A stretch of DNA of 50,266 bases from Dehalococcoidia bacterium (GTDB taxonomy: Bacteria; Chloroflexota; Dehalococcoidia; DSTF01; RBG-16-68-14). The translations under genes and the position numbers were made by a program. Below are positions 1 to 50,266 of the stretch, in pieces. The DNA lies in contig JBAROU010000056.1 of the NCBI GenBank assembly GCA_049642385.1, positions 1 through 50,266 of the forward strand, given 5' to 3'. The first letter of the stretch is position 1. The number at the start of each line of letters is the position of its first letter. The notes below the pieces were generated by a model. The model was not told where the DNA came from. It did not search any database and worked only from the letters and a program-made list of their open reading frames with translations.

Positions 1-874
1 CGTCGACGTCAGTCACCATGTCGGCCGCCTTGTGCTGGATCGCCTGGAAGCTACCAATCGGCCGGCCGAACTGGATGCGGTCTTTCGCGTACTGCACGCT
101 GATCTCGAAGTCGCGCTGCGCCAGCCCGACCAGGAACGCGCACTCCAGCACCGTGCCCTTCTGCGCGATGCGCTCCAGCGTCTCCCAGCCCTTGTCCACC
201 GCACCCAGCACGTTCGCCTTCGCGACCTTCACGTTCTCGAACTTCACCTCGCACTGCTTGTCCGAAGCGATCGTCTTGAGCGCCGTGAAGGAGATGCCGG
301 CGCTCTTGCTGTCAACAATGAACAGCGTGACGCCGTCCTCCGCGTTCGCCCCCTTGCTGGTTCGGGCGGCCACGGTCATGTAGTCCGAGACGTTCGCGTC
401 GCGGATAAACAGCTTCGTGCCGTTCAGCACGTAGCTGTCACCGTCCGCCTTCGCCTCCAGCTCGACGCCCTCGGCGTCGAAGCGCGCCGAAGGCTCCGTC
501 ACGGCGAGCGTCCAGATCTGCTCGCCCGAAGCGATGCGCGGCAGGTACTGCGCCTTCTGCTCGTCTGAGCCCGCCTCCAGCAGCGCGATGGCGCCGCCGA
601 CGGCCGTCGAGATAAACGGCCCGGGCACCAGCGCCCGGCCAAACTCCTCGATAAGGATCACCAGGTCCAGGAAGCCCATGCCGGTGCCGCCCTTGTCCTC
701 TGGGATGATCAGCCCTTGCCAGCCCTGCTCCGCCATCTTCTTCCACAGGTCAGGCGAGTACCCCTGCTCGTCCTCCTCCATGTCGCGCACATGCTTCTCC
801 GGGCACTCCTTCTCCAGGAAGTCCCGCGCGAAGTTCTTGAGCATGTCCTGCTCTTCGCTCAGTCCTAGGTCCAT
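1..874 (-). CDS. acyl-CoA dehydrogenase (N-terminal ~290 aa; C-terminus lies beyond the window start)
   Basis: Absent from the ORF track because it is open at the window edge. My reverse translation from ATG 874..872 gives MDLGLSEEQDMLKNFARDFLEKECP...LAVTEPSARFDAEGV...DRIQFGRPIGSFQAIQHKAADM, a typical ACAD layout. GGAG sits 8 nt upstream of the ATG. Confidence 0.9.
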   Translation of the reverse strand, partial: MDLGLSEEQDMLKNFARDFLEKECPEKHVRDMEEDEQGYSPDLWKKMAEQGWQGLIIPEDKGGTGMGFLDLVILIEEFGRALVPGPFISTAVGGAIALLEAGSDEQKAQYLPRIASGEQIWTLAVTEPSARFDAEGVELEAKADGDSYVLNGTKLFIRDANVSDYMTVAARTSKGANAEDGVTLFIVDSKSAGISFTALKTIASDKQCEVKFENVKVAKANVLGAVDKGWETLERIAQKGTVLECAFLVGLAQRDFEISVQYAKDRIQFGRPIGSFQAIQHKAADMVTDVD

Positions 875-933
875 GTTGTGTGCTCCTTTCTATGTTCTGC
901 GTTCGTTGTTGGAAGCTGGATGTGAGAAGCTAG

Positions 934-961
934 AAGCTATACGACGGTCGTTGCGTGTCAA
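934..961 (-). promoter_or_regulatory. candidate sigma70-type promoter for the terminal ACAD gene (TTGACA-N16-TAGCTT)
   Basis: On the minus strand TTGACA is at 961..956 and TAGCTT at 939..934. The site lies in the only sizeable gap (875-1003) of the operon and is flanked by GGAAGCTGGA/TCCAGCTTCC inverted repeats. Confidence 0.3.
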
Positions 962-1003
962 TCGCCGTCCAGCTTCCAGCCTCCAGCGTCCAGCTTGGTG
1001 CAA

Positions 1004-1351
1004 CTATTGGTTCGCTCCCTCGAGCATGTTGATCTTCGCAGCTATGATGAAGTCGTTCTCGGACAGGCCACCGATCGCGTGCGTCACCAGCTCAAACGTC
1101 ACCTTGTTCCACGAGATGCACACGTCCGGGTGGTGTCCCTCCGATTCCGCGACGTCCGCAACCTTGTTCACGAACGTCATCGCCTGTGCGAAGTCCTTGA
1201 ACTTCATCCGACGCGTGATCTTTGATGGTTCTCCCTCGACGAAGCGCCAGCCCGGCACGGCCGGCATGTAGGCCGCAGCCCGCTCCGCCGACATCGGCGC
1301 CATGCCGCCTTCGCAAGGCACGCAACTTTTCGTGAGAAGGTCGCTGGTCAT
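1004..1351 (-). CDS. pterin-4-alpha-carbinolamine dehydratase (PCD/DCoH family)
   Basis: Internal Met of track ORF 1004..1558: MTSDLLTKSCVPCEGG...FVNKVADVAESEGHHPDVCISWNKVTFELVTH, with the EGHHPD core motif. Its ATG overlaps the upstream ACAD stop as ATGA (1348-1351). Confidence 0.85.
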   Translation of the reverse strand: MTSDLLTKSCVPCEGGMAPMSAERAAAYMPAVPGWRFVEGEPSKITRRMKFKDFAQAMTFVNKVADVAESEGHHPDVCISWNKVTFELVTHAIGGLSENDFIIAAKINMLEGANQ

Positions 1352-2514
1352 TGTCGTGGCAATCCGATCCCGAGTTGGGCAATGATATTGCGCTGCACCT
1401 CGCTGGTGCCGCCGGCCAGCGTGGCGCCCACCTGGATCCGGTACATCCGCTCGATACGACCCATCAACGGGGTGTACGGAGAATCGGGCTCGAGCTGCCC
1501 GTAAAGCCCGGCGAGCCGAATCGCTGTGCGTGCGATGCGCTGCCCCAACTCCGAGCAAAACAGCTTGGTGATCGATGCTTCCTGGGTTGGAATCAGTCCC
1601 CGCGCCTGGAGGCTGGCGACTTGATGAGAGAGCAGGATCGCCACCTTCGCCTCGATCGCCCGATCGGTCAGCTCGTAGCGTGCCTGGATATCGTCTCGCC
1701 GATATGGGCGCGTCGCCTCGATCACCTCTCCCAGCAGCTGTTCGAGGCTCACCGCGTTGACGATGCTGGAACGCTCAAAGGCGAGCGTGGTCATCGCCAC
1801 GTACCAGCCACGGTTCAGCTCGCCCAGCAGGTCTTTCTTAGGCACGCGCACGTTGTCGAAGAAGACCTCGTTGAAGCTCGGCGTCTCAGCCATGTTCGTT
1901 AGGGGCTGCACGCTCACGCCGGGCGCGTGCATGTCCAGCAAGAAGCAGCTGACCCCCTTGTGTTTGGGCGCTTCGTGATCGGTTCGGGCCAGGAGCATCA
2001 TCCGGTCGGCGCGGTGGGCGCCGGACGTCCAGATCTTCTGGCCATTGATCACAAACTCGTCCCCGTCCTCGACCGCTGTCGTTTGTAGGGACGCAAGGTC
2101 AGATCCCGAGTTTGGTTCGCTGAAGCCCTGGCACCAGTACATCTCGCCTGAGAGGATGCCGGAGAGGTGCTTCTGTTTCTGTTCGTCGTTCCCGTGCACG
2201 ATGATCGTCGGCCCGATCAGGCCCACCGCGAGGAAGTTCGGGCGCGGCGCTCGGGCGCGCGCCAGCTCCTCGTTGTATACGAACTGTTGCATCACGGCAA
2301 GGCCTGCGCCGCCGTACTCCTTGGGCCACGCCGGCGCTACCCAACCGCGCGTCGCCAGCTTCTTCAGCCACGCCATGTCGCGCGGGTCCTCCCCCGTGCC
2401 AACGCCGAGGACGGCCTCATCCGGCTGGCGCAGGTCGTCAGTGAGCTCCTGCTCCACGAACTGGCGTACCTCCTTGCGGAACGCCGCGTCTTCAGGTGAA
2501 TCTCGAAAGTCCAT
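1348..2514 (-). CDS. acyl-CoA dehydrogenase family protein (paralog 1 of 5)
   Basis: Track ORF 1348..2544, trimmed to MDFRDSPEDAAFRKEV (ATG 2514) preceded by GAGGGGG. Motifs WVAPAWPKEYGGAGL, CQGFSEPNSGSDLASL, TTLAFERSS and a GGTSEVQRNIIAQ tail. Confidence 0.92.
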   Translation of the reverse strand: MDFRDSPEDAAFRKEVRQFVEQELTDDLRQPDEAVLGVGTGEDPRDMAWLKKLATRGWVAPAWPKEYGGAGLAVMQQFVYNEELARARAPRPNFLAVGLIGPTIIVHGNDEQKQKHLSGILSGEMYWCQGFSEPNSGSDLASLQTTAVEDGDEFVINGQKIWTSGAHRADRMMLLARTDHEAPKHKGVSCFLLDMHAPGVSVQPLTNMAETPSFNEVFFDNVRVPKKDLLGELNRGWYVAMTTLAFERSSIVNAVSLEQLLGEVIEATRPYRRDDIQARYELTDRAIEAKVAILLSHQVASLQARGLIPTQEASITKLFCSELGQRIARTAIRLAGLYGQLEPDSPYTPLMGRIERMYRIQVGATLAGGTSEVQRNIIAQLGIGLPRQ

Positions 2515-2518
2515 GCGG

Positions 2519-3712
2519 TTACCCCCTCGGTAACCCCAGCCCACGCTGGGCGATGATGTTGCGCTGAATCTCGCTTGTCCCTGCCGCTATTGTCGAGCCG
2601 ACCGAGCCGACGTACGAGCGCTCGAACTTGCCTTGTAGAGGCGCGTAGGGCGAGCCGGCTTCGAGCTGGCCGTAGAGACCCATGATGTGCAACCCAGCCC
2701 CGGCCATCCGCTGGTAAAACTCCGAGTTGAACACCTTGATAATCGACGCCTCGTAGTTGGGCACCATGCCCCGCTCTTGCATCGTCACGACGCGGTAAGA
2801 CAGGAACCGGGCGATGCTCAGCTCGATCCACAGCTCAGCGAGCTTGTGGCGCACCAGCGGCTGCTCGAATAGCGTCTTCCCGTTCGGCGGAGCGTGCCCG
2901 CCGACGCGCGTCTCTTTCGCGAACGATGTCAACGTCGAGAGCACGCGCTGGTAGCTGGCTGAAGTAGCGACGTTCGAGCGCTCGAAGTCGAGCGTCGTCG
3001 TTGCCATGTACCAGCCGCGGTTCTCCTCGCCCAGCAGGCCCGAGCGCGGCACGCGCACGTTCTCGAAGAACACCTCGTTGAACCCGCGCTGGTTCGCCAT
3101 GTTGACCAGCGGCCGTACTGTGATGCCGGGCGACTTCATGTCGACGAGGAAGTAGCTGATGCCGCGGTGCTTGGGCGCTTCCGGGTCGGTGCGCGCCAGG
3201 ACGAAGATCCAGTCGGCGTAATGGGCCTGGCTGGTCCAGATCTTCTGCCCGTTGATCACGAAGTCGTCGCCGTCCTGGACGGCCCTCATCTGGAGCGACG
3301 CGAGGTCAGAACCGGACTCAGGCTCGCTGTAGCCCTGGCACCAGATCACCTCGCCGGAAGTGATGCCGCTCAAGTGCTGCGCTTTCTGCTCCTCCGTGCC
3401 GTAGATGATGACCGTCGGGCCCAGGTAGCCGACGGCGGCGGCGTTGATCAGCGGCGAGCCAGCGTACGCCATCTCTTCGTTAAAGACGACCTGCTCCCAG
3501 AGGCTCAGACCGGCGCCGCCGTACTCCTGCGGCCAGGCGGGCGCGATCCAATGTTTCGGCGCGAGCTTTCTCAGGAACTCGCGCCCGAACTCGAACGCCT
3601 CCTCGTCGAAGGGGTTATCCGTGCCTTCCCAATCGGCGGGCAGGCTCGCGCCCAGGAACGAGCGCACTTCACCCCTAAAACTCTCCTGCTTAGCAGTGAA
3701 CCGGAACTCCAT
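2519..3712 (-). CDS. acyl-CoA dehydrogenase family protein (paralog 2 of 5)
   Basis: Track ORF 2519..3727, trimmed to MEFRFTAKQESF. Its ATG shares one nt with the upstream methyltransferase stop (TGATG at 3710-3714). Same motif set (WIAPAWPQEYGGAGL, CQGYSEPESGSDLASL, TTLDFERSN, GGTSEIQRNIIAQRGLGLPRG). Confidence 0.92.
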   Translation of the reverse strand: MEFRFTAKQESFRGEVRSFLGASLPADWEGTDNPFDEEAFEFGREFLRKLAPKHWIAPAWPQEYGGAGLSLWEQVVFNEEMAYAGSPLINAAAVGYLGPTVIIYGTEEQKAQHLSGITSGEVIWCQGYSEPESGSDLASLQMRAVQDGDDFVINGQKIWTSQAHYADWIFVLARTDPEAPKHRGISYFLVDMKSPGITVRPLVNMANQRGFNEVFFENVRVPRSGLLGEENRGWYMATTTLDFERSNVATSASYQRVLSTLTSFAKETRVGGHAPPNGKTLFEQPLVRHKLAELWIELSIARFLSYRVVTMQERGMVPNYEASIIKVFNSEFYQRMAGAGLHIMGLYGQLEAGSPYAPLQGKFERSYVGSVGSTIAAGTSEIQRNIIAQRGLGLPRG

Positions 3713-4575
3713 CAGGGCGTCTCCCACGTGATGAGCAAGTCGCGCGCTTCCAGCGCGCTGCGGCGCCAGAAACCCTTGTCTGTCTTCGCGAAGAGGTCGT
3801 CAAAGTGCTCGTCGATCAGGTCTCGCGCGCGTTCAGTGTCGTCAGCGCTCAGCCACCCCAGCTTGAGGCCGGCTTCCACCTCGTAGCGGATGGCGTCGTC
3901 GCGGGTCTGGCCGATGCCCAGCGTGGCAGGAGCGGCAGCCGGACCGACATCGATCACGTCCGCCGCGATGCTTATCTCGTCGAGGACGCCGAGCAGCTCC
4001 TTGTGGCCGGGCACCGGCGCTAGCTCCTCGCCGTGCACGAGACGGAACAATGGCGCGACCTGGTTCGGCGGTGGCACGCTGCGCATCCCGACGACGACGC
4101 GCCGTCGCGTCGCGCTCTGGAGCTTCTCGACGAACGGCGCGATCTTGCGGACGAAGTACGTCACGTGCGTGACCAGCGCCACGTCGCCTGTGATGTCACC
4201 CGCATCCAACCAGTCGGCCTGGATGAAACGCGCATTCTGGATGCCAGCGTCCCCAGCTGTTGTCCGAAACACTTCGCCCATGGCTGGCGACGGGTCAACG
4301 ATGACCACCTCGCGGCAGCGGAGCGCCAGCGGCAGCGAGAGGCGCCCTGCGCCTCCACCGACGTCTATCAACGTGTCGTCCGGGCGCACGTACGCTGCGA
4401 TCTTCGTCAATAACTCGTCGAGCGGCCGCCGGGGGTCCATCTGGAAGCTCTTCGCGAGCCCGCCCCACGCGTCGCCGTCCGGGCGCCCGAACTGGGCGCG
4501 CTGCGCCTCATACGCCGCTGCCAGGGCGTCGTGGCGCGCCGACGCGGTGTTCGCTCCAGCCTCTACCTGTTGCAA
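3712..4575 (-). CDS. class I SAM-dependent methyltransferase
   Basis: Motif I LIDVGGGAGRLSLPLA followed by VVIVDPS and ADWL acidic loops. The track start at 4575 is a TTG. An alternative ATG (MDPRRPLDELL) at 4440 would remove 45 aa. Confidence 0.8.
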   Translation of the reverse strand: MQQVEAGANTASARHDALAAAYEAQRAQFGRPDGDAWGGLAKSFQMDPRRPLDELLTKIAAYVRPDDTLIDVGGGAGRLSLPLALRCREVVIVDPSPAMGEVFRTTAGDAGIQNARFIQADWLDAGDITGDVALVTHVTYFVRKIAPFVEKLQSATRRRVVVGMRSVPPPNQVAPLFRLVHGEELAPVPGHKELLGVLDEISIAADVIDVGPAAAPATLGIGQTRDDAIRYEVEAGLKLGWLSADDTERARDLIDEHFDDLFAKTDKGFWRRSALEARDLLITWETP

Positions 4576-4617
4576 CTCTGACCGTCGCTCCTCGTTAGGC
4601 CGCCCGCTAGTCAGCGA

Positions 4618-5805
<1,188 letters not shown>

Positions 5806-5847
5806 AGCTACCTCCTGTATGTCTCGATCGTCTCGTGTTGGCTCGCC

Positions 5848-7035
5848 CTAGTCGCGCGGCAGCCCTAGGCCTCGCTGCGCGATGATGTTCCGTTGCACCT
5901 CGCTCGTGCCGCCAGCGATGGTCGATGCCAGCGTCTGGATGTACATGGCGCCATACCGCCCGTTGCGGGGCGCCCACTCGCTGCCCGAAAGGAGCTGCCC
6001 GTAGAGCCCCGTCACGTTCAGCGACGTGCGCGCGATGCGCTGGGTCAGCTCCGAGGCGAACAGCTTCGTCATCGACGCCTCGTAGTTGGGCACCATGCCC
6101 TTCGCCTGCATCGTGATCACGCGATACGAAAGCATCTTCGCCACATGCGTCTCCAGCAGCCGCTCCGCCAGCTCGTGCCGGATCGTCGGTGAGCGGCCGA
6201 GGATCGACCGGTTATCGGCCGCGTGCTCCTTCGCGAAGTCGATCAGGCTCTCGACCTGCAGGCGCATCCCGACGGCCGAGCCGATGCTCGAGCGCTCGAA
6301 GTCGAGCGTCGTCGTGCCGATGTACCAGCCGCGGTTCTCCTCCCCGACGAGGTTCTTAGCCGGAACGCGCACGTTGTCAAAGAACACTTCGTTGAAGCCG
6401 GCCTGGCCGCCCATGTTCACCAGCGGTCGCACCTCCACGCCCGGCGCCTTCATGTCGAGCAGGAAGTAGCTGATCCCCTTGTGCTTCGGGGCGTCCGGGT
6501 CCGTGCGCGCCAGCATGAACATCCAGTGCGCGAACTGCGCGCCTGACGTCCAGATCTTCTGGCCGTTGATCACGAAGTCGTCGCCGTCGCGCACCGCACG
6601 TGTTTGGAGCGACGCCAGGTCGGAGCCCGACTCTGGCTCGCTGAAGCCTTGGCACCACTGCACCTCGCCCGAGAGGATACGGCCCAGGTGCTCCTTCTTT
6701 TGGTCCTCCGAGCCGTGGATGATCAGCGTCGGCCCGATCATGGACGTGCCGAACCCGCCGACTTGCGGCGCGCGCGACTCGGCGAACTCTTCGTTCATGA
6801 TGAACTGCTGCATCGTGGTGAGGCCGGCGCCGCCGTACTCGACCGGCCAGGCGGGTGCGATCCAGCCCTTGTTGGCGAGCCGCGTCCGCCACTCCTTCAT
6901 CTCGTCGAAGCGCCCGCGCATACCGCCGGGGCCGGCCATCTCGATGCCGCGAAAACGGTCCGGCAACTCTTTCTCAATGAACGCTTTGATTTCCTTGCGA
7001 AATGCGGATTCTTCTGGCGTATCGTGGAAGTCCAT
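5848..7035 (-). CDS. acyl-CoA dehydrogenase family protein (paralog 4 of 5)
   Basis: Track ORF 5848..7407 trimmed by 124 codons to MDFHDTPEESAFRKEI (ATG 7035, GGAGG upstream). The discarded N-terminal part overlaps the next ACAD out of frame. Confidence 0.92.
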   Translation of the reverse strand: MDFHDTPEESAFRKEIKAFIEKELPDRFRGIEMAGPGGMRGRFDEMKEWRTRLANKGWIAPAWPVEYGGAGLTTMQQFIMNEEFAESRAPQVGGFGTSMIGPTLIIHGSEDQKKEHLGRILSGEVQWCQGFSEPESGSDLASLQTRAVRDGDDFVINGQKIWTSGAQFAHWMFMLARTDPDAPKHKGISYFLLDMKAPGVEVRPLVNMGGQAGFNEVFFDNVRVPAKNLVGEENRGWYIGTTTLDFERSSIGSAVGMRLQVESLIDFAKEHAADNRSILGRSPTIRHELAERLLETHVAKMLSYRVITMQAKGMVPNYEASMTKLFASELTQRIARTSLNVTGLYGQLLSGSEWAPRNGRYGAMYIQTLASTIAGGTSEVQRNIIAQRGLGLPRD

Positions 7036-7046
7036 GGCGCCCTCCT

Positions 7047-8261
7047 CTAGTCCCTGGGTAGACCCAACCCACGCTGTGCGACGATGTTCCGTTGTATCTC
7101 GCTCGTGCCGCCGCCGACGGTGCTCGTCGTGGCGTACAGATAGTAGGGTGGCATGCGCCCGTTCATCGCGGCGTGCGGACTGTCGCGCATCACTTGGCCG
7201 TACAGCCCGAGCAGTTTCAGCCCGGTCGCCGCGATGCGTTGGTCCAGCTCCGAAGCGTACAGCTTCGCCACGGACGACTCCTTGTTCGGCACCAGGCCGC
7301 GCGCCTGCATGCCGATCACCTGGTAGCTGAGCATGCGCTCCACCTGCGCCTCGATCGCGCGGTCCGCCAGCTCGTAACGGATCAGCGGGTCGCGTGCGAT
7401 CGAACACGTCGGTTCGTCGCGGTGCTCGCGCGCGTAGTCGACGAAGTCCTGGATCGTCGTGCCGTGGCTGATGCTCGTCGCGATGCCTGAGCGTTCGAAG
7501 TCCAGCGTCGTCGTGCCGATGTACCAGCCGCGGTTCTCCTCGCCGATCAGGTTCTCTTTCGGCACGCGCACGTTGTCGAAGAACACCTCGTTGAAGTCGT
7601 GACTGCCTGCCATGTTCACCAGCGGCCGCACAGTGATCCCCGGCGACTTCATGTCGAGCAGGAAGTAGCTGATCCCCTTGTGCTTAGGCGCTTCCGGGTC
7701 GGTGCGTGCGAGCAAGATCATCCACTGAGCGCCGTGCGCGCCCGATGTCCAGGTTTTCTGTCCGTTCACCACGTAGTCGTCGCCGTCGCGCACCGCGCGT
7801 GTCTGGATCCCGGCCAGGTCGGAGCCTGCGCTCGGTTCGGAGAAGCCCTGGCACCAGAACACTTCGTTCTTCAGGATCGGCGGTAGGTGCTTCTCCTTCT
7901 GCTCGTCGGTGCCGTAGATGATCAGCGTCGGCCCCACCCAACCCAACGCGATCTGGTTCGGGCTGCGCGGCGCGCGCTCGGTCGCCATCTCCTCGTTGAA
8001 GATGAACTGCTCAATGACAGAAAGGCCGGCGCCGCCGTACTCCTTCGGCCACGCAGGGGCAATCAAGCCCTTCTCCGACAGCTTCTTTAGCCAGCCGCCC
8101 AGCGCTGCGAGGTAGCCCTTCTGTGCGAAGCGCCCGCTGCCGCCCCCGAACAGCGCGCCGCCTTCGCGACGTCGCGCCAGCTCCGGCGGAAGCTCGGTCT
8201 TGATGAAGTTGCGCACCTCCTGCCGGAATGAGGCTTCGGTTGGCGTGTCACGAAAGTCCAC
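7047..8261 (-). CDS. acyl-CoA dehydrogenase family protein (paralog 5 of 5)
   Basis: GTG start at 8261 preceded by AAGGAG. MDFRDTPTEASFRQEV..., LIAPAWPKEYGGAGL, CQGFSEPSAGSDLAGI, TTLDFERSG, GGTSEIQRNIVAQRGLGLPRD. Confidence 0.92.
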   Translation of the reverse strand: MDFRDTPTEASFRQEVRNFIKTELPPELARRREGGALFGGGSGRFAQKGYLAALGGWLKKLSEKGLIAPAWPKEYGGAGLSVIEQFIFNEEMATERAPRSPNQIALGWVGPTLIIYGTDEQKEKHLPPILKNEVFWCQGFSEPSAGSDLAGIQTRAVRDGDDYVVNGQKTWTSGAHGAQWMILLARTDPEAPKHKGISYFLLDMKSPGITVRPLVNMAGSHDFNEVFFDNVRVPKENLIGEENRGWYIGTTTLDFERSGIATSISHGTTIQDFVDYAREHRDEPTCSIARDPLIRYELADRAIEAQVERMLSYQVIGMQARGLVPNKESSVAKLYASELDQRIAATGLKLLGLYGQVMRDSPHAAMNGRMPPYYLYATTSTVGGGTSEIQRNIVAQRGLGLPRD

Positions 8262-8273
8262 AATGTCTCCTTG

Positions 8274-8951
8274 CTAGTCCAGCGGCCAGCCGTCCGGCGC
8301 GACGAGCTCCGATACCGCTCGCGCTGCCGGGCCGACGCGCCCCTCGCGCTTCGATACGCGCAGCATCTCTTGGTACAGGCTGCCCCACCGCTCGACTTTC
8401 GCGCGGTCCAGCTCTGCGCTGAAGCCGAGCATGTGCATCAGGTCCAGCGTGAGCCCGATGCTCAGGAACTGCCACGCGACCAGCCGCGAGTCGATATCGC
8501 GGCGCACGATACCACGCCGCTTGCCTTCATCGACGGTCTCGGCAACAAAGTCGACGAAGTTCGCGAAGTTCTCGTGGAGCGCAGCTTTGATCTCCGGGTC
8601 GTCCGCCTCGGACACGGCCTGAAACTGCAGCTTCATGTTGCCGGAGTGGCTCTGCAGGTGGTCGTAGTAGTGGACGCCGATCGACCAGATCGTCTCCAGT
8701 GGGTCGTCCACGTCGTATGAGATGTTCTGCCAGATCTCGAGTAGCTTCGGTGCGGTCGAGCGCAAGGTGGCGAGGAAGAGGGCCTTCTTGCTGGGGAAGT
8801 GGCGGTACAGCGCCGGCTCAGACACGCCCACAGCCTTCGCAATATCAGCGGTGCCTACCTTGGCATAGCTCTGGGTCGCGAAAACCTCACGCGCAGATTC
8901 GATGATCTGGCGTTTTCGGTCTTGTGCGGGCAGTCTGCGAGCTCGTGCCAT
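8274..8951 (-). CDS. TetR/AcrR family transcriptional regulator (first gene of the ACAD operon)
   Basis: N-terminal HTH: RKRQIIESAREVFATQSYAKVGTADIAKAVGVSEPALYRHFPSKKALF. Its stop lies 12 nt upstream of the first ACAD start. Confidence 0.9.
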   Translation of the reverse strand: MARARRLPAQDRKRQIIESAREVFATQSYAKVGTADIAKAVGVSEPALYRHFPSKKALFLATLRSTAPKLLEIWQNISYDVDDPLETIWSIGVHYYDHLQSHSGNMKLQFQAVSEADDPEIKAALHENFANFVDFVAETVDEGKRRGIVRRDIDSRLVAWQFLSIGLTLDLMHMLGFSAELDRAKVERWGSLYQEMLRVSKREGRVGPAARAVSELVAPDGWPLD

Positions 8952-8955
8952 AAGT

Positions 8956-8971
8956 TAGTGACCACTCACTA
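8956..8971. promoter_or_regulatory. inverted repeat TAGTGA-N4-TCACTA, candidate TetR operator
   Basis: Perfect 6+6 palindrome starting 5 nt upstream of the tetR ATG. There is no SD between it and the start codon. Confidence 0.3.
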
Positions 8972-9183
8972 TCGCCCAGAGGCGACCATACCCTACCACT
9001 GAGCAGGAGCGTTGTCAAGAGGGTCAGCAAATAGATCGCTCGGGTAGCAATCTCGCAACGACTTCCCAGCGGCGCTGCGCTATGGTGTCCAAAGGAGGAG
9101 TTAGATGGCGCCTGACACCCCAGCGATACGACGAACGAAACGGACTTGGTCTACGAGAACGGCGGCGACCAGATGCTGCTCGC

Positions 9184-9774
9184 TTACCTAGGACGGGCAG
9201 GGCTATCGCTGCGATGATACCGCCCCTCGGCGGGCCACAGCTTCTTATGGAGGTGGATGTCCTCCGGCTCCAGCGCGAAGAGTTCGGGGAACGGCTCGGC
9301 CATCGGCTGGTAGCCGCGGCCCATGTAGAAACGCACCGTGTTCTGTGACGGCGTAGCGGAGACGACGATCTCGGTGTCGCCGCCTTCTCTGGCGATGTGG
9401 TCTAGGTCCTCGGACAGCCGCCTGCCGATGCCGCTGGCCCGATTTCCGTTGCTCACGTGCAGGTAGGCGAGCTGCGCGACGCCGGGCCGCAGGTGCTGGA
9501 CCAGAACGCCGATGCCAGCCAGGCGATCGCCATCGAAAGCGCCGAGGGCAACAGCGCCTGACCCGAGCAACTCCTCGACGTGCGTTTGCTGGGCCGCGTG
9601 AGAGTGCTCGCCGTCGCCTTCCGTGAGCCAGTTGGGGGAGTCGAAGTCGCCGCGGCGTTCCTCTAGCTGCGTTCCGTGCTGGATATAGAGGACGCCGATG
9701 CGCTCGCTGCGATCTATGTCGCGGATGCGCGGGAGGTCAGCGGGAACAAAGGGGCGATAGGTAATGGGTGCCAA
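9184..9774 (-). CDS. GNAT family N-acetyltransferase
   Basis: Acetyl-CoA-binding-type segment LAYLHVSNGNRASGIGRRLSEDLDHIAREGG and a ...FYMGRGYQP tail. The track start is a TTG without an SD, so the 5' end is uncertain. Confidence 0.8.
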   Translation of the reverse strand: MAPITYRPFVPADLPRIRDIDRSERIGVLYIQHGTQLEERRGDFDSPNWLTEGDGEHSHAAQQTHVEELLGSGAVALGAFDGDRLAGIGVLVQHLRPGVAQLAYLHVSNGNRASGIGRRLSEDLDHIAREGGDTEIVVSATPSQNTVRFYMGRGYQPMAEPFPELFALEPEDIHLHKKLWPAEGRYHRSDSPARPR

Positions 9775-9905
9775 GTCAGGGGTATTGTAAGCGCCGCGCT
9801 AGTAGGCGGCCCAGCTGCAGGACCAGGGGTACCAGCCCCACTGGCATCCGATCGATGCAGACACATGGAGTGTTCTCGAGCAGGTGAAGCCTCGATATAG
9901 ATTCA

Positions 9906-9954
9906 TGGAGCGGGAGACGAGACTCCAACCCTCGACCCTCTGCTTGCGAAGCAG
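9906..9954 (-). other. tRNA 3'-half-like remnant (not a functional tRNA)
   Basis: The minus strand reads CTGCTTCGCAAGCAG AGGGTCGAGGGTTGGAGTCTCGTCTCCCGCTCCA. The last ~20 nt closely match the 3' end of bacterial tRNA-Gly genes as I remember them (AGTCTCGTTTCCCGCTCCA). The T-stem is mutated and no D-arm or 5' acceptor strand exists upstream. Confidence 0.3.
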
Positions 9955-9975
9955 CGGTTGCGGCGCGAACGTAGC

Positions 9976-10860
9976 CTACGCGCTTTGGTGCAGTGCCAGC
10001 GCAGCGCGCACGGCCGCCAGCGCGACCTCCATCTGCGGCTCGTCTGGGTCGCGCGTCGTGAGCGACTGGAGCGCCATGTTGGGCCGAAACAACGCTCGGA
10101 AGATGCCGGCGTTGGAGCTGCTGGCGAGGCGGATCGCCTCGTAGCTCATGCCCGCGATCACCGGCGTGAGTAGCGCGCGCGTGAGCAGCCGCTTGCCCAT
10201 CGGCTGCGGGCCGATAGCCGCGTACAGCACGGACGAGATGACCATGGTCGTCAGCAGGAAGCTCGTGCCGCAGCGGATGTGCGCGTTCGGAAACTTGTGG
10301 AGCGATTCGATCTCCAGCGGTTGGCCGGCCTCGTACGCCTGGATCGCCCGGTGCTCCGCCCCGTGGTAGCCGAACAATCGCCGGGCCTGCGGGACCGCGC
10401 CCAGCACGCGTAAGTAGCTCACCAGCATCCCCATGCGGAACACGCCCTCGATGAGCGCTGCGACGCGCGGGCGCGCGACCTTACCCTCCAGCTTTCGCGA
10501 CGCGACGGCCGGCGCAAGCAGAAACACGCTCGCCGCCATCCCGAGCGAGATCGCCGCGCTGGTGCGCACTTCGCCCGGTTGCGGCTCCTCCGGTTCCTTA
10601 CCCGCGGCGATCTGCGCCGACCAGACCATGGCGCGCATGCCCTGGCCCAACTGTTCGCTAAGCGCTGAGATGCCCCGCGCCAGCGGGATGTGGCGCAGCG
10701 GACCGCTCTCTGTGTTCAGCTCCGTGCGACAGGCCAGCTCGCCGTCGGGCTTGCGTACGCAGACGGCCATGCCGCGCGACCCGCGGATCATCACGCCTTC
10801 GATCACCGCCTGTCCCCCAAGGGACGGCGGCAGCGCAGGTGTGTCAGTCGCTCTAGTCAT
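9976..10860 (-). CDS. DUF1385 domain-containing membrane protein (YqhQ-like)
   Basis: LGGQAVIEGVMIRG, YHGAEHRAIQAYEAG and FPNAHIRCGTSFLL motifs plus C-terminal TM helices. The ATG at 10860 is preferred; the track's GTG at 10887 is possible. Confidence 0.8.
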   Translation of the reverse strand: MTRATDTPALPPSLGGQAVIEGVMIRGSRGMAVCVRKPDGELACRTELNTESGPLRHIPLARGISALSEQLGQGMRAMVWSAQIAAGKEPEEPQPGEVRTSAAISLGMAASVFLLAPAVASRKLEGKVARPRVAALIEGVFRMGMLVSYLRVLGAVPQARRLFGYHGAEHRAIQAYEAGQPLEIESLHKFPNAHIRCGTSFLLTTMVISSVLYAAIGPQPMGKRLLTRALLTPVIAGMSYEAIRLASSSNAGIFRALFRPNMALQSLTTRDPDEPQMEVALAAVRAALALHQSA

Positions 10861-10912
10861 GGTCGTGTTGTACGATAGCGGCGCCACAAGGTGGAAGGCA
10901 ATAGGAGCCGGC

Positions 10913-11557
10913 TTACGCCGCGGTTTCGGCCGTCTGGTGCAGGCGTTCCCTCGCCGTGGTGATCAGCTCTTCATAGTCCGAGCCGTCGCCCGGGAAACTG
11001 CTCAGGCCCACATCAACGCCATCGATCTCCGCCTGGAGCCTGCCAACGACCGCCAGCGAGACCGCTGGTTCGCTCTGCGGCATGAGCACGACGTAACCGC
11101 CATTTCCGACGTACGCGGCCAGGTCAGCCTTGCGCAGCTGCCGGCGCAGCCAGTTCGCGACGAAATCCTGCACCACCCAGGGTTCTTCCGTATCCGGCGC
11201 CGGCTCGATCACCGCGACGGTCAGCCCGTGATTGTAGCGACGCGCCCGATAGCACTCTTCATCGCAGCGCAGCGTGATATACCAGTGAGCAAAGAGCCCG
11301 GTCTCGCGCTCGTAGATGACCAGCTTGCGACCGCTCGCCGCTTGCGCGGATGCCTTTTCGATCAGGACCTGGTTGGTCTTATTGCGCTCGCGCCCCTGAA
11401 ACATCGCCGCACCCAGCTCCAGCCCAAGGACAGCGGCCAGGCCACCCACCACGATCGCGGGCACGACCCAGCCGACCGCGAGGAACACGAGCGCTGCGAT
11501 AGTCGCGCTGACGATGACCGCCACCACGGCCTTCCGGAGACTGAGGTCCTGGCTCAC
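10913..11557 (-). CDS. membrane-anchored degenerate GGDEF-like domain protein
   Basis: Two N-terminal TM helices, then TGLFAHWYITLRCDEECYRARRYNHGLTVAVIE...ADLAAYVGNGGYVVLMPQSEP. This matches the GGDEF-domain layout (TGL.NRR...ARRY..P..L...D...R.GGDEF..LLP) with NGGYV in place of GGDEF. The GTG start overlaps the upstream stop (GTGA). Confidence 0.6.
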   Translation of the reverse strand: MSQDLSLRKAVVAVIVSATIAALVFLAVGWVVPAIVVGGLAAVLGLELGAAMFQGRERNKTNQVLIEKASAQAASGRKLVIYERETGLFAHWYITLRCDEECYRARRYNHGLTVAVIEPAPDTEEPWVVQDFVANWLRRQLRKADLAAYVGNGGYVVLMPQSEPAVSLAVVGRLQAEIDGVDVGLSSFPGDGSDYEELITTARERLHQTAETAA

Positions 11558-12051
11558 GCCGCGTCCTCAAGCGCCAGGTGCTCCCTCACCGCACGGGCGA
11601 ACTGCTCCGCCGTCTCGAACTGATCAGAGCTTTGCAGCGCAGCGACACGCCACTTCTGGCCGCCGAGCGCCCGGCTCCGTAGCCACATCTCGTTTCGCCA
11701 GCGGGAGACCGCGGCTTCCGCGTCTGCCTGCGATGTCTCCGGCATGATCGTGAGGAAGCTGTCTTTGCTGTACCAGCCCAGCAGGTCGATCGAGCGGGCC
11801 ATAGCCTTCGCGGTCTCGACGGCGGCCTGGAGCGCCTGGTCGTTCGCCGGCTGAACGGGCAAGGGCGTTCCCGCGGCGACCATGATGATCGCCACCGGTC
11901 GGTTGTATCGGCGGGCCCGCTCCATCTCTTCTTCCAGGCGATAGAGAATGTACCAGCGAGCGTACAGCGGCCCTTCCTTGAGGATGGCCTGAGCTGTAGG
12001 AGCCCCTGGTGCCTCTGGGTCCGTCTTTTGGGACTTCTTGAAGAGTGGCAT
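11554..12051 (-). CDS. soluble degenerate GGDEF-like domain protein
   Basis: PLYARWYILYRLEEEMERARRYNRPVAIIMV...SIDLLGWYSKDSFLTIMPETSQADAEAA. SKDSF replaces GGDEF and the upstream metal-binding D-x-D/H region is absent. Paralogous to the downstream gene. Confidence 0.6.
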   Translation of the reverse strand: MPLFKKSQKTDPEAPGAPTAQAILKEGPLYARWYILYRLEEEMERARRYNRPVAIIMVAAGTPLPVQPANDQALQAAVETAKAMARSIDLLGWYSKDSFLTIMPETSQADAEAAVSRWRNEMWLRSRALGGQKWRVAALQSSDQFETAEQFARAVREHLALEDAA

Positions 12052-12138
12052 ATTCCTATAGTAATGGTCGGAAAATTGGGGCGCGCCTTTATCCCTGGCG
12101 AAAACGGGCGTTCCAGGGCCAGACGTAAGGACGCGGGG

Positions 12139-12172
12139 AGAAGAAGGCGAAACGGGCCGGTTGCCCGGCCCG
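12139..12172 (-). terminator. intrinsic terminator candidate downstream of rpmE
   Basis: On the minus strand: CGGGCCGG-gcaa-CCGGCCCG (8-bp GC stem) followed by TTTCGCCTTCTTCT. It starts 13 nt after the rpmE stop. Confidence 0.5.
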
Positions 12173-12184
12173 CCTCAAGGGGGT

Positions 12185-12388
12185 CTAGTCCTTCATGCCG
12201 TAGCGGCGCTTGAAGCGCTCGACCCGCCCGGCGGTGTCCACGATGCGCTGCTCACCCGTGAAATATGGGTGGCAGGCGCTGCACACCTCGACGTGGAGGT
12301 CGGCCTTCGTTGCTCGCGTTTGGAAGGCGGTGCCGCAGGCGCAGTGCACCGTCGCTTCTACGTACTCGGGATGGATGTCTGCTTTCAT
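12185..12388 (-). CDS. rpmE: 50S ribosomal protein L31 (Cys-containing, zinc-binding type)
   Basis: [45 protein letters not shown], with both Cys pairs present. Confidence 0.95.
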
Positions 12389-12465
12389 GGGTCTCGTTTC
12401 CAGGCTGTAAGCCTGTCGTCTGGCGCCGGGCTCAAGCCCGGCCTTCGGGTTCGTTCACGAAGCCT

Positions 12466-12735
12466 CTAGCTCGCCGCCTGGTCGGCGTAAACGCTGACCT
12501 TCTTGCGCCGCGGCTTCGCGTGCGGCTCGAACTTCACGCGCCCCTCGATGAGCGAGTAGATCGTGAAGTCGCGCCCGAGCCCCACGTTCTTCCCCAGGTG
12601 GAAGCGCGTGCCGCGCTGGCGCAGGATGATCGTGCCGGGGCGCACGAATTGACCGTCGTAGCGCTTCACGCCCAGCCGTTGGGAGTTGCTATCTCGGCCG
12701 TTGCGACTGCTGCCGCCGCCTTTCTTGTGAGCCAT
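12466..12735 (-). CDS. rpmA: 50S ribosomal protein L27
   Basis: [31 protein letters not shown]. No N-terminal propeptide, and no Prp protease gene lies between rplU and rpmA. Confidence 0.95.
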
Positions 12736-12741
12736 CGTCTG

Positions 12742-13413
12742 TTACTCCGTTTCCTTCGCCGTCGTCTTGCGCGGCGCGCGTTTGCGCGCGGGCTTCGGCT
12801 TCGCGTCGTCCTTCGCGGCTGGCGCTTTGCCGGTATCCTTCGCCGTCGTCTTGCGCGGCGCGCGTTTGCGTGCGGGCTTCGTCGCCGGTGCCTCCGTTGA
12901 CTCTGCCGTCTCCGCTTTGCGCCGCGTGCGAGGCTTGGGCGCGGCCGGCGCCTCTACCGACGGTGGTGCCGCAGCGGGCGCGGGTGCTGCGGCGACAGGC
13001 GCTTCCGCAGCCGCGACAGCCGCCTGCGGCTCCTCGACAGGCGGCTCTTCCGTCTTGGCCCGGCGTCGAGGCGTCTTCGCCTCTTCCTTCGCCTGCTGGC
13101 CCGGCCGCAAGATCTCCTTCACGCCCAGACGGGTGAAGCGCTGGCGGTGGCCGGTCTTCTTCCGGGTGCGCACCTTCGATTTGTACTTGAAGACAATGAT
13201 CTTCTTGTGCTTGCCCTGCTCTTCCACATCGGCGAGCACGCGTGCGCCCTCGATCACGGGCGTGCCGATGGTGACCTCGCCGTCCTCCGCGATCATGAGC
13301 ACGTCGACCAGCTCCACCATCGAGCCCTCCTCAGCAGCGAGCTTCTCGACGGTGATGCTGCGCCCCTCTTCGACGCGGTACTGCTTGCCTCCGCTACGGA
13401 TAATGGCATACAT
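12742..13413 (-). CDS. rplU: 50S ribosomal protein L21 with ~120-aa Ala/Pro/Lys-rich C-terminal extension
   Basis: MYAIIRSGGKQYRVEEG...HRQRFTRLGVKEIL is a complete L21 core (~105 aa). It is followed by PGQQAKEEAKTPRRRAK...KPARKRAPRKTTAKDT...KPARKRAPRKTTAKETE. Confidence 0.9.
   Translation of the reverse strand: MYAIIRSGGKQYRVEEGRSITVEKLAAEEGSMVELVDVLMIAEDGEVTIGTPVIEGARVLADVEEQGKHKKIIVFKYKSKVRTRKKTGHRQRFTRLGVKEILRPGQQAKEEAKTPRRRAKTEEPPVEEPQAAVAAAEAPVAAAPAPAAAPPSVEAPAAPKPRTRRKAETAESTEAPATKPARKRAPRKTTAKDTGKAPAAKDDAKPKPARKRAPRKTTAKETE
12753..12881. repeat. 45-nt direct repeat (two copies, 84-nt period) inside the rplU tail
   Basis: ccttcgccgtcgtcttgcgcggcgcgcgtttgcg(c/t)gcgggcttcg occurs at 12753-12797 and 12837-12881 with 1 mismatch. 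It encodes the duplicated KPARKRAPRKTTAK(D/E)T peptide. Confidence 0.9.
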
Positions 13414-13454
13414 GGCAACACTGCATCTTAGCGGCGATGGGCCGATTCGGTCAA

Positions 13455-14519
13455 TTACGGCAGCTTACGCCCACGACGCCTCGCGTACAGACTCGCCGCC
13501 CCCAGCATCATTGCCGCTGCGACCGCAACGGCAGCCAACATGATGACGGAGAGCCCGGACGAGCCGTTCGCCCCCTGCGGCGCTTCTGCGGCTTGCGGCA
13601 GTTCCGCAACGCCACCCACGCCGGGCTCAAGGGCCTGCCAGTCCGGGTCGGTGCCGGCATCACTGATACTGAGCTGGTTGCTGCCGTTCGCGTTCATCAC
13701 GTAGATGCTGTCGCCACCGTCTCGACGCGTATGAAACGCGATCTTGCTGCCGTTCGGTGACCACGCGGGGAGGTCGTCTGCTGCAGGGTCGTTGGTCAAG
13801 CGCACGGGCGAGCTGCCGTCCGCGTTCATGACGTAGATTTCGTAGTTGCCGTCGCGGTTGCTTGCGAATACGATCTTCGAGTTGTCTGGCGACCACTCGG
13901 CTGTGATGTCGGTTCCGGCGTTGTTGGTGAGGTTCACCGGCGCTGAGCCGTTCGGGTTCATGGCGTAAATCTCGTAGTTGCCAATGCGGTTCGTTGCGAA
14001 CGCGATCTTCGCACCGTCCGGCGACCAATCGGGATCGTAGTCCAGACCTGCGTTGGCCGTGATCGCTGCCTGATTGGAACCGTCGGCGTTCATCACGAAG
14101 ATCTCCCAATCGCCGTCGCGGTTGCTGCCGAACGCGATCTGCGATCCATCTGACGACCAGGTCGGATAGCGGTTGACGATATTGAATCCGGGAATGCTCG
14201 TCACGAACGTCAGATTCGCGCCGTCCTGGTCCATCACCCCGATCTCCCCGTCCTGAATCGAGCAGCAGAACCAGCCGGCGAAGGCGATCTGGGCCCCATC
14301 GGGGGACCACGCCGCATCGAACGCGTTCGGCGAAATGTTGGTGAGGCGTGCCACAGCGCTGCCGTCGGCGTTCATGGAGTAGATCTGGTGATTGCTGTCG
14401 CCCTCACGGAAGCTGCTGAACGCGATCTTCCCGTTCGCGCCCGGGAAGGCGCCTTCGGCAGGCGTGGCCGTTAGCGCCGCGAAGGTGATGAGGAGCATCA
14501 CGAGGCCGGTCTTCACCAC
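13455..14519 (-). CDS. secreted TolB-like beta-propeller (PD40/WD40-like repeats) with C-terminal TM anchor
   Basis: Repeated W/PxWSPDG(S/A)(K/Q)IAF...(D/N)G..EIYVMNADGS units. The start is trimmed to GTG 14519 (AGGAGA upstream), giving the signal peptide VVKTGLVMLLITFAALTATPAEG. The C-terminus is a TM helix plus RRRGRKLP. Confidence 0.8.
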   Translation of the reverse strand: MVKTGLVMLLITFAALTATPAEGAFPGANGKIAFSSFREGDSNHQIYSMNADGSAVARLTNISPNAFDAAWSPDGAQIAFAGWFCCSIQDGEIGVMDQDGANLTFVTSIPGFNIVNRYPTWSSDGSQIAFGSNRDGDWEIFVMNADGSNQAAITANAGLDYDPDWSPDGAKIAFATNRIGNYEIYAMNPNGSAPVNLTNNAGTDITAEWSPDNSKIVFASNRDGNYEIYVMNADGSSPVRLTNDPAADDLPAWSPNGSKIAFHTRRDGGDSIYVMNANGSNQLSISDAGTDPDWQALEPGVGGVAELPQAAEAPQGANGSSGLSVIMLAAVAVAAAMMLGAASLYARRRGRKLP

Positions 14520-14629
14520 CGCCACCAATCTCCTACCTGCGATTACCGCCGCCTGGCTTACCACGAGACGCTGGCAACGGCCGCGATCGCGGCCGCTGCT
14601 GTAATCGCTGCCAGTACCAGTCGCCCGAC

Positions 14630-14657
14630 AGTATATTTCGCCCAGCGTGCTTGTCAA
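14630..14657 (-). promoter_or_regulatory. candidate promoter TTGACA-N16-TATACT for the TolB-like gene
   Basis: On the minus strand the -35 is at 14657..14652 and the -10 at 14635..14630. This implies a ~100-nt leader containing an 18-nt perfect palindrome (14578-14595). Confidence 0.5.
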
Positions 14658-14670
14658 GAAAGGGCCGCGC

Positions 14671-14699
14671 TCGACCCGCTACGCGCGAAGCGCAATACT
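14671..14699 (+). promoter_or_regulatory. candidate promoter TCGACC-N17-AATACT placed 6 nt before the nfi GTG (leaderless layout)
   Basis: The -10-like hexamer ends at 14699 and the GTG is at 14706. No SD lies between them. Confidence 0.35.
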
Positions 14700-14705
14700 G
14701 CTTCC

Positions 14706-15389
14706 GTGAAGCTGCGCGACCTCCACCGCTGGGACGTCACACCGAAAGAAGCCATAGCGATCCAGCGCGAGCTCGCCTCGCAAGTGGTGCGCCGGGGACG
14801 CCTGCGCGGCGTACGCCGCATCGCCGGCGTCGATTGCTCGGTCGACCGTCGCGCGCAGCGCGGCACCGGCGCCGTGGTCGTGCTTTCGTATCCTGAGCGT
14901 GAGCTGGTCGAGGTGGCGGTGGAGGAAGCACCGCTCACCTTCCCGTACGTGCCCGGCCTCCTCTCCTTCCGCGAAGTGCCCATCCTGCGCGCCGCCTTCG
15001 AACGCGTCGCCGGGCCGATCGACCTGCTGCTCGTCGATGGCCAGGGCTACGCTCACCCGCGACGCTTCGGCCTCGCCTGCCACCTCGGCCTGCTGCTCGA
15101 CGTGCCTGCCATCGGCGTCGCGAAGTCGCGGCTTTGTGGCGAGCACTCCGACTTGTCCGGGGAGGACGCCGTCGGTAGCCGCGCGGACCTCGTCGATAAG
15201 GGCGAGGTGATCGGCAGTGTGCTGCGCACGCGCGCTGGTGTGAAGCCGCTCTTCGTCTCGGTCGGCCACCGGCTCAGCCTCGACGAGGCCGAAGCGTGGG
15301 TGCTGCGCTCCGGTCGCGGCTATCGCCTGCCGGAACCGACACGCATCGCCGATCACGCTGCCGGCGGCCGTGTGTTCACCACGGCGTGA
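14706..15389 (+). CDS. nfi: endonuclease V
   Basis: AGVDCS...TFPYVPGLLSFREVPILRAAFERV...LLLVDGQGYAHPRRFGLACHLGLLLDVPAIGVAKS, the canonical Nfi motifs. GTG start. Confidence 0.9.
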   Translation: MKLRDLHRWDVTPKEAIAIQRELASQVVRRGRLRGVRRIAGVDCSVDRRAQRGTGAVVVLSYPERELVEVAVEEAPLTFPYVPGLLSFREVPILRAAFERVAGPIDLLLVDGQGYAHPRRFGLACHLGLLLDVPAIGVAKSRLCGEHSDLSGEDAVGSRADLVDKGEVIGSVLRTRAGVKPLFVSVGHRLSLDEAEAWVLRSGRGYRLPEPTRIADHAAGGRVFTTA

Positions 15390-15421
15390 GCCACAGCGAT
15401 GGTTGTAGTACACTGGAAGCG

Positions 15422-16532
15422 ATGGACGATCTCCAGACACGCGTACGGCAGCTCACCGACCGTATCAGCGATCTACTGATGCGTCTTTGACGTTGCCGCG
15501 CTAGAGCAGGAAGCCCAGCAGCTCGAGCGGGAGTCCACCCGTCCCGATCTTTGGGATGACCAGCAGTCCGCCCAAACCACCATGAAGCGCATGGCCGACC
15601 TCAAGGCGCGCGTCGAGACATGGCGCGGCCTCGAGTCGCGCGCGGCTGAGCTCGGTGACCTCATCGAGTTGGCCCAGGCCGAAGATAACCCGGATGCCAT
15701 CGCGGGCGATCTCGAAAAAGAGATCGCCGAAGTCGACGGGCGGCTCGACCAGCTCGAGTTCGAGCTCACGCTCTCCGGTCGCTACGACACCCGCAGCGCC
15801 ATCCTCGCGATCCACGCCGGCGCGGGTGGCACCGAGTCGCAGGACTGGGCCGAGATGCTCCTGCGCATGTACCTGCGCTGGGCCGAGCAGCGCGGCTACG
15901 AGACCGAGGTGCTAGACATGACGCAGGGTGAAGAAGCGGGCATCAAGAGCGTCACCGTTGAGGTGCGCGGTCACCTCGCCTACGGCTACCTGAAGGCCGA
16001 GCGTGGTGTCCAGCGCCTGGTGCGCCTCTCGCCCTTCGACGCCGACCACGCCCGCCACACGTCGTTCGCCCTGGTCGAGGTGCTGCCGGAGGCGGAGAGC
16101 GCAGCAGAGGTGACGATCGACCCGGACGACCTGCGCATCGATGTCTTTCGCGCCAGCGGCCACGGCGGCCAGAACGTGCAGAAGAACGCCACCGCCGTGC
16201 GCATCACGCACATCCCCACCGGCCTCGTCGTCATCTGCCAGAACGAGCGCTCGCAGATGCGCAACCGGGAGAGCGCCCTCCGCGTCCTCGAAGCGCGCCT
16301 GCTCGAGCGCGAGATCGAGCGCCAGAGCGCCGCGCGCGCGAAGCTCAAGGGCGATCGCATCGCGGCGGAATGGGGCAACCAGATCCGCAGCTACGTCCTC
16401 CACCCGTACAAGATGGTCAAGGACCACCGCACGAACCACGAAACGAGCAACGCGGAAGCCGTCCTCGACGGCGACCTCGACCCGTTCATCACCGCGTACC
16501 TGAAGTCAACGGTCGGTTCGGACGGCGCATAA
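15422..16532 (+). CDS. prfB: peptide chain release factor 2, join(15422..15487,15489..16532) via programmed +1 frameshift
   Basis: Frame 0 reads MDDLQTRVRQLTDRISDLLMRL then TGA. Frame +1 continues DVAALEQEAQQLERESTRPDLWDDQQ... into track ORF 15582..16532. The SPF (RLSPFD) and GGQ (SGHGGQNVQK) motifs are present. Confidence 0.93.
15485..15491 (+). promoter_or_regulatory. RF2 autoregulatory +1 frameshift site CTT TGA C
   Basis: The exact CUU UGA C heptamer is at 15485-15491, and the downstream frame offset (15489 to 15582 = 93 nt) is in phase. Confidence 0.9.
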
Positions 16533-17833
16533 TGCTACGGCGTTCTAGCTGCGGTCGGGAAGTTCTTACGAAGCGCGTCGTAGCCGTTTCGCTCCTCGCG
16601 CTGTTCGCGGCCCTCGCCTGGGCCGCGCCGGGGGCTCGCGCTCAGACCGGCATCGACGTGCGTTCGAGCGACGCCACGAGCAACTTCCCGGACGGCTTCA
16701 CCTTCTCGCTCGAAGTCGCCGGCGCCAACATCGACGACGTCCGTCTCATCTACGAGATCGCCCCGGACGGCGTGCGCACCACCGCCGAGGCCGACTGCAC
16801 CGGCGCCAGCGCGATGAGCTGCACCTACAGTCTCGTCGCCAGCCGTACGAACGTCATTATCCCGGGCGCCGTAGCGACGTACTTTTGGCGCATCACCACC
16901 GGCGGCGAGACGACGGAGACCGACCCGCAGGTCGTCACGTACGAGGACAACCGCTTCGAGTGGCATACGATCAGCGACGGCAACCTTACGCTGTGGTGGT
17001 ACTCGGGCAGCGAATACCAGGCGAACGCGGTGCTCGCTGCCGGCCGTGAGAGCCTTGATGCGAACGCGGCGCTGCTGCAAACGCAGGTCGACATCCCGGT
17101 GAAGATCTTCTGGTACGCAAGCGCCGAAGACATGGCGCCTGCGATCCTGCCCAGCCAGGCTGCTGGTGTTGTCACCGCAGGCGAGGTCGTCTATTCCGAC
17201 ACGGCGATGGTCTCCGGCAGCGGCGCGGAGGACATCGCTCGTCACGAGATCGCCCACGTCGTCGTGCGCCAGGCGATCGGCCCGATCTACAGCGTGCCTG
17301 ACTGGCTGAACGAAGGGCTCGCCGTCTACTCCCAGTCGGCGCCATTCTCCGAACAGCAAGCGTCGTTGGATCAGGCGATCCAGTCCGGCGACGTGCTTTC
17401 GGTGCGCAGCCTCAGTTCGGCGAGCAGCGGCGCCGTCGCCAGCAAGGTGTCGCTGTTCTACGGGCAGTCGTACAGTCTGGTTGACTTCCTGATTAGCACC
17501 TACGGCAAAGAGAAGTTCGCTAAGCTCTTCAAGGCGTTCAGCCAGGGCGCAACGACTGCCGAGGCGCTCGAGCAGGCCTACGGGTTCGACCAGGACGGCC
17601 TAGAGAACGAATGGCGCGCCAGCGTCGGCCTGCCTCCGCGCGCAGCGCTCACGCCGGCTGCCGAGGGCTCGCCCACGGCCACCGCCAACCCCACGCCGAC
17701 GCCTAACGCCTCAACATCCAGCGACGACGGCGGCGCGCCTATCGCGCTCGTCATCGCAATTGTCGCGCTGGTCGTTGTGCTCGTGGGCGTCTTCGCCGCG
17801 ATCGGCGTGCTGCTGTCGCGCCGCTACCGCTAG
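16532..17833 (+). CDS. membrane-anchored zinc metallopeptidase, peptidase MA-like (HExxH ... E)
   Basis: Trimmed to MLRRSSCGREVLTKRVVAVSLLALFAALAWAAPGARAQ (signal peptide). Its ATG overlaps the prfB TAA (TAATG). HEIAHVVV...NEGLAVY motif, Pro/Thr linker, C-terminal TM plus SRRYR. Confidence 0.75.
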   Translation: MLRRSSCGREVLTKRVVAVSLLALFAALAWAAPGARAQTGIDVRSSDATSNFPDGFTFSLEVAGANIDDVRLIYEIAPDGVRTTAEADCTGASAMSCTYSLVASRTNVIIPGAVATYFWRITTGGETTETDPQVVTYEDNRFEWHTISDGNLTLWWYSGSEYQANAVLAAGRESLDANAALLQTQVDIPVKIFWYASAEDMAPAILPSQAAGVVTAGEVVYSDTAMVSGSGAEDIARHEIAHVVVRQAIGPIYSVPDWLNEGLAVYSQSAPFSEQQASLDQAIQSGDVLSVRSLSSASSGAVASKVSLFYGQSYSLVDFLISTYGKEKFAKLFKAFSQGATTAEALEQAYGFDQDGLENEWRASVGLPPRAALTPAAEGSPTATANPTPTPNASTSSDDGGAPIALVIAIVALVVVLVGVFAAIGVLLSRRYR

Positions 17834-19389
17834 CGGTTGGTGGACGTTGTCCCCTGGCCCAGCGAGGGGTTCTCGCGGCTGAGTTTCAGCTTCATCGCCC
17901 CGAAGTAGCCCGGCCGGAAGCCGTTCACGGCGAAGCTGCTGCGCGCGGCGTCCGCCGTATAGTAGATATGCGCGCCCTCCGATTCGAACCGCTGGAAGGC
18001 ATCGTACTCCAGCAGCCATGCGTACGTGATCGTTGGCAGGCCATCGCGGTCCAGCAGGTCCGCGCGTCCCTTGTCGGAGAGCTGGCTGATCGCCTCGTGG
18101 TCATCCTCCAGGATGCCGACCTTGAGGTCGTCGTAATACAGCATGACGAGCTCCGGGTAGATGAAGCCTGTGATCACCACCGCCGGCCGTTGCAGCTTGC
18201 CGGGTTTCGTCGCCACATCGTGCAGTTCGTCCGCGAAGTCCCTCTGGTTGCGCAGCGTCTCGACATCGGAGAGCAACATGCCCTTGCCGATGCGCGCGCT
18301 TGTGAACGTCTCGGCAGTGATGCCGAACGTATCGTCGGGCGACGTGATGTCGACGAAGCCGGCGAGCACGATCACCGCTAACACTGCGGCGAGCATTCCC
18401 CGTGTCAGGTAGCGCGAGAGCAGGAAGAAGCCGAACGGGAAGAGCGGGATCAGGTACGCGATCTCGTGCGGCAGCTGCGTGTACGACAGCATGAAGACGA
18501 CGACGACGGCGACCCACGTCAGCACGTGCGGGTCGCGTATCATATCGCCTGGCAGGTGGCGAATGCGCTGCCACGAAAGACCCAGCGCTCCCAGCACCGC
18601 CAGCGCCCCGACGATGCCCAGGCCGTCCTTCCCGACGCGCTTGATCACCTCCGCCAGCGGCACGCTCTGGTCGTAGAAGTTGAGGAAGTCGAAGCCATAG
18701 CGCATCAGCACCGGCGTATACGCGACGAATGCCGTGGCCAGTGCCGTCACCGCGAACGGGCGGATGTCCTTGCGCTGGTCCGTGCGCCAGAGCAGTAGCC
18801 CGAACGGGACCAGCATCCCGAGCGATGCGATCCGGAAGCCCGTCGCAACGCCCAGCACGATGCCTGCCAGCTGTGGCTGTCGGTGCAGCAGCGCCAGGTA
18901 GGCGCCCATGATGAACGTCAGCGTCCACATGTAATCCATGGTCATCACGCTGTTGATCCAGAGCAGCGGCGCAAACGCGAACGCGATGGTGAGCGCGCCT
19001 CGGTTCTCCAGGTCGAGCTTCTTCGCCAGCGACGCGAACAGGTAGATCCCAACGAGCGAGATGAGCACGGTGCTCAGGTTCGTCGCGATCCAGCCGCCTT
19101 TGATGAAGAGCGCCGTCACGAACTCGTGCAGAGGATAGCCGGGCAGTCGCGACGGATAGTAGTCGCCATGATCCCAGAGGTAGCGCGCCGTCAGCGCCAC
19201 GCGCCACGCATCCGGGTCAGTGCCGTAGCCCATGTTCAGCCACGGAACCCGCGAGACGATGTAGACGACGGCCAGCGCCGCGAACGTCGCCGGCTTCGTG
19301 AACTCGAGATCGATCGCCTTGTCGATCAGGCCTCGGCTGCGCGCGAGGAGGCCGTTCGATTCGCGGGTGAGCGTTTCCGTCGCTTCCAT
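17830..19389 (-). CDS. polytopic membrane protein, GT-C-fold glycosyltransferase-like (last gene of the inositol-lipid operon)
   Basis: ~10 predicted TM helices, an acidic first loop (GYGTDPDAWR) and a ~150-aa C-terminal soluble domain. Its start lies 1 nt after the upstream stop. Its stop overlaps the convergent peptidase stop (CTAG). Family assignment is by architecture only. Confidence 0.6.
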   Translation of the reverse strand: MEATETLTRESNGLLARSRGLIDKAIDLEFTKPATFAALAVVYIVSRVPWLNMGYGTDPDAWRVALTARYLWDHGDYYPSRLPGYPLHEFVTALFIKGGWIATNLSTVLISLVGIYLFASLAKKLDLENRGALTIAFAFAPLLWINSVMTMDYMWTLTFIMGAYLALLHRQPQLAGIVLGVATGFRIASLGMLVPFGLLLWRTDQRKDIRPFAVTALATAFVAYTPVLMRYGFDFLNFYDQSVPLAEVIKRVGKDGLGIVGALAVLGALGLSWQRIRHLPGDMIRDPHVLTWVAVVVVFMLSYTQLPHEIAYLIPLFPFGFFLLSRYLTRGMLAAVLAVIVLAGFVDITSPDDTFGITAETFTSARIGKGMLLSDVETLRNQRDFADELHDVATKPGKLQRPAVVITGFIYPELVMLYYDDLKVGILEDDHEAISQLSDKGRADLLDRDGLPTITYAWLLEYDAFQRFESEGAHIYYTADAARSSFAVNGFRPGYFGAMKLKLSRENPSLGQGTTSTNR

Positions 19390-19390
19390 G

Positions 19391-20152
19391 CTAGCGGGGC
19401 AGCACCAGACCGCCGGACGGCGGCGCCCCGCCTCCGCTCGTAAGCTCCGACGTCGCGCCGCCCTGCGTCTCGCTGGCGGTCATGCCGTGGTCGGCGGCCT
19501 GCACCGCGAGCTCGGCCAGCGCCGCCTCGTCGATCGCGCCCGGTATCGCCGAGCGCTCATTGATCACGGTGAACGGCACCGCGCGCACGCCGAGCTGCTG
19601 CGCCAGCCGCGGGAACTCGTTGATCTCCACCGCTGCGGCGCGCACATGTGCGCTCGCCAGCGCCAGCCGGTAGGCCGCGCGCACGACGCCCGGGCAGTGG
19701 GGGCAGGTGGGCGTCACGTACACGACGATCGACGTTTTGTCGCGCAGCTTCTTGAGCTGCTTCGTCGCCCCTGGCCCCACCGTGACCTTTTGCTTCGATG
19801 CCTCGATCATCGTCTCGATGAAGTTCGGGAACTCGTTGCCGCCGGGAATGCCGAAGAAGCGGAGCGGCCGGTTCATCGGTCCGCGCAGGACGATGCCCGG
19901 CACCTTGTCGATGCCCAGCTTCGCTGCTTCTTCGGGCGTGTCGGCGAACTCGTGCACCGTGAGCGATACCTTGTCACTCAGCGACGCGATCTCTTCCAGC
20001 ATCTTGTGCACATCTTCGCAGTGGACGCATTCCTCGCGGCCGGGTACGTAGAGCTTGGAGGCGCGTTGGGTGAAGTAATCGAGCTTCACCTTGCCCTCCA
20101 GCTCCTTGCCGAAGCGTTCGCGGACGTAGTCCTGCTCGCGCAGGGGGATCAC
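19391..20152 (-). CDS. two-domain thioredoxin-fold protein disulfide oxidoreductase (glutaredoxin-like, PDO type)
   Basis: Only the C-terminal 253 codons of track ORF 19391..21091 are credible. The GTG at 20152 overlaps the upstream stop (GTGA). Two CxxC sites (CVHC and CPHC) sit in consecutive Trx-like units. Confidence 0.8.
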   Translation of the reverse strand: MIPLREQDYVRERFGKELEGKVKLDYFTQRASKLYVPGREECVHCEDVHKMLEEIASLSDKVSLTVHEFADTPEEAAKLGIDKVPGIVLRGPMNRPLRFFGIPGGNEFPNFIETMIEASKQKVTVGPGATKQLKKLRDKTSIVVYVTPTCPHCPGVVRAAYRLALASAHVRAAAVEINEFPRLAQQLGVRAVPFTVINERSAIPGAIDEAALAELAVQAADHGMTASETQGGATSELTSGGGAPPSGGLVLPR

Positions 20153-20775
20153 GTGCGGTCCTCCTGACCGGCGGTCGCCGGCTCTGCGTTGAAACGGTGC
20201 CAGACGACGTAGAGCCGCTGGAGCGCCGTCGCGTTGGCCATCACGGCCAGAATCCAGAGCGCGATCCGCACCTGACCTATGATAAGCCCGCCGCCCATAA
20301 GAAGCACCCTCTCGGCGCGTGTGAATAGCCCGTCGCGCAACTCCATGCCGTTCGCCTGGGCCCGCGCCCGCACGTAGCTCACCATGATCGAGCCGACCAG
20401 TGCCGCGAAGCAGAGCCCGATCTCCTCGCGCTCGCCGCGCCCGGAGTAGTAAAAGACCAAGCCGCCCAGCACCGCCGCCTCGGAAAGCCGATCCAGCACC
20501 GAGTCGAACACCGCGCCGAACGGCGTCGCTCGGCCCGTCGCCCGCGCCAGTGCGCCATCGAGCAGGTCGACGGCGCTGAACGCCAGCATGAGGATGCCGG
20601 CGATCAGGAACTCGCCGCGCGCGGCCAGCACGCCGGCGCTCACGTTGCCCGCGAAGCCGAGCGCGCTCAAATGATTCGGCGTCGCGCCCGTGCGCGCGAT
20701 TACCGAGACGATCGGATCGGTGATGCGGCGCGGGACCGAGTGCGGCAGCAGCGTGAACGAACGCGGGCGCACCAC
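20149..20775 (-). CDS. CDP-alcohol phosphatidyltransferase, phosphatidylinositol-phosphate synthase-like
   Basis: Signature D-x2-DG-x2-AR-x8-G-x3-D-x3-D read as DLLDGALARATGRATPFGAVFDSVLDRLSE. ~6 TM helices. The context with ino1 and pimA-like genes suggests PIP synthase. Confidence 0.85.
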   Translation of the reverse strand: MVRPRSFTLLPHSVPRRITDPIVSVIARTGATPNHLSALGFAGNVSAGVLAARGEFLIAGILMLAFSAVDLLDGALARATGRATPFGAVFDSVLDRLSEAAVLGGLVFYYSGRGEREEIGLCFAALVGSIMVSYVRARAQANGMELRDGLFTRAERVLLMGGGLIIGQVRIALWILAVMANATALQRLYVVWHRFNAEPATAGQEDRT

Positions 20776-21929
20776 TACGCCCCTGTCGCTCGCACCGGCT
20801 GCGAACGCCCGTCCGGCTGTTGCCGCTCATGCAGCAACCGTTCGTAGTAAGACAACACCTGTTGCGACACGCGCAGCCAGCTGAACTCCTGCGCGCGTTG
20901 GTGGCCGCGCTCGCCCATCGTCCGGCGCAGGTCCGCGTCGCCCAGCAGCACCAGTAGCGCTTCGGCGATGCCCTTGGCGTCGCCCGGCAGCGCGAACAGC
21001 CCTTCGACGCTGTGCGTGAACACGCTCGCGTATCCGTCGATGTTGCTCGCGACGATGGGCAGCCCGGCCGCCATCGCTTCCAGCAGAACAATGCCCTGGC
21101 TCTCGAAGCCCGTCGCTGGTGCGCAGAAGACGTCCGCTGTGTGGTGGTAGCGTGGCAGCTCCTCGGCCGACACGTAGCTGACGAAGGCGACGTCGGGCAG
21201 GCCCATCGACCGCACCTTCCGCTTCTGCGGTTCGAACGTACCCGCGCCGACGACGATCAGCCTCGTGTTCGGCTGGCGCTGTTTGACGATGGCAAACGCC
21301 TTGATCAGGTAATCCAGGCCCTTTCGCTTCTCCGGCCGCCCGACGAACAGGATGTTCAACATCTTGTCGCTGAATTCAGGGATCGGCGCGGCCTTCGCCG
21401 CGAAGCGCTCGACGTCTACGCCGTTCGGGATGATGTTGTAGTAACCGGGGAAGTACTCCTCCACGAAGCGCGCCGCCGAGGGCGAGACGGCGATCTTACC
21501 GTCGAGCCGCCGGCCCCAGCGACGGATATGGCGCTTGCCCCACGTGTAGAAGAACTGCTTCTTGTCGCGCGTTGCGTGATACGTGCCGACATTCACCGCC
21601 TCCGAGTAGCGCAGGAAGTGGATCGGCAGCACCGGCATGAACGGTTCGTGCACGTGCACCACGTCGAACTGCTCCTCGGCCAGCACGCGGCGCACCGCCG
21701 GTCCCAGCGTGAGCGAGAGCGAGATGCGCGCCAGCGATCCGCTCGCCGGTACACTCACCGGTCGCTTGCCGATGGTCACCACGCCTTCCTCGTCGACCGC
21801 GCGCGAGGACGGCGCCATAATCTGCACCAGGTGCCCCCGCTGGACGAACTGCTCGCGTAGGTGGGCGCAGTGGCTGTTCACGCCGCCGGGCACCGTCCAG
21901 TCGTACGGCGAAACGAGCGCAATCTTCAC
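20775..21929 (-). CDS. pimA: GT4 glycosyltransferase, PimA-like phosphatidylinositol alpha-mannosyltransferase
   Basis: MKIALVSPYDWTVPGGVNSHCAHLREQF...VHVHEP... and ESQGIVLLEAMAAGLPIVAS (E-x7-E region). Colinear by eye with mycobacterial PimA (MRIGMVCPYSFDVPGGVQSH...). Confidence 0.8.
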   Translation of the reverse strand: MKIALVSPYDWTVPGGVNSHCAHLREQFVQRGHLVQIMAPSSRAVDEEGVVTIGKRPVSVPASGSLARISLSLTLGPAVRRVLAEEQFDVVHVHEPFMPVLPIHFLRYSEAVNVGTYHATRDKKQFFYTWGKRHIRRWGRRLDGKIAVSPSAARFVEEYFPGYYNIIPNGVDVERFAAKAAPIPEFSDKMLNILFVGRPEKRKGLDYLIKAFAIVKQRQPNTRLIVVGAGTFEPQKRKVRSMGLPDVAFVSYVSAEELPRYHHTADVFCAPATGFESQGIVLLEAMAAGLPIVASNIDGYASVFTHSVEGLFALPGDAKGIAEALLVLLGDADLRRTMGERGHQRAQEFSWLRVSQQVLSYYERLLHERQQPDGRSQPVRATGA

Positions 21930-22663
21930 GGACGCACCCGCTGGATGAAGCTACGGATCGTTGGTACCCAGCCCATCTTGCGCGGCGTCGCCATCAGGCC
22001 GCGCCACTGTTGCCGGACCACCTGCACCGGCCCCAGCTCGGTCAACGTTGGGTAACGCCCGTTGCCCACGCCCGTCGTCCGCGACTCGATGGCGTGGCGC
22101 AGCTCAGCCTCGCTTTTGCCCTCGAACGTGGTGTAGGCGCAGCCGACCGCCTGCAGAAAGTGGGCGTCGCTGCCGCCCACTTCGGCGAAGTGGTAGCGCT
22201 CGCGGTTCAGTCGCCGCGCCGTCTCCTGGCCGATGCGCGGCTTCCCACGCGCCAGCTCGATGCCGTCGAACGTGGCGCCATCGCGCATGACGCGGTCGAT
22301 CGTGCGCTGGGTGATGCTGCGTGTGAGCCAGCACATCGGGTGTGGGATCAGGCACAGACCACCCTGCCGGTGCACCGCTTCCAGCGTGGGCATCAGCGGC
22401 TCCAGGCTCGGTACTGGTTCTTCGATGTACAGCGCCAGCAGGTGCCCCTCCAGCGCGGTCACTTCTTCACCCACGATGAGCTCGAAGCGATAGCCCGCGC
22501 GCGCCCACGCCTCGCGCGCGGCGAGCGCCGGCCGCAGATCGTCGTGCTCCGTGATCGCGATGACCGAGAGATCGGTGTGTTCCTCAACGTAGCCAAGCAG
22601 CTCAGGGATCTCCGCCATCCCGTCTCCGAGCGCCGTGTGGATGTGTAAATCGGCTTTGCCCAC
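21926..22663 (-). CDS. PHP-domain metal-dependent phosphoesterase
   Basis: MGKADLHIHTALGDGM...IAITEHDD...IPHP...GGSDAH, the His/Asp ligand pattern of the PHP family. GTG start. Its stop overlaps the pimA-like start (GTGA). Confidence 0.8.
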   Translation of the reverse strand: MGKADLHIHTALGDGMAEIPELLGYVEEHTDLSVIAITEHDDLRPALAAREAWARAGYRFELIVGEEVTALEGHLLALYIEEPVPSLEPLMPTLEAVHRQGGLCLIPHPMCWLTRSITQRTIDRVMRDGATFDGIELARGKPRIGQETARRLNRERYHFAEVGGSDAHFLQAVGCAYTTFEGKSEAELRHAIESRTTGVGNGRYPTLTELGPVQVVRQQWRGLMATPRKMGWVPTIRSFIQRVRP

Positions 22664-22675
22664 GCGCGTTCGCCG

Positions 22676-25003
22676 CTATTGTATCGCACCAGGAGAGTCT
22701 GCTGGCTCGCCGTCCAGCGTCTCGTCGTAGGGCCTGAGCCACAGGATACGGTAGGTCGCCACGTACACGTCGCGGCCGGGGAACGCCGCGATGATCTCGT
22801 CGCGCAGCTCCGGTACGTTGCGCGCGAAGACGACGTCGCCATCCAGCGTCGGCGAGTTGAGCCAGAAGACGCTCCCATAGCAGGACCACTTCTCGCCCAG
22901 CCCGCAGTCCTCGACGAGGACGAGCGCGTTGTGCAGGTCGGCGTCGTGCGTCAGCGCGACCAGGCGGTTGTCCACGCCGAACAGCCCGTGGAGGTCCTGC
23001 GCCCGCGCGGGCGTGAAGGGCACGTTCCAGTTCGCCTGATGGCCCAGCAGCCACCCGTACAGACTGCCGCCCACCAGAGCGAGCACCAGCGCGTACGTGA
23101 CCAGCAGGCCCGCCCACAGCGGCGGGCCGCGCTCGTCGCGCAGCGTCATGCGGCGCAGCCACGCCGCCCCGCCTGCGATCAGCTCTGCCGCGCGGTCCGC
23201 GCCGCGAGCGGTGAGCAGGATCAGGAACGGCGTCGCTTCGTACCAGTAACGCGGGCCGTGCATCACGCCTTCGCCCCACCAGAACGTCGGTGCCGCCATC
23301 ACGAAGACGGCGCAGGTGCCCAGGAACCAGTCGTACCGGTTGCGCGTGAGCGATACGAACGGGATCGCCACGAACAGCCAGCCGATGTACTGTGGCCAGC
23401 CGTTCAGCACTAGCAGCAGCAACTTCAGCTGCGTCTCCTCGTTTTGCAGGCCGTTCGCCACGCTGTGCCGGCCGCCGAAGCCAATCGATTCGTCGGCTGC
23501 CGTGCCGCCATACCCGCTCGAGAACGCATGGCCGGTCGTGCCATAGTTGTAGAGCCAGTAGGCCAGGAGCATCACCAGTCCGCCCGCCACGAACGCCCCA
23601 AGTTGCTGCGCCCGTTCTAGGCGTCGCTCCTGGGGTATCAGGCCGCTGAGCAGGTACGCGCCGAACGGAGGCATCAGCGCGACGGCCGTGAGCGGTCGGG
23701 TGTTGAACAGCAGCCCGAAGAAGAGCCCCGCGAGCAGCCCGTACAGCACCGGCCGCCGATCGACGAAGGCGAGGAACACGAGCGAAACGAGCAAGTAGAA
23801 CGCGGCCGTGCTATGCGACATAAAGTTCGTCGTCGTCATCAGGAAGAACGGCGATGTGGCCAGCAGCAGCGCCGCCAGCAGGGCGACGCGGACGCTATAC
23901 AGTCGCCGCGCGACAGCGAAGATCAGCACCACGCTTGCCGCGCCGACGAGCGGTGGAATCAGCCACACTGCGCCAAGCTTGACGCCGATCGCAAGCAGCA
24001 ACGGATGGCCGAACGGATAGATGCTTGCCCACTTGCCGTCGTTGACCGTGATGAAGTTCTGGGCGAAGAACTGGAACGTGCTGGGCACCTGCGGTGGTGG
24101 TGCCGAGAAATGCCCGGACGCCAACAGCTTCGCCTGGAAGATGTACGCGTCGCCGTCAGGCACATGCGGCATCCGCGTGACGTACGAAAACATGATGAAC
24201 ATCGCGATGCCGAACGCGCCGGCAGCCAGCGCGGCAATGCCCGCCAACGATAGATGGCGCGGCAGTCGCCCCCGCACACGCGCGGGCAGCTCGGGCGGGC
24301 GGACGAACGCCAGCCCGGCGACGACGATCGTTCCCGCCGCCAGCAGCAGCAGCATGATCGGGTAGGTGTGGAGCGCCATGCCGAGCAGCGCGCGCATCGA
24401 CTCACGTTTCGACAGCTCTACCTTGCCGCCTTCGAGGGCCGTGTCTTGCGTGATGAAGCTCTGACTGGGGTGCCGGAAGTGGTAGGCGACGCCTGCCCCG
24501 CGCTCTTCCGCGCGCACAGCGACGATTGCGCCCACGATGTTCCGGTACCGCACGTCGACCGCGTAGTCCCGCCACGAGGCGTCGCTGAGTGCGATCACCC
24601 CCGCCCCGCCGAGGACGCCGTGGTCGATGCTGAACGTGCCGTCGAGCACCTGCCACGCAGGCCCGGGCCCGGACGAGAAGTCGTCTTCGAAGAGCAGCTC
24701 GCCCGTGGTCAGGTTCGTCACGCGCACGCTGTCGATGCCGCGGGGCGTGGGCAGGCTGGGGATGTTGTCGGTGTCCTCCAGCGTGAGGATCACCCCGCCG
24801 CCGTCCGGCGCATCGAACGTTCCGCGTAGCGCGCGCACGCCATCGACGTACGCGGTGAAGTCGTCGCCGCGCGCTTCTATGCGCACATCAATTGACTGAC
24901 CGCCTCGGCTCCAGAAGTATGCCAGGATCAGCAGGAGATTGAGGACGAGGAGCGTAACGAGGAACGCCCCGACGCGTCGAGGGGGCAGGCGAACGTGGCT
25001 CAC
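22676..25003 (-). CDS. large membrane protein: N-terminal TM plus extracytoplasmic beta-sandwich-like region fused to a GT-C (ArnT/PMT-like) glycosyltransferase core
   Basis: 775 aa. After ~200 extracytoplasmic residues come >=12 TM helices with an acidic first-loop motif (HVPDGDAYIF), typical of polyprenyl-phosphate-sugar-dependent GT-C enzymes. Confidence 0.65.
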   Translation of the reverse strand: MSHVRLPPRRVGAFLVTLLVLNLLLILAYFWSRGGQSIDVRIEARGDDFTAYVDGVRALRGTFDAPDGGGVILTLEDTDNIPSLPTPRGIDSVRVTNLTTGELLFEDDFSSGPGPAWQVLDGTFSIDHGVLGGAGVIALSDASWRDYAVDVRYRNIVGAIVAVRAEERGAGVAYHFRHPSQSFITQDTALEGGKVELSKRESMRALLGMALHTYPIMLLLLAAGTIVVAGLAFVRPPELPARVRGRLPRHLSLAGIAALAAGAFGIAMFIMFSYVTRMPHVPDGDAYIFQAKLLASGHFSAPPPQVPSTFQFFAQNFITVNDGKWASIYPFGHPLLLAIGVKLGAVWLIPPLVGAASVVLIFAVARRLYSVRVALLAALLLATSPFFLMTTTNFMSHSTAAFYLLVSLVFLAFVDRRPVLYGLLAGLFFGLLFNTRPLTAVALMPPFGAYLLSGLIPQERRLERAQQLGAFVAGGLVMLLAYWLYNYGTTGHAFSSGYGGTAADESIGFGGRHSVANGLQNEETQLKLLLLVLNGWPQYIGWLFVAIPFVSLTRNRYDWFLGTCAVFVMAAPTFWWGEGVMHGPRYWYEATPFLILLTARGADRAAELIAGGAAWLRRMTLRDERGPPLWAGLLVTYALVLALVGGSLYGWLLGHQANWNVPFTPARAQDLHGLFGVDNRLVALTHDADLHNALVLVEDCGLGEKWSCYGSVFWLNSPTLDGDVVFARNVPELRDEIIAAFPGRDVYVATYRILWLRPYDETLDGEPADSPGAIQ

Positions 25004-25027
25004 GCCAATTTGACGCCTTGCTTGCCG

Positions 25028-25945
25028 CTACCGCAGCGCACTGGGGGCGGCCGCAGTCTCTTCGTCATCGCGCTGCCAGATCGCTTCCAGCACTGCCCAC
25101 TGGCCCGGGTCGGCGCGCAGGTGCCCTTCGAACAGGGCGAGTAGCCGTCGCGCGTTCACGAGCACGTCGTTCTCGAAGTCGCCTGTCCGCACCAGGTCGA
25201 GCGGCGGCCCGATCCGCGCCCGAAATCGATAGCCGTCGATGCGCCAGGCCCACGTCGGTAGTAGGTCCGCGCCGGTGCGCAGCGCCAGCTCGATTGCGCC
25301 CAGAGGGATACGCGCATCGGCGCCGCAGAACTGCATCGGCACGCCGGAGCCGCTCACATCGCGGTCGAGCAATATCGCGACGATGCCGCCATTCCGCAAG
25401 CGCCGGATCGCCTCCTTCACCGCGCCGAAGCTGACCGTCCGAAACTCATGGCCGTGCTCCGATCGCAGCCAGTGGGTGAAGTCAGAGAGCGCCTGCGGCT
25501 GGAGTGGCTCCGTGAGGGCGTAGACATAAATGCCCTCCGCCGCCAGGCCCTGCGCCGCCATCTCCGGGTTGCCGAAGTGCGCGCTCACGATGATCGCGCC
25601 TCGTCCGGCGTCTCGCGCCGCTTGGAGATACGCCACGCCCTCAAGATCGATCTTCTCACGCCGGAAGCGCTGGAGGTCCATGCGGGGGAGGTGGACCAGG
25701 TCGGCGTAGTAGCGCGTGGCGTTCCGGAAGACCTCCCGAGCCGCCCGGCGTACCTCCTGCTCCGATGCCTCCGGCCCCATCACCTGACGCATATTCGCGA
25801 TGACGGCCTCGTGGGCGTTCCGGCGGAAGAGGTACGCGCCGTCGCCCACCACATGCGCGATGCCGTACAGCGCGCGCAGCGGCAGCCTGCCCAGCACAAT
25901 GTACGCCAGGCGCAGCACGTAGTACTTCCACATTTTGTTTCTCAT
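25028..25945 (-). CDS. lipid A biosynthesis (LpxL/HtrB)-family acyltransferase, PatA-like, copy 1
   Basis: Trimmed to MRNKMWKYYVLRL (GGAGG upstream). Its ATG overlaps the upstream stop (ATGA). Active-site-type HFGNPE motif. Confidence 0.8.
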   Translation of the reverse strand: MRNKMWKYYVLRLAYIVLGRLPLRALYGIAHVVGDGAYLFRRNAHEAVIANMRQVMGPEASEQEVRRAAREVFRNATRYYADLVHLPRMDLQRFRREKIDLEGVAYLQAARDAGRGAIIVSAHFGNPEMAAQGLAAEGIYVYALTEPLQPQALSDFTHWLRSEHGHEFRTVSFGAVKEAIRRLRNGGIVAILLDRDVSGSGVPMQFCGADARIPLGAIELALRTGADLLPTWAWRIDGYRFRARIGPPLDLVRTGDFENDVLVNARRLLALFEGHLRADPGQWAVLEAIWQRDDEETAAAPSALR

Positions 25946-26850
25946 CGCGCCTCCGCGACGGCCGGCTGCTGCGTCCGATCGGCCGCGTTTGGCCACATCG
26001 GTCGGAAGATGTACCACTGCTCCGGGTGTCGTCGCACATGCTCCTCGAACACGAGCAAGATCTGGCGTGTGAGCGCCAGCACGTCGCGCTCCTCATCGCC
26101 CGTCCGCTCGTATCGCACCGAACGAATGTCGACGATAGGCCGGATCAGCGTATCTCGCTCGGGCCCGCGCAGCACCACCGCCGGCATCACGTGCGCTCCG
26201 GTGCGCAACGCGATGCGTGCCGGAGCGGATGATACCGCTGCTGGCGCGCCCAGGAACTCGACCATGATCGTCTCTTGCGGCGCCGGCACATCGACGAGCA
26301 TCGCCACCATTTCGCCCCGCTTGAGCGCCCGAAAGAGGCTCAGCCCAACCTTTTCCCGCGGGATCACGTGTATGCCCAGCTTCTCCCGCGAGCCGTGGAC
26401 CAGCCCATTCATTGGCTCGTAGCCGAACGAATCGGCGACGGCGTTGATCGGATAATCATACGCCGCCAGCACGGCCCCGCCCAGGTCCCAGATACCGAAG
26501 TGCATCGTCACGATAACGACGCCCTTGCCGGCATCCCGAACCTCGTCCAAGTCGGTCCATTGCGTAAAGACCAAGCGCTTGCGCACCTCGTCTCGGGTCA
26601 TCACAGGGAAGTGGATGAAATCGATGACGAACTTGCCGAAGTTGCGGAACGCGCGCCGCGCCATGGCGTCCACCTCGCGCCGGTCGTTGCTGCCCAGCAC
26701 CCAGGCGAGGTTCCTGTTCAGCGCCTTACGCTGACGATGGAAGAAGTGATAGCAGACCTCCGCCACCGCCGCAGCGACTCGATAGCCGAGCCACAGGGGT
26801 AGGGGCCTGGTGAGCAGGATCGTCAGCCGGAAGAGCCAGTAGACGACCAC
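25942..26850 (-). CDS. lipid A biosynthesis (LpxL/HtrB)-family acyltransferase, PatA-like, copy 2
   Basis: MVVYWLFRLTILLTRPLP..., HFGIWDL motif. The start lies 4 nt after the ino1 stop. Confidence 0.8.
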   Translation of the reverse strand: MVVYWLFRLTILLTRPLPLWLGYRVAAAVAEVCYHFFHRQRKALNRNLAWVLGSNDRREVDAMARRAFRNFGKFVIDFIHFPVMTRDEVRKRLVFTQWTDLDEVRDAGKGVVIVTMHFGIWDLGGAVLAAYDYPINAVADSFGYEPMNGLVHGSREKLGIHVIPREKVGLSLFRALKRGEMVAMLVDVPAPQETIMVEFLGAPAAVSSAPARIALRTGAHVMPAVVLRGPERDTLIRPIVDIRSVRYERTGDEERDVLALTRQILLVFEEHVRRHPEQWYIFRPMWPNAADRTQQPAVAEAR

Positions 26851-26854
26851 ACGC

Positions 26855-28189
26855 TCACGCTCCTGCGATGAACTCCTCCACCATATCGCGCGCCTCGTCG
26901 TCAGTGTACTGCGTAGGCGGCGACTTCATAAAGTACGCGGAGGGCGCTGACAGCGCGCCGGAGATGCCACGGTCTAACGCCAGCTTGCAGCAGCGTATCG
27001 CGTCAATCACGACACCGGCCGAGTTCGGGCTGTCCCACACCTCGAGCTTCAGCTCCACGTTCAGCGGCACGTTCCCGAAGGTGGTGCCTTCCATCCGGAT
27101 GTAGGCCCACTTGCGGTCGTCCAGCCACGGCACGTGGTCGCTCGGGCCGATGTGGATCGCGTCGCCCGGCATCTCGTAGTCGATCTGCGAGGCGACGGCG
27201 TTGGTCTTGGAGATCTTCTTAGAGATCAGTCGCTCTCGTTCGAGCATGTTCAGAAAGTCTGTATTGCCCCCGAAGTTCAACTGGTACGTGCGGTCAAGTC
27301 GCACGCCGCGGTCGCGGAAGAGGCGCGTCAAGACCCGATGGATAATCGTTGAGCCCACCTGCGATTTGATGTCGTCGCCGATGATGGGCAGCTTATGGTC
27401 GCGGAAGCGCTGCTCCCAGTACTCCTCGCGGGCGATGAAGACCGGGATGCAGTTGACAAAGGCGCAGCCTGCGGCCAGCACCTGCTCCACGTACCATCTC
27501 GTCGCGGCCTCCGAGCCGACCGGCAGGTAGTTGACCACCACGTCGGCCTTCGTCTCCTTCAGGATGCTGACGATGTCCGCGGTGGAGCCGGGCGCCTTCT
27601 GCACCACGTCTTCCAGATACTTGCCCACGCCGTCGTGGGTCATCCCCCGCGAGACGCGGACGCCGGTGCGGGGCACTTCGGTGAACTGGAAGGTGTTGTT
27701 CGGCGGGGCGAAGATCGCCTCTGAGATGTCCTTGCCGACCTTGTTCGCATCGATATCGAACGCGGCGACGAAATTGACGTCGCTGATGTGGTAGCCGCCC
27801 AGCGTCGGGTGCATCAGCCCCGGGATCGTGTTCTCGTCGCCTGCGTCTCGATAGAAATGCACGCCCTGGACCAGCGACGAGGCGCAGTTGCCCAGACCGA
27901 CGATGGCGACGTTGATCGGGCGGCGCTTGCGCCCGTTCGACTGGGGACGTGGCGTCGGCGCCGCGCGCGTCTCGCCGTTCGAGACGCCGGTAAACAGCTC
28001 GTCCTCGGCCATGCCGAGCGTCTCGCAAACGGCGTCGACGAAGCGCCGGCTCGGCACGCGCGCGCCGGATTTAATCTTTGACAAGTACGCTTCGCTGAAG
28101 CGGTAGCCACGGTGCTGCAACTCGTTTAGCAGCCAGCGCTGCTTGTGGCCCTGCGCAGCGAGAACGTCGAACAGCTGCTGAGTACTCAT
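26855..28189 (-). CDS. ino1: myo-inositol-1-phosphate synthase with N-terminal Cro/C1-type HTH domain fusion
   Basis: Trimmed to [10 protein letters not shown] (GGAGGTG SD 3 nt upstream). Residues 1-65 look like an XRE-type HTH ([36 protein letters not shown]). The rest is MIPS ([42 protein letters not shown]). Confidence 0.88.
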
Positions 28190-28327
28190 ACCCACCTCCG
28201 GCGTCAAGATTCCTGAACGGATGTCCGGCGTGTTAAGTTGACGCCTGGTGGGAGTGTAGTACCAACAAGTGAGATCCGTCAAGAGCCGAGGGTTGGACAG
28301 CGACAAGGAGGCGCTGGTAAGCTTGTC

Positions 28328-28372
28328 AAGATTAGAAAAGTAGAGAAGGGGTGGCGCATTCGCCACCCCTTC
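28328..28372 (-). terminator. rho-independent terminator of the small zinc-ribbon gene
   Basis: On the minus strand: GAAGGGGTGGCG-aatg-CGCCACCCCTTC (12-bp stem, 28345-28372) followed by TCTACTTTTCTAATCTT. Confidence 0.75.
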
Positions 28373-28396
28373 GGTCGTTTCGAGTGAAGTGAGGGT

Positions 28397-28540
28397 CTAG
28401 CTGCTCTTGCCGATCTTGTACATCTTCGTGCTGCACACAGGGCAGGTGCCGCTGGTGGCAGGCTTGCCGTTCTTCATCGTCACCTGCTGCGGGCTGCTCA
28501 TCTCGCGCTTCGTCCGGCACTTCAGACAGTATGCTTCCAT
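28397..28540 (-). CDS. small zinc-ribbon protein (DUF5679-like), 47 aa
   Basis: Below the track's length cutoff. My translation is MEAYCLKCRTKREMSSPQQVTMKNGKPATSGTCPVCSTKMYKIGKSS, with CxxC...CxxC. GGGAGG SD 9 nt upstream. A terminator follows directly. Confidence 0.7.
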   Translation of the reverse strand: MEAYCLKCRTKREMSSPQQVTMKNGKPATSGTCPVCSTKMYKIGKSS

Positions 28541-28673
28541 CTCGAATTACCTCCCTTTCCTTTCTTGCTGAGGCATTAGGGTCCCACCCTGCCGTTCCGA
28601 CGAATCTACAGCCAGCCCGTGTTTCGACCGGTTCGCCAGATAGGGCTGCATCCGCCGTAGACTCATTAGTAGC

Positions 28674-28701
28674 ATCTTAGCCGAATCTAGGCGGGTGTCA
28701 A
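28674..28701 (-). promoter_or_regulatory. candidate promoter TTGACA-N16-TAAGAT for the zinc-ribbon gene
   Basis: On the minus strand the -35 is at 28701..28696 and the -10 at 28679..28674. It is flanked by two exact AGCCGAATCTA copies (plus-strand 28679-28689 and 28712-28722). Confidence 0.45.
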
Positions 28702-28733
28702 GGGGAAGCTGAGCCGAATCTACGCACGATTTT

Positions 28734-29639
28734 CTACTGCGGCACAAAGACCCTCTCCGGCTGCCAGCGGCCGGCGCCCCGAGAGCTAAGGATGGCCAGG
28801 AAGTCGCCATCGAGCGAATACGCGCGACAGGGCGTCTCTGGAGGCGTATTGAGCACCTCGTCGCGAACCGGCGCCAGCGCCACGAGGCGTCCCTGCCGCA
28901 CATCTCGGCTATGCGCCTCGTCCAGCAGCGCCGCCTCCCACGTTTCGAGGACGCGGTCGACTGGCTGCAGCAGGTATTCCCAGGCTCCAGATTCGACCGC
29001 CGCCTCCAGAGTTTCGAGGTCGATCGCATCCTTCAGCGTGAACGGCCCGCTTTGCAGTCGAGTGAGCCCCGTCATATGCGCGCCGCAGCCCAACGCCTGC
29101 CCCAGATCGTGGACTAGCGTGCGCACGTAGGCGCCGCGCCCACACTCCATCTCGAGCTCCATCTCCGGCGGCTCGAAGCGGCGCATTTCCAGCCGGTAGA
29201 CGCTCACTGTCCGCTCCTCACGCGGCACTTCCTTTCCCGCGCGGGCGTAGCTGTAGAGGGGCTGGCCCTTGTACTTGAGCGCGCTGTACATCGGCGGCAG
29301 CTGCTGGATCTCGCCTACGAAGCCGGGCAGCGCCGCGACGACCCGTTCGCGAGTCAAGTCGTCAAGTTCTGCCGTCGCCACGACCTTGCCTTCGCTGTCG
29401 TGGGTGTCCGTCGCCTCACCGAAGCGCGCCGACGCGTGGTACGTCTTCGGCTGGCCAACGAGGTATTCGACGATGCGCGTCGCTCGTCCGAGGCAGATCG
29501 GCAGCACACCGCCTGCGATCGGATCGAGGGTGCCCGCGTGGCCCACGCGCTTGACGCCCGTCAGGCGCTTGACACGCCGGACGACGGCGAACGACGCGAC
29601 GCCCACGGGCTTGTTGATATTGAGAATGCCATCCGCCAT
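28734..29639 (-). CDS. truB: tRNA pseudouridine(55) synthase
   Basis: GILNINKPVGVASFAVVRRVKRLTGVKRVGHAGTLDPIAGGVLPICLGRATR, including the catalytic Asp motif HAGTLDP. Confidence 0.93.
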   Translation of the reverse strand: MADGILNINKPVGVASFAVVRRVKRLTGVKRVGHAGTLDPIAGGVLPICLGRATRIVEYLVGQPKTYHASARFGEATDTHDSEGKVVATAELDDLTRERVVAALPGFVGEIQQLPPMYSALKYKGQPLYSYARAGKEVPREERTVSVYRLEMRRFEPPEMELEMECGRGAYVRTLVHDLGQALGCGAHMTGLTRLQSGPFTLKDAIDLETLEAAVESGAWEYLLQPVDRVLETWEAALLDEAHSRDVRQGRLVALAPVRDEVLNTPPETPCRAYSLDGDFLAILSSRGAGRWQPERVFVPQ

Positions 29640-29647
29640 TGGCTGGG

Positions 29648-29998
29648 TTAGGGTTCGCTCTCCCGCGCCTCATCGAGGAGGTGTAGGATGCGCGCGCCAT
29701 GCTCGATTGATTCGTCGGCGACGAACGCCAGGGCCGGTGTGCGCCTTATCGTGAGCCGCTTGCCCAGCTCGCGCTGCATGAAGTGTGAGGCAGCGCCCAG
29801 CGCACGCAAGGTGCCAGTGCGCTCCTCCTCGCTCCCCAGCACGCTCACGTAGACCTTCGCCTGGCTCAGGTCGGGCGAGACGTCCACCTCCGTGATCGTG
29901 ACGAGGCCGCCGATGCGCGGGTCCTTGAGGTCCCGCTGCACCAGATCGCTGATCTCCTCGCGGAGCTGGTCGTTCAGACGTTCGGTTCTGCGGGTCAT
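29648..29998 (-). CDS. rbfA: 30S ribosome-binding factor RbfA
   Basis: RTERLNDQLREEISDLVQRDLKDPRIGGLVTITEVDVSPDLSQAKVYVSVLG. Position between infB and truB. Confidence 0.9.
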   Translation of the reverse strand: MTRRTERLNDQLREEISDLVQRDLKDPRIGGLVTITEVDVSPDLSQAKVYVSVLGSEEERTGTLRALGAASHFMQRELGKRLTIRRTPALAFVADESIEHGARILHLLDEARESEP

Positions 29999-30061
29999 GG
30001 CATCACCTCCGTGAGGGTTGCGGAGGCGCTCGATATGGTATCGAGCCGCCGGGTACTGCGC

Positions 30062-31954
30062 CTAGCGCCGGCTTGTGGCGCCTACCTTGCTCGCGATCTC
30101 GCGACGATAGAACTCCAGCACATCACCTTCCTGGAACTCGTCGAAGCCTTCCACGGTCACACCACATTCGGTGCCCGCCTGAACCTCGCGCACGTCGTCC
30201 TGGAAGCGGCGCAGGCCAGAGACCGTCGTGTCCGCCAGCACCTCGCCGGCGCGCTGCACCCGCACCTGGTCGTTGCTGTGCACCGTGCCGTCCTGCACCG
30301 CGCAGCCGGCGATGTTGCCCCGCCGTCGTATGACGAAGACCTCGCGCACTTCGGCGTGGCCCTGGATAACGTCCTCGTAGACGGGCTCCAGCATGCCCTC
30401 TAGGGCTGCTGCCACGTCCTCTGTCACGTTGTAAATCACACTGTACAGCCGCAGGTCGATGCCTTCCTGCTCGATGAGGCGGAGGGCGCCCGGCTCGGGC
30501 TTGGTGTTGAAGCCAATGATGATCCCGTGCGAGGCGATGGCCAGCAGCACGTCAGATTCCGAGACCGTGCCGGAAGCGGCCCGGATCATCTTGACGCGAA
30601 CTTGCTCGTTGGTCAGCTTCTCTAGCGAGTCGCGGAGCGGCTCGATACTGCCCTGCACGTCTGTCTTCAGGACGATGTTCAGCGACTTCATCTTGCCAGC
30701 GCTGATCTCGCCGAAGAGCGTGTCGAGCGTGACGCGCGGCTGCGAGTGCAGCGCCGCAGCCTCCTTCTCTCGCAGGCGCTGGACGACGATCTGGCGCGCG
30801 GCCTTTTCATCGCGCACGACGCGGATCCTGTCACCCGCGCGGGCGACGTCCTGAAGCCCCAGGATCGCGATCGGCTCGCCCGGCCCGACCGACTTGACAC
30901 GCCGGCCGTGCTCGTTAAACATCGCCTTGACGCGTCCCCACGTCTCTTCCAGAACGACAACATCGCCCACGCGCAGCGTGCCGGTCTGCACCAGCACTGT
31001 CGCGATCGGGCCTCGGTTGCGGTCCATCTCCGCCTCGACGATCGCGCCGATGGCAGCCCGGTCCGGGTTTGCCTTCAGCTCTAGGATCTGCGAAGCGATC
31101 AGGATCGTCTCCAGGAGGTCCTGGATGCCGTCCTTCGTCTTGGCGGAGACGAGCACGCACGGCACATCGCCGCCGTACTCCTCGATGGCGACCTCTCGCT
31201 CGGAGAGCTGCTGCTTGACACGGTCGGGCTTGGCGTCCTCCAGGTCAGTCTTCGTAATCGCGACGACGATCGGCACGCCAGCGGCGCGCGCATGGTCGAT
31301 CGCCTCGAGTGTTTGCGGCATCACGCCATCGTCCGCCGCGACGACGAGCACGGCGACGTCTGTCACCTGGGCGCCGCGCGCCCGCATCGCGGTGAACGCC
31401 TCGTGGCCCGGTGTGTCAAGGAACGTGATGCGCTGGTCGTTCACTTCGATCTGGTACGCGCCGATGTGCTGGGTGATGCCGCCGGCTTCGCCGGCTGTCA
31501 CTTCGGTCTGCCGGATGGCGTCCAGCAGGCTCGTCTTTCCGTGATCGACGTGGCCAAGCACGGTCACGACAGGCTGGCGCGGCTTGAGCGCCGCCTGGTC
31601 CTCTTCCTCGATGACCATGTGCGTGCTCTCGGCTGCCGCCGGCGCAGCTTCGTCTTCGACCGCGGCGTGCTCTTCCTGCGGCTCGAAGCCCAGGTCGTGC
31701 GCGATGATGGCCGCGGTCTCGAAGTCGATGCTCTGGTTGACCGTGGCCATCACGTCGTTCTTCATCAGCTCTTTGATGACCTCGACCGGCGAGATACCCA
31801 TCCGGTCGCCCAGCTCCTTTACCGTGAGCACCCGGGGGATCGGTACCGGGCCGCCCGGCTCCGGAGCCTGGGAAGCGCCGTTGCCCTCGACGACTGGCGC
31901 CGCGGCCGGCGGCCGTCTCTTCTTTCTTCGCTGCGGTCGACCTCGTGGTGGCAT
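30062..31954 (-). CDS. infB: translation initiation factor IF-2
   Basis: GTPase motifs [21 protein letters not shown] and TKTD, with a short basic N-terminus. Confidence 0.95.
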
Positions 31955-31961
31955 CTCGTCC

Positions 31962-32258
31962 TCAGTTTCCCATGATCGCTACGCTGGGTTCAAACTGCGC
32001 CCCGTAGCGTTCCAGCTCCGCCCGGTCCTGCGCCGAAATCGTCGTGCGCAGCGCGCGAGCGAGCCTGTCCTTCTTCAACGCCTCATCCCAACACGAACGT
32101 TGGGCGCAGATGTAAGCGCCGCGCCCGTTGCGCTTGCCCGTCGGGTCCGCCTCCACGGTGCCTTCTGGCGTCCGGACGAGGCGCACGAACTCGCGCTTAC
32201 CGCTTGTCGTGCGACAGGCGACGCAGGTTCGCTGCGGGATGTGATTGGTAGTGGGCAT
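31962..32258 (-). CDS. ylxR: YlxR/RnpM family RNA-binding protein (DUF448)
   Basis: PQRTCVACRTTSGKREFVRLVRT...GRGAYIC motif. Canonical position between nusA and infB. Confidence 0.85.
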   Translation of the reverse strand: MPTTNHIPQRTCVACRTTSGKREFVRLVRTPEGTVEADPTGKRNGRGAYICAQRSCWDEALKKDRLARALRTTISAQDRAELERYGAQFEPSVAIMGN

Positions 32259-32264
32259 AGCGCG

Positions 32265-33734
32265 TTAATGGATCGGAATATCGTACTCTTCGTCCTCTTC
32301 CTCAAGGACGATGTGCTTGGGCCGCTTCGCCGCCTTCTTGGCAGGCTTGGCTGCTTCTTCCTCTTCCTTTTTGCTTTTGAACTGCTTGCTCTTCGCGTCC
32401 TCTCGGCCGGCAAAGATCTCTTCGGCGAAGCGGATCGCCGGCTTGGCGGGCTCCGCCTCCGCGCTTGGGGCAACCTCCGCGGCCACGGGCGCCTCGTCAA
32501 CCGAGCCCTCTGTGGCGGGCGTGTCCTTGAAGGCCAGGACCGCTTCTTCTTCCGGGGTGAGCGGCTTCGCCGGTTCGGCCGACGTCAACTCCTCCGCCTC
32601 GGCAATCGCCGCGGCGGCTTCCTCGACTGGTTCAGGCGGAGGCTCCGGCTTCGCCAGGAACGCTTCGCGCTCTTCCGGCGAGAGTGGCGCCAGCGCCTCC
32701 TCGAATGCGGTCTCGCTCTTAATGTCGATACGCCAGCCAGTGAGCTTCGCCGCCAGGCGCGCGTTCTGACCTTCCTTGCCTATCGCCAGCGAGAGCTGGC
32801 GGTCCGGCACGACGACTTCCGCGGTGTTCGTCTCGGCATCAAGCCGTACGTTGACCACCTGGGCCGGGCTGAGCGCGTGTGCGACGAAGCGCGATGGCTC
32901 AGGGTCCCAGAGGACGACGTCGATACGCTCGCCGTTCAGCTCGTTGACCACGTTCTGGATGCGCAGGCCACGCAATCCGACGCAAGCGCCCACCGGATCG
33001 ACGCCGTCCTGCGTCGACCAAACGGCGACCTTGCTTCGATAGCCGCCCTCACGGGCGATGCCCTTCAGCTCAACGATGCCCTTGAAAATCTCAGGCACTT
33101 CCAGCTCGAAGAGGCGTCGGATCAGGTTCTTGTGGGTGCGAGAGACGACGACTTGCGGCCCTTTGGCCGCCTTGTACACCTCCAGCACGTAGAGCTTGAG
33201 GCGCTGGCCGGAGCGGTAGTGCTCGTTCCGCACCTGCTCGGCCGATGGCAGCAACGCCTCTGCCTTCGCCAGGTCGACGATGACGTTGCGCCCCTCCATC
33301 CGGAGCACTTCGCCCGAGATGATGTCGCCCTCGCGACCGGCATACTCGTCGTACACCACCTCGCGCTCGGCTTCGCGCAGGCGTTGGAGCACCACTTGCT
33401 TCGCCGTCTGCGCCGCAATGCGGCCGGTGTGCTGGTCGGGCACCACCTCTTCGTCGATGGCGTCCTCCAGCTGCACCCCTGGGCTCAGCCGGCGCGCCTC
33501 CTCCAGCTGCACCTCGGTCGCCGGGTCGGCGACCTCCTCGACCACGGTGCGGCGCGCGAAAACGCGCGTCTCGCCCGTGTCCGGGTGGATCTTGACAACC
33601 ACATTGCTGGCGGCCAGGTGGTCCTTCTTGTACGCCGAGGCGAGCGCGGCTTCCACCGCCTCGAACACGGCCTCCTTTGGCAAGTTTTTCTCTGCGGCCA
33701 GTTGATTGATTGCAACCAGGAAGTCGTTTTTCAC
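32265..33734 (-). CDS. nusA: transcription termination/antitermination factor NusA with ~140-aa acidic/Pro-rich then Lys-rich C-terminal tail
   Basis: S1 and KH1/KH2 segments ([57 protein letters not shown]). The start is moved to GTG 33734 because the track's GTG 33743 is part of the GGAGGTG SD itself. Confidence 0.93.
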
Positions 33735-33770
33735 AATATTCACCTCCGCGAGGCGCTAACCCCTATATGA

Positions 33771-33795
33771 ACAAAAAAGTGGGCGAGGCCCACTT
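33771..33795 (-). terminator. intrinsic terminator hairpin inside the nusA 5' leader (candidate attenuator)
   Basis: On the minus strand: AAGTGGGC-ctc-GCCCACTT followed by TTTTGT (run of six T including the stem end). It lies between the candidate promoter (33820-33849) and the nusA SD (33743-33747). Confidence 0.6.
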
Positions 33796-33819
33796 CTTCA
33801 GAAGTGCTAGCTGTGCTCC

Positions 33820-33849
33820 ACTATAGCACGCGGCTCGTTCGTGCTACAA
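33820..33849 (-). promoter_or_regulatory. candidate nusA operon promoter TTGTAG-N18-TATAGT
   Basis: On the minus strand the -35 is at 33849..33844 and the -10 at 33825..33820. Confidence 0.45.
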
Positions 33850-33898
33850 GGTCAGGCTTGCATTGGCCACGAGTCGGCGACGGCCAGCCATCCGTCAC

Positions 33899-33927
33899 TT
33901 GCGCCTTCCGTAAGGAGATGCTAACAT
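33899..33927 (+). promoter_or_regulatory. candidate promoter TTGCGC-N17-TAACAT placed 6 nt before the arsR-family GTG (leaderless layout)
   Basis: The -10-like hexamer is at 33922-33927 and the GTG at 33934. Confidence 0.35.
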
Positions 33928-33933
33928 AGTGAC

Positions 33934-34245
33934 GTGGAACAGGCGCTTCGAGCCATCGCCGAGCCGCGCCGCCGGGAAATCCTCCGCCTCATCCAGGACG
34001 AGGAGCTCCCCGCAGGTCAGATCGCCTCGCACTTCGACGTCTCTCGCCCGGCGATCTCGCAGCATCTGCGAGTACTGAAATCGGCGGGGCTGGTCAGCGA
34101 ACGCCGCGACGGCACACGGCGGCTCTACCGTGCCCGAATCGAAGGCCTGAAGGAGCTGCGCGACTACCTGGCGCAGTTCTGGGAAGGCCGCTTGCGCCTG
34201 CTCGCCGACGCGGCGGAGGCGGACGAACGGAGGTCGAAACGATGA
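33934..34245 (+). CDS. ArsR/SmtB family transcriptional regulator
   Basis: LRAIAEPRRREILRLIQDEELPAGQIASHFDVSRPAISQHLRVLKSAGLV, a winged-HTH signature. Confidence 0.85.
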   Translation: MEQALRAIAEPRRREILRLIQDEELPAGQIASHFDVSRPAISQHLRVLKSAGLVSERRDGTRRLYRARIEGLKELRDYLAQFWEGRLRLLADAAEADERRSKR

Positions 34246-34691
34246 CGACGCAAAGCGCACATGACGTAATCGAGCTGGAGGTGCGAGTCGCCGCGAAGCC
34301 GGAAACAGTGTTCCCACTCATCAGCGAGGGCGCCGGCATGGCCCGCTGGTTCGGCTCGACAGCCGAGATCGAGCCAAGGACCGGCGCTCGCCTCCGCGTC
34401 GACATCAACGGCCGCGACATCGCCGGCGGCGAAGTCGTCGAGGTTGTGCAGAACCAGCGCATCGTCTTCACCTTCGGCTGGGAGGGCGACGCACATCCGG
34501 TGCCAGTCGGCTCCACTCGCGTCGAGATCTCACTCACCCCCGACGGCGACGGCACGCTCGTGCGCCTGCGCCACAGCGGCCTCACTGCGGAGCAGGCGGC
34601 CCAGCACAAGGAAGGCTGGGACCACTACCTGCCGCGCCTCCTCGACGCCGCCGAAGGCCGCGACCCCGGCAAAGACCCCTGGGCGCAGTAA
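34242..34691 (+). CDS. SRPBCC (AHSA1/Aha1-like) domain protein
   Basis: ATGA overlap with the ArsR gene. RWFG..., RIVFTFGWEGD and GTLVRLRHSGL...HKEGWDHYL, typical of the ArsR-associated SRPBCC family. Confidence 0.8.
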   Translation: MTTQSAHDVIELEVRVAAKPETVFPLISEGAGMARWFGSTAEIEPRTGARLRVDINGRDIAGGEVVEVVQNQRIVFTFGWEGDAHPVPVGSTRVEISLTPDGDGTLVRLRHSGLTAEQAAQHKEGWDHYLPRLLDAAEGRDPGKDPWAQ

Positions 34692-34815
34692 GGGCTAAAC
34701 GATAACGACCGCCGAGTGAGTCGGCGGCATGGTGGGCAAGACACGCCGTGAATCCTTTTAATTCAGGGCTTGTGTAGGGCGGAACGCTGGACGGGGGTGG
34801 GGAGCAACGCCGCCC

Positions 34816-36198
34816 CTAATGCCCAACGCCGCTGACGCCCTCCGGCACCTCGGTGTACTTGCGCAGCACCGCCATCACCTCGCGGTCGATGGCGTCCAGC
34901 CCCGCCTGCGAGCGCGCCTCGAAGCGCAGGGTGAGGTTCGGCCCCGTGTTCGACGCGCGGATCAGCGCCCAGCCGTCGTCGAACGTCGCGCGGATGCCGT
35001 CGATCTCCAGCGCATCGTGGCTCTTGCGTAGCTCGTTCGCGACCGCGACCACCACGTCCCACTTCTTGTCGTCGGCGCACGGCACGCGCATCTCCGGGCT
35101 GGTGAACCAGCGCGGCACGCCCTCCAGATGCGCCGAGAACGGCTTGTCGCTCTGCGAAAGGAACGTGAGCAGCTTGATCGCGGCGAAGAGCGCGTCGTCC
35201 GCGTAGAAGTTCTCCTGGAAGAAGATGTGACCGCTCGCCTCGCCCGCCAGCGGCGCCTGCTCCTCTCGCATCTTCAGCTTGATCAGCGAATGGCCCGTCT
35301 TCCCGACGATCGGTTCGCCGCCGTGCGCGCGAATGTCGTCCATCACCGGCTGCGACGTTTTCACGTCCATGATGATCTTGGCGCCCGGCTTCTCCGCCAG
35401 CAGCCCGCGCGCGAGCAGCATCAGAATGTAGTCGGCATCGTGGCGCTCGCCCCGCTCGTCGATAACGCCCAGCCGGTCGCCGTCGCCGTCGAACGCCAGG
35501 CCGATGTCCGCGCCGCTCTCGCGTACGGTCTGCTGGAGACAGACGACGTTCTCCGGCATCTGCGGGTCGGGCAGGTGGTTGGGGAATGTGGGGTCGAGGT
35601 CCGTGTGCACCTCGACCAGCTCGCAGCCGATCTCGCGCAGCAGCGGCGGCGCGTATAGCCCCGCGACGCCGTTGCCCGTGCACACCGCGACGCGGAAGCT
35701 GCGCTTGAGCTGCGCCGCCTTCTTCAGCCGCGCGAAGTACTCCTGCTTCACCTCCCGCTCGACGACCTTCCCCTCGCCGCTGCGGAAGTTGCGCGAGTCG
35801 ATGATCGCCTTGAGCTTCATCAGCTCGTCGCCTGCGACGGGCCGCGCGCCCTCACCCGCGAACTTGAAGCCGTTCTCATCGACCGGGTTGTGGCTGCCCG
35901 TCACGTTCACGCCGCCCGTCAAACCCCACTGGCCCGTCGCGAAGTAGAGCGCCGGCGACGTGCTCAGCCCGATGTCGTACACCGTCGCCCCGGTCGAGAC
36001 CAGGCCGCGCATCAGCGCCGCCTTCAGCTCAACGCCCGATTCGCGAGCGTCCCGGCCGACGGCGATCTCGGTCACGCCCTCGCCGGCGATGTACGTCCCG
36101 AAGGCGCGCCCGAGCGCCTCGCCCACCTCGGGCGTGATGCTGGTGTCGACTTTGCCGCGCACGTCGTACGCGCGACAGATCGTTGGGTCGATGGCCAA
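34816..36198 (-). CDS. phosphomannomutase/phosphoglucomutase
   Basis: Active-site loop VTGSHNPVDENGFK, metal loop AFDGDGDRLGV and GEASGH sugar loop. Start set to TTG 36198 (AAGGAG 6 nt upstream). The track's GTG 36219 is the alternative. Confidence 0.9.
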   Translation of the reverse strand: MAIDPTICRAYDVRGKVDTSITPEVGEALGRAFGTYIAGEGVTEIAVGRDARESGVELKAALMRGLVSTGATVYDIGLSTSPALYFATGQWGLTGGVNVTGSHNPVDENGFKFAGEGARPVAGDELMKLKAIIDSRNFRSGEGKVVEREVKQEYFARLKKAAQLKRSFRVAVCTGNGVAGLYAPPLLREIGCELVEVHTDLDPTFPNHLPDPQMPENVVCLQQTVRESGADIGLAFDGDGDRLGVIDERGERHDADYILMLLARGLLAEKPGAKIIMDVKTSQPVMDDIRAHGGEPIVGKTGHSLIKLKMREEQAPLAGEASGHIFFQENFYADDALFAAIKLLTFLSQSDKPFSAHLEGVPRWFTSPEMRVPCADDKKWDVVVAVANELRKSHDALEIDGIRATFDDGWALIRASNTGPNLTLRFEARSQAGLDAIDREVMAVLRKYTEVPEGVSGVGH

Positions 36199-36288
36199 GG
36201 TTCGCTCCTTTGAAGACACTGCCGCGGACTTCAGTCCGCAGTGTAAGAGACGTCGCTAACGCCGTCGATTATACTACCACCGACTGCT

Positions 36289-37194
36289 ATGACCGAACGT
36301 GAGCGCATCGGCTTCATCGGCCTGGGCATCATGGGGCGACCGATGGCGCGCAACCTCATACGCGCCGGTTACGAGCTCACCGTCTCCAATCGGAGTCGCC
36401 CCGGCATCGACGCGCTTGTCGCTGATGGCGCGAAGGAGGCTGGCTCGCCGCGCGCCGTCGCCGAGCGGTCGGACGTCGTCGTAACTATCGTTGGCGACGC
36501 GCCGGACGTCGAGCAGGTCGCCCTGGGCGATGATGGCATTATCGTCGGCGGCCGCGACAGCCTCGTCCACATCGATATGACCACCCAGTCGCCCGCGGTC
36601 ACGCGCGCCATCGCTGCCCGCTACGCCGAGGTGGGCGTCGACATGCTCGATGCGCCGGTGAGCGGTGGTGAGCAGGGCGCCATCGACGGTACGCTCAGCA
36701 TCATGGTCGGCGGCAAACGGGAGGTCTTCGAGCGCTGCCGACCGCTCTTCGAAGCGATGGGCAAGACCATCGTCCACTGCGGCCCGAACGGCGCCGGCCA
36801 GGTTGTCAAGCTCTGCAACCAGGTCATCGTTGGGCTGAACAACCTCGCCATGAGCGAGGCGCTCATCCTCGCCGCGAAGGCTGGCGTCGCCCCGGCGACG
36901 ATGATCGAGGCGGTGAAGGCGGGCGCGGCGTCGTCGTGGGCGCTCCACAACCTTGCGCCGAAAGTGCTGGCCGGCGACTTCCGGCCCGGGTTCAAGATCT
37001 GGCACCAGCAGAAGGACCTCCGCCTCGCGCTTGAGCTCGCCCACGACGGTCACACGCCGCTGCCGGGCACCGCGCTTGTCCACCAGCTCTTCGCTGCGCT
37101 CGAAGCGGAGGGAATGGGCGAGCAGGGCACCCAGGCGCTCGTAAAGGCGCTGGAGAAGCTCGCGAACACTTCGGTGGTAGATGATGGCTCGTAG
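36289..37194 (+). CDS. NAD(P)-dependent 3-hydroxyisobutyrate / 2-hydroxy-3-oxopropionate reductase family dehydrogenase
   Basis: IGFIGLGIMGRPMARNL Rossmann motif, DAPVSGG, and GAGQVVKLCNQ. Confidence 0.88.
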   Translation: MTERERIGFIGLGIMGRPMARNLIRAGYELTVSNRSRPGIDALVADGAKEAGSPRAVAERSDVVVTIVGDAPDVEQVALGDDGIIVGGRDSLVHIDMTTQSPAVTRAIAARYAEVGVDMLDAPVSGGEQGAIDGTLSIMVGGKREVFERCRPLFEAMGKTIVHCGPNGAGQVVKLCNQVIVGLNNLAMSEALILAAKAGVAPATMIEAVKAGAASSWALHNLAPKVLAGDFRPGFKIWHQQKDLRLALELAHDGHTPLPGTALVHQLFAALEAEGMGEQGTQALVKALEKLANTSVVDDGS

Positions 37195-37216
37195 GCGAGG
37201 GTCTTCAGACCCTCGC
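37195..37216 (+). terminator. hairpin directly after the dehydrogenase stop (no U tract)
   Basis: GCGAGGGTCT-tc-AGACCCTCGC starts 1 nt after TAG 37192-37194. Confidence 0.3.
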
Positions 37217-37486
37217 GAGTCTAAGGGCCCTGACCTGTAAGATCGATTGTCGATCTCAACCGTTCTCGACGCTCCCGACATGGACGCGGCGGTGGAGATT
37301 TCCAAGTCCTGGCCCGGCCTGCCGGTCGCGCTCGAGCTGCGGCCAGTCATGAGCGGCTGAGATCCTGCCCGTCCTCGTCGCCCGTATGCGCCGTGGCTAA
37401 CCTCTCGTAGGCGCGATTCGCGAGTCGCCCTACCGTGCACTCGCGACCCGAGCGCTCGTTCATCATCCTGAGCCCGTCGAAGGACG

Positions 37487-37495
37487 TGCTATCCT
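37487..37495 (+). promoter_or_regulatory. extended -10 element TGcTATCCT, 6 nt before the lspA GTG (leaderless layout)
   Basis: TG at 37487-37488, TATCCT at 37490-37495, GTG at 37502. No SD. Confidence 0.35.
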
Positions 37496-37501
37496 GCCCC
37501 T

Positions 37502-38086
37502 GTGAGCGACCACGTCTCCGCCATGGAGGGCGATCGCCCCGCGCCCGCACCACACGCCGCGTCGGCGCTCTCGAGCGACGCGGCGCCGCCTGCGGGCGCC
37601 TCCCGTCTTCGCCGCGACGCGCCATTCTTTGTCATCGCGGCTACCGTTATCGTCCTCGACCAGATCACCAAGCACATCATCCGCGCCGCGCTGCAGCCTC
37701 ACGAAGCCTGGCCTGATGCCGCCTGGAGGTTCAACATCGTCAACGTGAGCAACAGCGGCGCGGCGTTTGGGATGTTGCAGGGCCAAACGCTCTTTCTCAT
37801 CGTCACCTCGCTGGTTGGCGTCGCGGCGATCTTGCTTTACTACTTTTACCCGCCGCTCGATCACGGGCTATTGCGCATCGCCCTCGGCTTGCAGCTCGGC
37901 GGCGCCGCGGGCAACCTGATCGACCGCATTCGTTTCGGCGAAGTGACCGACTTCGTTAACCTCGACTTCTGGCCCGCGTTCAACGTCGCCGATGCCTCGA
38001 TCACCGTCGGCGTTGTCACCGTCCTCTGGTTCTTCCTCTCGGTCGAAGGCGACCGCCTGCGCAACCCACCTTCGGCAGGTGACTGA
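37502..38086 (+). CDS. lspA: lipoprotein signal peptidase II
   Basis: VLDQITKHII, NSGAAFG and FNVADASI motifs. The 5' end could also be ATG 37523. Confidence 0.85.
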   Translation: MSDHVSAMEGDRPAPAPHAASALSSDAAPPAGASRLRRDAPFFVIAATVIVLDQITKHIIRAALQPHEAWPDAAWRFNIVNVSNSGAAFGMLQGQTLFLIVTSLVGVAAILLYYFYPPLDHGLLRIALGLQLGGAAGNLIDRIRFGEVTDFVNLDFWPAFNVADASITVGVVTVLWFFLSVEGDRLRNPPSAGD

Positions 38087-39005
38087 CGTCCACGATCTCG
38101 TCGCCGACCGTTCGGGCGAGCGGCTCGATGTCTTCGTCGCTCGCGGCGTGGCGGAGATCACTCGCTCGCGCGCCCGCAAGCTCATCGACGAGGGATTAGT
38201 CGTAGTCGACGGCCGCCTGCCGGCGAAGGCCGGCGTAGCGCTCGAGGCGGGCCAGCACATCCGCGTTACGATACCGCCGCCCGAGCCGCTCGACCTGGAG
38301 CCAGAGGCGATCCCGCTCCGTGTTGTTTACGAGGATGACGACCTGCTCGTCGTCGATAAAGCCGCCGGGCTCGCGGTGCACCCCTCGCCGGGGCACCGCA
38401 GCCACACGCTGGTCAACGCCGTGCTGGCGCATTGCCCCAGCCTTTCGGGCATCGGCGGTAAGCAGCGGCCGGGCATCGTCCACCGCCTCGATAAGGACAC
38501 CTCGGGCCTGATCATCGTCGCCAAGAACGATGTGGCGCACCTCTCGCTCGCGCGGCAGCTCAAGGAGCGCAAGGTGAAGAAGACCTACATCGCGCTTGTC
38601 GATGGACGCGTCGAGCCGCCCGAGGGCATCATCGACGCGCCCATCGCCCGTCACCCGGGCGATCGCAAGCGCATGGCCGTGGTTGAGCGTGGCCGCGACG
38701 CGCGCACACGCTATCGCGTGCTGCGCGACCTGCCCGCCCGACAGGCGGGGATCGCTGGCCGCGCGCTGCTGGAGGTGCGACCGGAGAGCGGTCGCACGCA
38801 CCAGATCCGCGTCCACCTCGCGTCGATCGGCCATCCTGTTGTTGGCGACCCGCTGTACAACAAACGCGGCAGCGCGCCCCCCGGCCTGCGACGTCAGTTC
38901 CTGCACGCGCAGCGCCTCGCCTTCGCCCACCCCCGCACCGGCGAGCGCATCGAGCTGGAAGCGCCGCTACCAGATGACCTACAGGCGGTGATGGACACAA
39001 TGTAG
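38079..39005 (+). CDS. rluD: RluA/RluD family 23S rRNA pseudouridine synthase
   Basis: Trimmed to GTG 38079 (8-nt overlap with lspA). S4-like RLDVFVARG...SRARKLIDEG, catalytic HRLDKDTSGLII, and GRTHQIRVH. Confidence 0.88.
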   Translation: MTDVHDLVADRSGERLDVFVARGVAEITRSRARKLIDEGLVVVDGRLPAKAGVALEAGQHIRVTIPPPEPLDLEPEAIPLRVVYEDDDLLVVDKAAGLAVHPSPGHRSHTLVNAVLAHCPSLSGIGGKQRPGIVHRLDKDTSGLIIVAKNDVAHLSLARQLKERKVKKTYIALVDGRVEPPEGIIDAPIARHPGDRKRMAVVERGRDARTRYRVLRDLPARQAGIAGRALLEVRPESGRTHQIRVHLASIGHPVVGDPLYNKRGSAPPGLRRQFLHAQRLAFAHPRTGERIELEAPLPDDLQAVMDTM

Positions 39006-39037
39006 GGGCGCCCTTTAGGTCGCCCGCGTCGCGTCGC

Positions 39038-39046
39038 TGCTACAAT
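39038..39046 (+). promoter_or_regulatory. extended -10 element TGcTACAAT, 9 nt before the gltX ATG
   Basis: TACAAT at 39041-39046, ATG at 39056, with no SD between them. Confidence 0.35.
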
Positions 39047-39055
39047 ACTCCCACC

Positions 39056-40516
<1,461 letters not shown>

Positions 40517-40559
40517 CGACGCTCGCCCGACCTTTGGTATCCTTAATCTCGGCCACCGT

Positions 40560-40633
40560 TGGGGATTCGTCTAACGGTAGGACAGCGGATTCTGGTTCCG
40601 TATGTGGGGGTTCGAATCCTCCATCCCCAGCCA
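40560..40633 (+). tRNA. tRNA-Gln (anticodon CTG), CCA encoded
   Basis: Hand-folded. Acceptor TGGGGAT/ATCCCCA, anticodon arm GCGGA-TTCTGGT-TCCGT, T-loop GGTTCGAATCC, and a 3' GCCA. Resembles E. coli tRNA-Gln ends (UGGGG...CCCCAGCCA). Confidence 0.9.
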
Positions 40634-40699
40634 CGGAGAACTCGGGCGTCCGGCCGTTGATCCTGAGCATGTCGAAGGGCCGGGGGCCGTTATGGACGG

Positions 40700-40776
40700 G
40701 GCGCATTCGTCTAGTGGCCCAGGACACCGCCCTCTCAAGGCGGAGATCGCGGGTTCGAATCCCGCATGCGCTACCA
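40700..40776 (+). tRNA. tRNA-Glu (anticodon CTC), CCA encoded
   Basis: Hand-folded. TCGTCTAGTGGCCCAGGACA D-region typical of tRNA-Glu, anticodon arm CCGCC-CTCTCAA-GGCGG, T-arm GCGGG-TTCGAAT-CCCGC, acceptor GGCGCAT/ATGCGCT, and ACCA. Confidence 0.88.
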
Positions 40777-40786
40777 ATCGCCACAA

Positions 40787-40826
40787 GACAGGCCTCCGCC
40801 TCAGGCGGGGGCCTGTCGCTTTCACG
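40787..40826 (+). terminator. strong hairpin after tRNA-Glu
   Basis: GACAGGCCTCCGCC-tca-GGCGGGGGCCTGTC (14 bp including one G-U) followed by GCTTTCACG, a weak U tract. Confidence 0.55.
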
Positions 40827-40847
40827 AAACGTAGCGAATGGTCCCGC

Positions 40848-40902
40848 CGCCGCCTGGCGCTTGCCCATCTTCTCCGGCGATACGTCCTCGACGTGCGTGT
40901 GG
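40848..40902 (-). pseudogene. 3'-terminal fragment of a VOC/glyoxalase-family gene (copy A of a 55-nt direct repeat)
   Basis: The minus strand encodes ...HTHVEDVSPEKMGKRQAA, versus ...HTHIEDVSPEEMGKRQAA at the end of the intact VOC gene. 51/55 nt are identical to 42409-42463. It abuts the transposase remnant at 40902/40903. Confidence 0.6.
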
Positions 40903-41120
40903 CTCAACCTGGTCGAACGCTGGTTCCGAGACCTTACCGACAAGGCCATCCGGCGAGGGGTGTTCCCGAGCGTCCCCGCGCTCATCGCGGCGATCGACGA
41001 ATACCTCGCCGTCCACAACGCTGACCCGAAAACCGTTCATGTGGACAGCCACGGCCCAAGTCGATCATCGCCAAAGTGCAACGAGGCCGAGTCGCACTCA
41101 ACAAAGCGCTGAATCAATAA
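40903..41120 (+). mobile_element. IS630-family transposase, C-terminal remnant with at least two frameshifts
   Basis: WLNLVERWFRDLTDKAIRRGVFPSVPALIAAIDEYLAVHNADPK, then (frame change) KPFMWTATAQ, then (frame change) SIIAKVQRGRVALNKALNQ*. The N-terminal ~250 aa of a full transposase are missing, and I found no inverted repeats. Confidence 0.7.
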
Positions 41121-41142
41121 CTGGACGCTACACGAGTCGGCG

Positions 41143-42000
41143 CTACACGGCATCGACTGTGGGCCACGGCGGACCCTGGCGAACGGCGCTGAGCCATTCC
41201 GCCCTTCCTGTATTGCCCGGGTGTTGGTCGTCTCGACGCCAGTGACACGCTGTGACTATCGCAAGCATGAGGCCCCGGCACTCGGCGACCAGTTCTTGAT
41301 CAGCGTCCGGATACTGCTCGCTGACCTCCTCGGGCACCCAGGCGAGGTCGTATTCGACAGGCCCGCGGCAAGAATTCTCGAAGTCTATGAAGAGCGGCCC
41401 GTTCCTCGTCCCGAGCACGTTCCATGGGTGCGGCTCGCCGTGCAGCAGCTGCTCGGCGGCGCCCCGAGCGCCGATCGACCGCCTCAAGCTTCGCAGCGTG
41501 TTGGCGAGAAGCTCCCGGTCATCGTCGGCGAGCTCCGGAGTGTCGCTCGCCAGCCATTGTTGAGTGTCCGCGACTCGATCCGTGAAGTGCGGCGTCGTGA
41601 CATCGATCTGCCGCATGCCGGCATGCAGCCCCTCGAGCGCGTGTGCGTAATCGGCTGGCGCGACCTCTCGAGCTGGCACATGTTCGTAGTAGGTCCACAA
41701 GTCGATGACGAAGCCGTCACGCACGTAGACGCGTGGCTCGACTCGAGGCTCAAGCGCAGCTACCGGGCTGTCGATCTCCGCGAGCCGTTGAGCAAGCTCA
41801 ACGGCTGTCTCTGGGCTCAGGTAACCGGCCCATGTGTGATACGCCATGGCCGCGACCCGGGCAACGACGTCACAAGGCATGAGGCGTAGGACGAGCCGGT
41901 TCGAGTCGTTAAGGACGATCGCGTCGTCGACTGTCAGGTCAAAGGCTGAGGCGGTCGACATGGCCGCAGCCACCGCTCGCGGAACCTCTGATGCCTGCAT
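41143..42000 (-). CDS. phosphotransferase enzyme family protein (APH/choline-kinase-like)
   Basis: Brenner-type motif LLHGEPHPWNVL and metal-binding FIDFENSCRGPVEYDLA. Confidence 0.75.
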   Translation of the reverse strand: MQASEVPRAVAAAMSTASAFDLTVDDAIVLNDSNRLVLRLMPCDVVARVAAMAYHTWAGYLSPETAVELAQRLAEIDSPVAALEPRVEPRVYVRDGFVIDLWTYYEHVPAREVAPADYAHALEGLHAGMRQIDVTTPHFTDRVADTQQWLASDTPELADDDRELLANTLRSLRRSIGARGAAEQLLHGEPHPWNVLGTRNGPLFIDFENSCRGPVEYDLAWVPEEVSEQYPDADQELVAECRGLMLAIVTACHWRRDDQHPGNTGRAEWLSAVRQGPPWPTVDAV

Positions 42001-42393
42001 GTTGCCCTTATCCTCGTCGCTTTGCGCCAGGAGATCTCGAAGGCGCGCAACCTGCGCACGATACCGAACTGTTCAATCGAGAACCGCGGCGGCGCAACAC
42101 CTCCCACGGGGCGCTGCTCGCATAGAAGCGTCCGAGCGAGCGCGGATGATCAATTGTTCGCAGGATGTTGATGCCATCATGTCGCGAGCAGTGCGCGAGC
42201 ATGGCCGTCTCAGTTTCCCCGCTGCCATCGACGCTTGGAACGGCAGCGTCCCTGAATGGGCTCGCATTGAACACTCCCACAACCCTGCAGCTGGTGCCGC
42301 TGAGACTTCGACATGACCAGAGGTGGAACCGCGTGACTCGCCATGCCCAACCATAACCTATACGCGCGCTCAAATAGTGGACACTACACTAGC

Positions 42394-42828
42394 CTAGTTC
42401 TGCGCCATCGCCGCCTGGCGCTTGCCCATCTCCTCCGGTGACACGTCCTCGATGTGCGTGTGGATGAACCAGCGGTTGCCGAACGCGTCGTTCACACCGG
42501 CTGCGCGGTCACCGTAGAACATGTCCTCCGGCTCGCGCTCCGACGTCGCGCCCGCCGCGAGCGCCTGCTTGTAGACGGCGTCGCAGTCCTCCATGTAGAG
42601 CAGGATCGTCGTCGGCATCGGCTTGATGTCGTCCGTCGAGTCGGCGAGCATGATCACGGAGTCGCCGATCTGCACCTCCGCGTGCCCGATCGGGCCCTCC
42701 GGCCCGCCCATGCGCATCTTCTCCTGCGCGCCGAACGCGGCCGTCATGAAATCGATGAACTTGGCCGCGCCCTTAACGATGACGTAGGGCTGGACGGTGT
42801 GGTACTCGTCTGGAATCGCTTTCACCAT
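42394..42828 (-). CDS. VOC (glyoxalase/bleomycin-resistance, PhnB-like) family protein
   Basis: MVKAIPDEYHTVQPYVIVKG...IGHAEVQIGDSVIMLADS...MFYGDRAAGVNDAFGNRWFIHTHIEDV. Confidence 0.85.
   Translation of the reverse strand: MVKAIPDEYHTVQPYVIVKGAAKFIDFMTAAFGAQEKMRMGGPEGPIGHAEVQIGDSVIMLADSTDDIKPMPTTILLYMEDCDAVYKQALAAGATSEREPEDMFYGDRAAGVNDAFGNRWFIHTHIEDVSPEEMGKRQAAMAQN
42409..42463. repeat. copy B of the 55-nt direct repeat (inside the intact VOC gene 3' end)
   Basis: cgccgcctggcgcttgcccatct(c)ctccgg(t)ga(c)acgtcctcga(t)gtgcgtgtgg, with 4 mismatches to 40848-40902. Confidence 0.85.
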
Positions 42829-42941
42829 GGTGCTTCCTCCTTGTAGAATCCCTCCCCGACACGAACGTCCTACTGTAACACTCCCGTCGGCGCGCCACTA
42901 GCGATGTCGCTCCCACCTCCGTTACACTCCGCCTCGAACCC

Positions 42942-44399
42942 ATGGCCAAGCGATCCACCGCAACACCGACGACCGACCTCGGGGCGCTCCTGCGCCCGCG
43001 TTCGATCGCCGTCGTCGGCGCGTCCAAGAACCCCGACAGCCCCGGCCACGATTACCTGCGCTCGCTGATCGACTTCGGCTTCAAGGGCGACGTCTATCCG
43101 GTCCACCCGCGCGACCCGGAGGTGCTCGGCCTCACCGCCTACCCGGACCTGCGCTCGATTCCTGGCGAGGTCGACTTCGTTATCTCGTGCATCCCCGCCG
43201 AAGGTGTGCTCGACCTGCTCGATGCCGCGGCGGAGAAGGGCGTGCCCATCGTCCAGCTCTTCACCGGTCGCTTCAGCGAGACCGGGCGCGCGGACGCCGC
43301 CGAGCTCGAGCGCGCCGTGCTCGAACGCGCGCGCTCCACCGGCGTGCGCCTCATCGGCCCGAACTGCATGGGGCTGCACGATCCCGAATGGGGCATCTCG
43401 TTCCGGCCGGACCTGCCACGACGCGTCGGGCCGGTCGCGTTCTGCTCGCAGAGCGGTAACAACACCACCGAGGTGCTGCTGCACAGCGCCGTGCGCGGCG
43501 TCGGCATCAGCACCGCCGCCAGCTACGGCAACGCGCTCGACCTGAGCGAATCGGATCTCCTCGACTTTCTCGCGCAGGACGAACGTACAACAGTCATCGG
43601 CGCGTACATCGAGGGCGTGCGCGACGGGCGCCGCTTCCTCGACGCGCTGCGCGCCGCGAACGCCGCGAAGCCCGTCGTGGTGCTCAAGGGCGGTCGCACC
43701 GGCGCCGGCGCGCGTTCGGCGACGTCGCACACCGCGGCGCTCGCTGGCTCGTCAGAAGTCTGGCAGGGGGCGCTGCGTCAGGCGGGCGCGGTGCAGGTGA
43801 AAACGCAGGAGGAGCTGATGGACCTGCTCGTCGCGTTTTCGCTGCTGCGCAAGGCGGAAGGCGGCGTCGGCCGCCGCGTGGGCGCCGTCGGTGGTGGCGG
43901 CGGGCGTGCCGTCCAGTGCGCCGACGCATGTACGGAGGAGGGCCTCGACGTGCCGCCGCTCACGGACGAGATCCGCGCCACACTGCGCGAACGCTCGCCG
44001 TTGTGGGATTGGATCGGCAACCCGGTCGACCAGTCGATCCTCGCCGGCACTGGCGCGGGCACCTCTGGTGCGGCGATCCTCGAGCTGATGGTGGAGAGCC
44101 CGGCCTACGATCTGCTCATCGCCAACATCGGCGAGGACTGGGTGCTCGGCCGCCCCGACTTCGCGCGACGCCTCGACCACATCGTTCAGCGTTTCGTCGA
44201 TATCGGCGAGCGCTGCCCGAAGCCGCTCGCCTTCGTCCTCGGCCCGGCCGACTCGCCGGACGAGGAGCGCTGGCGCGCCGTCGAAAGCGCCCGGCAGCGC
44301 ATGGTGGACGCCGGCCTCGCCGTCTTCCCCACGGTGGAGCGCGCAGCGTGGTCGCTCGCGCGCTACGTGGGCTGGTGGGAACAAGCGTCGGCTCGCTGA
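42942..44399 (+). CDS. CoA-binding / NDP-forming acyl-CoA synthetase alpha-domain protein (no ATP-grasp domain)
   Basis: LLRPRSIAVVGAS...PG, GPNCMGL, and SQSGNN...SHTAALAGS (phosphohistidine-loop type). Confidence 0.75.
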   Translation: MAKRSTATPTTDLGALLRPRSIAVVGASKNPDSPGHDYLRSLIDFGFKGDVYPVHPRDPEVLGLTAYPDLRSIPGEVDFVISCIPAEGVLDLLDAAAEKGVPIVQLFTGRFSETGRADAAELERAVLERARSTGVRLIGPNCMGLHDPEWGISFRPDLPRRVGPVAFCSQSGNNTTEVLLHSAVRGVGISTAASYGNALDLSESDLLDFLAQDERTTVIGAYIEGVRDGRRFLDALRAANAAKPVVVLKGGRTGAGARSATSHTAALAGSSEVWQGALRQAGAVQVKTQEELMDLLVAFSLLRKAEGGVGRRVGAVGGGGGRAVQCADACTEEGLDVPPLTDEIRATLRERSPLWDWIGNPVDQSILAGTGAGTSGAAILELMVESPAYDLLIANIGEDWVLGRPDFARRLDHIVQRFVDIGERCPKPLAFVLGPADSPDEERWRAVESARQRMVDAGLAVFPTVERAAWSLARYVGWWEQASAR

Positions 44400-44411
44400 T
44401 CAGGAGTTCTG

Positions 44412-45155
44412 GTGAACGAACGCGCACGTGAGGAGATCGGCTACCGCGATTTTCGCGGGATGCGCGTGGCCTCCGTCTTTCATCGCTGCGAGCCGGACAC
44501 GCGCGCCGTCGTCGTGATGGCGCACGGCTTCAAATCTAACAAGATCGGGCCTTCCCGCTACTTTGTAGATCTCTCGCGCGCTCTTGCCGAGCGAGGCGTT
44601 TCGTCGCTTCGCTTCGATCAGCCTGGCTGCGGCGACTCCGAGGGAGCGTTCGAGGAGTCGTCGTTCTTTACATGGATTGATACCATCGAAAGCTTCGCGC
44701 GCCAGTTCCACACAGAGGGTCGCGCGGTCGCGCTGCTCGGGCAGAGCATGGGCGGCAACGCATCGCTCGCGGCGGCGGCGCGCCTGGACAACGCAATCGC
44801 GGGCGTCGCGCTCTGGAGCGCCGGCACGAACGTGCGCACTGACGCGGCATCGCTGGAAGGCGAGTGGATGGAGGAGGAGGGCCAGCGCGTCCGCACAGAT
44901 TTCTGGCGGGAGGCGGCGAGCTTGGACTTCCTGGCGCTCTACCGTGGCCTGGCGGCGCCCGTGTACATCGTGTATGGGACGGCGGACGTGTTCATTCCCG
45001 CGGCCGACGCGCGCACAGTGGAGTCGATGTGCAAGCCCGGCGATCGTATCCGCGTCATCGAGGGACTGCCGCACAGCGCCTGGCCGGAGCCGCACCGGAG
45101 CGAGATCCTCGCGGAGACGGCGGACACCTTGGTGTCGTGGCTGGCGGACGCATAG
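44412..45155 (+). CDS. alpha/beta hydrolase
   Basis: GTG start after AGGAG. HGF oxyanion region, GQSMGG nucleophile elbow, and late D and H (GLPHS). Confidence 0.75.
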   Translation: MNERAREEIGYRDFRGMRVASVFHRCEPDTRAVVVMAHGFKSNKIGPSRYFVDLSRALAERGVSSLRFDQPGCGDSEGAFEESSFFTWIDTIESFARQFHTEGRAVALLGQSMGGNASLAAAARLDNAIAGVALWSAGTNVRTDAASLEGEWMEEEGQRVRTDFWREAASLDFLALYRGLAAPVYIVYGTADVFIPAADARTVESMCKPGDRIRVIEGLPHSAWPEPHRSEILAETADTLVSWLADA

Positions 45156-45180
45156 CCGCTGGTATACTGCATTCGAAGCC

Positions 45181-45408
45181 ATGCCTGACCCGCAACAGAC
45201 CGAGGAGTATCGACAGGCGTACGACGCCTGGCACGAGCAGATCGAGGCGCTCCATCGCGTCCTCCTAGAAGGCGACCGCCTCGATCCTCCGAAGCTAAAA
45301 GGCCTGCTCAACCGCGAAGCGCGCGCCAAAGATCGCTACGACATCGCGCGCCTGGCCCTCCTTGGCCTCGATAGCGCCCAGGACGACCCGTTCGCGAGTA
45401 AGCCGTAG
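45181..45408 (+). CDS. hypothetical helical protein, 75 aa
   Basis: Only the 3' third of track ORF 44584..45408 is used. ATG at 45181 and GC3-rich codons. A hairpin GCAGGGCT-tc-AGCCCTGC (45411-45428) follows the stop. Confidence 0.4.
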   Translation: MPDPQQTEEYRQAYDAWHEQIEALHRVLLEGDRLDPPKLKGLLNREARAKDRYDIARLALLGLDSAQDDPFASKP

Positions 45409-45455
45409 TTGCAGGGCTTCAGCCCTGCGGGAACAACCGATACGCTGACACCACA

Positions 45456-46289
45456 ATGGTCACCACCACCGAACCCATACCCAATGAAGCGACGAGCCCC
45501 GCGCCGCTGAGCGTTCCCCAGCGCGTCGCCGCCTCGACGCTGCGCTACGGGAAGTCGTTCGGCATCGGCTCCGCGTTCGCCGTCGGCTGGACGCCCTGCA
45601 TCGGCCCGATCCTCGGCGCCGTCCTCACGCTCGCAGCCTCCTCCGCGACCGTCGTGCATGGCACGTTCCTGCTCGCCGCGTGGTCGCTTGGGCTGGGCGT
45701 GCCGTTCCTACTCGCCGGCCTCATGCTCGGCCAGGCGATGACTGGCATGCGCAAGATCCGGCCGCTGATGCCTGTACTCGAAGTCGCGGGCGGGCTGCTC
45801 GTGATCGTCATCGGCTCGCTGATCTTCCTCGACCGCTTCACGATCTTCAACCAGTACTTCACGGGCGGCGTCAGCACCGTCACCAACGCCGAGTCGGGCG
45901 TCGACGGCATCAGCGTGACGGGCTCCTTCGGCTTCGTCGCGGCGTTCGTTGCCGGCGTGATCGCGTTCATGTCGCCCTGCACGCTGCCGATGGTGCCGGC
46001 GTACCTGATGCACCTGGCCGGCGTCTCGTCCGACGCCGAGGCGACCCAGCAGCGCGGCGTGACGTTTCGGCACGCGCTCGCGTTCGTGGCGGGCTTCTCG
46101 ATCATCTTCGTCGCGCTGGGCGCGTCGGCGGGCGCGCTCGGCTTTGTCATCCAGGACCACCTCGAGACCATCGAGAAGGTGGCGGGCGTCGTGCTCATCG
46201 TCCTCGGCCTGAACCTGATCGGCATCCTGCGCATCCCCTGGCTCTACCGCACCTACCAGCTCGAGTTCCCCGGCACGGCCGGCGGCTAA
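45456..46289 (+). CDS. ccdA: CcdA/DsbD-core thiol:disulfide transporter with its two 3-TM halves in swapped (circularly permuted) order
   Basis: FAVGWTPCIGPILGAVL (normally the TM4 motif) is at residues ~40-58. FMSPCTLPMVPAYL (normally the TM1 motif) is at ~172-185. Six TM helices in total. Confidence 0.8.
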   Translation: MVTTTEPIPNEATSPAPLSVPQRVAASTLRYGKSFGIGSAFAVGWTPCIGPILGAVLTLAASSATVVHGTFLLAAWSLGLGVPFLLAGLMLGQAMTGMRKIRPLMPVLEVAGGLLVIVIGSLIFLDRFTIFNQYFTGGVSTVTNAESGVDGISVTGSFGFVAAFVAGVIAFMSPCTLPMVPAYLMHLAGVSSDAEATQQRGVTFRHALAFVAGFSIIFVALGASAGALGFVIQDHLETIEKVAGVVLIVLGLNLIGILRIPWLYRTYQLEFPGTAGG

Positions 46290-46351
46290 GTGAACAGCGC
46301 CGGGTTCCAGGCGATCCTCAAGTCGGAGCGGCCAACCTGATCGACCTGCTA
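46233..46351. repeat. copy 1 of an imperfect ~120-nt direct repeat (ccdA 3' end plus degraded dinB-like 5' end)
   Basis: Exact 37-mer tggctctaccgcacctaccagctcgagttccccggca at 46239-46275 and again at 46667-46703. The flanks are recognisably homologous (..gcgatc.tcaagtcggagcg..). Confidence 0.8.
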
Positions 46352-46386
46352 ATCTGAGAGGACGTCAAATCGAGGGGACTCCGAAC

Positions 46387-46650
46387 ATGGATCTTGACAA
46401 CAAGGCGCTCGTGCTCGACCTGGTTGAATGGATCGCGAGCAGACCGCGCACGTACGCAGAGGTGATGGAAGCCTGGCGGACGTCGTGCCCCCGCCTCCCG
46501 ATCTGGGAGGACACGGTCGATCTCGGACTCGTAGTCTGCCAGCGTCGCGTGAATTCCGATCTGATCGTTGAGGTTACACCCGCCGGGCGAGCCTTTCTAA
46601 CGGCGGAGCGGCCACAATATGGGGATGCCCTGTTGAACCCGGTTCCGTAA
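46387..46650 (+). CDS. hypothetical protein, 87 aa
   Basis: MDLDNKALVLDLVEWIASRPRTYAEVMEAWRTSCPRLPIWEDTVDLGLV... GAGGGG 9 nt upstream. It sits exactly between the two repeat copies. I recognise no family with confidence. Confidence 0.55.
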   Translation: MDLDNKALVLDLVEWIASRPRTYAEVMEAWRTSCPRLPIWEDTVDLGLVVCQRRVNSDLIVEVTPAGRAFLTAERPQYGDALLNPVP

Positions 46651-46660
46651 AGACCGCGAT

Positions 46661-46783
46661 GGCCCTTGGCTCTACCGCACCTACCAGCTCGAGTTCCCCG
46701 GCATGGCGAGCGGCTGAGTGGTGAAGGACGCTGAGCTCCTTGCGATCATCAAGTCGGAGCGCGCCAAGCTCAACGATCTGCTC
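46661..46783. repeat. copy 2 of the ~120-nt direct repeat (orphan ccdA 3' fragment plus intact dinB-like start)
   Basis: Encodes PWLYRTYQLEFPGMASG* out of any gene context, then GTGGTG, the start of the DinB-like gene. Confidence 0.8.
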
Positions 46784-47230
46784 GACGCCGTTGACCTTCG
46801 ACGAATGGAGGAACCCGGCGTATCGGGCTTCTATTCGATCAAGGACATCATCGCCCACCTCACGGCATACGAGCGGGCGTTGGTGAATTGGCTCAAGGAA
46901 GCCAAGGCTGGCCGCGTCTACGTCGATAGCGTGCTCGACCAGGCGGACCTCGACGCAAGAAACGCCGTCGTGCATGAGGCGAACAAGCGTCGGAGCGCTG
47001 CGGAAGTCGTCAGGATCTTCCACGAGACGTTTGATCAGCTCGAAGCGTGCGTCATCCTCCTGACCGACGACGAGCTCACCGATGCCGAGCTGACGGCCTG
47101 GTTCGTCCTGCCCCGCTGGCAACAGAAGCAAGATCTTTGGAAGTGCATCGCGAACGACTCGTACGAGCATCACCAGCAGCACATCCCGGACATAGAGCGC
47201 TGGCTAACAGAGAACGGCTCGGCGGGCTGA
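46718..47230 (+). CDS. DinB/ClbS-like four-helix-bundle family protein
   Basis: IKDIIAHLTAYE...W and a C-terminal SYEHHQQH histidine cluster. Confidence 0.7.
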   Translation: MVKDAELLAIIKSERAKLNDLLDAVDLRRMEEPGVSGFYSIKDIIAHLTAYERALVNWLKEAKAGRVYVDSVLDQADLDARNAVVHEANKRRSAAEVVRIFHETFDQLEACVILLTDDELTDAELTAWFVLPRWQQKQDLWKCIANDSYEHHQQHIPDIERWLTENGSAG

Positions 47231-47407
47231 CGAGCTCTCCGGAGGCCAAAAGGCCCCTTCAGACTCTGCCATCGTAAGCATGGCTCAAGATTCTGTGGTG
47301 CCGAGGTTCGGACAGCCTCTTAGCACTCTTGTTCCAAAGGCCGATTCCTGGTAGACTTGCTTCTCGCTGAGGAGAACCCCGTTCCAGCTTCCCTGGAGGT
47401 GTCATCC

Positions 47408-50266
<2,859 letters not shown>

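Follow-up and report, generated by a model that had tools for sequence, protein, structure and literature searches.

The TetR-led gene array at one end of the window, that is, the whole stretch of DNA analysed here (50,266 nt, the entire contig C160), probably encodes two-subunit acyl-CoA dehydrogenases (ACADs) of the alpha2beta2 type, with an unusual ratio of five alpha genes to one beta gene and with the one beta shared, pairing with each of the alphas. We put the probability of this reading at about 0.6. Physical pairing, sharing of the beta, the substrates and the TetR ligand are what we infer, the pairing from two things, motif complementarity and gene linkage. To our knowledge, the two-subunit ACADs described so far are nearly all 1:1 pairs from the breakdown of steroids and bile acids in Actinomycetota and Proteobacteria, and we are aware of none in which five or more alphas go with one beta.

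The array lies on the minus strand and begins with the gene for a TetR-family regulator (8274..8951; 225 aa; PF00440 at 1.1e-17), 12 nt upstream of the first of five alpha-type ACAD paralogs. These are A5 (7047..8261; 404 aa, GTG start), A4 (5848..7035; 395 aa), A3 (4618..5805; 395 aa), A2 (2519..3712; 397 aa) and A1 (1348..2514; 388 aa), with a class-I SAM methyltransferase-like gene (3712..4575; 287 aa; Methyltransf_25/11 matches) between A3 and A2. The stop of A1 is overlapped by 4 nt by the start of a pterin-4a-carbinolamine dehydratase-like gene (PCD, Pterin_4a; 1004..1351; 115 aa; PF01329 at 6e-32), which is followed by the sixth ACAD (2..874), cut by the contig end at residue 291. From the TetR gene to the PCD-like gene the gaps are 12, 11, 42, 42, -1, 4 and -4 nt, and a further 129 nt separate the latter from the sixth ACAD; no terminator-like hairpins were found on the minus strand of positions 1-9400. 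The original prediction had listed six ACADs and a TetR gene on this strand, and all of these ORFs were confirmed, while the methyltransferase and Pterin_4a genes had been omitted from its list. It had also offered a local multi-step beta-oxidation pathway, which the gene content contradicts: no hydratase, hydroxyacyl-CoA dehydrogenase, thiolase or CoA ligase gene occurs within the 50-kb window. The host is a Dehalococcoidia bacterium of soil/groundwater, and the one ETF pair in its genome is located on contig C239.

By their motifs, A1-A5 are assigned as alpha-type subunits of alpha2beta2 ACADs of the ChsE/IpdE/Scd type. All five ORFs are intact, each with three Pfam ACAD domains, and they share 54-62% pairwise identity (half to two-thirds had been estimated by eye) and 132 invariant columns. 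The (F/Y)SEPx(S/A)GSDLA flavin motif of the isoalloxazine side and IWTS are present in 5/5 alphas, as is a Glu in LDFER/LAFER that aligns with E247 of ChsE4 (LNHER) on helix G, the IVD/LCAD-type position; we take ChsE4 E247 to be the catalytic base. The MCAD-type base position is Gly/Ala, and in A3 the residue equivalent to MCAD Tyr375 is an additional Glu (IEGGT). The paralogs thus look catalytically competent in that they keep the Glu and SEPxxGSD, as had been proposed from the TTLDFER Glu, whose placement as the IVD/LCAD-type base is borne out by the alignment. The motifs originally listed hold for the most part, with deviations in A2 (MEFRF rather than MDF..D at the start), in A5 (LIAPAWP rather than W(I/V)APAWP, and SAGSDLA within the flavin motif) and at the MCAD-base position, where AGG had been reported and A2 and A3 read AAGTSE and EGGTSE.

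Both trans (ADP-ribose) FAD motifs, R-x-QFG-x-P and Q-x-x-GG-x-G, are absent in A1-A5, as in the alphas ChsE4 and Tcur3483; GLYGQL replaces Q-x-HGG-x-G, and GLYGQ is invariant among all five. An 8-residue insertion and a GLGLPR tail are likewise common to A1-A5, ChsE4 and Tcur3483. The best solved relatives of A4 are Tcur3483 (6wy9_A/6wy8_B, 3e-68) and ChsE4 (4x28_A, 2e-63), compared with 2e-40 for the best homomeric ACAD; in bits, alpha2beta2 alphas score 218-234 against A4, IVD and LCAD about 119 and 117. In addition, 1egc outscores 1ege against A4 (141.6 vs 135.8 bits), structures that we take to be the MCAD T255E/E376G double mutant and the wild type, respectively. The Pro matching ChsE4 Pro89, which unwinds helix E and gives a larger pocket (PMC11153573), is kept in 5/5 alphas. 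Of the seven orthogroup-specific columns, five fall in the helix-E Pro-loop, in the residues immediately preceding the helix-G base and in the MCAD-376 neighbourhood; the paralog-specific residues would lie at the substrate cavity.

The sixth ACAD shows the complementary pattern and is classed, on its motifs, as a beta-type non-catalytic subunit: neither base position holds a Glu, and both trans motifs are intact. Within residues 1-291, the window beta reads TEPSARFDA in place of TEPxAGSD, a degenerate FAD pocket of its own, although the TEP portion of the flavin motif is still kept; the helix-G Glu is absent, LFIRDA and IAQKGT are present, and the trans motif RIQFGRPIGSFQ is intact. Since the window copy ends at residue 291, the C-terminal features were taken from the full-length orthologs P0129 and C241b, in which QIHGGIGF is intact and AWGD replaces YEGT (Trp for Glu). 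The known betas Tcur3481 and ChsE5 have the same pattern, without the base and with trans motifs intact. The conservation of trans motifs in a base-less protein with a degenerate pocket would be sensible only if they serve the FAD of a partner. The original prediction had contrasted the array with mycobacterial alpha2beta2 FadE pairs; this contrast is overturned by the nearest structures being the alphas Tcur3483 and ChsE4 and by the base-less, beta-type sixth gene. Its idea of hetero-oligomers survives in modified form, as alpha-type paralogs together with a beta-type sixth gene. A second beta allele (86.5% nucleotide identity) lies at the end of contig C241, and the beta copy number in the MAG is uncertain because of this allele and the truncation of the window copy.

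Syntenic arrays, for which a search in related genomes had been suggested, were found in many Dehalococcoidia, in the order TetR-alphas-(methyltransferase)-(PCD)-beta-HIT-M48. At four such loci (L001-L004), TetR orthologs occupy the same position, and alpha and beta are encoded together on the same strand in the same TetR-led cluster, as in the window. The methyltransferase is kept at its position in L001, L003 and L004 and is absent from L002; L001, L003 and L004 also keep the PCD-like gene, after the last alpha and before the beta. Alpha orthogroups track gene position with 100% support, as 1:1 orthologs in conserved order: A5 corresponds to gene 1 of L001, L002 and L003, A4 to gene 2, A3 to gene 3, and A2 and A1 to genes 4 and 5 of L001 and L003. 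A4 orthologs are abundant at 77-82% identity. Because each paralog has a same-position 1:1 ortholog in other genomes, the array is old, and its earlier description as a dense in-situ expansion is misleading. No other member of the operon is as well conserved as the beta (82-89% identity vs 74-84% for the alphas). Among 20 relatives, arrays hold 1-5 alphas, with a single beta at the 3' end where contiguous, except in G013, where the beta lies upstream of its single alpha; 1-5 alphas also lie directly upstream of the beta in 34 of the 60 species-representative loci that have 6 kb upstream of it. The orthologs of A2 and A1 are lost from L002, and there the beta follows the A3 ortholog, which indicates that it is not bound to one particular alpha.

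Alpha and beta also co-occur across the class, and alpha genes far outnumber beta genes. The complete genome G075, of the same class, combines 13 dispersed genes of the alpha clade and 8 canonical ACADs with just one beta-type gene, and in cultured Tepidiforma flava about 13 alphas stand against 1 beta. Of 151 genomes examined in the class, 90 carry a beta ortholog (single-copy in 83 of the 90), and in 7 of 8 genomes that appeared to have an alpha without a beta, the beta was found. In G109, with about 25 alphas, four of the 5 betas adjoin their own divergent alpha; the sole unpaired one is the ortholog of the window beta. Instead of one alpha per beta there are thus 5 in the window, 1-5 in the arrays of relatives and, counted over the whole genome, 13 in G075.

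In characterized alpha2beta2 ACADs, isoalloxazine, Glu and substrate are all found in the alpha and the ADP-ribose is bound by the beta (PMC11153573), and activity requires the heterotetramer (PMC8399759). In the window operon, each alpha would similarly supply the pocket for the substrate, the Glu on helix G and the part of the FAD site on the isoalloxazine side. The beta, without a base and with its own flavin pocket blocked, would use its two motifs to bind the ADP-ribose part of its partner's FAD. By dimerising with each of the five alphas, the single beta would complete their FAD sites and give up to five alpha2beta2 isoenzymes differing in acyl-CoA specificity, which would hand their electrons to the one ETF pair of the genome.

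The excess of alphas can also be read as a sign that they may need no beta. They could be self-sufficient homodimers or homotetramers that bind the ADP moiety of FAD non-canonically, perhaps via GLYGQL...SPxAP, in a manner unseen in any ACAD structure, with the beta partnering one alpha or having another role. The invariance of GLYGQ in the five paralogs implies constraint on a segment that could have its own function, alpha genes are 5-25 times as numerous as beta genes and in complete genomes mostly lie apart from any beta (all 13 in G075; C133a and C220a are examples in the window's genome), and in G078, a 97%-complete relative with 7 alphas, no beta was detectable. Against the shared beta also stand its greater nearness to ordinary homomeric ACADs (5ol2_C, 4e-59) than to Tcur3481 and ChsE5 (about 1e-44), and the PCD-like gene and 129-nt spacer between it and the last alpha. 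We nevertheless consider self-sufficient alphas rather unlikely, given that every alpha lacks both trans motifs exactly like ChsE4 and Tcur3483, that the base-less beta keeps them under strong conservation, that alpha and beta co-occur class-wide, and that in G075 and T. flava the partner of the beta must be a dispersed alpha.

Exclusive pairing, in which the beta serves one dedicated alpha such as the nearest, A1, and the other alphas use betas of the C101b type from elsewhere in the genome or act in successive rounds as in cholesterol side-chain degradation, would match the characterized systems, all of which are 1:1 pairs, and the four classical adjacent pairs of G109. The window's genome does encode at least two further beta-type genes, C101b and C79b, but classical betas already adjoin their own divergent alphas, as C79b does C79a and as in G109. 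The alpha next to the beta changes from the A1 orthogroup in the window to the A3 orthogroup in L002, G075 has no further beta-type gene for its 13 alphas, and pathway genes such as a hydratase or thiolase, which successive rounds would call for, are missing from the window; we regard this arrangement as quite improbable. A pseudo-enzyme or decaying array, the outcome named originally as a refutation, has nothing in its favour except the missing trans FAD motifs, and the intact ORFs, the retained Glu and flavin motif, the 132 invariant columns and the same-position orthologs of each paralog at 74-84% identity make it hardly credible.

The operon is predicted to be TetR-autoregulated. Upstream of the TetR gene, on the minus strand, a -35 box, TTGACA (9013..9018), was read from the sequence, within a CTTGACA that is invariant across four orthologous loci; a generic promoter scan did not call it. 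It is followed 17 nt on by a -10-like box (8990..8995), TAGGGT in three loci and TACTGT in the fourth. The probable operator, ATAGTGAGTGGTCACTAACT (8953..8972), is an inverted repeat, TAGTGA-N4-TCACTA, that ends 2 nt before the TetR ATG; all but its 3-nt centre is invariant in the four loci, and it occurs only once in the window, where 0.01 chance matches would be expected, and only once in the genome. The TetR protein has an N-terminal HTH (PF00440), and the palindrome sits in the promoter of its own gene, after the -10 box and before the ATG. The protein would bind this palindrome, and an acyl-CoA-type ligand would presumably make it release.

Extended to the class, and here more tentatively, at slightly less than even odds, the near-always single-copy, conserved beta may be the obligatory FAD-completing partner of 5-25 alphas per genome, with substrate range diversified by duplicating only the catalytic half and the window operon representing five spokes still linked to the hub. 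If true, this would be a new route to enzyme families, based on a shared scaffold half and exchangeable catalytic halves. It would explain the very large ACAD repertoires of small-genome uncultured Dehalococcoidia of soil, aquifers and hot springs, which probably serve acyl-CoAs of various bulky or branched types that derive from recalcitrant organic matter. Annotation would change as well: in each genome, dozens of genes labelled 'acyl-CoA dehydrogenase family protein' would be non-functional alone. The shared-beta idea is directly testable, as cultured T. flava shows the same alpha:beta pattern.

Among known systems, the closest are the alpha2beta2 steroid acyl-CoA dehydrogenases ChsE4-ChsE5 of Mycobacterium tuberculosis (FadE26-FadE27, PDB 4X28) and Tcur3483-Tcur3481 of Thermomonospora curvata (PDB 6WY8/6WY9), whose sequences divide the labour between the two subunits as those of the window do. 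Identity is only about 40%, and degeneration has gone much less far in the window beta than in ChsE5 or Tcur3481. The known pairs are 1:1 and from Actinomycetota; the window has five alphas to one beta, lies in Chloroflexota and lacks steroid-catabolic neighbours at the locus. IVD and LCAD share with A1-A5 the helix-G base position and Gly/Ala at the MCAD Glu376 position, but in them the homotetramer is self-sufficient and the trans FAD motifs are intact, and an identity of this type was rejected for A1-A5, which have the Glu and lack those motifs in the same chain. The pimeloyl-CoA dehydrogenase PimC/PimD of Rhodopseudomonas palustris is likewise a large/small subunit pair, and its genes reportedly form one pair within a full beta-oxidation operon. 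In NCBIfam, A1-A5 match the PimC large subunit best (TIGR03204; 240-290 bits, cut-off 624), and the sixth ACAD matches AcrC acryloyl-CoA reductase (237 bits), with the PimD small subunit a near-tie second (TIGR03203; 224 bits, cut-off 653). The AcrC score too falls short of its family cut-off, and those for PimC and PimD are so far under the equivalog values that the window genes are not Pim orthologs. The fadE31-fadE32-fadE33 operon of M. tuberculosis is reported to encode three ACADs that form more than one heteromeric complex; it would be a precedent, with three ACAD genes to the six of the window array, for unequal numbers of subunit types in an ACAD operon and for a subunit with several partners.

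The source metagenome-assembled genome (MAG) comprises 2.59 Mb in 264 contigs, with the window forming the entire contig C160; judging by the names of its homologs, the MAG belongs to Chloroflexota of the class Dehalococcoidia from soil and aquifer metagenomes. All array genes lie on the minus strand and follow one another, in transcription order, as a TetR gene (8274-8951), the acyl-CoA dehydrogenases (ACADs) A5 (7047-8261), A4 (5848-7035) and A3 (4618-5805), a class-I methyltransferase-like gene (3712-4575), A2 (2519-3712), A1 (1348-2514), a Pterin_4a (PCD-like) gene (1004-1351) and a sixth ACAD (2-874), whose protein breaks off at residue 291, where the contig ends. The successive intergenic gaps are 12, 11, 42, 42, -1, 4 and -4 nt, with 129 nt ahead of the sixth ACAD, and a promoter and terminator scan found no terminator-like hairpin on the array's minus strand. 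The original prediction of five paralogous ACADs is confirmed by the ORFs, the three complete Pfam ACAD domains in each of A1-A5 and their pairwise identities of 54-62%. The motifs it listed as shared are present, with small deviations in A2 (MEFRF start and AAGTSE), A5 (LIAPAWP) and A3 (EGGTSE); the interspersed methyltransferase-like and PCD-like genes had gone unmentioned.

The nearest solved structures of A4 are alpha subunits of proven alpha2beta2 enzymes, not homotetrameric ACADs. Its top structural matches are Tcur3483 (6wy9_A/6wy8_B; 234 and 232 bits) and ChsE4/FadE26 (4x28_A; 218 bits), followed by a next best match of 142 bits, with IVD at ~119 bits and LCAD at ~117 bits. The best curated family for A1-A5 is the PimC large subunit, at a score far under the family cut-off. 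Features common to A1-A5, ChsE4 and Tcur3483 in a joint alignment are the flavin-side motif (F/Y)SEPx(S/A)GSDLA, an 8-residue insertion, the C-terminal GLGLPR tail and Gly/Ala at the MCAD Glu376 position. Ordinary ACADs carry two trans motifs, R-x-QFG-x-P-x-x-x-FQ and Q-x-HGG-x-G, which span the dimer to grip the ADP moiety of the neighbouring subunit's FAD; both are absent from A1-A5, ChsE4 and Tcur3483, and GLYGQL stands in place of the second. The helix-G Glu in L(D/A)FER of A1-A5 aligns with the LNHER Glu of ChsE4, which counting along the structure-match alignment places at residue 247. A4 also scores higher against 1egc, which we take to be the MCAD T255E/E376G double mutant, than against 1ege, presumably wild-type MCAD. 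The original observation thus stands, and so does its interpretation of the TTLDFER Glu as an IVD/LCAD-type catalytic base, but the supposed contrast with mycobacterial FadE pairs was wrong, since the alphas resemble ChsE4 and Tcur3483 by matches and motifs alike. The A3 orthogroup alone has, besides the helix-G Glu, a Glu at the position that precedes the MCAD-type base (TIEGGTSE; the MCAD Tyr375 equivalent), found in the window gene (4618-5805) and in its orthologs at L001:11715-12902, L002:11299-12483 and L003:11252-12439 (L001-L004 being orthologous loci on other contigs); its active site may contain two acidic residues.

Features of the sixth ACAD were read from its own 291 residues and from two full-length orthologs, P0129 of L001 and C241b of contig C241 in the source MAG. 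It reads TEPSARFDA where TEPxAGSD is expected and LFIRDA where IFITNA is expected, its helix G (IAQKGT) has no Glu, and alignment to 5ol2_C places AWGD at the YEGT site of MCAD-type enzymes, with Trp at the base position. Both trans motifs, RIQFGRPIGSFQAIQ and QIHGGIGFT, are kept in the joint alignment. The sixth ACAD shares this pattern with the known beta subunits Tcur3481 and ChsE5, although its overall sequence lies closer to ordinary ACADs (204 bits) than to these betas (~155 bits); the array's beta is less degenerate than the known ones, having evolved separately or evolving slowly. According to published structures, alpha provides isoalloxazine binding, the Glu and the substrate site, and beta binds the ADP-ribose of FAD (PMC11153573); activity of such ACADs is also stated to depend essentially on the heterotetramer (PMC8399759). 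Judged from sequence, the six ACAD genes show exactly complementary degeneration, and we assign them as five alphas and one beta because their motif losses complement each other and match this published division of labour.

The beta region occurs in two versions in the MAG. Window positions 1-890 overlap C241:14013-14902, the right end of that contig, over ~890 nt at 86.5% identity, and C241 holds a complete second version of beta, followed by a PAS-LuxR gene, HIT, M48 and HD. Since relatives carry one beta ortholog each, true duplication is unlikely, and the two versions probably stem from an assembly break or from a bin that mixes two populations. By eye, the 847-aa product of the gene between beta and HIT (C241:11003-13546, plus strand) contains numerous PAS-like repeats and, at its C terminus, a LuxR-type HTH; the same position is empty in other loci.

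Orthologous arrays, which the original prediction had proposed to look for, were found in related genomes with conserved synteny. On long contigs of other samples the order is L21-L27-L31-DUF1385-TetR-alphas-(methyltransferase)-(PCD)-beta-HIT-M48, with five or three alphas. A maximum-likelihood tree sorts the alphas by position (A5/gene 1, A4/gene 2, A3/gene 3, A2/gene 4, A1/gene 5), each orthogroup with 100% support, and places ChsE4/Tcur3483 as sister group of the entire alpha clade; dispersed copies on other MAG contigs nest among the array genes (C103a with A5, C220a with A2). From this grouping by position, the five-gene array is old, and the dense in-situ expansion proposed originally is not a recent local burst. 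A beta ortholog is found in 19 of 20 relatives, and in their contiguous arrays it stands at the 3' end; G013 differs in having beta upstream of a single alpha. The other arrays hold five (G007:C10, G011:C32, G020:C48), four (G006, G016), three (G008, G019) or two alphas (G014, G018). More broadly, 1-5 alphas lie directly upstream of beta in 34 of the 60 species-representative genomes with 6 kb upstream of beta. Beta is the most conserved operon protein (82-89% identity versus 74-84%), and a pseudo-enzyme array is ruled out by conservation.

The array tolerates inserted genes without losing gene order. Between the alphas of L001 lie a 23S_rRNA_IVP four-helix-bundle gene (L001:9550-9966; also in L003 and L004) and a 575-aa PEP-utilizer/Rph-like gene (L001:14988-16715). 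The L21 gene of the window (12742-13413, minus strand) is long, encoding 223 aa with an Ala/Pro/Lys-rich tail of ~120 residues, as are those of the orthologous loci (175-221 aa). Between DUF1385 and L21, the window carries two small neighbouring minus-strand genes with a 4-nt overlap, one without a Pfam match (10913-11557) and one with a partial GGDEF match covering profile positions 55-106 only (11554-12051); this position is empty in L001-L004.

On the most parsimonious reading, the alphas of the clade share one beta: every clade alpha is without the trans motifs, and a base-less beta that retains them would have to serve an alpha. In the window, beta would pair with all five presumably co-transcribed alphas and so give up to five alpha2beta2 isoenzymes. 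Gene counts bear on this reading. The source MAG has at least 10 alpha-type genes, namely the five in the array, four dispersed ones with 48-57% identity to A4 (C103a, C72a, C133a, C220a) and C79a (41%), and three kinds of beta-type genes, namely the array's beta, C101b and C79b; C79a and C79b form a classical adjoining pair, and the first matches of C79b are Tcur3481 and ChsE5. The beta ortholog occurs in 90 of 151 genomes of the class, as a single copy in 83 of the 90 carriers, and alpha-clade genes reach 30 per complete genome, mostly not adjoining beta. In complete genomes, where each ACAD-fold gene was classed by six motif windows, the alpha clade accounts for 13 genes in G075 (one contig, 98% complete), none of them clustered, against a single beta-type gene; a further eight ACADs there are of the canonical, self-sufficient kind. 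G109, whose reading frames were chosen with BLAST guidance in high-GC DNA, has ~25 alphas and five betas; each of four betas adjoins a divergent alpha of its own, which leaves the ortholog of the window's beta as the sole unpaired one. In the cultured Tepidiforma flava YIM 72310, ~13 alphas stand against one beta. Its record (NZ_CP115149.1; L159-L181) shows several alphas split by frameshifts, divided between two frames or joined to long out-of-frame extensions, which points to indel errors in that record or to genuine pseudogenes.

Alternatively, the alphas could be self-sufficient, working without beta in a manner not yet seen. The excess of alphas unlinked to beta agrees with this, as does G078, the one of eight seemingly alpha-only genomes in which re-inspection found no beta; in the other seven, beta lay just under threshold or was split at contig ends. 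We nevertheless consider self-sufficiency unlikely, given the strict motif complementarity of alpha and beta and the conservation of beta's trans motifs. That beta pairs exclusively with one alpha is more doubtful still: its neighbouring alpha changes between genomes, and the alpha-to-beta count in G075 is 13:1. L002 has neither an A2 nor an A1 ortholog, and its beta comes after the A3 ortholog, so beta is not bound to one alpha. Class-wide co-occurrence (both in 64 genomes, alpha only in 20, beta only in 26, neither in 41) is threshold-dependent and confounded by phylogeny, and as evidence this phyletic association is weak.

Regulation of the array was assessed by comparing four orthologous loci. 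Upstream of the TetR gene, they have in common CTTGACA (9018-9013) and, 17 nt past it, TAGGGT (8995-8990), both on the minus strand. The minus-strand palindrome ATAGTGAGT-N3-CACTAACT (8972-8953) is invariant in the four loci, contains TAGTGA-N4-TCACTA and ends 2 nt before the TetR ATG. This operator-like site occurs once in the window (0.01 expected by chance) and once in the genome, with no further copies upstream of dispersed alphas genome-wide. These features support a putatively autoregulated, TetR-led operon. Distant similarity to FasR and FadR-type TetRs is the one pointer to the TetR ligand, which might be an acyl-CoA. The only other near-match in the genome is weak, with one mismatch to the 6-4-6 operator core (C203:7764-7779). 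A generic promoter scan of the array called no promoter. An internal promoter before beta was considered and rejected: the 129-nt PCD-beta spacer contains TTGACA, but this is not conserved in L001-L003. The only conserved spacer element, kept in all four loci of an alignment that leaves out row L005:1-200 (wrong orientation), is a strong GGAAAGGAG ribosome-binding site before beta. The spacer (875-1003, minus strand) also has four GCTGGA repeats.

With one beta shared among several alphas, substrate choice would lie with the latter. Seven columns are orthogroup-specific among the alphas, and five fall at cavity elements: the helix-E Pro-loop (equivalent to ChsE4 P91, S97 and V98), just before the helix-G base and beside the MCAD-376 position. 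These residues fit divergent substrate choice. The Pro equivalent to ChsE4 Pro89, linked to enlarged pockets for bulky substrates (PMC11153573), is kept in A1-A5, which hints at branched or cyclic acyl-CoAs as substrates. Genes for a hydratase, hydroxyacyl-CoA dehydrogenase, thiolase and CoA ligase are all absent from the 50-kb window, and its remainder is housekeeping (IF-2, NusA, TruB, PGM, Ino1, L21); the MAG has one ETF pair, on C239. Because other beta-oxidation genes are missing from the window, the operon encodes parallel dehydrogenases and not the multi-step beta-oxidation-like pathway originally envisaged.

No specific description of ACAD paralog expansion in Dehalococcoidia was found in the literature, and we are not aware of any account in which a single beta serves at least five alphas. 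By sequence criteria, the array belongs with the alpha2beta2 ACADs of the ChsE, IpdE, Scd and PimCD types, but it departs from their habitual 1:1 gene ratio, and the nearest precedent known to us is fadE31-33, a three-gene mycobacterial operon.

Follow-up and report, generated by a model that had tools for sequence, protein, structure and literature searches.

The nine-gene operon at 17830-28189 of the window (the whole 50,266-nucleotide stretch of DNA analysed) probably encodes a Chloroflexota version of the PI and acyl-PI-glycoside pathway. Eight of the nine genes are kept across the order, and 103 related loci (20 + 83) share the arrangement MIPS-AT1-AT2-PHP-GT4-PIPS-PDO-GT-C(519), which is therefore not due to chance. 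The remaining gene, coding for a 775-aa GT-C glycosyltransferase, is a local insertion. The interpretation in the earlier note is partly supported, and the operon is best described as a variant of the mycobacterial PI/PIM pathway. No published characterisation of the operon was found.

Gene layout and boundaries

The nine ORFs are separated by gaps of at most 24 nt or have overlapping stop and start codons, Table 1. The earlier note described nine tightly packed genes on one strand; the ORFs and junctions re-read from the sequence agree with this, and domain and profile matches uphold the family it gave to each gene. Judged by gene spacing, the nine genes would form a single transcript.

Table 1. 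Features of the operon and its flanks, with the junction to the next gene downstream.
Feature	Coordinates	Strand	Evidence	Junction to next gene
Intrinsic-terminator-like hairpin	28345..28372	-	12-bp stem, 9 G-C pairs, T-rich tail	
Promoter-like site 5' of ino1	28253..28282	-	TTGACG-18-TACACT, consensus scan	
g1, myo-inositol-3-phosphate synthase (Ino1) with N-terminal XRE-type HTH of ~70 aa	26855..28189	-	PF01658, 123 bits	4-nt gap
g2, PatA/LpxL-family acyltransferase AT1, 302 aa	25942..26850	-	PF03279, 152 bits	ATGA overlap
g3, PatA-like acyltransferase AT2, 305 aa	25028..25945	-	PRK07920, 143.5 bits (cut-off 209)	24-nt gap
g4, GT-C glycosyltransferase, 775 aa	22676..25003	-	PMT_2, 49.7 bits	12-nt gap
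Former AT2 3' end (last 13 g4 codons, stop, spacer to PHP)	22664..22717	-		
g5, PHP-family metal-dependent phosphoesterase, 245 aa	21926..22663	-	PHP_C, 43.8 bits, and PHP N-terminus	GTGA overlap
g6, PimA-like GT4 glycosyltransferase, 384 aa	20775..21929	-	GT4 domains	1-nt overlap
g7, PIP-synthase-like CDP-alcohol phosphatidyltransferase, 208 aa	20149..20775	-	CDP-OH_P_transf	GTGA overlap
g8, PDO-type protein disulfide oxidoreductase, two thioredoxin folds (CVHC, CPHC)	19391..20152	-	TIGR02187	1-nt gap
g9, GT-C-fold membrane glycosyltransferase, 519 aa	17830..19389	-	Weak GT87, 23 bits, E 7e-5	

Transcription would start from the operon's own promoter, 3' of a terminator. The promoter-like site lies downstream of the hairpin, which closes a small DUF5679 gene and stands between the operon and nusA-infB-rbfA-truB; both elements make the operon a unit distinct from those genes. 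In relatives, a homologous TTGAC/TACACT pair is bordered by a conserved palindrome. The start of ino1 is preceded by a ribosome-binding site, GGAGGTG. A longer ino1 frame from 28366 was rejected, as it would cross the hairpin stem. The phosphomannomutase gene reported 6.6 kb away (34816-36198) is real, a PGM/PMM-family member at 34816-36219, but it has no meaningful link with the operon; nusA-infB-rbfA-truB lie in between.

Of the members without a mycobacterial counterpart, the PHP, the PDO and the 519-aa GT-C are the conserved ones, whereas the 775-aa GT-C is missing from all 103 related loci examined. This last protein has a TM helix at its N terminus, followed by a beta-sandwich at ~37-177 and a membrane core of several helices, in which Asp283 of HVPDxxAYIFQAK is invariant; its C-terminal domain is small and of the alpha/beta type. 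Its AF2 model (pLDDT 62) matches AglB/PglB/STT3, ALG9 and ArnT in Foldseek, and the N-terminal domain matches jelly-roll lectins and glucanases. The family is patchy (20 of 41 genomes) and multi-copy, with paralogues on three further contigs of the host genome. The gene closes with what was once the 3' end of AT2, reading ...DGEPADSPGAIQ*, and 42 of 54 positions of this segment are identical to the junction between the AT2 end and PHP in a relative. Homologues elsewhere end differently; in the five relatives inspected they carry on into a C-terminal extension of ~150-170 aa. The gene is thus a C-terminally truncated paralogue that recombined into the last AT2 codons in the present lineage, and it is outside the ancestral unit. 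It may add an extra lineage-specific decoration, or work on an unrelated acceptor.

The PDO scores 195.9 bits on its model, above the cut-off of 185. It is present in one copy in the genome, and most related loci have it after PIPS; its N-terminal sequence showed no evident signal peptide. It appears to be a conserved passenger with no obvious role in lipid synthesis.

Proposed synthesis of PI

Ino1 would convert glucose-6-phosphate to inositol-3-phosphate, which the PIP synthase would combine with CDP-diacylglycerol to form PIP. The single-copy Ino1 matches TIGR03450 over the full model length with 537 bits (cut-off 638); like the PIPSynth and PatA model scores, this is under the NCBIfam equivalog cut-off. 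The HTH gives a weak HTH_31 match (21.8 bits), and relatives align from residue 1-5 of the protein, so the HTH-MIPS fusion is conserved.

The PIPS-like nature of the transferase, proposed earlier, is borne out. It obtains 141 bits with NF045883 (PIPSynth, cut-off 170) and 135 with the archaetidylinositol-P synthase model, against 26 for pgsA and 24 for pssA. Its solved relatives are the PIPS of M. tuberculosis, M. kansasii and Renibacterium, then AF2299 and DIPPS, and neither PgsA nor PssA is among them. The protein bears the motif D-x2-D-G-x2-A-R...G-x3-D-x3-D, and basic residues in SYVRARA, TRAER and QRL line up with M. tuberculosis PIPS.

Removal of the phosphate from PIP to give PI would fall to the PHP phosphoesterase, as suggested by gene context. 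PHP adjoins GT4 in essentially all related loci and, across 14 other families, is found no more than ~4 kb from PIPS in at least 37 genomes, which makes it a plausible candidate PIP phosphatase. Across 13 orthologues, the metal ligands H7, H9, D14, H40, E67, H74, H108, D166 and H168 do not vary. The coupling to PIPS is not universal: 20 members of the class with small genomes have a PIPS-like gene but no PHP orthologue, and in many other Chloroflexota PHP is lower-scoring and unlinked.

Alternatively, the operon makes bulk PI only, PHP is a nucleotide/RNA phosphoesterase or a regulatory hydrolase, and PIP is dephosphorylated by an unlinked enzyme. The genome offers other candidates that could be the PIP phosphatase instead, one IMPase-family protein and three further PHP_C proteins, but it has no PgpA homologue. 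The distant solved relatives of g5 are PHP phosphoesterases and RNase AM; the closest, RNase AM and 3',5'-bisphosphate nucleotidase-type enzymes, match it in the N-terminal third only. The C-terminal segment TPR..GW.PT..SF, which could be a membrane-association element, is conserved. Dehalococcoidales-like genomes carry a PIPS-like gene without an operon-type PHP, and the mycobacterial pgsA1-patA-pimA operon is also bordered by hydrolases that are not pathway steps, encoded by Nudix and HIT genes. Given its recurrence near PIPS in the further families, and its position flanked by AT2 and GT4 in almost every related locus, where the codons overlap or nearly do, we consider it unlikely that PHP acts elsewhere and the operon ends at PI.

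Proposed acylation and glycosylation

In the preferred acyl-PI-glycoside pathway, the GT4, acting at the cytoplasmic face, would link a hexose, probably mannose from GDP-mannose, to the inositol. AT1 and AT2 would attach one or two acyl chains, and the 519-aa GT-C, working at the outer face, would lengthen the glycan with a polyprenyl-phosphate sugar as donor. The predicted product is still an acylated, glycosylated inositol lipid, as in the earlier note, but the 775-aa GT-C drops out as a conserved contributor.

Among solved structures, both acyltransferases match PatA best, in agreement with the earlier assignment. For AT1 it is found at E 8e-16 (5f2t), followed by LpxM at 4e-10; AT2 has no solved relative besides PatA (E 1e-22), and the PIM acyltransferase PRK07920 is its top NCBIfam model. 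Both match Lip_A_acyltrans and are ~30% identical, with the motifs H-x4-D (MHFGIWD) in AT1 and H-x4-E (AHFGNPE) in AT2. In three related loci they are joined as a single 634-aa protein.

The GT4 is the only full-length PimA-like gene product in the genome. It aligns with M. smegmatis PimA (2gej/4n9w) over residues 1-365 at E 1e-55, against 1.5e-19 for Tll1590, 3e-18 for PimB' and 1e-15 for MshA, which confirms the PimA-like reading. In the 519-aa GT-C, D58-P-D60 of the first loop is invariant, and the C-terminal domain is of the alpha/beta type. The top Foldseek matches of its AF2 model (pLDDT 70) are all GT-C proteins (ALG9, STT3, PIG-M, PIG-U, ALG6, ALG12, PimE), with a TM-score of 0.52 on the target for PimE. 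The family assignment is a weak one, with the GT87 match and TM-scores of 0.33-0.52; the models of g4 and g9 both show the GT-C fold. At least five polyprenyl-phosphate-hexose-synthase-like GT2 genes in the genome could supply the sugar donors.

It is also conceivable, and in our view quite improbable, that the GT4, acyltransferases and GT-C do not act on PI but make some other glycolipid or lipoglycan, such as a glycosyl-diacylglycerol or a protein/S-layer glycan, and only happen to lie beside the PI genes. Sequence cannot reveal the donor or acceptor specificity of the GT4 and GT-C, but the end-to-end GT4-PimA match is ~36 orders of magnitude ahead of other solved GT4s, with the P-Y-x-x-x-V-P-GGV, GR..RKG and E-x7-E segments retained. 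In one family the AT-AT-PHP-GT4 block is apart from PIPS-PDO-GT-C, in another the MIPS-AT-AT block is missing upstream of PHP, and g4 shows that unrelated GT-C genes are able to enter the operon. Here, however, ino1 is the first gene of the same operon, and both acyltransferases are closest to PatA.

Known systems and the probable lipids of the order

The early PIM pathway of mycobacteria and corynebacteria uses Ino1, PgsA1 (PIP synthase, Rv2612c), PatA (Rv2611c), PimA (Rv2610c) and the GT-C PimE. The same four enzyme families are found here, each matching the solved mycobacterial protein best, with PIPS, acyltransferase and GT4 clustered and a GT-C on hand for periplasmic extension. The Chloroflexota operon differs in its gene order, the HTH-fused ino1 within it, two PatA paralogues (a single fused protein in some relatives), PHP and PDO as conserved members, the GT-C inside the operon and the lack of Nudix/HIT neighbours; the organism also lacks PgsA. 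PHP_C proteins were not detected in a control search of Corynebacterium glutamicum, so the actinobacterial pathway does not rely on PHP.

In Bacteroides thetaiotaomicron, the BT_1522-BT_1526 cluster holds MIPS and PIP synthase together with a phosphatase dedicated to PIP, the PgpA-like BT_1525, and makes PI in two steps via PIP before the pathway continues to inositol sphingolipids (Heaver et al. 2022, PMC9246714). The Chloroflexota cluster likewise unites MIPS, PIP synthase and a candidate PIP phosphatase, but the latter is a PHP enzyme, and the Bacteroides product is not of the PimA/PatA type. The PIP synthase obtains 109 bits on the BT1523 model, below its score on the actinobacterial-type model.

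The best fold matches of g9 include GPI-anchor and dolichol-phosphate-mannose GT-Cs of eukaryotes and archaea (PIG-M, ALG9, ALG12, PIG-U), at an identity of only 12-14% and TM-scores of 0.33-0.43. In GPI synthesis a GT4 (PIG-A) acts on PI, followed by acylation (PIG-W) and GT-C mannosylation (PIG-M), and the sequence proposed here is similar. Unlike the GPI pathway, the cluster is without a deacetylase or transamidase, and by the available solved structures the GT4 is PimA-like, not PIG-A-like.

No PgsA above the cut-off was found in any of the 41 genomes of the order. The host MAG is 90% complete, so genes may be absent from it; the absence of PgsA holds also in closed genomes of relatives, three of which have a single PF01066 match each, the operon PIPS. 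For the order as a whole, the main CDP-alcohol phosphatidyltransferase, or the only one, is the operon PIPS. PI is known as a major polar lipid in cultured Chloroflexota (PMC12453558). With no PgsA in the order and PIPS as the sole such transferase in the closed genomes, the operon looks like a core membrane-lipid pathway and not an accessory glycolipid module, and inositol lipids are probably the main CDP-DAG-derived phospholipids of the order.

Layout and conservation of the operon

All nine minus-strand reading frames described in the earlier note were found when the sequence was read, and the family claimed for each gene was confirmed by Pfam and NCBIfam. They encode an HTH-fused Ino1 (MIPS), two acyltransferases (AT1 and AT2), a 775-residue GT-C protein (g4), a PHP protein, a PimA-like GT4, a PIP synthase-like transferase (PIPS), a PDO-type protein and a 519-residue GT-C protein (g9). 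The genes are co-directional with short or overlapping junctions, a promoter-like site lies at the 5' end, and there is no strong internal terminator; terminator-like matches inside the operon are weak and not more frequent than in shuffled sequence. Upstream, on the same strand, are nusA, infB, rbfA and truB. Given the upstream terminator, the promoter-like site and the ino1 start, the nine genes look like a transcription unit of their own. A longer ino1 start at 28366 was ruled out: translation from it would cross the terminator hairpin, and it lacks a ribosome-binding site. An Rfam scan of the window returned two tRNAs only; neither a riboswitch nor a leader was found ahead of ino1. At the other end, g9 overlaps the convergent Peptidase_MA_2 gene by 4 nt. 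The DUF5679 gene has a strong ribosome-binding site and a promoter-like site of its own.

Junctions and features of the operon and related regions (window coordinates unless a contig or locus is named)
Feature	Position	Strand	Remark
Nine-gene operon	17830-28189	(-)	
ino1/AT1 junction		(-)	4-nt gap
AT1/AT2 junction		(-)	ATGA overlap
AT2/g4 junction		(-)	24-nt gap
g4/PHP junction		(-)	12-nt gap
PHP/GT4 junction		(-)	GTGA overlap
GT4/PIPS junction		(-)	1-nt overlap
PIPS/PDO junction		(-)	GTGA overlap
PDO/g9 junction		(-)	1-nt gap
ino1 start, GGAGGTG-ATG	28189	(-)	
Promoter-like site	28253-28282		between terminator hairpin and ino1
Strong terminator-like hairpin	28345-28372		closes DUF5679 gene
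DUF5679 zinc-ribbon gene (CxxC...CxxC), 47 aa	28397-28540	(-)	between truB and operon
Promoter-like site of DUF5679 gene	28674-28701		
PGM/PMM-family gene	34816-36219		
388-aa ORF	36274-37440	(-)	adjoins PGM/PMM-family gene
Second PIPS/AIPS/DIPPS-like transferase and nucleotidyltransferase	C95:6944-8273 (L002)	(-)	overlapping genes
Nearest g4 paralogue	C184:10162-13318		adjoins GT4 gene
Fused AT1-AT2	L115-L117:8100-10004		634 aa

Every one of the 80 closest named loci comes from a Chloroflexota or 'Dehalococcoidia' MAG from soil, groundwater or sediment, and they include RBG_16_68_14, which belongs to the same family as the window. The nine proteins were compared by tblastn with 20 loci of the same family and order and with another 83. 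The arrangement that recurs is MIPS-AT1-AT2-PHP-GT4-PIPS-PDO-GT-C(519), within which the AT2-PHP-GT4 block is nearly universal; loci of one family (f5) have no PIPS-PDO-GT-C after the GT4, and those of another (f3) no MIPS-AT-AT before PHP. Conservation extends to the neighbouring genes, the convergent Peptidase_MA_2 and prfB. In the literature searched, no paper characterising this operon or another PI operon of Chloroflexota was found, only work on Bacteroides and chemotaxonomic reports of PI. Of the phosphomannomutase that the earlier note placed 6.6 kb away, the gene itself is present as a PGM/PMM-family member, while its link to the operon did not hold up, the two being unlinked. The ORF next to it has no match in Pfam or NCBIfam.

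The HTH-Ino1 fusion is kept in the relatives. Upstream of their ino1 lies a palindrome, GTAA(A/C/G)G-N4-CTT(T/C/G)AC, frequently as a pair that flanks the promoter. The 27 upstream windows (140 nt each, 3.8 kb in all) contain 19 matches, and the other ~966 kb of these loci contain 5. It is found at L027, L028-L030, L032, L035-L038, L040, L048, L050 and L053. The window itself has only degenerate versions at ~28200-28250, GGCGTCAACTTAAC and CAGGAATCTTGACG, together with an 8-nt inverted repeat, GGCGTCAA/TTGACGCC. The conserved palindrome may serve the HTH domain fused to Ino1 as its operator.

Predicted functions of the conserved genes

The route to PI by way of PIP is an established one in Actinobacteria, Bacteroides and archaea. 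The inositol-lipid reading of the operon depended on its CDP-alcohol transferase not being of the PgsA or PssA type, and this proved to be the case. Its top model is PIPSynth (NF045883) with 141.3 bits, under the NCBIfam cut-off of 170, followed by 135 bits for archaetidylinositol-P synthase, 26 for pgsA and 24 for pssA. The solved relatives are the PIPS of M. tuberculosis, M. kansasii and Renibacterium, then AF2299 and DIPPS, with neither PgsA nor PssA among the solved-structure matches. The CDP-alcohol motif D-x2-D-G-x2-A-R...G-x3-D-x3-D is present as 'VDLLDGALARATGRATPFGAVFDSVLDR' and aligns with that of M. tuberculosis PIPS. A role as housekeeping PgsA is ruled out by the model scores and the PDB matches, and by these comparisons the protein is clearly neither PgsA nor PssA. 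The ino1 gene in the operon and the basic residues aligned with solved PIPS provide supporting context for a predicted synthesis of PIP from inositol-phosphate and CDP-DAG. Since the MIPS, PIPS and PatA models all score under their NCBIfam equivalog cut-offs, these calls are 'like' assignments and not proven equivalogs. The PDO protein scores above its equivalog cut-off.

For the GT4, the alignment to PimA and PimB proposed in the earlier note places PimA far ahead. In a search of solved structures, M. smegmatis PimA matches end to end (residues 1-365, E 1e-55), and the next structures are Tll1590 (1.5e-19), PimB' (3e-18) and MshA (1e-15). The segments 'GFESQGIVLLEAMAAG' and 'FVGRPEKRKG' align with the E-x7-E and GR..RKG nucleotide-sugar segments of PimA. 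The similarity of this GT-B/GT4 protein to PimA covers the full length and exceeds that to other GT4 enzymes. PimA transfers mannose from GDP-mannose to O-2 of the inositol in PI, an activity that the GT4 of the operon may share. MshA-type chemistry, in which GlcNAc is transferred to inositol-phosphate before a phosphatase acts, was rejected because the PimA match is 40 orders of magnitude better than that of MshA.

Both acyltransferases match Lip_A_acyltrans (PF03279; AT1 152 bits, AT2 112 bits) and have PatA as closest solved relative. The catalytic-His motif H-x4-(D/E) reads 'HFGIWD' in AT1 and 'HFGNPE' in AT2, aligned with 'HSGNWD' of PatA. Neither reaches the PRK07920 equivalog cut-off of 209 (AT2 143.5, AT1 133.8 bits), so that both are PatA-like but not demonstrated PatA equivalogs. 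We know of no gene assigned in mycobacteria to the inositol-acylating enzyme of PIMs. In the related loci L115-L117 AT1 and AT2 are fused into a single protein. Upstream of this fusion, in place of ino1, are an NTP-transferase, a 457-aa protein without Pfam match and an SDR.

The PHP protein is above the PHP_C cut-off and has the PHP ligand pattern HxH, H, E, H, H, DxH; its metal ligands H7, H9, D14, H40, E67, H74, H108, D166 and H168 do not vary among 13 orthologues. Solved PHP enzymes are only distantly related to it. The PgpA-like BT_1525 of Bacteroides is a bacterial PIP phosphatase (PMC9246714), and no other assigned one was found in the literature searched. The window's genome has no PgpA-family match. 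As the PHP protein is unrelated in sequence to BT_1525, it would be a non-homologous replacement if it is a PIP phosphatase. Of 201 Chloroflexota genomes, 145 have a high-scoring orthologue, and according to the coordinates PHP lies ~4 kb or less from PIPS in at least 37 genomes, representing 14 families outside the order; among the matches listed in the homologue search, only close orthologues appear. Against a phosphatase role, a PIPS-like gene occurs without PHP in 20 members of the same class that have small genomes, several families have lower-scoring PHP homologues unlinked to PIPS, and the window's genome also encodes one IMPase and three other PHP_C proteins. On balance we lean slightly towards PHP being the PIP phosphatase. 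A PHP_C control profile search found matches in four archaea and none in Corynebacterium glutamicum, E. coli or Bacteroides; missing from C. glutamicum, PHP is not the actinobacterial enzyme.

According to models of moderate pLDDT (AlphaFold, 70, for g9; 62 for g4), both GT-C proteins appear to combine a multi-span fold with an acidic residue in the first extracytoplasmic loop. For g9 the top Foldseek matches are all GT-C (ALG9, STT3, PIG-M, PIG-U, ALG6, ALG12 and PimE), PimE ranking 15th with TM-scores of 0.40 (query) and 0.52 (target). D58-P-D60 in its first loop is invariant. On GT87 it scores 23.1 bits, under the cut-off of 25, and its isolated C-terminal domain has no Pfam match. At least five GT2 genes in the window's genome resemble polyprenyl-phosphate hexose synthases, which makes lipid-linked donors for the GT-C enzymes plausible.

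A GT-C gene at the end of AT2

Of the two GT-C members that the earlier note ascribed to the operon, g9 recurs in related loci and g4 is absent from all 103 related clusters. The GT-C protein with a beta-sandwich region that had been guessed for g4 is borne out by its model, which shows an N-terminal TM helix, an 11-strand beta-sandwich, the GT-C core and a small C-terminal domain. It scores 49.7 bits on PMT_2, matches AglB, PglB, ALG9 and ArnT in Foldseek and has an invariant D283; the isolated N-terminal domain gives only a faint 3-keto-disaccharide-hydrolase hint in Pfam (E 0.14). Members of the g4 family were found in only 20 of the order's 41 genomes, frequently as multiple copies, and the best relative is no more than 55% identical. 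In the window's genome paralogues are located on contigs C184, C70 and C13, and the nearest, next to a GT4 gene on C184, is 51% identical. Elsewhere, members of the family may usually act together with a GT4 partner of their own.

In relatives AT2 ends with '...GAVQ*', followed by ~12 nt and the PHP start. In the window, the last 13 codons of g4 ('...DGEPADSPGAIQ*'), the spacer and the GTG correspond to this AT2-end sequence, and the stretch from the g4 end to PHP is identical at 42 of 54 positions to the AT2-to-PHP junction of L035, a related locus. The present AT2 end in the window is a second, more diverged copy. Five g4 homologues from relatives (L119-L123), read for their C-terminal extension, have a further 150-170 residues, formed by a Pro/Thr-rich linker and a Cys-containing domain, and g4 is without both. 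This domain is conserved over ~110 residues (RDEQR..DL..IA.AL..Y....G.YP...G.QS.C.Y...DAGC...). The shared AT2-end sequence and the missing extension together point to a truncated paralogue that recombined into the last AT2 codons. Judged from these alignments, the insertion duplicated the junction and kept the translational signals on both sides. There is no anomaly of base composition. The case is a clean example of a glycolipid operon gaining a glycosyltransferase via gene-end recombination with translational coupling kept.

Inositol lipids and the absence of PgsA

PgsA is absent from the window's genome, a 2.6-Mb MAG that is 90% complete and of which the window forms one contig. Its CDP-alcohol transferases are the operon PIPS and a second, PIPS/AIPS/DIPPS-like one on contig C95, with no others. 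The latter gene overlaps that of a 240-aa nucleotidyltransferase, and the pair matches the two halves of a bifunctional IPCT/DIPPS enzyme with 117 and 98 bits; it is possibly a split di-myo-inositol-phosphate or CDP-inositol pathway, which would also use Ino1. Among the 41 genomes of the order (G000-G040), closed ones included, none has a PgsA above the cut-off, and by implication their phospholipid composition is unusual. For G021, G027 and G028, which are closed, the sole PF01066 match is the operon PIPS. PIPS-like genes are present in 195 of 201 Chloroflexota genomes sampled. Among the polar lipids of cultured Chloroflexota, PI is reported to be a major one (PMC12453558); for the polar lipids of Tepidiforma, the literature searched gave no report. 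Because PgsA is missing, PIPS stands alone in the closed genomes, PIPS-like genes are this frequent and PI has been reported, inositol lipids are likely the main CDP-DAG-derived phospholipids in the order. The operon looks central rather than accessory.

The operon would work like the early PIM pathway of mycobacteria and has four core enzyme families in common with it. It differs in gene order and in that it includes ino1, which is fused to an HTH; its acyltransferases are duplicated, PHP, PDO and GT-C are conserved members, and, unlike in mycobacteria, the host has no PG synthase. Specific to this window are the g4 insertion and the evidence, from closed genomes of the order, for PIPS as the only CDP-alcohol transferase.

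A joint reading for the order, which we offer tentatively and consider rather unlikely to hold as a whole, is that acylated glycosyl-PI made by the operon would be the principal CDP-DAG-derived membrane phospholipids, with no PG pathway. In it, PHP would be a PIP phosphatase non-homologous to the Bacteroides PgpA type, the second PatA paralogue the inositol-ring acyltransferase, and HTH-Ino1 its own repressor via the conserved GTAAAG-N4-CTTTAC operator.

The operon is a compact conserved set in which a candidate PIP phosphatase and a candidate inositol acyltransferase adjoin their presumed partners. A widespread Chloroflexota order of soil and groundwater appears to be without PG synthase and may base its membrane on inositol lipids, which bears on the reading of environmental intact-polar-lipid data.

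Follow-up and report, generated by a model that had tools for sequence, protein, structure and literature searches.

A CcdA/DsbD-family protein with circularly permuted transmembrane helices encoded in a Dehalococcoidia genome

Introduction

CcdA is a minimal membrane module that exports reducing power from the cytoplasm. The described proteins closest to the one studied here are the CcdAs of the DsbD-beta-only class (5VKV and the CcdAs of Archaeoglobus, Rhodobacter and Bacillus), in which both three-helix repeats are homologous to our protein. These canonical CcdAs share with it six transmembrane (TM) helices, one cysteine in each of the motifs SPCxLP and GWTPCxGP, and the inferred orientations of the helices, and they share with its relatives a gene arrangement in which ccdA is followed by a gene for a TlpA/ResA-like Redoxin. 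Transport by canonical CcdA has been ascribed to an elevator-like movement of TM1 and TM4 in a scaffold, carrying the cysteine pair, and the mechanism is still debated (PMC7329351). The DsbD and ScsB proteins of Proteobacteria, which are three-domain alpha-beta-gamma hubs, belong to the same membrane-core superfamily and likewise relay reducing power through two cysteines, from thioredoxin in the cytoplasm to thioredoxin-fold acceptors in the periplasm (PMC3322552). They differ in having eight TM helices and periplasmic alpha and gamma domains on their N- and C-termini. The published scheme of three classes, DsbD, CcdA and ScsB, includes no permuted form (PMC3322552).

In the DUF606 and EmrE/SMR paradigm, as in the protein described below, oppositely oriented homologous halves can in principle be encoded in either order (PMC3962082), and in those families variation has come through half-gene duplication and fusion. 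We searched the literature for CcdA or DsbD together with permutation, Dehalococcoidia and superfamily classification and, within the collection covered, found no permuted CcdA described, in keeping with a first-pass annotation of this DNA that knew of none. To our knowledge, natural circular permutations of polytopic membrane proteins have rarely been reported. Here we examine a gene in a 50,266-nucleotide sequence from a Dehalococcoidia bacterium (hereafter the window, meaning this whole stretch) for which that annotation had proposed a CcdA/DsbD core with its two halves in reversed order.

Results

The gene is an intact open reading frame on the + strand. Its parts, numbered from the first nucleotide of the window, are as follows.

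45456..46289, + strand: permuted ccdA gene, an intact ORF of 277 codons plus stop, with the helix order TM4-5-6, linker, TM1-2-3
45456..45527, + strand: N-terminal tail (residues 1-24), predicted to lie in the cytoplasm and composed of a variable extension and what used to be the distal part of the TM3-TM4 loop
45528..45866, + strand: first half (residues 25-137), which corresponds by homology to TM4-TM5-TM6 of canonical proteins
45597-45599, + strand: codon of Cys48, in the motif GWTPCIGP, equivalent to the catalytic Cys of canonical TM4; within FAVGWTPCIGPILGAVL
45867..45926, + strand: new linker GVSTVTNAESGVDGISVTGS (residues 138-157), which connects what were once the C- and N-termini and is predicted to be on the outer side of the membrane
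45927..46259, + strand: second half (residues 158-268), which corresponds by homology to TM1-TM2-TM3 of canonical proteins
45978-45980, + strand: codon of Cys175, in the motif SPCTLP, equivalent to the catalytic Cys of canonical TM1; within FVAGVIAFMSPCTLPMVPAYLMHLAGVS
46260..46289, + strand: C-terminal tail, LEFPGTAGG and the stop codon, also predicted to lie in the cytoplasm and once the proximal part of the TM3-TM4 loop

Both motifs quoted in the first-pass annotation are present, and Cys48 and Cys175 are the sole cysteines of the 277-aa protein. The ORF has 94% G+C at codon position 3, a value usual for genuine genes in this sequence of 65.7% G+C overall. An identical public protein (P0001) is labelled 'MAG: cytochrome c biogenesis protein CcdA [Dehalococcoidia bacterium]'.

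The protein matched the Pfam family DsbD_TM (PF02683) of the DsbD/CcdA superfamily (TCDB 5.A.1) with 55.9 bits and an E-value of 4.8e-15 (gathering cut-off 27.1), and it matched DsbD_2 with 28.2 bits (cut-off 24.9). It also has the other marks of this superfamily: one proline-flanked redox cysteine per repeat (SPCTLP and WTPCIGP) and two homologous three-helix repeats in opposite membrane orientation, as judged from profiles, charge bias and the helices of an AlphaFold2 (AF2) model. No NCBIfam model matched above its cut-off; the best matches, both partial, were TsoB (42.5 bits, cut-off 805) and DsbD PRK00293 (26.6 bits, cut-off 330). Members of the CcdA class are colinear from TM1 to TM6 with extracytoplasmic termini, whereas in this protein the chain runs 4-5-6-1-2-3, the cytoplasmic tether between TM3 and TM4 is cut, and the termini are predicted to be cytoplasmic rather than periplasmic.

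Evidence for the swapped order came from several kinds of comparison. The best DsbD_TM stretch aligned residues 161-258 with profile positions 6-101, and DsbD_2 aligned residues 30-119 with positions 117-196. Thus, Pfam returned partial matches in swapped model order, the outcome that the first-pass annotation had named as the sign of a true permutation. The CcdA of Thermus thermophilus (5VKV), the sole solved structure matched by sequence, aligned with our protein in phmmer with an E-value of 1.8e-30, and this alignment was likewise swapped, residues 158-262 corresponding to CcdA 3-97 and residues 24-136 to CcdA 103-211, with each repeat scoring about 58 bits. We then used half-profiles of TM1-3 and TM4-6 built separately from 88 canonical-order proteins. 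The N-terminal half scored 136.6 bits on the TM4-6 profile versus 5.2 on TM1-3, and the C-terminal half scored 138.7 bits on TM1-3 versus 14.9 on TM4-6. The cross-scores of 5-15 bits on the opposite-repeat profile reveal the internal repeat of the protein, and the gaps between the scores mean that this repeat leaves the assignment of the halves unambiguous. By the 5VKV, Pfam and half-profile matches, the swapped order is far beyond what chance would be expected to give. The reversal of the halves within a single ORF is borne out, and the helix order 4-5-6-1-2-3 is confirmed by four independent tests.

The termini and the linker can be traced to parts of canonical proteins. Three canonical-order relatives with 48-51% identity to the query (P0121, P0123 and P0124) carry the sequence ...RIPWLYRTY...LRY(A/G)(N/K)S..GAAFAVGWTPC as one uninterrupted TM3-TM4 loop, and so the C- and N-termini of the query are the two sides of this loop, as the first-pass annotation had suspected from their resemblance to it. 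Among 77 aligned members of the permuted family, the N-tail region (query residues 1-36) varies from 12 to 85 aa, and a RIPWLYRTYQ.(E/D)FP motif is conserved in the C-tail. The stretch from the end of TM6 through the linker (residues 127-157) measures 30-34 aa in every one of the 77 sequences and is acidic, with 0.7 lysine plus arginine residues (K+R) versus 3.4 D+E. Within the linker, V142, T143 and A145 reach at least 90% conservation and E146 does not vary at all, giving a VT.AE motif. The linker sequence resembles a C-tail followed by an N-tail of canonical relatives.

We examined membrane topology from the distribution of positive charge. In the 77 permuted sequences, K+R averaged 10.8 over the N-tail, the TM5-6 loop, the TM1-2 loop and the C-tail, and 2.4 over the TM4-5 loop, the linker and the TM2-3 loop; the inside count exceeded the outside count in every sequence (77/77). 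As a control, canonical proteins had 10.6 K+R inside versus 3.2 outside in 88/88 sequences, the pattern of an N-out/C-out protein. The canonical N-out topology rests on this control of 88 proteins and on published work in which the DsbD core is flanked by periplasmic alpha and gamma domains, in agreement with N-out/C-out (PMC3322552). Loop 3-4 is the most basic canonical loop, with 4.6 K+R, and its counterparts in the permuted proteins are the N-tail and the C-tail (means of 3.2 and 2.7). The charge bias in permuted and canonical proteins indicates that each helix retains its canonical orientation, and the permuted CcdA is predicted to be N-in/C-in with the new linker outside. The suggestion that the termini would lie on the opposite face of the membrane is therefore upheld by the positive-inside rule.

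AF2 predicted a bundle of helices with good confidence (pLDDT 76.7, pTM 0.70). The helices are consistent with six TM segments and are broken at SPCTLP, and confidence is low only in the linker and tails, with pLDDT below 50 at residues 137-151. A Foldseek search of the PDB with this model returned CcdA 5VKV at the top but weakly (TM 0.41/0.48, E-value 0.49, 16% identity), as is to be expected of a sequential aligner; such an alignment cannot validate a permutation.

The permuted order is widespread among relatives. In each of the 120 best database matches, which are about 250-330 aa long with 64-100% identity and 87-100% coverage and come from NCBI, JGI, ENA and Logan assemblies, GWTPCxGP precedes SPCxLP, and 155 of the 530 proteins that were fetched have the architecture 456-123. 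We call this order type A. The search for homologs of the same order that had been suggested was therefore amply rewarded. P0125, P0128, P0130 and P0138 were considered as candidate half-genes and were rejected as fragments or frameshifts. Among the 77 family members, W45, T46, P47, C48, I49, G50 and P51 are invariant, as are S173, P174, C175, L177 and P178 and many helix residues. Compared with its closest relative, at locus L021 (83% amino-acid identity), the gene has a dN/dS of 0.15 at a dS of 0.64, and compared with four more distant loci the ratio is 0.29-0.34. Thus, the permuted ccdA is under purifying selection, and in place of the missing orthologs and relaxed selection expected of a pseudogene we found conserved orthologs.

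The 3' end of the gene lies within a local duplication, as the first-pass annotation had reported. The two copies are as follows.

46235..46330, + strand: repeat copy R1, the native ccdA 3' end and, after it, 16 relic codons from the beginning of the DUF1706 gene (VNSAGFQAILKSERPT, then a stop)
46663..46761, + strand: repeat copy R2, in which 17 relic codons from the ccdA 3' end (PWLYRTYQLEFPGMASG, then a stop) precede the first part of the intact DUF1706/DinB_2 gene

This arrangement gives some reason to consider that the gene is a pseudogene, rearranged or inactivated by duplication and insertion at its 3' end: its last 18 codons fall in the direct repeat and a foreign-looking segment follows it. 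However, those 18 codons are all of ccdA that the repeat takes in. They encode only the C-terminal tail, and their translation, PWLYRTYQLEFPG, agrees with the family consensus for this region, LRIPWLYRTYQ(L/F)(E/D)FP; it is the R2 copy that is the relic. The L021 gene is permuted and has neither relic, and the 43-bp relic that follows our gene is absent there. The 155 fetched proteins of the order 4-5-6-1-2-3 come from many assemblies and none needs this repeat, and the dN/dS of 0.15 goes together with an intact reading frame. We reject the idea of inactivation by the local duplication, which the first-pass annotation had held to be the main alternative, and consider a pseudogene very improbable. 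A chimeric joining of two partial ccdA copies during assembly or binning might also be imagined, given that the source is a contig from a metagenome-assembled genome (MAG) and that a diverged repeat is nearby. It is hardly credible, for the same architecture occurs in independent NCBI, JGI, ENA and Logan assemblies, on contigs from 0.26 to 6 Mb, with a linker of fixed length and conserved residues. The R1 and R2 copies of the repeat are only 91% and 78% identical and so are not a collapsed duplicate.

We called the neighboring genes in the window by G+C at codon position 3 and scanned them with Pfam. The gene order is a CoA-ligase-like gene, an alpha/beta-hydrolase gene, orf75, the permuted ccdA, orf87, the DUF1706/DinB_2 gene and uvrA. 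One of these genes is of particular interest:

45181..45408, + strand: orf75, a small conserved gene directly upstream of ccdA, a possible operon partner

Homologs of orf75 are located directly upstream of the permuted ccdA in L021, L009, L014, L015 and L005; orf75 itself had no Pfam match. A scan for promoters and terminators around the permuted ccdA gave nothing above the shuffled background. There is no gene for a thioredoxin-fold protein across the whole 50-kb window and no second CcdA-family gene in the window or in loci L001-L021. Genes for cytochrome c maturation (ResA/CcsX, ResB/ResC or CcsBA), the process after which the CcdA class is named, were not called beside the permuted gene, either in the window or in any fetched locus (5-20 kb inspected per genome), and in this the window copy may differ from canonical CcdA. 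A single scan of genome contigs found only close relatives and two canonical genes from Terriglobales.

Relatives of the gene do adjoin candidate redox partners. In L022, L026 and L027 the type-A gene overlaps by 8 bp a gene for a TM-anchored Redoxin with a WCGPC motif, and in L019 and L020 (the Terriglobales loci) a canonical ccdA-tlpA pair has the same arrangement. Genes for a Redoxin, a Thioredoxin and a small cytoplasmic-type Thioredoxin_3 flank the type-A gene in L001/L002/L010, L013 and L016. The translational coupling of relatives to membrane-anchored WCxxC Redoxins lends indirect support to normal export of reductant by the permuted CcdA.

To place the permuted proteins among canonical ones we built neighbor-joining (NJ) trees from cores that had been re-ordered to the canonical order, which is a weak method given about 243 columns and high divergence. 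The query clade had 97-99% bootstrap support, and its sister is the canonical-order protein P0121 (85-90%). A second type-A clade around P0129 contains at least 22 clusters, some on contigs of 1-6 Mb and one named Dehalococcoidia. It had 98% support, joined the query clade in 0/200 bootstrap replicates, and has canonical proteins as its nearest neighbors, at a distance of 0.66 versus 0.95 to the query clade. Another order, 2-3-4-5-6-1, which we call type B, was found in P0122, P0142, P0157 and P0266 and in the P0175 group of 8 clusters. In the trees this group falls within canonical CcdAs of alphaproteobacterial type (Rhodovulum, Paracoccaceae, Hyphomicrobiales), to which it is about 60% identical, and its junction is, nearly verbatim, the C-tail of those CcdAs (WLLETFP.L.TIG) fused to their N-tail. 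Type B opens the TM1-TM2 loop, whereas type A, including the query, opens the TM3-TM4 loop. The P0129 clade and type B are like the query in that the former periplasmic termini are joined, a cytoplasmic loop beside a Cys-bearing helix is opened, and the protein is N-in/C-in.

Monophyly of all type-A proteins, of all type-B proteins or of all permuted proteins received 0% bootstrap support in the NJ analysis. We reject a single origin of all permuted forms from these values, with the weakness of the method in mind, and from the lineage-specific junctions. Circular permutation in the CcdA family seems to have arisen several times. Back-permutation between permuted and canonical forms may also have taken place, NJ on about 243 columns being weak.

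Discussion

The permuted CcdA is real and conserved, and its novelty is the order of the chain within the known CcdA/DsbD superfamily rather than a new kind of system. The protein is probably functional. We put at roughly 85% the probability that the ORF at 45456..46289 encodes a functional, naturally circularly permuted CcdA/DsbD-beta thiol-disulfide electron transporter, and we infer that this protein is equivalent to canonical CcdA in three-dimensional structure and in electron-transfer activity.

In the model that we favor, the polypeptide would start in the former cytoplasmic TM3-TM4 loop and pass through TM4 with Cys48, TM5 and TM6. It would then cross the outer face by way of a new acidic linker of about 20 residues, made from the former C- and N-tails, and go on through TM1 with Cys175, TM2 and TM3 to end in the cytoplasm. 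With every helix in its canonical orientation, the same six-helix inverted-repeat fold should form, N-in/C-in replacing N-out/C-out. The Cys48-Cys175 pair in the membrane core would be reduced by a cytoplasmic donor of the thioredoxin type, as in canonical CcdA. Once reduced, the pair would be exposed at the outer face, where it could reduce a membrane-anchored thioredoxin-fold protein with a WCxxC motif. Unlike canonical CcdA, the permuted form has a conserved acidic extracytoplasmic linker that ties TM6 to TM1. The points at which DsbD and ScsB attach their periplasmic domains are fused together in the permuted protein, which therefore could not carry such terminal domains.

For the origin of the permuted gene we envisage that a canonical ccdA of Chloroflexota was duplicated in tandem and in frame, which would have produced the order 1-2-3-4-5-6-1-2-3-4-5-6, and that the first three and last three helices were then lost. 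Repeated tandem duplication, fusion and trimming is the most economical reading for the permuted CcdAs. The first-pass annotation had proposed a tandem duplication trimmed at both ends; the junction sequences support this proposal, and the route itself is one that we infer. The same protein could have had another history, in which separately encoded three-helix half-genes were fused in B-A order. A proposed course of evolution for membrane proteins with inverted repeats is that antiparallel halves exist separately at first and fuse later, as in the DUF606 example reviewed in PMC3962082, and some matches of half length exist here (P0128, P0138), but these are pieces of full type-A genes cut short by a contig edge or a frameshift. 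Moreover, each half of the query is 40-50% identical to the matching half of full-length CcdAs from the same phylum, the sister of the query clade is a full-length canonical protein, and the linker reads as a canonical C-tail plus N-tail, near verbatim in the type-B group of P0175. Fusion of half-genes is on this evidence quite unlikely, and the permuted CcdA differs from DUF606 and EmrE in that diverged halves of an already fused protein were re-ordered and the old tails became the linker.

A permuted protein might also have acquired a changed function, with another substrate, redox partner or direction of electron flow, maybe operating alongside a canonical ccdA. The window copy does not adjoin any gene for a redox partner or for cytochrome c maturation, the invariant Glu and the conserved VT.AE of the linker suggest a new feature that has been selected, and the upstream orf75 is small and conserved. 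The occurrence of two type-A copies in one MAG and the lack of an NCBIfam match above any cut-off point the same way. Against this, both PCxxP-type cysteine motifs and the helices around them are invariant, and in several genomes type-A genes are translationally coupled to TlpA/ResA-like Redoxins just as the canonical ccdA genes of L019 and L020 are. We regard a changed function as unlikely and retain the reading of a permuted CcdA that exports reductant in the usual way.

Permuted CcdAs are currently labelled either 'cytochrome c biogenesis protein CcdA' or simply hypothetical. Pipelines that rely on profiles register them as no more than partial domain matches, and the permuted architecture is therefore invisible in current annotation.

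The interest of the permuted CcdA lies in the mechanism of CcdA and in the evolution of membrane proteins. The permuted family lacks the cytoplasmic TM3-TM4 tether of a Cys-bearing helix and has TM6 joined to TM1 at their outer ends; it would thus show which connections the mechanism can spare, and it suggests ready-made constructs for structural work. The event has apparently recurred with two break-points, giving N-in/C-in each time, and this bears on the constraints that topology and insertion place on membrane-protein evolution. We tentatively raise the further, rather doubtful possibility that permutation recurred independently with at least two type-A origins in Dehalococcoidia/Chloroflexota and at least two type-B origins, one of them alphaproteobacterial-type, and that the permuted forms were selected. 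If so, this would be a rare recurrent permutation in a polytopic membrane protein. N-in termini may simplify membrane insertion, which would be a possible reason for selection, and the acidic outer linker (Glu146, VT.AE) together with the freed cytoplasmic end of a Cys-bearing helix may alter docking or the elevator movement. The permuted CcdAs would then be natural tests of the proposed elevator mechanism.

Gene neighborhood of the permuted ccdA

Directly upstream of the permuted ccdA is a small open reading frame, orf75, encoding a charged, helical, Cys-free protein of 75 aa that has no Pfam match. It is kept at this position in the locus of the closest relative (L021) and in related loci L009, L014, L015, and L005, and may be an operon partner of the permuted ccdA. 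A GC-rich hairpin with a perfect 7-bp stem lies just past the orf75 stop codon, 28 nt ahead of the ccdA start. It lacks a T-run and was not flagged by a terminator scan.

Features flanking ccdA in the window
45181-45408, + strand: orf75
45411-45428: hairpin, GCAGGGC TTCA GCCCTGC
46387-46650: orf87, between repeats R1 and R2
46718-47230: intact DUF1706/DinB_2 gene

Downstream, orf87 is flanked by two diverged direct repeats, R1 and R2 (46235-46761; 91% and 78% identity). R1 terminates in a 16-codon relic of the start of a DUF1706 gene, and R2 opens with 17 relic codons from the 3' end of ccdA, ahead of the intact DUF1706/DinB_2 gene. At L021, ccdA is followed by an orf87 homologue with neither the relics nor a DUF1706 gene. 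Homologous insertion of the Campbell type, or import of a segment, appears to account for this region; assembly collapse at R1/R2 is disfavoured.

Small proteins of the Thioredoxin_3 type (53-100 aa), which carry a CPxC motif and lack a membrane anchor, are repeatedly encoded directly beside ccdA genes with the order TM4-5-6, linker, TM1-2-3 (type A). They may act as dedicated electron donors on the cytoplasmic side.

Thioredoxin_3-type genes
L001, 10885-11151
L013, 1735-2058
L016, 5048-5353
L022, 7596-7757

Other permuted CcdA proteins and the origin of permutation

A separate dehalococcoidial clade also has the 4-5-6-1-2-3 order and does not group with the clade of the window protein. Some of its members are carried on contigs of 1-6 Mb, and its ccdA is often translationally coupled, with an 8-bp overlap, to a gene for a membrane-anchored WCGPC Redoxin.

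Second 4-5-6-1-2-3 clade
Proteins: P0129, P0412-P0432
Loci: L022, 8001-9411; L026 and L027, 5001-6396

Outside the window there is also a distinct circular permutation, TM2-3-4-5-6, linker, TM1, in which the SPC helix, with the first catalytic Cys, comes last, at the very C-terminus. One group of 8 clusters, that of P0175, is placed inside canonical CcdAs of alphaproteobacterial type, and its junction consists of the C-tail and N-tail of such proteins, fused. A TusA gene adjoins the P0175 gene (L023).

TM2-3-4-5-6-linker-TM1 proteins
P0122, P0142, P0157, P0266, P0175, P0293-P0299
Locus: L023, 131-919

The Chloroflexota MAG B76T1B5 contains two type-A copies on separate contigs (L015, 3773-4639; L018, 1-573); the two may be paralogues, or the bin may be mixed. 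P0121, the canonical-order sister of the window protein's clade, is encoded on a 1375-bp JGI contig. At ~50 aa, the loop between TM3 and TM4 of this protein is unusually long; it is also of low complexity and resembles the C-tail of a type-A protein joined to a type-A N-tail. Instead of being an ancestral form, P0121 could have arisen by back-permutation, from two permuted genes in tandem. In the canonical-type relatives P0206 and P0230 the N-terminal TM1 segment is tandemly duplicated, with MTEGWVEYLTGPWGF...SPCVLPLVPAYLAHLTG repeated. This could be an assembly artefact, or a snapshot of a partial tandem duplication able to seed permutation.
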